From: Octopus sinensis
Lineage: Eukaryota
Direction of reading: 5' to 3'
Assembly (NCBI RefSeq): GCF_006345805.1
Contig: NC_043015.1
Coordinates: 22,692,001-22,756,000 of the forward strand
DNA: 64,000 nt
Both the position numbers and the translations under genes were made by a program. Of this stretch, positions 1-64,000 are shown in pieces; within the stretch, counting starts at the first letter, position 1, and each line of letters opens with the position of its first letter. The notes under the pieces were generated by a model. It did no database searches and was not told the origin of the DNA. It saw only the letters and a program-made list of their open reading frames with translations.

Positions 1-83
1 TTCAAGTAAACAAGGGCGGGATAGTCTGATCAGAGAAAAAGCATTTTCTAAAAAACACACAAAAAGAAAGACATCAAGCTATA

Positions 84-580
84 ATACCATGTTTTGCATA
101 TGGTGGCATGTACCTAAAGAAAAGTTGGTCCCTTAAAAAGTGAAGTGTTTTTGCTGTGGAATTATAGGGCATATAGATATCGCCCCGCAGGACGATCATA
201 AAATGTCAGATCAATGAGAGAAAAGTAAATAGTCTGTTATGGAAAAAAAGTTAATATAATTAAGAGAAAATTCGTAAATGCGAAAATGAAAATACAGGTG
301 TAACATTGAAGTTTGGCACAGGTAGCGACATGACTATTATAGACGAAAAAATATGGAATCATCGTAAAGCCGAAATTAATGAAATCTAGAAATATAGCAC
401 AAGGTGCTACGGGAAAAACTTATTTTATCGGCGAATGCGTATGTAACGCAACATTTCGAGGTCAAACGAAAAAGGCTAAGATATATGTATTAAAACATTC
501 ACTTAATTTATTTGGCAGAGAGTGGCTACAACTATTTAATTTATGGGAAACACTTATAAATGTTTTGTGTAGAAATATAG
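84..580 (+). mobile_element. Degenerate Ty3/Gypsy LTR retrotransposon gag zinc-knuckle and aspartic protease remnant
   Basis: Broken frames read PCFAYGG..KCFCCGIIGHI (decayed CCHC knuckles), LKFGTGSDMTIIDE (decayed DTGS motif) and NLFGREWLQLF (protease C-terminal LLGRDW-like motif, ORF 379..615). Confidence 0.7.
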
Positions 581-1007
581 TGACACCGCTAGAAAAAACT
601 GCCGCTTTTTTCTAGCAGTGTCATATGAAATTGTCACCCATATTTATGACCCTAGAATCGATCAATTGCATTTCAATCTATTTTAGATTTAAGGTTAGTT
701 AGGGTTAGGGGTAGGAGAAGGGTATTTTAATTTCTTCACAAATGTAAATAAACCCAATGTGTTTCTTAAACGAGGGACATATTCATACGGCACAGAATGC
801 TTTTTAACTCAATAGACGCCAGTGATTGGTTGAAATTGCCGAAATGCAAGAAATTAAAGACCAAATATCTTACAAACTAAAGAATTTTCTCAATAAAGCC
901 AAGAGAAAATGATGTTTTATAAACTCATTCTACCAGTATACGAAGTTTAAAATTTTTTAGTTAACTAGAAATTATGTTAAAAACTGCCGCACAAACCGAA
1001 AAAATCC
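581..1007 (-). mobile_element. MITE-like element, reverse-complement copy of 29278-29683, left end replaced by a fold-back
   Basis: About 400 bp aligns in reverse complement to 29278-29683. Internal ggttagttagggttagggg tract. Right end aaaactgccgcacaaaccgaaaa resembles the TIR. Confidence 0.85.
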
Positions 1008-1146
1008 TATCTTTTTACCATATTGTTCAGCTCTCATTGAATTTGAGAATTGCATTGACGCGTCAGTGTTTGTCACCATTCGCCAAATTTCCAAGTGATT
1101 GAAATCTACAGGCTCCGAGGAAAAGCTTGTTTAGGTAGAGAATAGA

Positions 1147-1148
<2 letters not shown>

Positions 1149-1210
<62 letters not shown>
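1149..1210. repeat. (TA)n microsatellite; one of many (also about 6196-6482, 26232-26560, 36946-37210, 49408-49835, 50229-50623, 51019-51355)
   Basis: Seen directly. Confidence 0.95.
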
Positions 1211-1213
<3 letters not shown>

Positions 1214-1577
1214 CCATTATCATTTCACGAAACTCATTACTTCAGTAAGCGGTCAAGTATTGTGTGGTCAATGCTGTACAGCTTTGTTGAAATCTTGGCA
1301 AATGTGACATGAAACCTTTCCATTTGCCATGAGCTCGAAAATGATCTGACGATGATAAGTGCGCAAAAAGGTTAATAAGTGAACATCCAATACCTTATTA
1401 ATCCGTTGTAGAGTGCAAATAGGTTTGCACTTATTCGTGAATCTTTCATATCAGTTTTACTCTCCACATGCATAAACGGGGTTATGAAAAGAATCACGAA
1501 CTAGTTTATGTGTTCCTTCAATAACAAATAACGCAAACATAGCTATCGATACAAAATGCGCATAAATGTAGGTTTCA

Positions 1578-1715
1578 CTGTGTGTTTAAGGCGTTCATTT
1601 CGCAACCACGCTGTCCAGGTTTCAGACTCACGGTACAGTGTCTTCGGAATATGATTTGTCCTATAAACGCGAACCGAATATTACCTTCCGAGGGAATTTA
1701 GTAAATGGAAATGTT
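1578..1715 (+). mobile_element. Highly degenerate SINE of the 17794/37344 family
   Basis: ctgtgtgtttaag...caaccacg...ggtttcagactc resembles the head of the better-preserved copies. Confidence 0.4.
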
Positions 1716-2302
1716 ATCAACACATCATACTTACATATATACATGGACATACATGCCTATCTATCTATCTATCTATCTATCTCGGTGTGTGGGAGTGAGG
1801 TACGTATGTGCTTTATTTTAATTCATTTTTTACACCATTTTAGCAATTCATAAGAACAGGCAGTTACAAAGATTATGCACGAAAACTGTAAAGAAAAGAA
1901 GAATCTGGTGCAATATTCTATGAGATTATAGGCATCTAAACTGGGTTTAAATACAGCAAATATTCTGAATAGGAAAATTAATCAAAAGATGCTGGAGTTT
2001 AGAAGTAGCCAGACCAAATTATCTCCAAGAACCTAGAATTATAATTCTGATAATTCTGAATACGGTATTCTATAAGAATTTCATACGACTGTGCATTAAC
2101 ATAAATCATGTCGTGAATATTATAGTAATATTCCCGCCACTCTTTTATAGAGAATAACATTAATACTTTATGTCAAATAGACGCATACAATCTTAGTGCT
2201 TTCCTTTATGGCTTGCGTAATCTGTAACAGAATACATATGACATGTTTCAATAGGTTTGCATATGTATCCACATGAAATATACATACAACACCTTATATA
2301 CA

Positions 2303-2730
2303 GCTGGAGGAAATGTCCTCCTGGGACTAAAAACAATCCTATCATCAGCCTCCTATGGGACCGCCACATTGAGCTGGCAAATATACTTCACGATTCCGTG
2401 CTGCTACTGTTTACTTCTCGATCAGAGATTTAATATTGCTTGTTTTTTCCCCTTACGAGATCAGCGACAGTTTATCAAAAGAAACAGCATGTAGTATTTT
2501 GTGTAGGTGATTATCACACACTGATGACGGGTTAATATGCAGGAATCCGTGTCTGTGTGTATCACGTAAGGCTAGAGATAGGAACGATTGTTTCTCTTCG
2601 CGACTACTAATCAGACACTCACGCACAGTATGTCGTTAGCCTGGTGATAAAGATGTCCTCCTGGGGCTAAAAACAACAGAAGCATCGTCCTCTATTGGAC
2701 CGCTACATTTAGTTGACAAATACACTTCAC
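2303..2730 (+). mobile_element. Small non-coding element with ~90 bp diverged terminal direct repeats and a decayed hammerhead (Penelope pLTR or retrozyme-like)
   Basis: 2303-2391 resembles 2641-2730 (atgtcctcctggg.ctaaaaacaa...accgc.acatt...aaata.acttcac). Internal cacaca-CTGATGA...GAATCCGTGTC-tgtgtg. Confidence 0.6.
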
Positions 2731-2859
2731 TATATATATATATATATATATGTGTGTGTATATGTGTGTGTGTATGTATGTATGTATTTATACGTATATA
2801 TGCAAATATATATGTGTATGTATATCTGTATATGTATATATATATATGTATATATATAA

Positions 2860-3225
2860 ATACTCTTTTAGATGTTTCAGCCATGTCGTATTGACATGCT
2901 GGGGCATCAACATAGCCTTTCTGACTTCCTCTGTCTCGGTGTTTCACATCAACACATCAAATGCATGTGCATTTATCCTAGCTGTTGGTATAGTTTCGTG
3001 TATAAGGGAGTTTTATTCCACTGCCCTAGTCTGTACTTCTTGTCAGGCTGTTGGTTTTTCTAGTATTGTGGACAGAAGGATTTCTAGATCCTTTTTGATG
3101 GTATTTACTTCTATCTTATGCGAATTCCTTAATTTTTGTGGCAGGGAACTGAAGAGCTGTGGGCGTTTGTACCCTAGTTTATTGCAGTACCTGGTCCTTA
3201 ATTTAGATGGAGTGTGTGGTACCGT
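2860..3225 (-). mobile_element. 3' end of a CR1-like LINE, degenerate
   Basis: Minus strand reads RPQLFSSLPQKLRNSHKIEVNTIKKDLEILLSTILEKP..RAVE*NSLIH, like an ORF2 C-terminus. It is followed by a ccagcatg..hairpin..ctgaaac tail similar to local SINE tails. Confidence 0.6.
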
Positions 3226-3351
3226 TGGTTATAGATAGATAACCACTATACGTATATATTTCTGTGTTTGAATCCGCTCTGTATTACTTAATGCTTCGTG
3301 GTTAACGACGGATTCATAACCTGTGCACGCACACATGCATTTACAATCATT

Positions 3352-3402
<51 letters not shown>

Positions 3403-4080
3403 TATTGTCCAGCTGAAAATAAAGCAAGTGATTATAATCTCGTATACGCATTTTCAAAAATCCATGGTGCTTAACAGAAATCCAGCCAAGCACATTCGCT
3501 GGCAGTGAATAGCTAATTCCAATACCAAATGAATTCTAACAGTTTTCTGCAATCATGATATCGGAAACGTGAAAATCCACACTGTAAAATATTATCAGAA
3601 ATCATGATTTATTGTCGTTAGAGATTATGAGATTAAAACTTGTTATTTTTACTACCCTGTAGTGAGCCCGCACCATATTGTTGATTTTTTTTTCCAAAAC
3701 ACAAAGTTAACACAATTTCTTGATCTTAAGCTCATCTTAAAATATAAGAGGTTTATAAAACAGTAAACAATACTCTAGATTCTTGTCCTGTTATTTGGTG
3801 TTTTATCTCGGAGAAAACTAGGGAATATTTAATATTACGGTTAAAATTTGCTTTATACATCCCGTTATATCTTGCGTGCTAAGTAATTCAATTACTATGT
3901 ACATTTACTAGGTGTTGGACAGTATATATAATTATGAGGCATGAATTATCCAATTCTCTGATTAATATTTGGTGTTGCTTAACAAAAAAAAAACCGGAAA
4001 AATGATTCCAACATATCTCTAAATCTTAATACATGTAGACAAAATTACATATCCATTTAATTGGAATATATATATAAAGC

Positions 4081-4961
4081 TGTATATATATAAAACTGAG
4101 AATGTGTGTCTGTCTGTCTGTCTGTCTGTCTGTGTGTTTCCCTAAAACTTGAGAACTACACAATCAATTTCATTCAAATTTTACACATGCCTTACTTAGG
4201 GTCCGTGGAGTGTCATCGGCAACAGAATTTTGAACTTTTTGCCTAGGGCGAGACCAAAGCAATATCATATCTTCTCCACTACGATTCCCTAAAACTTGAA
4301 AACTACACAACCAATTTCATTCAAATTTTACACATGCCTTACTTAAAGTTCATGTAGTTTCATGAGCAAAAACAATGTTCAATTTCTTGCCTAGAGCGAG
4401 CCCATAGCAATATCATATCTTCTCCACTATTTCAGTATTACGTGTTAAAAGTGAAACAAAAATATTTCTCTATTTTATGTCAGATGATTTCACTTTAACA
4501 ATGAAAATAATAATAACAATTGAATTATATGTAGTAAGTAATAATTGAAATCAAACTAAAGTATAATATAATCGTAACATACAAAAGTAAAAATAGCAAA
4601 TGGCATAAAATTGCATCAATGATTTGAACTTGAATAAGTGGTTTCACAAGAATGGGAATAAATTAAAGATAAAATTAGCGTGCAGAAATGGAATAGTCCA
4701 GATGGATACTAAAAAATTAAATTAAAGAAAAGACTATTGTCTATAAAGTAAACAATGTAGAGAAAAAAGAAGAGCTAACAATTCCAGTCTGTTATATATT
4801 TGAGTATTGTTATCACTAGCGATATCAAGATATAACTCTGTATTTTGCATTTTATGTGTAGATGTATATATATAGATGTACATGTAATATGCACACATAT
4901 ATATACACATATATACATGCACTAGCACTATGAACCGGCAACGACGGGTCTTTAATGCTAG
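4081..4961 (+). mobile_element. Non-autonomous Helitron-type element
   Basis: 5' tatatataaaactgagaatgtgtg(tctg)n; 3' GC-rich imperfect hairpin (4934-4949) then CTAG|T at 4958-4962; internal ~145 bp tandem duplication; 5' part homologous to 25085-25358 (-). Confidence 0.75.
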
Positions 4962-5088
4962 TATATATATATAGTAGTACTAACAGAAAAGAGGAATTTC
5001 GGATGTCCCCACGTGGTGAATTGTAATGTATATAAGAAATTAAAAAAGGAAAATACGCACACTTACATGGTTATAATATAATTTTTAA

Positions 5089-5125
5089 TATATCGACCGG
5101 TTTCGCAATCGCTATTCATGATATA
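5089..5125 (-). ncRNA. Minimal type I hammerhead ribozyme, A3-U8 core variant
   Basis: Minus strand: tatatc AUGAAUA gc gatt gc GAAA ccgg UC gatata. Stem I 6 bp, stem II 2 bp, palindromic stem III, GUC site. Confidence 0.65.
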
Positions 5126-5156
5126 ATGTTTAATTTATATGAATATATATATTTTC

Positions 5157-5621
5157 TTAAGAAGAAATTTGGTCCATGTTGTTTGTAATGAAATTCACGA
5201 GTGCACATTTTTCTATATGTTCACTAAGAGGAATTTGTCTGTATTGCGGGAAACGGATTTGCTCCTTATGCAGAGTGATTCTCTTCCTCAAAGTTAAACT
5301 CGTTTGTCCAATGTACTGATGACTGCAACCCGAGCAGGTTATTACATAAATTAGGTTCTCAGAGGCACAGATGAAGCTAGTTTTAATTGTGAACCTCTGT
5401 TCTTGTTTGAAAAGGAAATCCGAGCCTTTAAGCAGGTTGGGGCAGATTCCACAGTTTGGGCGTCCACATTTTTCAACCGTTGGTTTCGCGGTTGTTTTGT
5501 AAAGCTTCGCATTTGTTAGTAGTCTCTGGCGATATGTCTTTTTTTTGCATTTGATGAGTTTGTGTGTTTTCAGGATGTCGTTCATTTTTGGATCTCTAGT
5601 TAGTAAAGGGAGAGTTTGCAC
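5157..5621 (-). pseudogene. Penelope-type GIY-YIG endonuclease fragment
   Basis: CGRPNCGICP Cys motif, then NLIYVITCSGCSHQYIGQTSLTLRKRITLH..PLSEH (GIY-YIG with CCHH residues typical of PLEs). Confidence 0.85.
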
Positions 5622-6103
5622 AATAGTGTTGAATGCCTCACTGTTCCCACACTACAGACAAATTCCTATTAGTTAACACATAGAAAAATGTGCAGGTAAC
5701 ATCAAACCAAATGTTACAGTCTTCCCTTTCTACCAGTGCAAAGACCCAATCTCTCAACTAGAACGCTTAAATAAAGAAACATTTTCATTGAAAAATACAA
5801 AACGCGTCTTAATATGCACACATAACCAACTTTTATATTTTTACACATTACATCACTGTACATAAATCCCCTACTAAACAAGGTCCCTTTTTTAAAACAT
5901 GTCCCCTTTCTGTACACATATTTATTCCCCACCCAAAACCTAAACAGTTATCTCCATTACACACACAACAATAACAATAATAACAACCAATTACCTCCCT
6001 TTACTTGTCAGCTTGTAAATTCAACCAATCGTGAATTTCATTACAAACAACATGGACCAAATTTCTTCCCAAGAAAAAATATATATTCATATAAATTAAA
6101 CAT

Positions 6104-6140
6104 TATATCACGAATAGCGATTGCAAAACCGGTCGATATA
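6104..6140 (+). ncRNA. Mutated copy of the 5089-5125 hammerhead
   Basis: tatatc acgaata gcgattgc aaaa ccggtc gatata; core changes U4>C and G12>A. Confidence 0.55.
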
Positions 6141-6212
6141 TAAAAAACCATATTATAACCATGTGAGTGTGCGTATTTTCCTTTTTTAATTTCTTATATA
6201 TATGTATATATA

Positions 6213-6269
<57 letters not shown>

Positions 6270-6270
6270 T

Positions 6271-6367
<97 letters not shown>

Positions 6368-6373
6368 TATATC

Positions 6374-6445
<72 letters not shown>

Positions 6446-6519
6446 GATACATACATACATATATATATTATATATATATATATTTATAATTACGATTCAG
6501 TTGAATTAGTTACAGAAAG

Positions 6520-6776
6520 TGGGGTACCTTGCTAGTTCTGTATTTTCTGCACACCCAACAATATTATTTGAATATTGATTATCAAACTCCGTCTAATGGG
6601 TATTTGTTCATTATATTCCTGCCGTTGTGCAGACAACGCAACCCAGCGAAGCGAACAGACATGTACTTGTTATAAATGTACTTTCTAAAGCCAGAACACT
6701 GTTACACACCAGTATCCTTCGTGATCTACTTCTTGTAGACGATGCTGCACTAGTAGCGACCTCCTTAGACCTTCAT

Positions 6777-6778
<2 letters not shown>
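6520..6778 (+). mobile_element. RTE-clade LINE RT fragment
   Basis: ILRDLLLVDDAALVATS resembles the RTE motif IRDLLFADDAALVA. Confidence 0.55.
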
Positions 6779-6812
<34 letters not shown>

Positions 6813-9543
6813 TCTTTTACTTTTTTCATTACGGCCGTTACAAGCGGTTCCATTCAATTGACTAATGAAAACCTTACATCAATTTGAAAGAAAGCGTTTG
6901 CTTCAGAGAACGCATGGACTTTATGTAGTTTGTAGTATTCAGCCATTTAGACCTAAATCCATTGGGAGTTGTCAACTATATTCAACTATGAATGGTGATA
7001 AAACAATTAATGTCGGACAACCTACGAGAGTCCCAATGTAATGGAACCATATATCTAGCATTATCTACATAAAACGGTAGGTTACGGGGTAGGTAATAAA
7101 AGAATATCTAATGGAGAAGGGGTGATAACTGAAGACAGAAGTATATGGATGGGCAATACTTATTTAGATTATCTAATAAAGTGGAATATAATGAAAAACT
7201 AAAGAGATAAATAATATAAATTTTAGGGGTGGAGATTAGAATTGAAGGATACGGGAGGCAATAAGTTATAATTTAGCAAATTTATAATAATAAATTGAGA
7301 AAATTTAAATCAATATATAGAATAAGGATGGAAATTGCACTCAAAACCTAGTAATGGGATACTTTAACATATATGAAAAAAACTGTTAAGAATCATTTAA
7401 GTATATTTTTAAGAAGGTCATGATAAATAGATTCTAAAATGAATGTATAACAGAATTAGATTATCATATGAAGTACATTCTATATTCTAAAGCAACAAAA
7501 ATAATTATTCACTTCTTTAGGGATGGATATATATAAGATACCGTTAAATATGGTATCGAATATAAGGGGTAATTGAATTAGAAGTATACTAAATGTTTAA
7601 GGGCGTAAATTCGGAAGCAACAGCTAAACGGATTTGGGCATGTAAACATTTAATGAATAGTTCATGAATACAACGTGTAAGGAGTCTCATATCCAGTAAA
7701 CTATATAAAATCACCTTATAAAAATATTATTTATCATTTACGAACGCTACGAAAACATATGAAAGGATATACAAATGTATAAAAATATCAAATATAGATA
7801 TAAAAATTCATATATGTGTAATTATAAATAATAATTATGGTATTGTATTTATACAATGAGTTTTATGAAGACAAATTACGAACTATTTATTAGCTAGAGA
7901 AGCTAAACAGATGTATAAGAGAGTATATAAATACATAAACTTCAAAATATAAGATATAAAAATATATAAATATTTTATAAAAGTTATATAAAATATTTCG
8001 CTACAGAATGAGATAAAAGTAAAGATAAGTCATAATAAAATAAAATAGATTATGATATAAATTATATTAGCATATTAGAAATAATTCTTAGATATGTTTA
8101 TTATTAAAAATAGCCTATAAAATAAAACTATATGGATCAAATGTTAAATGAAAAATATAACGATACCTTTGGAAATGGGATTTTTAATAAAGCTCGAAAA
8201 TACATCAGATACACTGATCTAGGTTAAATAATAACTGATCCAAAGGGTTATGCCTTATACTTAGGGGAGATGCAAGATTTGGTAATCCATTGTAAATTTA
8301 TCTCTAATACTAACCATGAGGGGAAATAATTCCAATACTGAAGGGGTAAATATATATAATACAATCATTGAAAGATTACAAATTAACGGTGTTAAGGTTT
8401 ATTAAAAAGCAATAATACATAGATTTCAAGATAATAGAGAGCATAGTATGAATGATATGGCACGGATAACTCGTGCTACCGAAGCAAAATATGATACACT
8501 TAATATTACCTGCTTCTAAAGTATTCAAATGTACAGGTAATCCTATGTATATATGTATATACACATGATACTCTAAGATCGAATTTATTATTAATTAGGT
8601 TTATATATATATATATATGTGTGTAGAAGTGGTAGAAATGCTTCTTACCTATGGTATTTAAATTCCGATAGGAGTTCATATTTTGTCATTACAAATGGAA
8701 AGTATAGAGACGTAGATCCCTCGCGTTGTTCAATCGAAGGGTCTTGTTGTGTGATCGAAATTTTGAGAATGTAGTAATTAGATAAAGAAGAGAGAAAAGA
8801 TGTGCATGCTAAAGTGATGAGAACGGTCAAAAGGAAAAGGTAAGGAAAGAAGAAAGAAAGAAAGAAAGAACGGGGAAGAGTAAAGGTAAACTGGAGTGGT
8901 CGTTGGTGGTTAAGATATTATAGTGAGGGTGGGAGAGGAGTAGGGGAGGGATAGAAAGAGGTAAGAATTTAAGGAATGAATATGTACGACGAGTGGGAGG
9001 TAGGGTTTTATGTTTGAAAGGCACTACGGGTACAGAAAAATGGTACAAGGTGTTATTAAAGTGAATCGTAAACCTCAAATAAAGAAGGGAAGAATAATTA
9101 GATATAATGATCAAGTTTCTAAAAATAGAAAGGGGTGTTTATTGTACTAGCTAATGTGATAGTGGGAGGGCTGAGGAATCAGGGAGAGAGAAAGAAATAA
9201 GAGTATACTGATATACGCACGAGCGCAGACAATGCACATACGTGTGTATATGCACTACTATATAAGCCCACATACTTATATGCTTACACCCATACGCATA
9301 TATACATATATATATACACACACGCACGCATAGATATATGCATACACGCACACAAACTCACACACAGAGATATACATACATACATACTTACACATATATA
9401 TATATATATAGTTATGAATATGTGTGTGAGTCTGAGTTTGCATATTTTCATATTTATATATATACACACACATACATACATACATATAAGTATTTTTGAC
9501 TAATGTAAGAGACAGAGGTTTCAATATACGGCAAATTTTATCG

Positions 9544-9650
9544 ATCACTACCATTGTTTCGACCACATCTAGCATCAATCACTCACGGGTGGGTTACTAC
9601 ATATCAGATGTAGGTATATCTGTCGGTGCAGATACGTCTCCTCAGCTTAT
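9544..9650 (-). ncRNA. Decayed hammerhead-like motif with long branched stem II
   Basis: CUGAGGA gac ...~70 nt with two hairpins... gtc GAAAC aatg GUA. Stem I is only partly paired. Confidence 0.4.
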
Positions 9651-10810
9651 TACCAGACGTATATAATTAAAGTAACATCTGTTCCGCAGATATATTCTAT
9701 ATTCATTATACCTAAACGCTAATTAGTAACATAAACTAAACGCTCTATGCCGATGTTTCTTGTTGTTAACGAAAGCACTTATTTTACAGGGATGTACGTC
9801 CAAAGAGGTTTTTGAATAGAAACGCCTGCCAATCATTATCCAGTGATATTTTATTTTGTTTTAAATGATGTTTTAAACTCATAAACTTTAATACTTTCTC
9901 TTTCACGATATTAAATATTAAAATCTTTTAATTCACTGACATTTTGAAGAATTGAAATACATCCTCCTTAATCCTTTAGTCTAACCAAGCTTACAGAGCT
10001 GGTTCCCAATGAAAGTAACCGTGAAAAAACAAAAATTAACATTAATATGTTTCCATTTGTTGAAGAAATCTTAAAATGATATGCAAACGAACAGCTGATA
10101 ATTCTGCAAAGTATTGGTGTTTGTGAATTAATTCTTGTGGTAGGTGCTGAAAATTCTTTAAAAAAAACTCTAGATTAATTGAAACTTCTTAATTATACTG
10201 TGAAAGAAACAAAATCTTTGCGATAATTATAAATGACACTCAGAAAGAAATACATAAGGTTAATTGCTACGGATTAAGAATTAATCACTCAAAAACTATT
10301 TTATATGTTTAGCTGAAAGAACAATCTTGATCTCTGTTTTCAGGCAAGGAATAAATCTATTCACATGTTTCAGTCTACACTAGGACTAAACTGCATGGTT
10401 GAGTCGACTGCAAATTTGTTTATTTTATAAGCTACATTATCAGCAACAAAATTCCAAGATTGCTTCGTTAGAGGAAAGATTCAGTAAAATATGTGATCTG
10501 AAAAGCCGGGACAGTAACGCCTAAAATCGACTTTGAGGTCAAACGTTTTTTTTTTATTATGTTAAAGAAATCTATGCTTAATTTTAGCTTATATAATAAT
10601 TCTCGGCGAGAGGAATCTACCATGTTATGAAAGAATATTCAGTAGAAAAAATTACTTAGGTAAGAATCGGCGAAAAGAAAGAAAAAAAAAAAAAGTAGAT
10701 TAACGCCTGAAATCTAAATTGTCTCCAAATATTATTCTTACTTCATGAGAAAACTATATTCAAATTCTACCTTTTCTGATAGATCTCCACTAGAGAAGCC
10801 CGATGATATC

Positions 10811-10850
<40 letters not shown>

Positions 10851-12476
10851 AAAATCTACTGGGACCAAATGTGCCGAAAGACGGTACCGAAAACAATCAA
10901 ATTCAAAATCTAAAATGTATTTACAAATGTATAGGGATCAAACAAATTAATGCCTTCAACAACGCATTGATAATTGCAAAATTAGAATAGACTTCCATTA
11001 GTTAGTTAACTACAATAGCTTCAAATACTATCATTCACAACTGAATGGCTTGGGGCTTTGTACTTGAATTGGATTGACGGAAGTAAGATAAATTCGGATT
11101 GATCCATATGATTCAGTGTTTTTAGATTCTGCTGAGGTATACGTTGTACTGAAGAATTTATGAAACTGGGACAATAAACTTGAGTTAATTATGATTAACT
11201 TGAGTTAATCATTGATAAGAATTATTGTAATGAAGAAAAAATATCGCATACTCTGATCATCTAAATTTTACTGATGTTCAGATTCGCAATGTGTATATCT
11301 GCAGTTTCAGATGTACTTTAAAAGGTTTGCCATTTGTAGAGTTATGCTTATTCTTTTAAATATATAGTCGTCTTTGGAACTGATACAGCGATGAAAACAT
11401 GCATCGTTTTCCATACATATTTTAATTTTGGATGGTTTGCTTTCTTTGTTTTTATTAATTAGCATGTGCAAGAGGAACATATCCCACACATAGTAATACC
11501 TTTTGGTGCATTTTGTGAACATTATTTGAACAATTCATTTTCTTTCGTTACGTTTCAATACTAGTCATGTGTGTAGTACATGAATTCTCCAACACTTTCA
11601 TGTTCGTTTATATATCTTCGTTTTTGGTCAATACGAAGCAAGCAGAAAATATAATCGACTGATTATTGAGTAAATACCGCGAGATATCTTAAAGCAAATT
11701 TTGTATTGTACTATATGTATATTTGAGCTTCACATATGACGCTATACGCTTGTGGCCTCTATTCCTTCCACACACTCCGATCACTACACTAAATACATTT
11801 TCTTAACCATTATAACCACATTTTGCTTTCTTTTACTCACTTTCCTTTCGCTAATATCTTTGCATGACATTTTTACAATTACATTTTCCATGTAATTCCA
11901 TTATTTTTTAGATAAGGCTGTCGCTTTTTTAAAATACATTCCAGACGAAAGTTTGTTCCTTCAGGCATTGTTTTACATTCCCACAGTTCCGTGAAAACTA
12001 AAACAAGTTTTCTTTTTCATTGATAGTAGTTATACGTAGGATTTTCTGTTATATTTTTGCACCTGTTTCTTTTCTATAATAGTTTCACATATAACAGAAA
12101 ATGCCTACATTCACTCATTCGTAGGAAATACAAATTATCTGTGTCTTCTAAGGTGATGTATCCTAAATGCATGCCTTTCTCTCATTATTCTTATAATGCT
12201 GTAGTAATTCTTTAAAATCAGAGATATGTTGCAAACCCTGGCGTCTCGCATGCGTAGCGGGTTTTCTACTTGCAGCATTCGGTACCTTGATATCCGCTTT
12301 TTCTCAGCTACTAGGTTTTTCCAGACTCTACCTGTGCCAAGGAGACAGACGTTCTAAAACAGCTCTACTACTCAGGTTATTCCCATTTCCTTTATAATCT
12401 TCTTGATAAAATCTGCAATTGAAATAATGTTGATGTTGTTGTTGTTGTCGTTATTATTATTATTATTATTATTATT

Positions 12477-14603
<2,127 letters not shown>

Positions 14604-14620
14604 CATTGTTATTATTATTT

Positions 14621-14915
14621 AAGTTGTCGCACATTATACAATATCGCGGCCTTGTTGTTTGAAGATATTGCCCCTACCGGGGGTTTGTACTTTTTACCTT
14701 GGGTTACCTTGTCGTGTCTGCGCTTGTACTCTTTATGCGCAAGACTTTCACAATCACTTTCCAATGTGATTCATGCTTTCGATCCTCTTCTCACTCATTC
14801 AGCAGCTGTCTGTTGCACTTTTGTGGTATATATTCTTTTTCGCTGGGTTAGTATACAATGCCTGGTCCTGGGTAGCGATGATTAGGCTTCCAATATCTTA
14901 TTTACGTCATACTTG
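14621..14915 (-). mobile_element. Internally deleted mini-copy of an R4-clade element (family of 60640-62540)
   Basis: Minus strand reads IIATQDQALYTN..CESLAHKEYKRRHDK, joined directly to a tail (gtacaaacccccgg..caatatcttcaaacaacaaggccgcgatatt) similar to 62470-62540. Confidence 0.65.
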
Positions 14916-14939
14916 CTGACCTATTATTATTATTATTAA

Positions 14940-14985
14940 AAGTAGTAGTAGTATTAATAGTAGAAGCAGCAGCAGCAGTAGTAAC

Positions 14986-15062
<77 letters not shown>

Positions 15063-15097
15063 CAGCAGAAGTAGTAGTAGTAATAGTAGTAGTAGTA
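14940..15097. repeat. (TAG)n/(CAG)n microsatellite
   Basis: Seen directly. Confidence 0.95.
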
Positions 15098-15099
15098 TT

Positions 15100-15720
15100 C
15101 TTTCTTTACTCTATACATTATTTTCCAGACATCGTATCGCTAAATCTGCAGTATTTTCTACGTTTAGTAATTCTCAATCCACCCCCACTTCTCGGTAGAT
15201 AGAGTCGGCCAATATTACTTTTAGAATAGAATGCATTTTGCATCGTTAGAAGCATCCTGTTTCTCCTAACGATGTTCTGCCGCTCGATCTTTACCCATTT
15301 CGGAATGGGATCTCAATACGGGCATTGCCTATGTATTTATGGACTTATGATGTTCCGTCCATTTAATTTGTTTTTAGAAACTACCAAATTATCATTTTTA
15401 CTATTTAGTGACTTTCTCTCTCATTTCCTTTTCCATTATCTTATCGTCTTGGAGAGCTTCTAGGAAGTTGTATTCCTCATTGTTCCATAGCATTCGAATG
15501 TGCAATTAGACTTTATCTTCCGGCCTCTATTCTTAGTGTGTAATTTGCACATATCTATTTCACACTGCATGCCAATATCTAATATCTTTACTGAATATCC
15601 TCAGTTTAGATTAGAGAATCAAGGTATGTCTAATCTTGAGGTTATCCAGTTATTGTAGGTGATCTCTTCTTAATTTTTGTTTGGTAAACTCATAAGCAGA
15701 CCAGTATTTTCTTAGTATAA
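15100..15720 (-). mobile_element. Old degenerate R4-clade RT fragment
   Basis: Broken frames give RIFSKDI, KLNGRNII and RMLLTMQNAFYSKSNIGRLYLPRSGGG, matching motifs in the 12693 ORF. Confidence 0.65.
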
Positions 15721-17793
15721 TTGCGAGAGAGAGTGAATGTCCTTCGGAAATGCCCTCATCATCATCATCATCATCATCATCATCACCATGATCATCATCG
15801 TCGTCGTCGTCCTAGTCGCCCGCGTCGTCTTCATCGTCGTCTTCGTCATTGTTGTTGCTGCTTTTGTCATTGTTTCTTTTTAGGGTTGCCGTATATGCCT
15901 TAGTCAGAAGAGACTGCAAAGTGTTTTCTGGAATGCAAAGTAGCTTCAATGATTTCCACGTTCTTCTTAGATATGATTCACTTATATTTTAATATATGTT
16001 ATTTCAATACTTTTATTATATTTGGGAAAGTATGGATTAATATATTCATTGTTTTTTTTCTGGAATTAATTTTGTTTTCTATTGTCACATTTGATCTAGA
16101 GTGTCTGATTTGCACAGCATTTTATTGAAGTAAAACAAACACTCATATTGATATTTAGGCACGTTATCTCGTGTTTAAGGTCGTTGACAATCCCTGAAGC
16201 CTTCCAATGAATACAAGTCTTAGTGTTTTCCAGAAGTTTATGGTCGCTTATTTTCAGCCATGCTTACAGTGCAGTTATATCGTGTCTTCCTATTTCATCC
16301 AAAGTCTAGTTTCGATGCAGCGTTTGCTTTTGTTTTATATTTTATCCCCGCATTGATTGAATCCCACTGATGGCAGTTTGTAACCTAATGTTATACATTT
16401 TATGCTCATTCCACCTCATATTTCATTTAATTAAGAAGAGCTCATATATCTGAAATCCTTATCAAAAGTGTTATTGCTTACATGATTTTCTGAAGCTTCA
16501 CTTTTCCTTCCAAATGTTTTTTTATACACACACACACACATACAAGCACATGCGCACGCGCATACACACACACACACACACATACACATGCACACGCACA
16601 TATCACAGATCTCCCGTATTTGGGTTCCATATTTTACTCATACGTTGGTCCTTTTCAAATTCACTAAAAGAAAAATACGTATTGTTATTTTTGCCATTTG
16701 TATGCACTTTCTTTTCTTTTTATGAAGAAATGGCTAAAGGTGATTGAATCCCATAGAAATAAGTCAAAACTATCACTGCCAAAGTATTTTGGAAATCATT
16801 TATTCCATCAATATTCAGATCTTTTGTTGCCATAGAGACATACAGAATATTTTGCAGAGCCTTCTAACATTTATCTTCCTTTTTTCCACAGACAGGCTTA
16901 TGTTGACTCATATCGATCGATTCCTGGTTAATTCTTGTTTTTCCTTTTGTTTGTAGTTTCTATTCAATTTTCTCAAGTCAATTCCGGTGGTTCAACTGTA
17001 GTCTGTGATTGTGTTCTGTTGGCTGTTGGGTGGGGAGATAAGTGTACACCCAAGATCACTCTGTCTAAACAATTCTCTCATAGTGGACATCTATATTCTC
17101 CATTTTATTTTTGCTTTGTGTTTCGTTTCTGTCTGATGTAAAACCACGTTTTCTTGGATACATTCTGTAGCAGTTTTACAATTCGAGGATTTCCTTTTTT
17201 TTTTGTATGCTTAGTCGCCCATATTGAGTCGCTATTTTGGTTACTTTTATGGATTCATGATATATATGTGCATCAGGTTCTAAAATTATACTTTTCACTT
17301 GTTTGAGATGGAACAATGTTTATCTGTGCAGTCAGCTGGTTTGTATTTTTCAGCTTCTATTTTTCTATTCTTAGTATTTTTCCTATCCTTTATACTATTT
17401 ATTATTTGAGAATTTGTTATTGCGCTATATAAATCTTCGTACAGTCACAAATTATTATTCTCTCCCCTATGATGTTTGCGTTTGTTGGAAATATTGTTGA
17501 CGAGTAACAGGCATAGAAGATTTCAGCGTCTGGTTCAGCGTTCTATTTTAATTATCAACTTTGGAACCTAAGAATAAAGGGCAGTTATTTGTATTTTCTG
17601 GCGTCTCTGAAACATTTGCAACATTATTATCTCATCATGATCTCAATAAATTTACAGAACGAAATGCAACGCATGTAATGCTGAGTCCCCTTTTGATTGC
17701 ATCATTTTATTTTTCTTTCAAGTGCATAAAATTTATTTTAAGAAGGACCTTTCTTTTAGTTGATATTTAAAAACTGTTACACCTTATTTTGTA

Positions 17794-18194
17794 TAGGCGC
17801 ATGCGTGGCTGTGTAGTAAGATGTTTTCTTCCCTACCACATGGTTCTGGGTTCAGTCCCGCTGCGTGGGAATTTGGGCAAGTGTCTTCTACTACAACCTC
17901 GGGCCGAAAAAATCTTTGTGAGTGGATTTCACAGAGGGAAACTGAAAGAAGCTCGTCGTGTATATATATGTTTGCTTGTTTGTGTGTGTGTGAGTGTGTG
18001 TGTGTATATGTGTGTGCGTGTGTTTGCGTGTGTGTGAATGAATTTGTGTTTGTCCACAATCACCTCTTGTGTGCTGGTGTATTTCCGTCCCCTTAACCTT
18101 GCGGTTCGGCCCAAGATGCGAATAGAATACTATTCGGTGCTCCAGCATAGCCGTAGGAAAATGAGTGAAACATGTAACTGAAGAGTAAAAGAAT
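17794..18194 (+). mobile_element. tRNA-derived SINE with internal (TG)n
   Basis: A-box-like tggctgtgtagtaag, B-box-like ggttcagtcc, CORE-like ttgggcaagtg; tail ggtgctccagcat..aaagaata; homologous to 37344-37732. Confidence 0.85.
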
Positions 18195-18359
18195 ATTCTT
18201 AATACTTATCTTTGCTTTGTTTTCGAAAGCCTTTTAACTTTCATTCTTTCGAATCAATAAAATGAATTAATACTGAAGTATTGAAATCGACAAATCCCCA
18301 ACCATGGAGATTGTTATTGTCTTGCCTCAATCATCATGATAATAATGAAAAATTATAAT

Positions 18360-19003
18360 GAATTTATTGTATACATTGCTCAAGTGCACCACAAGTTGTC
18401 AAAAAATGTGTATAAAGTATATTCAGTAATGTACAAAAGTCTGGAAAGTGAACAATGTATGAGTCAGAAAATGCTTGCTTGTGTATAGAGGGGAGAAAAT
18501 CAGGTGTAGTGTTGGCGTATCTCAGGAAGCATGGACGTTTTGAAGGATACAGTGCTCCGACAACTAACAACTGATGCCGGCAGTCTGTTCCATGCTTCAG
18601 CAACTCTTAGCGTGAAAAATTGTTTCCGAAAGTCTTGGGACCTGTGCTGTTTTCTGACTTTGTAAACATGTCCACGGGTGTTAGACAGGTGGAGTTTGAA
18701 AAGGTGTTCAGAGTTATTGTTTGTAAGATGGTTAATAATTTTATGGGTGTCTGCCAAGTCAGCTGCCAGACGTCGGAGTTTCAATGTGTCCATGCCCAGG
18801 GAAGTAAGGCGTTCAGAATATGGCCAATGCCTGGTGGAGGGTATTCCCTTGTTTGCATGTCGCTGAACGGCTTCTAGACGATTAATATCCTGGGCAAGAT
18901 AGGGGTTCCAGACCGGTGATGCAAATTCCAGGTGAGGTTGTACCATAGTTATATAAAGCCGCAGATAGATAGCCGGGAGAGCGGCTCACAAAGGACTTGT
19001 TGC
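18360..19003 (-). mobile_element. CR1-clade LINE 3' fragment
   Basis: PHLEFASPVWNPY..INRLEAVQR..YSERL..TRGH..FFTLRVAEAWNRLP..SFK, a classic CR1 ORF2 C-terminus (ORF 18500..18946). Confidence 0.9.
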
Positions 19004-19759
19004 ACATCTTCCTCTTTCTCCCTTCCTCCCTTCCCCTCTTCCTTCTCCTCATCATCTTAATCACCACCCTCAACTCTATTAGCTTTCCGGTTTCTAGTAA
19101 TAAGAAACATTTGATCACTTGGGTCGATGTTATCGATTTACTTGCTCCACCTAAAATTGTAGGTCGTGTGCCCAAAGTAGAAATGATTATCATTATCATT
19201 CTTGAGTGAGAGAGCAGCGCATGCCATAACAGTGACACAAGGATACAAATATACGAAGCCCAGTATAGCCATCATGACTACACGTCTGATAAGGGTACAT
19301 CAAGCACATGCATCTCAACCATATGTGCGCGGCTTGATCATTTCATATCAAGTTAAACAGTGCAAGATCTTGCAGGTGTGGCCAAGCAAGAAAATTCTTC
19401 TGGTCGAGTAGCCCATCCTGCTCAAAAGGTTCCCGAATAAGGGTTGCCTAAGTATATTTAATTTAATACCCATGTCACCAGAGGTGAATTATTCAAACCC
19501 CAAAGAATGCTTCTCAACAAATGGCTATGATGCTCCCCACTACTTCTGCTCGGGATCAGAGATGCAAATATCGTCAGCCACTAAGGGAGTACTCAACTGT
19601 TTAAGGTCAAATAACTGACAAGCAAATCTGTGGTATTCAGCAGAATCTTTGCTGTAGACCATATTTTATACCAAAAGAATACATGTCCATGAATACATTT
19701 ACAATCAGTTAAGGTCAGAAGCCATGAGAGCCGGTACTGCAACAGGGCATTTCTGATTT

Positions 19760-19900
19760 CAAATTTCGTCCAGATCCACATTACCTTTCATCCTTTTGGA
19801 GTCGATGAATTAAGTACCAGTTAAACACTGGAGTCGCTATAGTCGACTAGAACCCCCCGCCTAAAATTTCAGGCCTTGTACCTTTTTCTAGAAAGGATTA
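19760..19900 (+). mobile_element. Partial SINE of the 19915/30227 family
   Basis: cctttcatccttttggagtcgatgaattaagtaccag domain. Confidence 0.7.
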
Positions 19901-19914
19901 TTATTGGTATTGTT

Positions 19915-20128
19915 AAGGTGGCGAACTGGCAAAATCGTTAGGAACCTGGACGAAATGCTTAGAAGTATTTGACCTGATTCTACGTTCTACGTTCAAATTC
20001 CGCCGAGGTCCATTTTGCCTTTCATCCTTTCGGGGTCGATAAATTAAGTACCATGGAAACACAGTGGTCTATGTAATCAACTTAACCACTCCCTCAAAAT
20101 TTTAAGCCTTGTCACTATAGTAAAAAAG
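19915..20128 (+). mobile_element. tRNA-derived SINE with a central domain resembling Sauria/MetaSINE-type domains
   Basis: aaggtggcgaactggcaaaatcgttag..gttcaaattcc (B box)..gcctttcatcctttcggggtcgataaattaagtacc; followed by (TTA)n. Confidence 0.8.
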
Positions 20129-20202
<74 letters not shown>

Positions 20203-21063
20203 GGCTGCTGCTGTTGGTTTTATTGTTGTCCTTGTCATTACCTGTACTCCCCAGCCTCCTACTCATCATCATTTTAATCATTATCATCATCCAAATCAGT
20301 TATTAGTCATCTTTCGATCTGTATCATCATTATCAACATTGCTGGTATTCTGTATTGTTCTTTCTATTTTTTTACAACTTTTACTCGCGAAAATTGATTA
20401 TTCTTTTTGTCCTCGTAGATTTAGTCGGTGTATGTCTATGTATGTTAGTTACTTTGAGTCTGTTGCCCTCATCAATGCTAATATTTCAAAAGAAAGATTA
20501 CTCTCAACCGATACTTCCCTTTAGCCAAATCAACCGATAGCTTTGTTGATGAAATTGTCTTCTTATTGCCTCTCAATTTCTTTTCCGGCTTCGGTTGTGT
20601 ATTTATGTTTTTGTTCGTTTCTTTCTCATCCATTTTCTTATTCGATTCTAAACTTGCATTTTCCCCCCTTCTTCTTCGGTTGTCTTGTCATTATGATTAG
20701 CCACTATTCAAACTGATTAGTCATTCATTGGTATTTTATTGGCTCAAACTAACAGTACGAGTTATTTTCATTCTTCGTTCTTCGTTTATCACTTCGCTGC
20801 TTACAAAAATTACCTCTCTCGAAAACGAAACTAAAAACATAGCTAGGCCAAGAAAAAAACATGAAAGAATGTAGAAATAAATATATATAAAAATACTCAG
20901 AAACTCGTTGAAATTCAAAGTTAATCTTTTGCACAAATTTCTAATTTATAAAATCTTTATCATTTTATCATGTTTGTAGACATAAACATACGTAGGCACC
21001 CTCATATATACACACGTTTATGAGTTAATATAAAAATATACATACATGCATACATACGCACAC

Positions 21064-21450
21064 AGTTACGAGATCTAAAGCGACACGCTGGAAATAGACG
21101 CTACATTTCATCAAATTTAATAGATAAATATTAAACAGTGCTGAATTATTTTGGTTATACACACGTGACTGAGACGAACAAGATGTATAAATGTGAACAT
21201 TTGTATATTCTCTGTGGATGCGTTGTGTGTGTATGGTGTGCATAAATGTTTATATACATTTATTTCTGGTTATGTCATACTGACGAAAGGAGAGCGTATT
21301 ACCTCGCTGACCTTGAAATCGTTTTCATATACGGCTGAAATTTTTCAAAATTTTTTCTTTGTTTATTCCCTCGATTCCAGTGCGAGTGTTTATTTGATTA
21401 AGTAGCTTTGCGTCTATTTGCAGCGTGTGGCTTTACTTCCCGTAAGTACC
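21064..21450 (+). mobile_element. Decayed HHR-bearing element with an inverted tail copy
   Basis: CTGACGA aagg..agcg..cgct..cctt GAAA at 21280-21318; 21064-21101 is a diverged inverted repeat of ~21410-21447. Confidence 0.55.
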
Positions 21451-22255
21451 CTATATATAATATTGTACTTATAAAATTATATACTTCGTATTCATTTTTT
21501 ACCTTTATTGGTTTCACAAGCTGGCTATTTTACAAAATCTTATATAGTTTTTATCCTTAAATTGTTATATATATATATATATATAAAGAGAGAAAGAGTG
21601 TGTGAGAGAGAGAGGGGTAGCTAGAAAAGCAGTGACAGAAAAGAAATGAAATTATTATAAATCGATATCCGCCTATCAATACTTATGACAAATTATTGCT
21701 CGAATTAACCTAATTCTCAAATTTTTCTTCCTTGTGCAAATGGAAATGCGGTGTTGAAATTGTCCATCCAAGGTTGCTAGAGACGCCATCTGATTCAATG
21801 GGTTTAGATAGATCACAAATGGAAGATGGACAAGCAAATTAATTGGCGTTACGTAAGTATTCTCAAATGACGTCAAATGATATGCTTGTCCACAGCTGTC
21901 ACTCTCTTTCTCTCTCTGTATGTATGTGTGTGTGTACTTTTACCATTTCTTCTGGCTTCAATTAACGATGTTTTAAGATGCATTTGCTAAAACAATGAAG
22001 CAGTGTTTCTATTACCTTTAAGTCAGTCACAGAGTTTTGTGATAAAAATGAACAAAGTGCGCTGAGGTTTTATGACATATCTAAGCAATATATACATTCG
22101 TGATTTTCTAGTTTCCATACCTGAAATTTAACCTTCATTGTATTCGTTGAAACACTCGAAAGATAATTAAGTACGCATTCTTGCGCAGCCCCCTATCACA
22201 CACACACATGGAGGTATCTATATCTTACCCAGTTTAATTACATGTATGTATATAT

Positions 22256-22287
<32 letters not shown>

Positions 22288-22748
22288 ATTAATCAATATA
22301 GGGTGGCAAAAAATTTTGTAGAATTTTTTTGCCACCAGCGGCCTAGTGGGAAAAAATTAAATAGTCATAGACCATTTTTAAGTTCAACATCACAATCAAG
22401 GAACGGCCATAATAGGCCATTCACCCACTAGAAATAACAGCCAAAAGCTTCAACCGCAAAATAACATCAATTCCGTAAACCAGGAGAAAATTAAAAAACA
22501 TTTACCCTGTAATTGGCTATTTCTAACTGATGAATCTAAGGGCCTATGGTAGATTGGCTTGATTTAATTTAATCAGGTTAGTTTACCATTAAACAGTAGA
22601 TGAAACGGTGCATCGTATAAGAAATTACAGGGTAAATGTTTTTTAATTTTCTCCTGGTTTACGGAATTGATGTTATTTTGCGGTTGAAGCTTTTGGCTGT
22701 TATTTCTAGTGGGTGAATGGCCTATTATGGCCGTTCCTTGATTGTGAT
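22288..22748 (+). mobile_element. (TA)n-inserted non-coding element: 126 bp perfect inverted repeat enclosing a hammerhead ribozyme
   Basis: Arms 22389-22514 and 22623-22748 are exact reverse complements; (TA)n on both sides. Confidence 0.85.
22519..22625 (+). ncRNA. Type I hammerhead ribozyme with extended stem II
   Basis: atttctaa CUGAUGA atcta[..]tagat GAAA cgg tgca tcg UA taagaaat. Inner 19 bp hairpin (22546-22564/22571-22589) pairs fully with five G:U wobbles on the + strand. Predicted cut after 22617 (GUA). Confidence 0.8.
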
Positions 22749-23759
22749 ATATATATATATATATATATATATAAACAGAGGGAGTGGAAGACAGAGAGAC
22801 ATTAAGCACACGCACATGTTCACCCTCATGCACCAACATATGAACACACACGCATACATACAAATACGTATTTATCTATCTATGTATATAACTATCTATA
22901 TATCTATCCATCTCTCTCTCTCACTATATATATATATATATATATATAAATTAACGACTGTGTGGTTTCTTTGTTAAACACGCACAAACACACGCTTTTA
23001 GATTATAAGTAGATAAAGAGTTTAATTTTCTACGTAAACGTTCTATGCGATCGCTTCACATAGCCTAACATAACTTTCTCTATTTATTTTACACGTGAAT
23101 AGATTCTATCGCAGAGTTTACTTCCGAATGAATTAAATATGAAATCCCAAGTATATCTACTCTGTTTCAGATGTACTACATTAAAGTTGCAGTAACCTGG
23201 TTTCTATACTGAGAAATGCATCAATATGAAATTATTCAATGCACTGGAGAAGAATAATGTTTCTCAAAATTATATACTATTTAATTTCATTGCCTTACTG
23301 ATGAATATTATGATCATCTTATTATATTTACTTAAAGATTTTGGTAGGTTTGATGCAGTGGTTCGATCTAATAACACAAGTTTAGTCTCTTACTTAACCT
23401 AATATCAGTTCGAAGTTATATTTCTGCTGATATTTCACTTCAGTATATGCAGTGGTTTTTAGTAAGACTTACATATGATTCTGTTATTGAACATTGCATT
23501 TTAGATCATAACGGTTATCAGTGGGAAATGCTCACAGAAGTCATACCTTGTACAATATCCACTGGCGCATATGTCTCACAGTCATTTGCGATACTGAAAA
23601 TAAATATCTGATACATTTTCCACATGTCTTTCCGGATATGAGCTATTGGTGTTTATAGATCTATAGCATATCAATAATTGATCTCGTTGTACATTTAGCC
23701 ATAATTACGATTTGCTATAATTAAGCCATATGTTCGTCTGATGCGGTTGCTATTATGCT

Positions 23760-24060
23760 AATATCAGTTTGTTTTGGGATTTGGCTTGCAAGATACTTTA
23801 TGTGAGTTCCTGTGTTGAAGCATATTCTGTTGTGTCTGGGGAGAGTTACTCTCTCTTAGTGCCTTAACACTCTCACCGGTAAAATTTCAACTTATTTCCT
23901 ACTGCATTTTTGCAAAATTTTCGTTGCATCTTGCAACATTTTCAATAGTTCAAACTAATGAAAGGTTTACAAGACGCAACGAAAATTTTAGAAAAATAAA
24001 GAAAGAAATGAGTGGAAATTGTACCGGTGCATGTGTTAAATTATAAAGCACTAAAAGAGT
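23760..24060. repeat. Diverged fold-back (~100 bp arms, centre ~23952), probably an inverted Penelope pLTR relic
   Basis: 23850-23950 versus 23954-24060; contains HHR-like ttgaaaa-t-gttgc aagat gcaac-gaaa on the minus strand. Confidence 0.55.
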
Positions 24061-25084
24061 ATAGATAAGTTGCAAACTTGCAGCTGCAGGGCTAATAATG
24101 AACTGGTAGTAGGAAGGTAAATGTGTAAAATAAGATGATGTTAGTGTTATGACATTAAAATGAAAATGGAAACAATTGTGAAAGGCAAGGCGTGAGAAAT
24201 GGTAAGAGCAACGGAGAAAGTGGCTATGAATTGCGTTGGGAATGTTGTGGTTTGTGTGGAAATTAATTTTGGGTGTTCTTTTGTCAATGCATGGCTGTTC
24301 TGTCGTATAGATTGTATAGGGAAAGGGTCAATGTAAGAGCAATTGGATGAATTGCTTAGCTTTGTTTAGTGGTGCTCGTGGGGCAGAAGTTACCTTTGAT
24401 GCTGCATGTGAGTATAAGAATGGTTATAAATAATTTGGCAGGTCTGCAGGCCCGCCTGAAGGAAGAAGCAAAAAACACTGGTTAGTTTTAATGCGTGCTA
24501 GCAGCGCGTGCTAGAAATAACAGTGAAAAATTTCATAATTCCTTAGTGAAACGCGTGCAGTTGCATTTCTGAAAAAGGCTACGTACCGAATTCAACAAAA
24601 TGAATGAATGTGCTTTAGGTGATCAGTATTGCTTTGATAGAGCAATGTTGTGAAAGAGGAGACGAGAGCAATGGTAAGAAGAAAGGAGACAGTGATTATG
24701 AATTGCGTTCCGAATGTTGTTTGTCGTATTGATAAGAAAGTAGACAGCTAGAAGAATGAAGAAAGATATCCGTGGTTCTATAGTGGTGTGGGGTCGTTTG
24801 AACTCTCCATACGCTAGGAAGGTTAGAGGTGCAGTGGATGACAATATATTTCACTTCACAAGTTAGCATGTGGTTCATATATGTTATCATCTTTCATTGT
24901 CCCGTCGCGAGAAGTAAGTTTTATTTGCCTACCGTGGTAATGAAATGAGAATGAAATGTAAGGGGACAAGGTTTTGGAGATTCCGGTTGGAATGCAAGGC
25001 AGGTCTGAAAGGGTTCCCAACTGTTATTAATAGCAGTGGTAGTGTTTGTGAGGAATATATATGTATGCCTATATATACATGTGA

Positions 25085-25358
25085 GGTTAAAGTGAAATTA
25101 TCTCACATTGCAATGGAGAAATGTTATTGCTTCACTTTTGACACGTAATACTGAGATAGTGTAAGAGATAAGAGATTGCTCTAGGCTCGCATTAGGCAAG
25201 AAGTTGAAAGTTGTTTTGGCCTATGACATTACATGGATCCTAAGTAAGGCTTGTGTAAAATTTGAATGAAATCGTTTGAGTAGTTCTAGAGCTTTTGGCA
25301 TTCGCACAGACTGACAGACAAACAGACACACATTCTCAGCTTTATATATATACATAGA
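25085..25358 (-). mobile_element. 5' part of a Helitron-type element (family of 4081-4961)
   Basis: Reverse complement starts TCtatgtatatatataaagctgagaatgtgtgtctg and aligns with 4085-4500. The 3' limit is not resolved. Confidence 0.75.
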
Positions 25359-26230
25359 CTAGCTATAGTTGACCCGCTCTACGCGCGGGTAGGAGTGTGG
25401 TTGTTACTTTCTGTTGCTTCCTTTCTGTTTTTTTATCACCACATTCTCCCTCTTTGTTTCTCTCTCCTTCCTCTCTCACTTTCACACTCTCTTACACTTC
25501 CTTTCTCTCGGACACTCCCTCGCTTTCTCTTACTCTCTATCTTTCTCTATCTATCTATCTATCTCCCGTTCATAACTTGAGTAAGTTGAGAAAGTAAATA
25601 TTTTGAAAGATCAATCATAAATATCAGGCAGTGACAACCGAAAGGTTTGCTTCAAGGCAGACAGCAGAACACTAACATTTAAAAGGGACAGACGAACTTG
25701 CGAGCTGAATAAAAACAAAAAATATTGGAAACGAAAGATTGAAGTGATAGAATGTGAGGATAGTAGAGTCACCATGGCTGGCATTTCTTAACGACGGGCA
25801 GCAACGTAGTGGCAGTTTAACGGCAGGTGCAAAATTTTGAACTTGATGTAAAAGAAAATTCCTGAACACCAAGTTTTGAAGTTATTCTTTCTAACGACAG
25901 TAGACTCACAATGGCAGGCATTCATTCATGATGAAAGGCAACGCATTGACGATTTAAAGGCTGCCGCAAATTTTTTAGCTTGATGTAACAGAGAATTCGT
26001 AAACACCCGCTCCTGTAAATTTTAATCCCCTTCAAACCCCATTTAGACCACTTTTCACATTTTGGTTAATATAACCCGATTTCATTCGGGTCTACTCGGG
26101 CCAAATTTTATAAGATGAGGAATTTTGTCACGCCTTTCATTTGAGGAAAAAAATACTTGCCATGCAAATTCTCCAGCACTTTTAACATAGGTATACATAT
26201 TTTCAGCTCAACCGACCACATTATACACAC

Positions 26231-26311
<81 letters not shown>

Positions 26312-26411
26312 TATATATATATAAACGCATTAAATATATATATGTATATATATACGCATTATATATATATATATATGTATGCGTGTACGCATTATATATA
26401 CAAACGTACAC

Positions 26412-26466
<55 letters not shown>

Positions 26467-27075
26467 TATATATACATACATATATATATATTATATATAT
26501 ATATATAAATACAGATATATACTCTTTGTATATATACATTATATATACATATTTATATATAGATTTACACGCAAACTCACACGCATACACATATATAAAT
26601 TAACCCAATAAATATCTGATTTATGATATCTGTTCTCATGATTGTGTGGTTGTAGTGGTGATAATAATTCTCTCTATGAATGCAGATAGACGTAGAGAGA
26701 GAGAGAGGATGTGGGAGAAAGACTAACAGAGCTGGCGAAGGAGCCGGGAAAAAGATAGTAGAAGCCGTCAAACGTCGTTATAGAGGGAAAGTGAAGGGAA
26801 GGGAGCAAAAGGAGAAAAAGAGACGGAGGAAGACAGGTAGATAAGCGACAGAGGGAAATGACATACACTTGTCAAAGTGTGGGGTTTTTTGCCCTAGTTA
26901 CCACAGCTTTTGAGATAACGATTTCTAACCTAGCCCATTCACAATCCCGCCTCTTTTTACATGTGCCTGTAAATTTTGGAGCGAATCCGACGGGATCTAG
27001 CGTCCTTTAACCCGTTCCAATGCCAAAACCAGACAAACAAACAAACTTTTCGCATTTCAGATTTATAGATATTGA
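25359..27075 (-). mobile_element. Non-autonomous Helitron-type element, second family, with internal microsatellites
   Basis: 5' A|TCaatatctataaa..(gttt)n at 27075; 3' hairpin acccgc/gcgggt (25372-25390) 9 nt before the terminal CTAG (25359-25362). Confidence 0.7.
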
Positions 27076-28786
27076 TTTTATTAAATAAAGTTACAGACAC
27101 TTTAGTATATTATAAGTATAAATATTTAGCAAATTAAAAAAATTCTAGACTTTAAAATTAATTATTTAAAAAAATGTTTGAACATTAAGAACGTTTGAAT
27201 ATATGAATACCTATATACGAATTTTTAATCCTAAATTATTTCTTTGTTATAGAAGTATGAATAAAAAATATATCAGTAGAAAATGGAATATTCCCATAGG
27301 CTATTTTTTGCACGAATAAGTAAAAGCTCACCTGTAAATCATTTTAATTCCTTATTTAAGCCTGGTAATCCTCTACTTTGGGTAGAGAAGGACAAACTGA
27401 AGACATTACCAACTGAACTGTCACCATGTTGTGCCTTACTGATTTTACCTGGAGAAAGGAACTCAGGAAGGAAATATTTTTATACAGTGCGTTGAAGTTG
27501 GATTATTTCCTACAACCCGTTAAAACTTGTGTGAAACGGTCGCAGGTTTGGACTAATACTTTCAATCGCCTCTTTTCGATTTATTTTCTAGCTTCATGAT
27601 ACCCTTTATATATTTTATGTTTTTATATTTATGTTGTTATATTTCATATTAAGTGTTTATATTTCTACATTGTTATCCCGAAATTCTTAATATAAATATG
27701 TGGATATTGGAATAGAATAATAACTTGTGTCCTACATGTGAAGTCTGAATTTGCTTGTGTGAATGTTTAAGAGAAATATCTGCAATTCTTATCATATACA
27801 AAATTTTATTAATCTTCTCTGATATACGGGCGAAAAAACAGTTGTACTATATAGTGGAGCTTTACCTTCATTACAATTCTTGTATTATACATTCATGAAC
27901 ATAATAAGTTTTATTCTAGTAGTTTAGTTTAAAACACGTTTATAAACTACTAGTTTATAGCAGTTTATAATACCCGTTAATATCTCATCTTTTCTCATTT
28001 GTTATGCCTAAGATATTTATTTTGTGTTCTGGCTTATATATATCTGTTCATTTTAAAGGAAACATAACAGAGATTTTGTCCAGTTCTAGCTAAATCTTAT
28101 AACGATCCTTGTACGATAAAAAGAAATGACCTCAGGACATTTTTGTCGGGTATTCTTTCATGTTTGTAATGGATGGTGATATGTGCGCTAGTTTTGCGAG
28201 AGCTGAAGAAGTGCGACGATTATCGTATCTTTTAGAGAGAAACTTGAGGGTCCGTATGTAAGCGACGACATTATTATGTATAATTGAAGAATTTCTAACT
28301 GAATTTCTTCCTTTGGTCTCGTTTAGCTACAGAGATAAGTCGCATTCTAGTCTGTCTCCTGCAAAAGCTTGTTTCACCAGCATCAGCCCTTGTTATTGTT
28401 AAATAGCACTTACCGTTTGTTTTGACCGTCCCGTGTTTGTTGCCGAGCCGAGTCGTTACTCCACAAATGTTTTGCCAAAGCTGCTCTTCCCATATCATCT
28501 GTTTCAACATAACTGTAATATATTATTTTATATGTATAGATTATTTTGATAACACAATGTCTCTAATTCGTTATGGTGGCATCCGTTTCCATTTGATAAT
28601 TGACTTGTTTGAACCCAAGGAATAGCCAACGCATTGGTTATAATTAATTCTATAACGTAACAATTTAAAGGAATATTAAAGAGAATTTTTAAGAACATGA
28701 ACTCTCTGTTTAAAGAATGAAATGAAAAAGAGGGAAAATTTTTGTAAATAGGGGCAGGTTAATGTTGAATATTTAAGAGAATTTGT

Positions 28787-29026
28787 AGTCTGTAAGCAAT
28801 TCCAGAACAACAAAAGCCGTTACTTCCACTGCAAAATTAAAATTTCATTTGTGTCTAAATATTTTCGTTCTTTGAAACCACGGCAAAACCCTGACAAAAA
28901 TTATTGCTGCATCTGTTTTGTCAGTCTCGGTTTCAAAGAGATAAAAATATTGAGATTGAAATGAGATTTAAATATTGCAGTGAAACCAACCATTAGTGTG
29001 CGTGTGTTCTTGAATGGTTTACAAAC
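28787..29026. repeat. Old fold-back/MITE-like element with ~95 bp diverged arms
   Basis: cactgcaaaattaaaatttcattt..tctttgaaacc versus ggtttcaaaga..aaatgagatttaaatattgcagtg; inner ctgacaaaa/ttttgtcag. Confidence 0.6.
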
Positions 29027-29277
29027 ATCTACTCTTCAATTGCTTTTGTTTATACCATTATGTAGGAGATAGAATCGTAAAGATTTTGTGCGCAAATTTT
29101 GTTTTCATCTTCGTTTATAGCATAGATGAATTTTAGTCTGAAATGCCACCTTCGGCCTCCAGGACGCGTTGGTCGGCCCGAGGCTATGGTTGAAAACACT
29201 CAATGGCGAAGAGAGGTAGGGAGAAGAACAGGACAATTCACACAGTCTGATTTTTTCCCTAAAGAAAATGGGGGTGC

Positions 29278-29683
29278 TTTCGGTTTGAACGGCAGTTTTT
29301 AACATAATTTCTAGGTAACTAAAAAATTTTAAACTTCGTATACTGGTAGAATGTGTTTATAAAACATCTTTTTCTCTTGGCTTTATTGAGAAAATTCTAT
29401 AGTTTGTAAGATATTTCTTGTTTTTTTCTATAATTTCTGCAATTTCAACCAATCACTGACGTCCATTGAGGTGAACAACATTCTGTGCCGTATGAATATG
29501 CCCTTGTTTAAGAAACAGATTGGGTTTATTTACATTTGTGAAGAAAAAAATATACCATTCCCCCCACCCCTAACCCTAACTAACCCTAAAATAGATTGAA
29601 ATGCAATAGATCGATACTAGGGTCATAATTATGGGTGACAATTTCATATGACACCGCTAGAAAAACTGCCGTTCAAACCGAAA
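29278..29683 (+). mobile_element. MITE with 23 bp perfect TIRs and an internal telomere-like tract
   Basis: tttcggtttgaacggcagttttt (29278-29300) and aaaaactgccgttcaaaccgaaa (29661-29683); ccctaaccctaactaaccctaa near 29568-29589; second copy at 581-1007. Confidence 0.9.
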
Positions 29684-30226
29684 AGATCCGAAAATTGATA
29701 TTTTTCCCAATCACACGTTTCGGGTGGAGTCCCACTACGTTCGGTAAACACCTTGGGCAAACACCGGAGTTTAAAGGACATGTTGTTGTACACCTTTTAC
29801 ACTGTTTTAATTTTTTTGGCTCGGGTCAAACACTAGAGTTTAAAGGTCGTGGTCTGTCGATGTGAATTCTCCGAGTCCTCTACATCACGCCCCGGTTCGC
29901 GAGCGCGCATTTTTTCCTATTCGTTTAAAGCGATTTGTTGTACACCTTTGACACTATTGTCTTTTCTTTTGCTCGGGTCAAACCATTTAGTTTGACCCAA
30001 ATTCCAAACATCGACGTTTATTTTCCAGAAACGTAGGTTTTAACGATTCCTGGCTATATGTTGCTATCTCATGTTGTTTATAGTTCCTTTTGTGAAAGAA
30101 TGAGTTAATCGCCCCGTGAACTAGCCTAAAAACCGATTTGCATAACGTTACAGGAATATGTTTTCATATGGAATATTAGGTGAAGCTGGATCATTGTTAC
30201 CCCTAGAATAATATTTTTCAAAAGAA

Positions 30227-30456
30227 AGGCGGCGAGCTGTCAGAAACGTTAACACGCCGAGCAAAATGCGTAGCTGTATTTCATCTGCCGTTACGTTCTG
30301 AGTTCAAATTCCGCCGAGGTCGAATTTACCTTTCATTCTTTCGGGGTCAATAAATTAAGTACCAGTTATGCACTGGGGTTGATATAATCGACTTAATCCG
30401 TTTGCTTGTCCTTGTTTGTCCCCTCTGTGTTTAACCCCTTGTGGGTAGTAAAGAAA
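30227..30456 (+). mobile_element. SINE of the 19915 family
   Basis: aggcggcgagctgtcagaaacgttaa..gagttcaaattccgccgaggtcg..tttcggggtcaataaattaagtaccag. Confidence 0.85.
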
Positions 30457-32841
30457 TATATAATCTTTTTTTCAAATGCGACAAGTTTAAGTCATATATC
30501 ATGGATCCCATCATATTCATATTCTAACTAAAATTCTAACGTGCAGCATCTGCGAATTATACAAAAACATAGCTGCAAATTTGTAAGTGGATTATTTGTA
30601 AAATTTCGTTTCAAATTTCAGTTTCATTATTAAGTCTAGTAATGTTGGTGTCTCATAGTAATAATTATCTAAACCAATTGTAATTGGTGTCGATAATTTA
30701 GAATTGCCGAATATGAATAACAGGATTTGCCTTTGTAATTAAATGACGAAGCATTTCCAATGATGTACGTACAGAAACTAAAACAAGCTCAAACAAAGTG
30801 GATTAACATTCGGAAGCACTAAATCTAAGGCGAATAATATTGTAAATGTGATCAGTAAATCAATATACAAGTAATATAATGTGACGTGTACTTTTGCCAA
30901 TGATGTATATTCGAGTTACAAATGCTGTAGAGTATCTCTGTAAATTTTCCAGGCTGGTCTGCTGAGATTTGAAATGGGAAACAGCCTACATACTCCAGTG
31001 AGTAATATCATTTGCGACATATTATGCAATACTACCCGTGCGCTATTGCTCTCACGCTCGTCTTCGACTCAATGCAACTGGTTAACTGTCGTTGGAATGG
31101 CTGATTCAAACACGTCAAATGTACTCATGAATTGAAGGCTACTCATTCTCCATGTAGCTTTTCTATTTCAACAACTCTAAACTCTCTACTTGTATGATGC
31201 CCTTTTTCGAGTGAAAACAACTCATTCGTCTCGCTTTCTCACGTCTTTCATATTGTGTTTAACTTCAAGTGTTGTGCTTGATTTTTACTATTTGTAAACT
31301 TGTGGTAATTGATGCAGAAGGATAACTACTTCGATTTCACCATTGAAGAAGCTCCTGCAATGTCCAAGGACAACCAACATACTCTGTAACACTCTGAAAC
31401 AAACCATGAAAAAGAAAAAAAGAAAAATGAATTTATATTCCATACTAACAAGGATCTTAAGCCTTGAAATATTTTTTAGCATGATATAGGTTTCTTAAAG
31501 GGTTGCTTGATTTCATCTACGCGACTCCTTTAATTGAGTCGCTCATGAAGATAATTACACTCTACAAAAACGTACATGAAAGATTGTAGGTAAAATTATA
31601 TCGAATTTGTAATAGTGTGATTGTTATAATGTTGCCGTCGGCACTGTAATATTTTTGTTGCCACCAACATGTGGCAGTATTACGCGTCATATTATCTTTA
31701 ACTCGTGTCTGGTGCCATCGCTGATAGCTCTGCAAGATAACGACCTTGTCACGTCTAACTTGGCGGTAACTCGAACTGGTATGCAACATGTAACTGACAC
31801 CGACTCCAACTGAGAACTCTATTACTAACCTCCTGCAACGACTAAGTGTCTGACGTCTGACTTTACATTGACTGACTCATACCACTTTGTCACGTGGGAA
31901 GAAGTGTACAATTTTCACTACATTAATGATGCCACTGGATGAGAAATTGTTCCCATCATACACTCTAATAATTTCCTGAGAACATTAATCTATTTATTTG
32001 ATCCCGATTTACAGTTTTTTTTATCGTACATGTCATATATTTTTGAATGAATAATTATGACTGAAACTTGTGGTTTTATGAAATTATCAACCATATCAGC
32101 TTTACTTTGTGAGGGAACTATTACGTATTTGCAACTGGAGCATCAAACTCGAATACTGTGAATTGTAACGAATCAACTATTCAATTCCCATATTTATTCA
32201 TGTATTTCTGTAAAGGGATAATATCCACTCAATCATTTATCAGAGGATATAAAGTGATGCTAATGAACGGTTTGCGTTTCTAATGAATTATACATGTACT
32301 GTCTATTGTTCATACTTGTCACATCTGCAATGTTTCTCTTGATAAACTGCAAAGGCTAGTATTAGCATTGAAAAATAAATAGAAAGAAGAATTATTATTG
32401 TGGTTCGCTGTTTGCAAATGTGAAATAAAACTTGTCTACTTTATTTTGATCACGATATTATTAATTTAGATAAAATCTAAAAGTAGATGATGGATGTTCT
32501 ATTTAGGTTTATCGCATCAGGATTATTGCTGCAGAATTAGTAATCAAAATTAGCTGTAAACCGTTGTGTTTTTTTCCATAAATGCTGCAATATGATCCAA
32601 TAAGGATAATTTCTAACAATGGTACAACGCTAATTTACTTGTGAGGAATACACAGTTGAAGATACCGAAAACCACAACTTAACTCATAACGTTTTTCCTC
32701 GAGCCACAAATATGAAAGCAACTTTGAATTGAGCCGGGTGTGAACAGAAAACATAAAGGCATGCAAGTAAATATATAAGACGATTTTGCCCGTTGGTGTT
32801 CTTATGTACATCTATCATGTTATTGTGAAATGAAAAATAAG

Positions 32842-32898
32842 TTATCTCAAAACAGTCATAGAAGGCAATATTATCTCAAAACAGTCATAGAAGGCAAT
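32842..32898. repeat. Tandem duplication, period 29 bp
   Basis: ttatctcaaaacagtcatagaaggcaat twice. Confidence 0.9.
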
Positions 32899-34762
32899 GT
32901 CAGAAAAGTATTTGTATTCAGGTATCTAAGATAGAATATAATATAGATTCAGAATCATTGCATTTGCCAGCATTAACTCCAAACATACATATCACATGAA
33001 ATATGCGACCTATTCCTGCTATCAAACATATGTTTCAATGTTTCCAATAAGTATTTGATAGGTTTCAATGAATGTGGTTTACTGTACCTTCGCAAACCCT
33101 ACGAAAATATTTGATCCAGACGGAAAGTGTGCCATCATTGCTTTCTTTATATTGATTGTCTTCCCTTTTTGTTCATTTCCACAATAATTTGCCGAACACC
33201 TTCCCCGTCAAAAAAAAAAAAAAGAACACCACACTTCATTAAAATGCAAAACAAAAACAAATGAGTATTTTCTTAAAATTGGTAGATTCGTACCACACAA
33301 TGAGGAAAGTTTTATACTCAATATTAGAGCTCAACACTATACAAACCGCTTTTGTTGTTATACTACTAGGTTCAGAAACGATATTATTGAACTTGCTTTA
33401 CATCCATACGCAAAAATGAACAACTGATTGCTTAAGCTAAATTTATTTAGCACCAATGCTGCAGATAAAATGTACACCAGTATTTAGAATAGTTGTATAA
33501 TATCTGAGTTCAAATTACATTAAAACCGTGAGATAGTAAAAGTACACGTTAAAAGAATGTAGAAAGACTAGTCCTATATTTCCAGGTTTACTTCTTGTTT
33601 CTGAAATTATATCACTGTCTAAATATCGTAGAGCCAGTCATTAAGTCGATAATTTATTGAAGTGCAGACAATAATTCTAGAGATGACTCTATAATTAAGG
33701 AATATGTCCTTAATTTATATGACAATTCTTGTCCTGCTACGGAAAGGTATTTTTAACAGTCTGCATCCAGAACGTCTTCGCATATACTTAGCGCCACGTT
33801 AACATTGACTCCCGTTACTATTTCTGAATATATAAGACCAAATTGGTGTCCAGTGAAATTGCTTTCCCCTCCAAACATCACATCAATTAAGAGATTGGCA
33901 GCCATCGATGGAAGAGAAATCTGAGGTACTACATCGAAGCAGCTAACCCATAAATTATAACCATGAAGAGGGCATTGAGGTTCTAAGTGTGCCTCTGAAT
34001 TCATAGCATTCTTTTCGAGATTGAAAGAATGAAAAAGGCATTGTATTGTAAATGTTTTGGGAGAAGTTTAGTCAAGGTCATAGCTGACTAGGAGCAAGAA
34101 GAAACATCAAAACATAACGAAAAAACAATTGCATCAGGAAAAGAAAAAAAACAAACTTGCAAATGAACCATATTTTGGGTTCCGAAAAATCATATCCATT
34201 TCAGTATTCTACTTATTTGAAACGTGACTTGAACACAGACTGTCTGTCGAAGCCGAAACTGTTATATCACTGAAAAATCATCTCATACCTTTAAGAATGC
34301 GAAATGTGTTACATTCACTTTCCTACTTTTTCATCTGCTACCTGTATAGTAACGCAATTCCACTGCAAAAAGCATGTCAGAGATAAAATACCCTAACAGC
34401 TAACTGTCTCCACATTGTCTAAATATTTATAGAATATCTGATTAATTATTCGAAAGTTAATTTGTCTTTCATGACTGATAAACTGAATTTGATGCATAGC
34501 CACTCGCATCGTAAGGGGTTCGGTTTTAGTAAGAGAAAATCCTGACATTGTCATTCTGTTAATCAATATAATTTTTGTCTCGATATCATATATTATTGTT
34601 TTCTAATTATGACACACCTAAATTTCATAAATATACAGTGAAGAAGCATATTCGAGTCGATGTGGTTCATTACATAACTGTCACTATTATTTTATCAATA
34701 ATTAGGAAATGTAAATTTAGATTCAAGTAATTTTGAACCGAAAAGATGAGTGATATAATTAT

Positions 34763-34919
34763 GGTTGTGTGGTGAATAAGCACGCTTCTCAACCACCAGC
34801 TTCCGAAACCGAACCCCTAGGCGGCAGCTTGGACGAATTCCTCTTAATATGGCCCCAGGTTACAATAAAAATATGGAAGCAAGTGGTGTGTGTGTGTGTG
34901 TTCGTATGTGTGTGTGTGT

Positions 34920-34963
<44 letters not shown>

Positions 34964-35175
34964 ATTCGTATGTTTTTGTCTTTGTGACCCTACCACAACT
35001 TGACAACTGGCGATTGTTTATGTCTACGTAACCTAGGATTCGTTAAATGAAAGTTATATAAAAGTAAACAGTTAAGTACTAGAGTTGAATTGTTCAACAA
35101 CACGCTTCAAGGCGGATTCCTATCACAGCTGCAGTCCAATGACTGAATCTAGTATAAGATGAAAGAGAAAGAAAA
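34763..35175 (+). mobile_element. Degenerate SINE of the 17794/37344 family
   Basis: ggttgtgtggtgaataagcacgcttctcaaccac head, (TG)n, and tail gcagtccaatgactgaa. Confidence 0.65.
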
Positions 35176-36942
35176 GTACTTATGAGTAAATGTATCTAAT
35201 GTTATAAGCTGATGAGCGATAGGAATTATGAGAGTAAGAGCATGAAAAGCTTAACTATATCACAGGAATATATTTAAATACATCGTCCCTCAGATTATTC
35301 TATCGCTAAATTATATTTGTTCAATTTTATTTTATGTAAAGCATAAAATGTAAATATATCCATCTAATTCTGCATAAGTGATGAGTCTAAAACTGACTTT
35401 TTTTAAACCGGAACAATCGATCTGGTTTAATTTATAGTCCAGACAAACCATACTCTCACACATTTAAAACATTTCATCTCTTAATATAAATCTGATATGT
35501 ATTGCAGTTGATTACTTCATTATATTTTGTGGTGATGAAGTAAATTACATAAAAAGGATAGCAAACATACAGATAGATTTGGGAAAATTCCGTACACAGA
35601 TTCGACTAAATACCTCTCTCTCTCTCTCTGCTTACCTAATGCTCTATACGAAATAAAATCAATAAACGTATTGTATTCCAGTCTGAAATTTGAAATCAAC
35701 TTTGAGATTATATTCCTGTAGAGATTGCACTTCAATATATTACCATTTGTTTGATCTGAATGTTTGAATTTAATTTCATCTATTCATTCACATGAGCTCA
35801 GATCCGTTTCATTAGAAATATACTTGTAAGGTTTTTTCATATATTTGCTACCAGCAATATTCCGATTTTTTTCTTTCGTTTTTTTAATAATGATCCACAT
35901 TTGCTTGCGAATGCGACTCTTTTACAAAGGGGCTTCACTGCGAAGAGATGATTATCTCTACAACGTTGAATAAATGAACTTTCTAACTTATTCATTAAAT
36001 AATAGAACTGTAATAAATAACTCGGCATTTCATTTTGCGATTCAAAACTACTACCATGGTTTCTAAATACATACAGAAAATAGACACAATACCAACTTGC
36101 AATAAAATCATATACAAAACCCCTCTAGTGCTGTGACAATATTGTTAGCTTCTCGAAATATTTCCCTGCATGATTTATAGAAAATAATATTTATTAGATA
36201 TTTAAAAACAAATTCGTGTTTTCATATGAAATGGATAAAATTTATTACAAACTTTAAATCTATACATACTTTTTTGAAAATTTCTTTTCATATATGTTTG
36301 TCTATAAATAATATTTTCCAAAGACACATATTGTTTAATGTAACTGGGAATTAGATTTAGTAAAAGAATAATAAATCATATTTTATATGGCAAATATTCA
36401 TTTTAGGGCCCTAATATATTTGGGAAGGGATATATTAGATAATCGAACAAGATTGTTTGATATAAATAAACGAGTATACATATTTATTACGAAAAGCACA
36501 CAGACAATCAGAAGCAGATATGGAAATGTACACACTCATCATATATAAAGCAGTGATGACATAGACATGGGAGGCTCTCATTGTATTATACGAATACACA
36601 GATATACATATGTCTGTGAGTGTGTATGTGTCTGTATGTTTGTGTTACTGTCTGTATGAAGATACAAGTACGTACACACCAAAACACATGGACATTCAGT
36701 GTTAAGAAATGCGGAATAATAAACATATAGCTGAAATATTTAATGTTATTTTGTCTAAATAGAGACGTTGCTCTGAAAGACACTACAACACCGAAGATAA
36801 ATCGAACTTCTAATTGAAAAGTTCACACCACGTAGCCTTTCAACGGCAAATACAGTTCTCGTCGAAATGGATTTCACGAATATATGGCAGTATATTTATG
36901 TATAATCTAGATATTTCCGTTAACCTTGAACCCCCATTCACA

Positions 36943-36978
<36 letters not shown>

Positions 36979-36979
<1 letters not shown>

Positions 36980-37065
36980 TATAAAATTTATACTATAAAA
37001 TTGGATTTAATCCTAAATCTCATTTTTCCCCGTAAGTTTGGATTTATACCCTAATATATATATAT

Positions 37066-37105
<40 letters not shown>

Positions 37106-37177
37106 CTATAAAATTTATACTATAAAATTGGATTTAATCCTAAATCTCATTTTTCCCCGTAAGTTTGGATTTATACC

Positions 37178-37181
<4 letters not shown>
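36979..37181. repeat. Exact 76 bp duplication separated and flanked by (TA)n
   Basis: 36979-37054 equals 37106-37181. Confidence 0.9.
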
Positions 37182-37218
<37 letters not shown>

Positions 37219-37343
37219 GTATATATGTATGTATATGTGTGTAGGGGGGTATATATAAAATTATCACTTATATATATGTATATATTTATATATGATATAG
37301 ATATATGTGAATGACTATGTATACATGTAAACATGTATAAAAT

Positions 37344-37731
37344 GTGTGGCTGTGTGGTAAGTAGCTTGCTTACCAACCACATGGTTCCGGGTTCAGTCCC
37401 ACTGCGTGGCACCTTGGGCAAGTTTCTTCTACTATATAGCCTCGAGCCGATCAAAGCCTTGTGAGTGGATTTGGTAGAGGGAAACTGAAAGAAGCTCGTC
37501 GTATATATGTATATATGTCTGCGTGTATGTTTGTGTGTCTGTGTTTGTCCCCTTAGCATTGCTTGACAACCGATGCTGGTGTGTCTATGTCCTCGTCACT
37601 TAGCGGTTCGGCAAAAAGTGACCGATAGAATAAATACTGAGCTTACAAACAATAAGTTCCGGGGTCGAGTTGCTCGATTAAAGGCGGTACTCCAGCATGG
37701 CCGCAGTCAAATGACTGAAAAAAGTAAAAGA

Positions 37732-37732
<1 letters not shown>
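37344..37732 (+). mobile_element. tRNA-derived SINE
   Basis: gtggctgtgtggtaagtagcttgc..gggttcagtcccactgcgtggcaccttgggcaag..ccagcatggccgcagtcaaatgactgaaa tail. Confidence 0.9.
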
Positions 37733-37785
<53 letters not shown>

Positions 37786-38027
37786 CCGTGTGTGTGTGTG
37801 CATACAAACATATATATATATATATATATATATACGCATGTTGTATGCATGTCTACATGTATACATAATCATACACATATATGTCTATATCAAATATATA
37901 TATATAAAACTCAACGTGTGTGTCTGTGTGTGTGTCTGTGTGTGTATATCTGTGTGTGTGACTGTGTGTTTAACTTTTGGATCTACCAAGTTTCATTATT
38001 AAGGATAGAAAGTAGTGTGTAGCAAAT

Positions 38028-38590
38028 CTCTATATATAAAGTTGAAGTTGTCTATGTGTGGCAGGTTTGGTAGCCTTCAACTAATACTATCTCCTTCGAG
38101 ACCCTGCAGCGCAAGTTGAGCAAAATTAAGAGTATGATAGAAGAAGGCTTGCTCTTCATTCTGTAGAAGATAAAATTCAAATAGGAATTATTTACATAAA
38201 AAAGGTCCTTTTTTTCTATGAAAGTCCCTATTTTTTACGATTTTTGACTGCTGTGTCACCATTTTTCGGTGTATTTCAACTGGAAAAATGTTGTTTAAAT
38301 CCTATTCACACTATTCGACCAGCTGATGTGAGCAAGCGACAATACGGCATTAGACTCACTTCAGGGACGCCTCTGTGTCTGTACAGTTTATAAAAATTAT
38401 GAAAGAAAATAGAATTCACTTGACCGTATTCACTAAGATTGTTTCGATCCGTTGTGTATCGGTACGTCCTTGGGCTTGGAGATAATCTGCACCTACGATG
38501 CATCTAACCTAAAAGGCACCGGTGCATAATGGGTCGAAATCATCGTAGGGAATAAAAAGTCTCGTGAATTCCATTTTCTCTCACATTTTT

Positions 38591-38595
<5 letters not shown>
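38028..38595 (+). mobile_element. Probable Helitron-type 5' fragment
   Basis: Starts TCtatatataaagttgaagttgtctatgtg, like the other Helitron-type heads. No 3' CTAG terminus seen. Confidence 0.4.
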
Positions 38596-39880
<1,285 letters not shown>

Positions 39881-40621
39881 TGTAGCAGAGATATATTCAG
39901 AGAGCTTTGCGACTAACCACTAACACAGAAAGATCCTCTTACGGCTATCAGAGCACATAGTAATCAATTAGAAAGCAATGTAATATGGAGTTTCCCTGTA
40001 GCTAAAAATCCTGAATTTCCTATCGCTGAAAATATTTCATGTTCTACATGTAACCGATAAAGTTAAAAGTTATGAAAGCTGAATAGACCTTCACATAGCC
40101 AAGTGGCTTTCTTAAGGTTATGTAAGGAAATATGTTAGCACCAATATGTATGATCTGCATTATACAATGAAATTGGACAGTCACAATTTTGTGCAAAGCA
40201 GGAAAGCTTGCTCGTCATATCACGAAAGCTTAGTGGTTGAACCAACAGTTCAGATTGAAATTTACTTACAATATTTATTTTTGATATATACTGTGTAAGG
40301 AAGGTTGAAATGGGTAAAATCTGATTAATTTGTGGAGTAAAAATAAAGATAGTTTGTACAGCTTCATATCAATTGAGTTAAAGGAGTTGACACAATTTAA
40401 AAATTTGAATATCTTTAATATGAAATGAGAAAAATATGAACAGGGTCTGAAAATAGATAATACAAATATTAAATAGCATAAAAGTATATAAAAATGTAAG
40501 TAGATGATAGAAATTGATTTTTGGCAAAAATAATGATGTAGATGGCTAAATGTGTATCAAGACAATTCAAGTTTAATAATTAATAATTAATTTAATAAAG
40601 ACTATGTGCTTTTTTGTCTGA

Positions 40622-40665
<44 letters not shown>

Positions 40666-43460
40666 GTAGTTATGCGTGAATATGTGGGGGATGTACGTAT
40701 GTCTGAGCGTGATTGTTGGTAGTTTTCCTTCCGTGTATGTCTGTGTTCTATGATTTAAACCAGTTCTATGCACTGGAATATATATTTGGATCGTTGTTAA
40801 TGTAGGGGTAAAATTTTTAAATGTCCAAGTGCTCTTTTTAGGTTTTCGCAACATTGGTAACCTCTTTTAAAAGTTTACAGTTGTTGATTGGTGTTACGCT
40901 TTATTTTGGATTAAAACATAAAAGATCACGTGACGTGTTAAAGTAACGCGAGACTGCGTAACGAAACAAATATAAATGCAAACGACTCCATTTGTTGAAG
41001 TTTAGTTTTATTCCGATTCGATTCAAGTTTTTGATAAAGGAAGAGAGCAATCCAAAATTGTTTCAGCTGAAATTTGATTGTTTACTCAAAACCTCGCGTT
41101 ATTCTATCATGATCTCACGTGATCTGCCTTGTTTTAATCAAAACTGGAAACGAATATTGAAGTTCCATGTGACAGGTCCAATTACCTTTGAAGGAAATTC
41201 CCTTAACATAAATCAAATGATAGCCTTAATCCATTAAGAAAGAAATTTTATCTACCAATTAGCTTTGGGCAGTCGTTCGTTATTAATACACACACGTATG
41301 TATATATATATGTTTACATTCATGTGTGTTTGCGTGTGTGTGTGTGCGCGTTAACCTATAGAAAACTGCCTCTAATCCGTCACGATGGGGATGTTGTTTT
41401 GCTGAATTCTACTTAGAATGTTCTGCCTGAAAATTGTTTCAAAATGATGGTAAGCAATATATGTACTAAATTATCTTCAGATGAGGATTTTACATGGTGT
41501 TTGCCCCTTTTAGACGTACATATTCCCGTATTGCTGAATTATATATAACAAGTTAAAGAATCTACCGTAAGCGGAAATGACACCATTAAAACTTTCGTAA
41601 CAATATTTTCCAACGTCAGGATATGTTTTTAATGAGTGTCACGAAATAAAATCACCGACAACTGCAGATAAAATCTCACCTACACCACCTGCAAACTAGA
41701 CTGTATTTATTCAGTCTTGCAAATGCTGAAAGTCCATTCCAAAACTCAGCAGTGTCTAGCAGGTCTCTGAAAGATGCTCGCCTCACAGATGTCAGACAAA
41801 TTTTTGTCCCTTGCTAAAGCGGTTCCCTACGAGCGATAAAATATTATTTGGTTTTCGGAAAATTCTTAATAATTGTGAGTCGATAAGAAGACATCTTTCT
41901 GATTTACCAGCCAAATTAAAATCAACTTTTTGCTGCACCAACTATTTAAATCCTTTACAAAAGACTTGACGCGAACAACGTGTGCACTAGTGCATCTAGA
42001 GTTACCAAGTTCTTCAACCGGAAACCTGAACGTTTCAGACCACAAACTCTCCATTTTTACGAATGTTCCTTTCGATTCCCCTAAATAATGTACTCCATAG
42101 ATGACACCTCTCCTCACCTAACATTCCTATCACATTCTTTAAAGGATTATCTTATTTCCAATAAGAGCCACCCCCACAACATATATTTTCTCGCACTATT
42201 ACTATCATCACCAACATCGCAAAAATATAACAGTCATGGCTAGGGACCTATCCCAATATATTCATTCTCTCAACCTTTAGTTTCAATAGATACCTACATA
42301 GGAGTGACCACTAAGGCCAAGCAATTTCTATTGGGAATCTACTCATCTGTTACAGATACCAATAGGCTTACACGCAAATGATTCAGAAGATATATTTCTA
42401 AATTCTATGAAAATAGAATTGCTACCATCTGACAAAGCAAAATTGAATGTCTATGGTGTCCACTTGACTTGCTTTTCTCGTATCAGTAACTTCATGTCAC
42501 TCGAATGTAGGAGTTGACACATTTTATTAGCTCTGTCATCTCCTTCTGTCGAATACCCTCCCTCTCTTCTTTCTCTACAAGAATGCAATATATGTTTTGA
42601 TCTTGATCTTAGCTATTGAAGAATTATACTAGTTTCTCCTATATCACTATATCCGAAATTAAATGTAGAAACAATCACTTATCTTCGTAACAACTATTGA
42701 TCGTTACGCCTGCAGAGCGTGACATTGATCAGCTTCAAATTTGAAACAAGTTGATTTATTCTTGAAGAAGACGAATCGTGTAAAATTTTAAGAAGGACTC
42801 TTCAATGGAGTAATGTTTTCATTGTACATATCGAATTTAATTGATTGGGATTATAAAGGTGCAGGCAATGAATAACAGATAAACTGATAACTGGAAAAGA
42901 AGATGATTATAAATTCATAAAATACATGTAGATAGAAAAGAGAGAGAGAGAGAGAGAGACAGTGCTAGATAGCTAGACAGAGTGAGAGGAGGGGAGAAAT
43001 AAAAGACATGGGAGAGAGCGAAAGGAACGGAAGGGCAAAAGTGATATTAGAGAACAGACAAATATCAAAAAGGCGATCTCAATGTAGATGTGGGGTCAGT
43101 GTTCGAATCGTGATATGAAACGTGAAAACGCATAAACAACGAAAATGAAGAAGTTAGTTACTAGAATCAAAGAAACGATAACTCTCAATAGGGAGAGTGG
43201 CTGTAAGTTAGTGGTAGCTTTATAACATATGACAACTGTATTTAGCAGTAGCAGCTTTGAGTAATATTCGTGTCAGAGATCTAGAAATTATTAATCAATA
43301 TATTTTAGTAATTTCTTTATATTCTGGGTGAAATTGCCTTACCAACATACATACCAACAACAAATAATTAGATAATGAATGTCTACTAATTACTATCGTT
43401 GTCTTTTTACATACACAAAGTTGCCTAGTTTCGTATAGTATGTTTACTTGTGTCCACTTT

Positions 43461-43646
43461 ACAATTATTTGACAGGTTTTATACAATCAAACGCTTAAAA
43501 GGTGACGCGCATGAAGTGTCCGCTGGCCGTTCGTCATCAATGTAAATTTACATACATAGAAACATACACGCATACCTCTAATTACACACACAAACAAGTT
43601 TATGTCCGAGGAACTATCAATCTATCTATCTATCTATATATCTATC

Positions 43647-43699
<53 letters not shown>

Positions 43700-43744
43700 G
43701 AATATACGTATATATATGCATGTGTCTGCATCTCTGTATATATA

Positions 43745-43791
<47 letters not shown>

Positions 43792-43824
43792 GATGCAGAC
43801 ACATGCATATATATACGTATATTC

Positions 43825-43885
<61 letters not shown>

Positions 43886-44069
43886 TAGATATATAGATAG
43901 ATAGATAGATTGATAGTTCCTCGGACATAAACTTGTTTGTGTGTGTAATTAGAGGTATGCGTGTATGTTTCTATGTATGTAAATTTACATTGATGACGAA
44001 CGGCCAGCGGACACTTCATGCGCGTCACCTTTTAAGCGTTTGATTGTATAAAACCTGTCAAATAATTGT
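43461..44069. repeat. ~610 bp near-perfect palindrome centred in a (TA)n tract
   Basis: The arms are reverse complements; mirror-image ORFs 43502..43888(+) and 43642..44028(-) put the centre at ~43765. Confidence 0.95.
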
Positions 44070-44076
44070 CAAATAA

Positions 44077-44116
<40 letters not shown>

Positions 44117-45249
44117 ATGTATTTATATACATAAATGTTTTGAGAGAGAGTGGTAGAGAGACAGATGTGTGTGTATATTTGTTTCTATATATCTTCCTAT
44201 ATCTATATACCTATATATTTTTCAATCTCTCATCTCTCTCGCTCTCTTTCTCTCTCAATATATATGTGTGCGTGTGTCTGTGTGTGCATTTGATTCCATG
44301 TGTATGTATGTATGTGTGTGTGTCTGTATCTATGTATGTGGTGTTGTATACACATATCCCGCTGTAATCAAGAAGAAACAATCAAAGGTGATTGCATTAC
44401 TCAAACTTATCATTAGAGGAAACTGACTGTGCTGCTGTTTGTTGTTGCCGTCGTGGTGTTGGTGTTGCTGTCGATGATGATGATGTTTTTAGCGCTATAG
44501 GTAACCGAGTGGTAGCTGTCATAATGGCAGTCCTGGTGAGCAAATTCATAGAAAGTATTGCCTTATAACATACCAGCTGGACACAGACAATATCATATTC
44601 AATTAATCGAGACACGCTTCTAGAAGTTTTCATCGTAGATTTCAATTAATTTTTCATCGGTGTTCAGACCCAAGAGGTTTGTCGATATTAGCCATCTTCG
44701 GTCATTTTGTTAACCTTCAGTGTTAATATAGGCAGCAATATAATAATATTTATCCCGTAAGATAATTCATGTATTTCTTGTTTTCTCAGCATTAAAATAA
44801 TCATTACAAATTAAAGGCCACACGCTATATAGGAAGTATCTGTGATTAATAAGAAATGTTCTCCTTCCTTTGTCAATTTATAAGTCTGCATTATATTGGT
44901 TATAAAGAATACTGATAATATTTGAATATTTGATAATGTGAGAACTTGTAGGTTACTTCGAGTATAATCATAAATGTACGGAAATAGAAATGTGATTTAA
45001 ATATATTTAACTTTGCCAAAATTAGTGGAAAAAAGACAGACAGACAGACAAACACACACACACAAACACGAACACACACATACTCACACGAAAGAAAAAA
45101 AAAAGTTTAAAAATTATTTGGAAGTGTCTATAGCTAAAAATCAGCAACCTTTTGTTCACATCTGCGTTATAGACACACTGTATAAAAGTACTGCTTATAT
45201 AATGATGATGATGATGAAGATGATGATAACGATGATGATGTTGAATATC

Positions 45250-45325
<76 letters not shown>

Positions 45326-45338
45326 TAACAATAATAAC

Positions 45339-45397
<59 letters not shown>

Positions 45398-45456
45398 TAA
45401 TAATAATAATAGAAATAATAATAGTAATAACAATTATTATTATTATTATTATTATT

Positions 45457-47501
<2,045 letters not shown>

Positions 47502-48951
47502 ATAAGTGAATAAATAATCAGACCTATTTTGTTGTCTCAAGATATATCAAAGTTAAATTTGCTTCGTGGAGGATTTGAGAACAGAACAATAATATGAATA
47601 AAGATTTAGATACAATGTAAAAAATAGTTGAGAGATGTTAGTTTTCTAGCCTATTGACTTCATGGTTACATATTTTATCAACATCAGTGGAGTGATGATA
47701 TTAATGTTGACCTCAGTGTTATTTGAAATCGAAACATAAGGTGCCGAAATAAATGGAGTAAAGAATTTTTGTTACCGATATTTTAACGATTTTCCCAGAT
47801 CAAGATGCTTCAACAATCTTCACTCGTTTACATCGACCATAGTATTTGAGTGTATATTTGTTAATTTGATACCATTTCTGTTGGAGGGCAAAGAAGATGT
47901 TGACGAAATTTGAACTCTAAATGTAAAGATCCTAAACAAATAGAGTTAGAAAATTATTTGGGAACCCTAACGAATTTGTCAGCTCACCGTCCTAACGATG
48001 AGAATAATTGTAAGTTCATGATTATACAGGAGGCGAAGCATTGTATGCAGGTATCTTTTACGGTTATATAGATAGTATCTATTGGATAATACGTATTTTA
48101 TGCAACTTGGAAGAGGATGCAATGTTGACAATTGTGTCAATTGATGTTGGATTTTAAAAGGATGCGTCTTAATATAACAGCGTGTTTTCCAATTCTCTCC
48201 TCGCCAGGTAGGTGTATTTTCAAGTGGAATTTAGGTTAAGAAGTCTTAAGTAGAGGACGGAATATTATTGTCTTGGTATAGCATTTACGGATTAGTATTT
48301 CAGATGAAACTTTGGATGGATAATGGTAATTTGATATAATTTTAACATGATAATTGGAATTTTGCATTTTGATATGGGTATATCTTGGATATTAGAGATT
48401 GGTATCTGAAAACGAGGACAAAATATTGTCAGATTTATGATGGATATTTTCATTTAGTGATTTGAAGAAAGAACTTTCTCACTGGCACTTCAGGTTGAAG
48501 AATGAATCTTAGCAGTAAAAGAAATGGGTTTTAGTATCTGGCATTTTTTATGGAAAGGATTAGCATTATAAGGTAAAGGCGGGATATTTGCATTGAAATC
48601 TAGAGAATAGAGATTTAAATTCCCATATAAGTTTGTAGGTTGGTATTGTTATATACTTATTCGATTTTGAAATTCTAAGATGGGAATTGATGTTTGGTTT
48701 ATAAAAGAGAGAGATGGGGTACATATTTTTAGATGGAACTTGGAAATTAGAATATTAAGAACAGACACCCGAATTTCGAGTTGGGTTCCGAAAATATGGA
48801 TTGTGAACGGAATTTGTTAAGACGCATTGTATTTGGTAATTGTAGATTGTTATTGCAATAACGATTCAAATTCATCGCGAAATTTTAGGATGAAGATTGT
48901 TTTCGAAATTGATAAATGGCTGCTATTTTAATGTGTTTACAGGGCTTCAGA

Positions 48952-49015
48952 TTCTGATTTAATTCTGATATTTTGGTAATAGTTTCTGATTTAATTCTGA
49001 TATTTTGGTAATAGT
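48952..49015. repeat. Tandem duplication, period 32 bp
   Basis: ttctgatttaattctgatattttggtaatagt twice. Confidence 0.9.
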
Positions 49016-49412
49016 TTCTAAAATAGATATGGGCCCAGAAATTTTTTCGCCAGAGTAAGCAGCTACAATACTGACCCAGTGTTTCCTTATATCGATTGCA
49101 GAAGAAAGAAAGCCAAAGCACACAGAGGAGATGCATAAAAAGGTGAGTGAAAGCCCCAGGAAAGAGTTGCTATATACTCTGACTAATCCACATCATTAGT
49201 AATGCTAATTAGAATGATGGTGATTTCAATTTTTAATTTCACTACTGGGGACCTGAATCCATGTAAACAAAACAAAAACAGATATTTTAATGATTTCTGA
49301 ATTGGCACGGTTCCATTCTGAATTCAGAGAAGGGAGAACTTTAACAAATCGGCATCGGTTGTACCACGCGTTGTATGTAATTTACCTTCCTCATCTTCGG
49401 AGATAACTATAT

Positions 49413-49486
<74 letters not shown>

Positions 49487-49487
49487 G

Positions 49488-49519
<32 letters not shown>

Positions 49520-49669
49520 TATGTATATATATATATGTATATATATATAAGTATATATACATGTATATATGTATATGTATATATATATGTATATATGTAT
49601 ATATGTATATATATATATATTATATGTATATATATGTTATATATATGTATATATGCATATATCTATATG

Positions 49670-49702
<33 letters not shown>

Positions 49703-50049
49703 GTATATATAATATGTATATATGCATACATCTATATGTATATATATATATGTATATATATTATATATATGTATATATGCATATATCTATATGTATATAT
49801 ATATATGTATATATGTATATCTATATGTATATATAGCAAGCCTGGACCTATCATAAATAAACGACCCTACCTCGCCTAAGCCGAGCAGCCAACTGATCAA
49901 CATCAACGAAGCACATGGGTGAGTTTACATATATTACATCCGTAACTGTCAGACTTTTACGAATTGCATTTCGGGGAAAGAAAAGTTTTTTCGCAATAAA
50001 GTTGGCTGCTCGGCTTAGGCGAGGTAGGGTCGTTATTTATGATACGTCC

Positions 50050-50098
50050 AGGCTTGCTGATGAATACAGAGGTATGAAATCGCAGGTGATACAAGTCT
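50050..50098 (+). ncRNA. Type I hammerhead ribozyme
   Basis: aggcttg CUGAUGA atac agag gtat GAAA tcg cagg tga UA caagtct. All core nucleotides are present and three stems pair. Predicted cut after 50091 (AUA). Confidence 0.85.
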
Positions 50099-50370
50099 AT
50101 ACTTTTAAATGTCTTACTTTGAAAAATTGCATTCGGTGGGATTAGTAAAATTTTTGGTAGAAATGACTAATTTTGTCCCTCTTAGCGTGTGGCATGTATG
50201 TATAATAATGCCCTCTATATATAAACTATATGTATATATATATGTATATATATGTGTGTGTATATATATGTATATATATTATATGTATATATATACATAT
50301 ATATGTATATATATAAGTATATATACATGTATATATGTATATGTATATATGTATATGTATATATATATAG

Positions 50371-50405
<35 letters not shown>

Positions 50406-50839
50406 GTATATATGCATATATCTATATGTATATATATATATCTATATATATATATATGTAATATATATATATATATATGTATATATATGTATATATATAT
50501 GTATATATGCATACATCTATATGTATATATATATATGTATATATATGTATATATATATGTATATATGCATATATCTATATGTATATATATATATGTATAT
50601 ATGTATATCTATATGTATATATAGCAAGCCTGGACCTATCATAAATAAACGACCCTACCTCGCCTAAGCCGAGCAGCCAACTGATCAACATCAACGAAGC
50701 ACATGGGTGTGTTTACATATATTACATCCGGTAACTGTCAGACTTTTACGAATTGCATTTCGGGGAAAGAAAAGTTTTTTCGGAATAAAGTTGGCTGCTC
50801 GGCTTAGGCGAGGTAGGGTCGTTTATTTATGATACGTCC

Positions 50840-50888
50840 AGGCTTGCTGATGAATACAGAGGTATGAAATCGCAGGTGATACAAGTCT
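50840..50888 (+). ncRNA. Type I hammerhead ribozyme, identical second copy
   Basis: Same sequence as 50050-50098. Confidence 0.8.
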
Positions 50889-51296
50889 ATATTTTTAAAT
50901 GTCTTACTTTGAAAAATTGCATTCGGTGGGATTAGTAAAATTTTTGGTAGAAATGACTAATTTTGTCCCTCTTAGCGTGTGGCATGTATGTATAATAATG
51001 CCCTCTATATATAAACTATATGTATATATATATATGTATATATATGTGTGTATATATATGTATATATATATGTATATATATGTGTGTGTATATATATGTA
51101 TATATATATGTATATATACATATATATGTAATATATATATATACATATATATATACATATATATATATCCATATATATATGTATATATATATGTATATAT
51201 ATATATGTATATATATTATATATATACATATATATATATACATATACATATATATATATACATATATACATATGTATTTATATATATATGTATGTT

Positions 51297-51337
<41 letters not shown>

Positions 51338-54300
51338 ATGTATGTATGTATATATGCAACTTTCTTCATCCAGTAGTAAGCTGTGAAACTGTTCGTATGT
51401 GCGTATACTTCTATCACTGACGTCGTTTCTCATTGTCTCCATCCCTCTCCCTCAATCTCATAGAAATATATATGCATATACTTACACATATATATGTATA
51501 ATTACCTATAGAGAGGTGACGCAAAGTCTCCAGTTATCTGTTGGTAACTTACCTTTCAGTGTCTAATTTAACGTGTTTTATCTTCTCTCCTAAAACACAA
51601 ATGCTTTTAATAGCGTTTTGTGCTTAATTGTAATTGGAAGTTGATATAACGTAAAAAAAACAACAAATCATTGTGAGAAAGCACGACATTGATAAATTTA
51701 CATGCAGTGAACTAAGTTGTCATGCTTTATGAATGAAGGGAGTCCAATCGAAAAGTCACGGAAGTGCTCAGAATTTTTCATCGAACAATGAATAAACATC
51801 AAAATATGACTTGATGATGGCTTTTTGCGTGTGAAGGCTCTTTGGAGGCAGTAAAATGTTCCTAATCGGCACAAGCAGGTTGTTAAGAGTGAAGTTATGT
51901 AACATCGATGTGCAGCTGTTATACCGATTGTAAGTGACGTGATTTGTTGCGGTGTTGCGGAAGCAAGTGTATTAGAAACTATCTTATAGGAGAAAAGTCA
52001 GATAAAGATAGATATGGATATAGGAAGATATGTCTCGATATAAATTTAGATGTTTATGTGTAAATCTATATATTTGCGTACGCGTAATTTCAACTAATCC
52101 AGTATTTAGTTATTCGGAAGTCTTTCCACCTTCTAAGTCAATGCTTCAGAGAATTCAAAAGCTAGATAAAATGGCAGAATATCGCTTCAAAATCATATAT
52201 AGAGAAAAAAGTTATTCGGCTGGGTTAGAAAGTTTGCATCGATAAAACATACTGTATTTCGAAATAGTTTGGATATTGTAAAATATTTAACACAGATACA
52301 CGCATTTGGCTAAGTTCAGAAGAGAAAATTTGCGAAGAAAATCTAAGGCTAAATAAAAGAACGAATGAACAAAAACAATGGAAAGTAATGGTTTATCATT
52401 GCTGTTAATCTCTAGGAATATTTGTATATAATATAATGTATACACACATACATAATACATACATACACGCATACATGCACTTCATAATACATTCACACAC
52501 ACACACATACATACGTACATACATACATACATACATGCATAATACTTACATACATACTAAGGTATATCGATATAGAGAGCAGAAAGGAAATCTCTCTCCA
52601 AACAAGCTAGATATTTTGGGCAAAATTTAAGGTTTTGTCCATTTGAAATCACTCGTGCTGCACTTTCATTATCCCGCAAGCTACATTGATAGCGGAAGTA
52701 GTGAGAGACGTTCAACGTGTTCACAGCACATATTAAAATGACAAGGTCTCATTTCCATCGAGGCAAGGTCTACAAAACAGTTGAGTCGCAGTCGACATAG
52801 CAGCGTCAACTTGTATTTCAGACAAAAATAGGAAGCACCACTTTTTTCCCTTATTCTGATCGATCAAAGATAAAAAGTACAACAACAATAATAATGTGAA
52901 GAAAGAGTAAGAAGTATTTATATCAGTGTTTGATGAAATATATAACAGAAATTCATAGAGATGCTGTTATTTATTCGTAGCTAAGGAATCGCCAACTACA
53001 ATACTAAGCAATGAACATGCTCAAAGAAAATAGCTTATTAGTAGAAACAACAATTTCTTTTATTTTCATTTAGAAATAATTACACTCACTATTTGGAAAA
53101 GGAAAGCTACTCTGCAAGGAAGATTATTTTCGTATATTCAAGCATGAAATTAACTGAAATTCATTTATTAGAAAGCTATATGTACATATGTATATATGTA
53201 TGTATGTATACACATATATATATATACACATAAATTCATGCACAGCGGCAGTACGATGACACAAATATACATACATATATGCATGTAGGTTATACATATA
53301 TACACATATATAAAAATACACAGACACATGTATCTGAATATATATATATATATATGCATATACGCACACAAGGACACCCATGTATATATGTGTGTGGTGT
53401 GTGTGTGTGCTTGTGCGCGTATATGAAATTCTAGGACGTCGTCGTTATTTTGATTATTTCGAAAATCTGAGTAATATTGCTGCCTAAGATATTCAATTAT
53501 ACAGCAAACAGTATACAGTAACTTCTATGATGCATTGGATAAACACTTGGTCGGTCTGACAAAATATTTATTCAACAAAACTGACGATATATCTACCGCC
53601 ATTTTCGACGAAAACTGATTTGTGTTGATAAGAAAGAAAACACATTGAAAATACACGAATGCTGATTTGAAAAAGCATTTCGAATCAAAGACATACGAGG
53701 AAGCCATTATGTGAAATTGCTTTCGTTGAGTTTGACAATGTATACTATGTAAACATACTTTTCGCATATTCTCATAGTACGTTACTTTCGAAAACCCTAG
53801 ATATTCCCAACCGACTCATTCTTGTCCATACAATTTTTTATCTTGTAATTAACAATATCATTGAAAATTCTTCCAATATACGAATTCTATGAGACAAATG
53901 GAATTATATTGCCGTCTTCCTTCTCAATTCATATTCCTAACTAAGTTTTCCGCATTATAAAGAGATAGTTCTATATAATTTTGCTTTCTAGAAGAATCTT
54001 TTCAGTAAAGCGTATGAATGTTATCGTTTCAGATCAATTATCTTCCAGATACTTATTCCGTGGAATCGATTGTGAGGAAATACAAGTCCCAATATTGACA
54101 TTATCGCTCGTTGTTATAGGAATACTACAATCTTAGTTGACGTATACAGTTCAGTATTGTACACGTGTCTCTTTTCAAGATTAAATTAATAATGATATCC
54201 GATATAACATCGATGTAAGTAAATCGACTACAATCTAACAAAATCTCTAAAAATCAAATAAGGCCCCAAAATTTCAATGCAGCCCAAATTTTGTTTTCTA

Positions 54301-55739
54301 TTACTAAGCCCATTTGAAATTTCCCTCGGAATTCTACTTTACTACTACAGATACTTTTCCCGGAGGTAGCCTTTCTGTGGCAGTTCTACGTATTGTTAGA
54401 AATAGCGACCGATTTTTCAAAAATATCATGATACTCTCTCCCGTAAAATTTACGTTTTAGATAACCATACATTCTTAACTTTGCACGATCTGAACTGAAC
54501 TTATGAAATGAATAACCCTAATACTGTGTCGCAAGACTTAAGATTGGGTCTGAAGATTGAAAATGCGTTGCTAAAGCTTGTGCGCGTTACTGGAAATAAA
54601 CTAAAACAATCATAAAATATTAATAGAAAATTAGAATTACCCAACTTCATAAACGTTGCTGTTCTTCAAAGTTAAATTAGCAATCTGTGTTTTTATATCA
54701 ACCATTAACAGCCATAAGCTAAGACCTGATGTTTATTCGAAGGACGCACATTTTGGAAACTATGCTTAATTTATGAAACATCTGAATTTGTTATTTTCTT
54801 TTTCATGTCAATTTGACATTCTCTCACTATATGATTTCATTTATTTAATTAATTATTCAAATATTTCCCTTAACTGATAGATAGAGTTGTTACATATATG
54901 TACACATTTTCTTTTAACGTTTTTATTGTTTTTGTTGCTTGTGGCTTTTTTACTTAAAGTTTCTTTCTGTTTTCTTTTTTGTATCTGACATCCGATTACG
55001 TAATCAGCGTAAAACTATTAAGCATCAATCTCTTTTGATTTGAAACGCTGTCATTTCTCCATTAATATCTGTCACACAACAAACCTTCGCTCAGCGTTTT
55101 CAGTTGACGAGGAAAATAAAATTACTCCAGGACGAATCATTAGCAGTGAAGGAAACATATCAAAATTTAATTATCTCGAATACCTTATCAGAAGACAACT
55201 ATAACTGGAATGTATAAAATTTGATTAATAATTCTACGGAAGATGATGTCGAAAAGAACATCTTTATATATTAATCGCATTAGGCACTTCTGAGCTACAT
55301 GAAGGCGAAATTGCATAATTTTCTCCTTCGTCCGAAATATAATTGTCTGTCATGTTATGCATATCAATCTATCAATTTAGTATTCATATTTTGTACTTTA
55401 TATTTGACGGAATATAAACGGCATTCCTTGGATATGTTTACTCTCCTCTTTCTCTTGCAAAAAAACTTATGGCAATAAAATATATTACGCTCCTAAAATT
55501 ATTAGTTCAATACGAACTTTTCATATGAACTGGAACGCGTGTTAAGTCACAAACACTTGTAAATTTAAATGTTCATGGCCATTTGTAGCATTTATGTAAC
55601 AATTGGTGAAAGATCTAACGTTAGGATTTCTTTAAGGTATGACAATATTTTACTGATGATATCAACGTAAGAAGAGTCGCGGAAGCAGAGGTTCACAATT
55701 CACCGCCAGGCTAGGATCCATTGCACTATCAGATATGTA

Positions 55740-56140
55740 CAACATCGATATGAGATGAGAAAATAATAAGGTTCTGTTTAATAATCACAGCCAGAGAATA
55801 GTAACTGACTTTTTGGGAAGATGTTGATAATTACACAGAACACAAGACAATCAGTTTTTTGTTCATGTAAAAGTCAGGAAATAAGCTGACAGCCACGAAA
55901 GTGGCACACTTTAACAGAAGCGATAAAATCTCGTATGGTACAGCTATATAAACACCGATACGACGCCCTTTCGAAAACCATCATTCAGGGTATATTTACT
56001 GAGGACCAAAGATGAGGCAGCTAGATATAAACCGGATGTGGCAACATCACAAACTGAGAGGTTTCAACATCTCTTCTGTGTGTGACACTACAGGTAGAAT
56101 TAGTGATTGTGTACTTCCAAAACTACTAGTATGGCGGATG
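55740..56140 (+). mobile_element. Degenerate RTE LINE 3' end
   Basis: LVWYSYI..RYDALSKTIIQGIF..QR*G resembles the RTE motif L.WFGHV.R.D.L.K.ILQG...G.RRRG. Confidence 0.5.
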
Positions 56141-58440
56141 GTTTGATGTGCCGGACACAGGGAGAGGAATATGATACGCTATAAATTGTTGCTGAGTTAG
56201 GTATTAGATATACATCGAAACGTAATTAGTAGTATAAAATGTCTAGTTTACGAAGTGCTATGAGATGGCTCGTGTTTATAAAGTGTGGTGAAAACCCTCC
56301 TTAAATTCACGTCCTTTGATAAACATCTAAAGTGCAAATATGCACGAAGCGCACTGATCGAAACACTGATGAGAACTGAAATAAAGAATGGAACATTAGT
56401 TACAAAAAGACAGCATTACCGCTTGCCAAAGTTTCCTATCGTTACAAAATAGCTGTCTAAATTATAAGAGGTTCCTTTTATGTTGTAGTTGTTAATTTAT
56501 AGATGCACATGTTCAAATATATGCGTGATAACAAGACGTGTCTCCCTCTTCAAGGACATAATATACAACTGTTCGCAACAGTAACTAACACATTACAAAA
56601 CGTGCTGGATATATAATAATGGGCCCCTCCCATGTATTGGTTAGTATGTTTCGTACAAATACACGCAACGGAGACAGCATGGAAGAAAATAAAGTAGGAC
56701 TACTGAGAGCGTATAAATTTCTTCTCCAGGGAGAGCTGACTCCTCACAGTTTTTGTTACGCAAGCACGGAGACATGATGCTAATTTTGTTTTGGCATTCC
56801 CTACTTCCTTTTCGCCTTGCATTCAAGAATATTTCCTTCATATTAAAAACTGTAACCACTGTGCCCTCTCATAGCAACTGCATCTAACCAGTCATTGACA
56901 TTTTTTTACCCCTACCTCAATTTCCTATCTTTCAAGAGGATCTATGTCTCTGTTAGTCTCGCCTGCATCGAGTTCTGAATATCATGGATCCATATCCCGA
57001 TCTTTCAGCTAAATTAATGAAAACAATATGAAACGGAAGAAATATTACAGTAGGTTTGTTATGGCCCACTGAAAATTTTAGAAGGGATTGTTTTGACTAA
57101 AATCGGTACTGATAAATTAGATCTATGAAGAAAGGTTGTACGCCCGTGACGATCACTTTGTTAAGAATGGTATATGTAGGGCTACGTTAACTCATATTTT
57201 TCAGATTTTTAAAAGAGTAATCTGTAATCTTAAGAGGATTTTATTTGGTTGTTGTTGTTGCTTCAACTTAAAGATCTATGAATGAACATGGCTATCTCTA
57301 GCAGCATACCAATAATGACCATCCTGTCGATTGAGGCTCTTACGTATTTATTACCAAATTCTTCTTCTTTTGCAACGAAAACCAAACCCATTTGATCACA
57401 AAACCATACTGTTTATTAGAAACTATAGAGATTATTCGAAGGGATCTTTGACTGTTATGCTTAGTAAATCATTTTACCATATACAGGATCCTTTGTTTTC
57501 TCAGCTCAGACAAATATAAATGTTAGATGAATGGAACAGAAAACTCAGCGAAATTTAACCTCACCACTTCAATATCTTTCTGGATGCTGCTCTGCAGTTA
57601 ATATCTTAAGTGTATTCACTCGTATGACAGCATGAAATTGATTGAATGACAAAAGGTTCAATTTACAGCTGCATAATATAGTAGGCAACATTTTCAAGTA
57701 AAAATAAACACAGCAGTTTCTTTGGAAACACGATAGATCTCTGTAAATAATTAATTTAGGAGAAAATACGATATAAGCCTGATGCAGGTAGAAAAGTTGA
57801 TAAGCAGAAGATTGATTTAACTCGTAGGAAATGCATAGTTTATTTTCGGAAACTAATTACTGAATTCAAATTTCACTCGCTAATTTAATGAGTATTTTAT
57901 GATGATTAAGTTTCTCTTTTATATTTTATCATCTCAACGCTAAGGAATATTCGTATACGTGGGAAACAGAATAAATCCTTTCTATGTTACTACAGTTTCT
58001 ATCTTTCATTTTTATGCATATATCTTTATCATATTATTGTTCTAGAAGTTGAGTTTGCTGTGATTTCTTTTCGGGTGAGCAGTTTCGGTTCTGTACCAAT
58101 CAATGTAATTCTTATCACTTATTTCAAAAACATATGCGAAATTTATCCGAGTCATTTCACTTCGATTTTTCTCATGAAATATTCAAAAACAGGTGGAATC
58201 TATGAAGGGTGTTTGGTGACAAAAACAGGAGATCCCAAACTTTTTCCTCTTGCCCTATGACGCTCACAGATTTTGCTCAATCCTAGAGTCTTTTATCGAA
58301 GCTAAGATAAAATAACATCCTCACAAGATGTCACAAACTAGTATCGAAAACGCGTGCTCTTGCGAGCGAAGTAAACTTATTATTCAATCGGCCATGCTAC
58401 GTCTGTATTCATAATATATTTCCACATGTATTCACGCATA

Positions 58441-59712
58441 CGAGGGGCGTTCAATAAGTAATGCCCCTGAACCACTTCCCATAGCAATAGAGCAACGAAA
58501 CTTGGCACAGGTATTAGTCTTTTTCTATATAGGAACCACCCAGAGGTACACATTTCTCCCATCGTTTGATGCAGTTCTGGAGACCGTTTTCGTAGAAGAC
58601 CCCAGCTTGGTCCTCCAACCACGACGTGACTTCAAAAATCAAGGCTGTATCATCTTCTGGGAAACGCTTTCCTTTCAAAAACAACTTAATGGCTGGGAAG
58701 AGGTGAAAATCAGAGGGTGCAAGGTCAGAAGAGTAGGGGGATGGGGGAAGAGTTCATAGCCGCACGCCTGTGCCTCTGATCTGGCGACACGCGAGTTGTG
58801 GACCGGAGCGTTGTCCTGCAGGAGGAGGATGCCTTTGCTGATCTTGCCCCGTCTCTTGGTTTCGATAGCTTCTCTTAATTTCCTCAAAAGTGAAACATGA
58901 TAGGCTCCTGTAATTGTGGTACCCTTTGCCAGGAAATCTGTCATCACTACTCCGTCCTGGTCCCAGAAGACTGTGAGCATGACCTTGCCAGCGGAGGGCT
59001 GCACCCTTGCCTTCTTTGGAGGAGGTGAGTCATGGTGCTTCCACTGCATTGACTGGGCTTTGGTCTCTGGATCATAGTGATGGACCCAGGTCTCATCCTG
59101 TGTAATCAGTCTTTTGAAAAATGTTGACTCATCTTCTTGGCACATCCCTAAATTCTTGCTTCTGGAAAAGTGTGAGCAACCTGGAAATCCATCTGGCAGA
59201 CACCTTTTGCATATGCAAATGGTCATGAATGATAGTTTCCACAGACCCGGTACTAATCTTGACCTCATGGGCTATTTGGCGAATAGTTATGCGTCGACCT
59301 TCCAAAATGGCAGCCTCAACTTGACGGACAGATGCCTCATCAATGGCAGAAGGGGTGCGACCAGATCTGGGAGCTGTTTCCACAGAGTTCCGACCATGTT
59401 TGAATACACGATGCCAGCGTTTTACAAGGTCATATGATGGGGCATCATCACCATAAGTTACTTTCATTTCATTAAATGTCTGCTGTGGTGTGCGTTATTT
59501 CAAATACGAAAACCGGATCACTGCTCGACACTCAACATGCTCCATTTCCCACTTGACTCATTTCAAACACCTGTAAATCAGAAACCACAATTAGTTCGGA
59601 GATGTAATTTTCCACTTAATCTATAGAGATATAAATAATTGCACATGAAAAATTTAAGCTAGATCAAACAAAGGCAAGTGGGTCAGAGGCATTACTTATT
59701 GAACGCTCCTCG
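58441..59712 (-). mobile_element. Mariner DNA transposon, near full length
   Basis: TIRs cgaggggcgttcaataagtaatgcccctgaaccactt and aagtgggtcagaggcattacttattgaacgctcctcg; TA dinucleotide TSD at 58439-58440 and 59713-59714; 1272 bp. Confidence 0.95.
58530..59545 (-). pseudogene. Frameshifted mariner DD34D transposase
   Basis: HTH region VKRWHRVFKHGR..PRSGR, then ITQDETWVHHYDPE, LLQDNAPVH and HPP(YSPDLAPSDF across a frameshift); split over ORFs 59129..59467 and 58675..59268. Confidence 0.9.
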
Positions 59713-59993
59713 TATTTAAGAGACTGTGAGAAAAATATCTATGTAGAAATCACTGACGAAAAAAGACAAGTAATATAAAGAGATACTGTTGTTGATATTT
59801 TGTTTGGCTACGGTTAGGGGTCACCTCCTTGGTCTTCTGGAAAGACTTCACCACTATGCAAATATACCATCACTATGAACATGTACTCTTCCGTTTATGC
59901 ATTTATCCTAGAACTGAAACTCGTACACACAGACGCACACACAAACACTCTCACAAAAAAAATTAATAATAATGAAAATTAAGATAATAATAT

Positions 59994-60028
<35 letters not shown>

Positions 60029-60316
60029 GGAGGCACAATGGCCTAGTGGTTAGGGCAGCGGACTAGCGGTCGCAGGATCGCGGTTTCGATTCTCAGACCG
60101 GGCGTTGTGTGTGTTTATTGAGCGAAAAGCTCCACGAGGCTCCGGCAGGGGGTGGTGATCCCTACTGTACTCTTTCACCACTCTTTCTCCCACTCTTTCT
60201 TCTGTTGGCCTGCTCGCTTAGCCAGCGGGGTGGCGTCATTCGAAGGCTAAAACAATGCGAACACATTGTGACCAGCGTTGTGTAACACCATCTGATGGTC
60301 TGGTCGGTCACGTGAT

Positions 60317-60323
<7 letters not shown>
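60029..60323 (+). mobile_element. GC-rich tRNA-derived SINE, third family, inserted in (TA)n
   Basis: A box tggcctagtgg, B box ggtttcgattc; ends in (cacgtgat)2; TA tracts on both sides. Confidence 0.85.
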
Positions 60324-60380
<57 letters not shown>

Positions 60381-60639
60381 AGATAGATAGATAGATAGAT
60401 AGAAGAGCAGAATGGAGTAAGTGGAGCAAGAGTACACACAAAAACGAAATGTGTCACTGAAGAGGTCACATATGTGTAACGAAAGATTTCCAGACAATGG
60501 GCATGAGTTAAAATAAGAACAGTAATAAAACGATTAAACCACAAATATATAATGCATTTGTTTATTTCCCAAATTAAAAAACAATTACCATTCGAAATAC
60601 AACAACAACAACAATATTAATGAAAATAATATCTTCGTT

Positions 60640-62540
60640 TTTCGCATTGCAGATCGCTTGCGGAAAACAATCTACTGCCAATAGAGTAGAAGGGATGTCG
60701 AAAAGGATCCGAGAGCACCAAACACCTCTTTGTGATAGACAAAGTTATAATGAAGCATTGTAAATGGTACGAAAAATACTTATGCATAGCCTAGATAGAC
60801 TTCAAAATGGCTTACTTCATGCTGCCGCATTCGGGGATTTTGGAAACACTCGAGATCTGTGGAATGGCTGAGAACGCGTGTGCACTGATTAAGAACAGCA
60901 TTCCTAGTTGGAAAACACGTCTTTCTTGTAACAACCAGCACTTAACCGAGGTAACAAGCAAGAGAGGTATCGTCCAAGGAGATTTTTGTTCACCTCTGTT
61001 ATTTGTTATAGCCTTGATCTCACTTTCTGTAGACCTATGTAAGTCGACGCGCACTATAAGCTGCGAAAGAATGGACCTCGTCTCAAACACATTCTCTTCA
61101 TGGACAATTTTAAACTGTTCGCGAAAACAGAGCTCAAAATATAGAGGCTGGTGGGGACTGTGCAAATGTACAGCAAAGATATAGGGGTGAAATTCAGCAT
61201 CTCGAAGTGTGCGGCGCTTATTTTGAAGCGTAGGAAAAGAATAAATTGTAGGGGCATAGAATTGCCAAACGGAGAGAGAATTGAAGACCCAGATGATGAT
61301 GGAAACAAGAACCTTGGGATCCTGGGACTGGACAATATCTTGCACGGACAAATGAAAGACAAGGTCATCACTGCATATTTCAAGTGCCTTAAACTTCACT
61401 TGAAATCAAAACTCGACTCAAGGAACCTTGTGACTACCATCAACGTATGGGTGGTTGCTGTAGTCCGCTATAGTGAACCCATCCTGAGATGGACTCAAAC
61501 GGAGATTAATCAATTCGATCGCACTACCCGAAAGACAATGGCAATATATGGTGCCCTCCACACTAAGGCGAATGTGCACAGGCTTTACATGAAGAAGGGT
61601 AAACGTGAACGTGTGCTGATCAGCGTACGGGAGTGCATTAACATTGAAAGAAGAAACGGCAGAACATTTGGTACACAGCAAACAAGATCTGCTACCATAT
61701 GCTGCAAATGCAGAAGGATTTAACAAAAAATGGAGTTGCGCTCATGTATTCCGATCAAGAACAGCCGATGACAGAGAACAAACTCTACACCGTTTGGAAT
61801 TATTTTGTCAGTTTCGCCGTGAAACCCATAAATTAAAAGATTAGAAAGCATCATGAAGGTGGCTTAAAATATGTGATATAAAGAATACTGTCTGCAGAAT
61901 GTGTGGGAAGAGGGCTGAAAAATTGACTCACATTGTTAGTGCTTGATAAAATCTTGCTCAGAACGTGTACAAGCGTAGACATGACGGGTTAACCCAAAAC
62001 AATTGCTGGTTACTATGCCGGAAGTATGGATGTGAGGTTATAGGTACTTGGTACACATGAAAAGCTAATGAACGAAAAGGTGAAGGCAAAAACCTTTGAC
62101 TTCTAGACATACAAGATTTTAGAGTACCAATGGCCGGATATAGTAACATTTAGGAGAGACAAACAATAGTGCCTAATAATTGACGTAGCAGTGCCCGATC
62201 AACATATAATCATGAAAGAGAAAAGTATAAATACAAAGACCTGAAAATTGAGATAGCTAAGATATAGCAGCAATGTGAGTCAAACATAAAGGCTTCTATA
62301 TTGTCATCGGAGCATTGGGTTCAATACCACCCAATCTGAAAAAAAAACATCGAAAATCTTTAGAAATATCCTACAATCTACGTGTATTGCAAAACTCGGC
62401 ATTACATGAAACTGCGCGAATATTGCGTAAAGTTATGTCTGTCTGAGTCCTTGTTGTGATTTGACAGATAGTGCAAACCCCCAGTTAACACAATATTTCA
62501 ATCAACAACAGCACGATATAGTATACAGCACGACGCCTAT
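60640..62540 (+). mobile_element. Degenerate R4-clade RLE retrotransposon
   Basis: KGCRKGS, WIDFKMAY, GIVQGDFCSPLLF, YSKDIGVKFSISKCA, KSKLDSRNL, YKRRHD, KYKDL in broken frames; ends in (CAA)n(TAA)n. Confidence 0.85.
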
Positions 62541-62606
62541 AAGAACAACAAGAACAACAGCAGCAACAATAGCAACAATAGCAACAACAACAACAACAAC
62601 AACAAC

Positions 62607-62637
<31 letters not shown>

Positions 62638-62645
62638 TAATAATA

Positions 62646-62701
<56 letters not shown>

Positions 62702-62731
62702 GTAATAATAATAATAGTAATAATAATAATA

Positions 62732-64000
62732 AACATCCAAAACAGAATTAAAAAATTAGAAAAGACCTGTCGATTCTTAATGAAATCAGCAAACAATCAA
62801 CGCTACGCAAATATAACATCACAGAAAAAGATTTACTGGAGATAAAAGAAAAGCTGAAGCAAGATATCCTTGCCAAAGCTCAAAGGATCCGCCGGCGCCT
62901 CCCTACTATGTTCAAGGCATTTACTGCAGTGATATCGCAAAGGCTGAACAAGCACCTGGACGAAAACAAACTGTTCCCAGAAGAGCAGAAAGGATGCCGC
63001 AAAGGCTCATATGGATGTAAAGATCAACTAATGATTAATAAAGCCATAACTGAAAACAGCCACAGAAAGAAGAAAGGTCTCAGTATGGCCTGGATTGACT
63101 ACAAAAAGGCGTTTGATAGCATCCCCCACACATGGATCCTCGAAACACTAGCCATTAACAAAGTAGCACCAACAATCATAAAATTCATAGAGCACTCTAT
63201 GAATAAATGGCAAACAGTCCTACACCTCCAAACAAAAGAGGGACTCATGAAAACCAAAGACATCCCCATCAGAAGAGGAATATTCCAGGGAGACACGCTC
63301 TCTCCACTCCTTTTCTGCTTGGCACTGTCACCTCTATCTGATATGCTAAATAGAACTGGATGCGGATATAAGTGTTACGGCAAAACGATCAGCCACCTTT
63401 TATATATGGATGACCTAAAACTATACGCTGCAAATGACAAACAGCTGGAAACACTATTAAAGACAGTTCATGGATTTACCAAAGAAATAGATATGAAATT
63501 TGGATTAGAAAAATGCGCCAAAGTAACCATGAAAAGAGGAAAACTAGTTAAGAGTAACAATATCACACTAGATAAAACCAATGAAATAAAAGAATTAGAC
63601 CAAAGCCAAACTTACAAATACTTAGGAATCCATGAACTAGATAAGACACAACACACACAAATGAAAGAGAAAATAAAAAAGAATATTATAGACGAGTTAG
63701 ATCAATACTAAAAACAGAGCTCAATGCTAAAAACAAGATAATAGGTATCAACACTTTAGCTGTCCCAGTTATAAGTTACAGCTACAATATCCTTAACTGG
63801 ACACGAAATGAACTGTCCAAAATAGATAGGAAAACAAGAAAAATACTGACAGGATCTAGGATGCATCACCCAAAATGTGACATAGAAAGACTATATATAC
63901 AACGTATAGAAGGTGGTAGAGGCCTTATACAGCTGGAAAACTACTATAAAATAACCACCATAGGACTGCAAAAATATCTACTTCAGAAGGAAGGAAAACT
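62732..64000 (+). mobile_element. Third R4/Dong-family element; RT domain, internally deleted, runs off the window
   Basis: ORF 62908..63711: EEQKGCRKGS, WIDYKKAFDS, GIFQGDTLSPLLF, YMDDLKLYA. A frameshift in the A-run near 63675-63680 continues EYYRRVRSILKTELNAKNK. Starts right after (TAA)n. Confidence 0.92.

Follow-up and report, generated by a model that had tools for sequence, protein, structure and literature searches.

A head-to-head retrozyme insertion with a hammerhead loop in Octopus sinensis, read against its family

Architecture of the insertion and its hammerhead

The window, that is, the whole stretch of 64,000 nucleotides of Octopus sinensis DNA analysed here, carries a 461-bp insertion (22288-22748) between two (TA)n tracts (Table 1). 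Monomer positions were numbered from the first base after the predicted ribozyme cut, with a natural copy from locus L025 as the reference. The total left arm corresponds to monomer 6-236 in inverted, minus-strand orientation (231 nt) and starts 5 nt past the predicted cut, and the total right arm corresponds to monomer 386-490 followed by 1-131 (236 nt); monomer 386-490 is absent from the left arm and 132-236 from the right. Both the perfect 126-bp inverted repeat and the longer inverted left copy starting about 5 nt after the cut had been described in the initial annotation and were confirmed, the repeat arms being 126 nt each, 100% complementary and separated by a spacer of 108 nt. Near-equal arm lengths, a post hoc observation, were found in 7 of 89 loci compared with 2.3 expected (P = 0.008). 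The kilobase around the locus has a GC content of 33%; no ORF of at least 120 aa is present at the locus, and an ORF for RT and GIY-YIG is absent. The window locus contains one hammerhead, many siblings contain several, and the window copy falls outside the active-copy definition of at least two consecutive hammerheads given in the available text of the preprint 10.64898/2026.07.22.740005.

Table 1. Features of the insertion and its flanks in the window.
Feature	Position	Strand	Basis
(TA)n target, left side	22249-22287		Sequence
Unpaired tail, monomer ~132-236, long 3' end	22288-22388	-	Alignment; family ends cluster at 231-241
Left arm of inverted repeat, monomer 6-131	22389-22514	-	Alignment to monomer
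TT overlap (2 nt) at head-to-head junction, monomer 6-7 with 386-387	22513-22514		Aligned segments overlap by 2 nt
GGCT retained upstream of stem I	22515-22518	+	Sequence compared with family arrays
Type I hammerhead	22519-22625	+	Sequence, folds, covariation
19-bp stem II extension with five G:U pairs	22546-22589	+	Fold; pair table
Self-complementary stem-loop III	22605-22616	+	Duplex and hairpin energy prediction
Right arm, monomer 6-131, ending at short 3' end	22623-22748	+	Alignment to monomer
(TA)n target, right side	22749-22773		Sequence

Contigs from four sequencing runs were compared with the locus at 100% likeness, and none lay over 22518-22525, a filter that would also drop contigs differing at 22525 in individuals that may differ. 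Among the contig pieces listed, none bridged the junction, and the individuals may differ from the assembly. Many other joints between the arms appeared in this comparison, with sides of <30 nt that give them little weight. At window 22088, near the element, the A of the window is read as T in three sequencing runs, which reflects either an allele or an assembly error.

The spacer was initially annotated as a type I hammerhead, and this assignment was borne out by motif, fold and family covariation. The type I order of CUGANGA, GAAA and NUH is present and nearly invariant in ~400-435 monomers, with N7 free. In the window copy, the core consists of CTGATGA (22527-33) and GAAA (22602-05), with the predicted cut after A22617. 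Stem I pairs 22519-26 with 22618-25 and contains an A:A mismatch at 22525, the base of stem II pairs 22534-38 with 22597-601, and stem III (22605-07 with 22614-16) has 3 bp and a 6-nt loop. Rfam scans with E values up to 1 and up to 10 gave no hammerhead match, and the ribozyme call therefore rests on motif, fold and covariation; the long stem II may explain the non-match.

The stem II extension folds far better on the + strand (z -6.35, 0/200 shuffles as good) than on the - strand (z -2.41), in agreement with the strand bias and the five G:U pairs noted initially. The constraint at the RNA level that had been proposed was supported for the family by compensatory changes in stem I and the base of stem II. 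In an alignment of 94 sequences (the window copy and 93 of 113 references), both sides of a pair had changed in 36 cells compared with 10.3 in shuffles. The covarying pairs number two in stem I and one at the stem II base, and therefore represent about three inherited events. Two stem II pairs are broken in 45/75 and 40/75 distinct rows, and the G:U pairs of the extension seldom vary across the family. For stem-loop III, a 12-bp duplex between two copies was predicted at -17.5 kcal/mol compared with -0.2 as a hairpin; a short stem III with a palindromic loop suits dimeric hammerhead cleavage in the available text of PMC4209133.

Stem I, which had been described as self-complementary, is incomplete in the window copy. 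A22525 replaces a family T and occurs in 1/404 sampled monomers, the window copy only; it is a mutation or an assembly error. The last 3 nt of stem I also belong to the right arm, and the stem I pairs have probabilities of 0.00 in the predicted arm-to-arm RNA. Because of this private mismatch and the loss of stem I pairing in the arm-to-arm RNA, the window copy is likely a poor ribozyme and is predicted to self-cleave poorly.

Other features were noted in the window. A second, unrelated type I hammerhead-like motif occurs at 50045-50100 and 50835-50890 in a ~790-nt tandem duplication with TA-rich spacers, and this pair is possibly another retrozyme or pLTR family. LINE-type reverse transcriptase fragments lie at 12693-14618, 46137-47546 and 62752-63711 (the first two 94% alike), mariner-like transposase pieces (Transposase_1, HTH) at 58675-59494, a ~615-bp palindrome (97%) around a TA core at 43458-44072, and a ~620-bp tandem duplication with internal inverted 93-bp pieces at 38591-39880.

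The retrozyme family and its head-to-head members

The 2.7-Gb genome was searched with a 26-nt motif, which gave 3,684 exact matches; the first 100 fell in 35 loci, from which ~1,300 loci were estimated. Among the scored candidates, matches to the element were obtained at 324 places. The unit of ~490 nt is arranged in tandem (period 491 with 5.5 copies in L027), and arrays reach 18 segments. The family fits a non-LTR retrozyme as defined in the available text of PMC7229834, although its unit length lies slightly above the 150-450 bp of low-GC units described for such elements. Homopolymer indels are frequent among the copies, which indicates that the assembly contains errors.

A total of 143 loci were surveyed, of which 35 were taken in genome order, 78 from a list of ends (100 of 417 listed, 80 of them new, minus two duplicates of L097) and 30 from element matches. 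In the last set, L090 was ranked by its likeness to the window copy, and other loci so ranked were excluded. Arms under about 18 nt were missed in this survey. The head-to-head layout was observed in 108 of the 143 loci (87/113 without the element-match set), with 34 single-armed loci and 1 of another kind. The outer ends fell at 128-137 and 231-241, ~105 nt apart, in 89/108 head-to-head loci, and the same two-end pattern was found in 20/25 loci of a subset that was not selected on its end. The (TA)n sequence adjoins 55 of the 62 family 3' ends checked. By contrast with these fixed ends, the junction ends are spread over the whole monomer, and the joins comprise 62 overlaps, 9 blunt ends and 37 inserts among the 108 loci. 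Complex multi-piece junctions were noted in L113, L115, L134 and L148.

Fixed ends with a one-sided tail of ~105 nt constitute a PLE-like layout with an inverted 5'-truncated copy. The link to inverted Penelope pLTRs, which had been drawn from the window alone, is thus supported by the head-to-head, tailed layout of the family. A TTGATT motif and a predicted hairpin precede both fixed 3' ends (window 22292-22402; monomer 98-131 and 184-236) and may represent a duplicated signal that is recognised in priming.

Divergence between the two arms within a locus was 0.9%, compared with 2.7% between loci. A subfamily haplotype is common to both arms in 64/80 loci, the other 16 differ in one column, and random pairs agree in 17%; both arms therefore derive from one template lineage. 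This sharing equally fits the same RNA molecule, the same source locus or later gene conversion. In a variant-sharing test of rolling-circle copying, rare letters occurred in all monomers (41), some (48) or one (392), which fits a single template without proving a circle. The insertion had been called recent from its identical arms. Youth is supported, as the window copy belongs to the youngest subfamily and 5 of 82 compared loci hold a monomer without substitution to it apart from the private change. The identical arms themselves say little about age because they are common in the family: arms without substitution were found in 47/88 loci including the window locus and in 46/87 others.

Junctions, the predicted cut and the origin of the inversion

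Junction ends fell at monomer positions 1-30 in 39/216 cases compared with 13 expected. Arms stopped at their first pass of positions -2 to 30 in 25/150 cases compared with a background of 4.6%, and at later passes in 2/63, 2/26 and 1/12. Counted per locus, both arms stopped near the cut in 9, one only in 6 (5.5 expected) and neither in 54, and the excess lies in the loci in which both arms stop there. The two arms ended within 30 nt of each other in 38/108 loci (permutation mean 15.6, maximum 30); in 14 of these loci the matched ends lie immediately 3' of the cut, and in 2 immediately 5'. Among unmatched ends, 15/140 lay near the cut compared with 10.3 expected (P = 0.09), or 13/106 compared with 7.8 without the element-match set (P = 0.047), a weak trend at most. 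Genome-wide inverted-repeat patterns gave 61 loci within ~30 nt 3' of the predicted cut, 16 loci within ~30 nt 5' of it (two of them at the cut itself by eye) and 40 loci in the next window 3' (~11 with one end in 12-34 and one seemingly unrelated, by eye). Anchor sensitivity was 0.76 for the 3'-of-cut pattern and 0.88 and 0.85 for the other two. The drop across the cut is about fourfold, and the rise over the next 3' window only ~1.5-fold.

These results suggest that ribozyme-cut RNA ends bound some cDNAs, the cut being sometimes limiting and not required. A role of the cut end is supported for a class of siblings other than the window type, those with both arms ending immediately 3' of the cut; stops of one arm alone near the cut occur at the background rate. 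In vitro, cleavage was unnecessary for a PLE, hammerhead mutants had no effect on insertion and no reads ended at the cut, as described in the available text of PMC11167929. Part of the pile-up could stem from a T-rich tract or from stalling at the folded ribozyme. A hairpin at positions 11-39 was also considered as the cause of the near-cut joins; their end pairs follow no fixed register and 9/14 carry inserts, which argues against the hairpin, and a sequence effect of the T-rich tract near 11-39 is still compatible with the data. As a separate observation, the arms of a perfect head-to-head join at C1543:12313-12340 both end at the predicted cut, or 2 nt ahead of it via TATA.

At the window junction, position 6 is joined to 386-388 via the TT overlap, and the left arm stops 5 nt from the cut while the right arm starts 4-6 nt from stem I. 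The initial annotation had placed the breakpoint at stem I and had proposed that a cDNA at the ribozyme-cut 5' end annealed via stem I and continued on the other strand. The proximity of both ends favours this proposal, as do nearly the same join at two other loci (on C5 and C18) and the joins of L056 and L058, where a near-cut end is joined through an 11-nt inverted overlap elsewhere in the monomer; annealing of the near-cut end therefore does occur. The retained GGCT speaks against the switch, since a switch would join seamlessly and drop it, and with GGCT and the overlap at the join the junction does not coincide with stem I. The seamless join was found in 0/2 and 0/3 matches of two genome-wide patterns; the matches were the window locus, the C5 locus and an older C18 copy, in which a near-cut end is joined to 384-388. 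Sibling junctions at other positions had been named in the initial annotation as a refutation of the switch, and this outcome was observed: the window-type junction occurs in 0/108 sampled head-to-head loci, or in 1 on a loose definition. A cDNA made from cut RNA would also lack the 5' strand of stem I, so that a second cDNA would be needed anyway. The stem I-directed switch is largely refuted and is now considered very unlikely.

By a rough estimate, about 2-3 joins of the kind sought with the two genome-wide patterns would arise by chance among ~900 inverted loci; the count of three fits chance, and the tight clustering at 384-388 is unexplained. The C18 copy (L204:785-1745, 22.11 Mb) belongs to an older subfamily of ~75-80% identity; it shares both outer ends, is flanked by (TA)n and has a window-type junction with a 4-nt overlap.

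The window copy is probably a short, young retrozyme insertion in which two cDNAs were separately primed by a Penelope-type enzyme at cut (TA)n ends and joined at their tips. Two separately primed cDNAs are likely because each arm holds sequence that is absent from the other. A PLE protein would cut both strands of (TA)n, and each end would prime at an internal site, at ~131 or ~236. In the window, the first cDNA would start at 236 and stop at 6, and the second would start at 131, read through the cut site on circular or uncut RNA and stop at 386-388. The two tips would then be end-joined with no need for stem I pairing, and the loop would contain the hammerhead for no other reason than that the second cDNA extended one ribozyme-length beyond the first. 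For some siblings, run-off of both cDNAs at a 5' end left by ribozyme cleavage is likely, followed by trimming of 0-35 nt. Both cDNAs would be limited by a linear, cut RNA, and circular or uncut RNA would permit read-through and arrays. Through read-through on one arm, the window copy falls in the unmatched junction class, and a run-off at the cut for its left arm is indistinguishable from background.

The reading with two primed cDNAs builds on the family itself, its head-to-head layout, fixed outer ends, (TA)n flanks, junction scatter and shared haplotype, all demonstrated in the survey. It also agrees with the available text of PMC11167929, in which a PLE protein in vitro cuts both strands at AT-rich DNA and reverse transcription starts at two internal sites bounding the tail. 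Several points count against it. The three loci clustering at 384-388 do not follow from it, target-site duplications are unreadable in (TA)n, and the tail of ~105 nt exceeds the 30-40 nt of the PLEs described in the available text of PMC8557442. In addition, none of 50 PLE loci has similarity to the monomer, and the mobiliser is deduced from the architecture.

Self-priming of a single strand folded back at a palindrome has been proposed for Adineta Penelope elements, and the available text of PMC3846280 takes palindromes at inverted junctions as self-priming. The 38 siblings with closely matched arm ends, several of them at small palindromes, point in the same direction. For one folded-back cDNA, however, the arm geometry is impossible in 27/89 siblings and likewise in the window copy, with its arm-specific segments; several palindromic joins without a spacer loop would be better fitted by annealing of two strands. 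A fold-back origin is regarded as extremely unlikely. Alternatively, the inversion could be a later DNA rearrangement or break repair in a direct tandem insertion. Long AT-rich repeats are fragile, and the few multi-piece junctions could be of this kind, but random events would neither leave two fixed (TA)n-adjoining ends in 89/108 loci nor produce inversions at three quarters of the loci; this origin is judged improbable. Long-read chimeras can yield perfect palindromes, and the frequent homopolymer indels attest to assembly errors, so an assembly or long-read fold-back artefact has to be weighed as well. An artefact is hardly credible given the unequal length of the arms (a 100-nt tail on one of them), the two flanks of unique and dissimilar sequence, and the same rule with different junctions at >100 loci, many with diverged arms.

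Candidate mobilisers and comparison with known systems

No similarity to the monomer was found in 30 GIY-YIG loci and 20 loci of the window's own PLE family, and 0 matches were obtained with a pattern that combined the same core and a short stem II. PLE protein matches near siblings lie outside the repeat. An autonomous PLE family in the same genome has the layout of the retrozyme with a 36-nt tail, and its four head-to-head pairs each have one long and one short end, which favours the reading with two primed cDNAs. The window itself carries a truncated PLE at 5026-6203, with a GIY-YIG fragment at 5160-5651 (-), between 178-bp inverted repeats and ending at (TA)n; it belongs to a large genomic family, and its 3' region contains a motif that resembles a hammerhead but has a non-canonical core. 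In L179, L180, L189 and relatives, PLE frames are intact (about at least 780 aa, RT and C-terminal GIY-YIG), end at (TA)n and are accompanied by a hammerhead-like core, TTGATAA. At L109:2420-5566 (C1, 135.49 Mb), an inverted piece of the retrozyme (219-324), which continues where the other arm stops (327), is directly joined to the 3' end of a PLE that carries a canonical hammerhead. This chimera is ambiguous between co-insertion and an older neighbour; it may be the latter because its PLE part (best 94.6%) is more diverged than most relatives (up to 97.5%).

Each of the components, namely retrozymes, inverted pLTRs and tails, was known already. No report of head-to-head tailed retrozyme insertions or of a junction footprint at the cut was found in the literature listings and available texts searched. 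The word 'inverted' is absent from the main text of PMC7229834 and occurs in the available text of the preprint 10.64898/2026.07.22.740005 only in a reference title. It is tentatively proposed, as a reading that is plausible but short of probable, that the family is a record of ~900 junctions in which Penelope machinery primed one RNA twice, 105 nt apart, with cut linear RNA giving short matched palindromes ending immediately 3' of the cut and circular RNA giving long homogeneous arrays that stop anywhere. If true, the genome itself would provide direct evidence for the insertion of whole retrozyme arrays by PLEs and for a shaping of the template by hammerhead cleavage in vivo. The formation of inverted pLTRs, the role of the PLE hammerhead and the retrozyme mobiliser are treated as open in the available texts of PMC8557442, PMC7229834 and PMC11167929. 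A single locus does not settle these questions, and the family is a useful test bed: its junctions, which number in the hundreds, are short, young and mappable, its priming ends lie at two fixed positions, and the number of matched junctions drops across the predicted cut.

In LINE-1 twin priming, reverse transcription is primed from both ends of the target, and the cDNAs are connected through microhomology, which results in an inversion. Twin priming inverts an upstream part of the RNA, and the 3' end is not duplicated, whereas the same 3' region is present in both retrozyme arms, each of which begins at a fixed internal site. Metazoan non-LTR retrozymes, in the available texts of PMC7229834 and 10.64898/2026.07.22.740005, resemble the present family in their AT-rich tandems, one type I hammerhead per unit, thousands of copies and presumed mobilisation by PLEs, and likewise have a stem III that is short, with a palindromic loop, a form suited to cleavage as a dimer (PMC4209133, available text). 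Their units are 150-450 nt, compared with ~490 nt, a 19-bp stem II extension, the head-to-head layout and two fixed ends here. The same preprint, in its available text, favours local amplification for arrays, whereas the arrays here look inserted whole. From EN+ PLEs, the retrozyme differs in having no RT/GIY-YIG ORF, a longer tail (~105 compared with 30-40 nt), arms that are often multimers and no homology to the PLE families sampled in this genome. As described in the available texts of PMC8557442, PMC3846280 and PMC11167929, EN+ PLEs likewise combine a direct copy with an inverted, 5'-truncated one and bear a tail at only one of the two ends. Their targets are also AT-rich or (TA)n, their junctions contain palindromes or microhomology, and a hammerhead lies upstream of their 3' ends.
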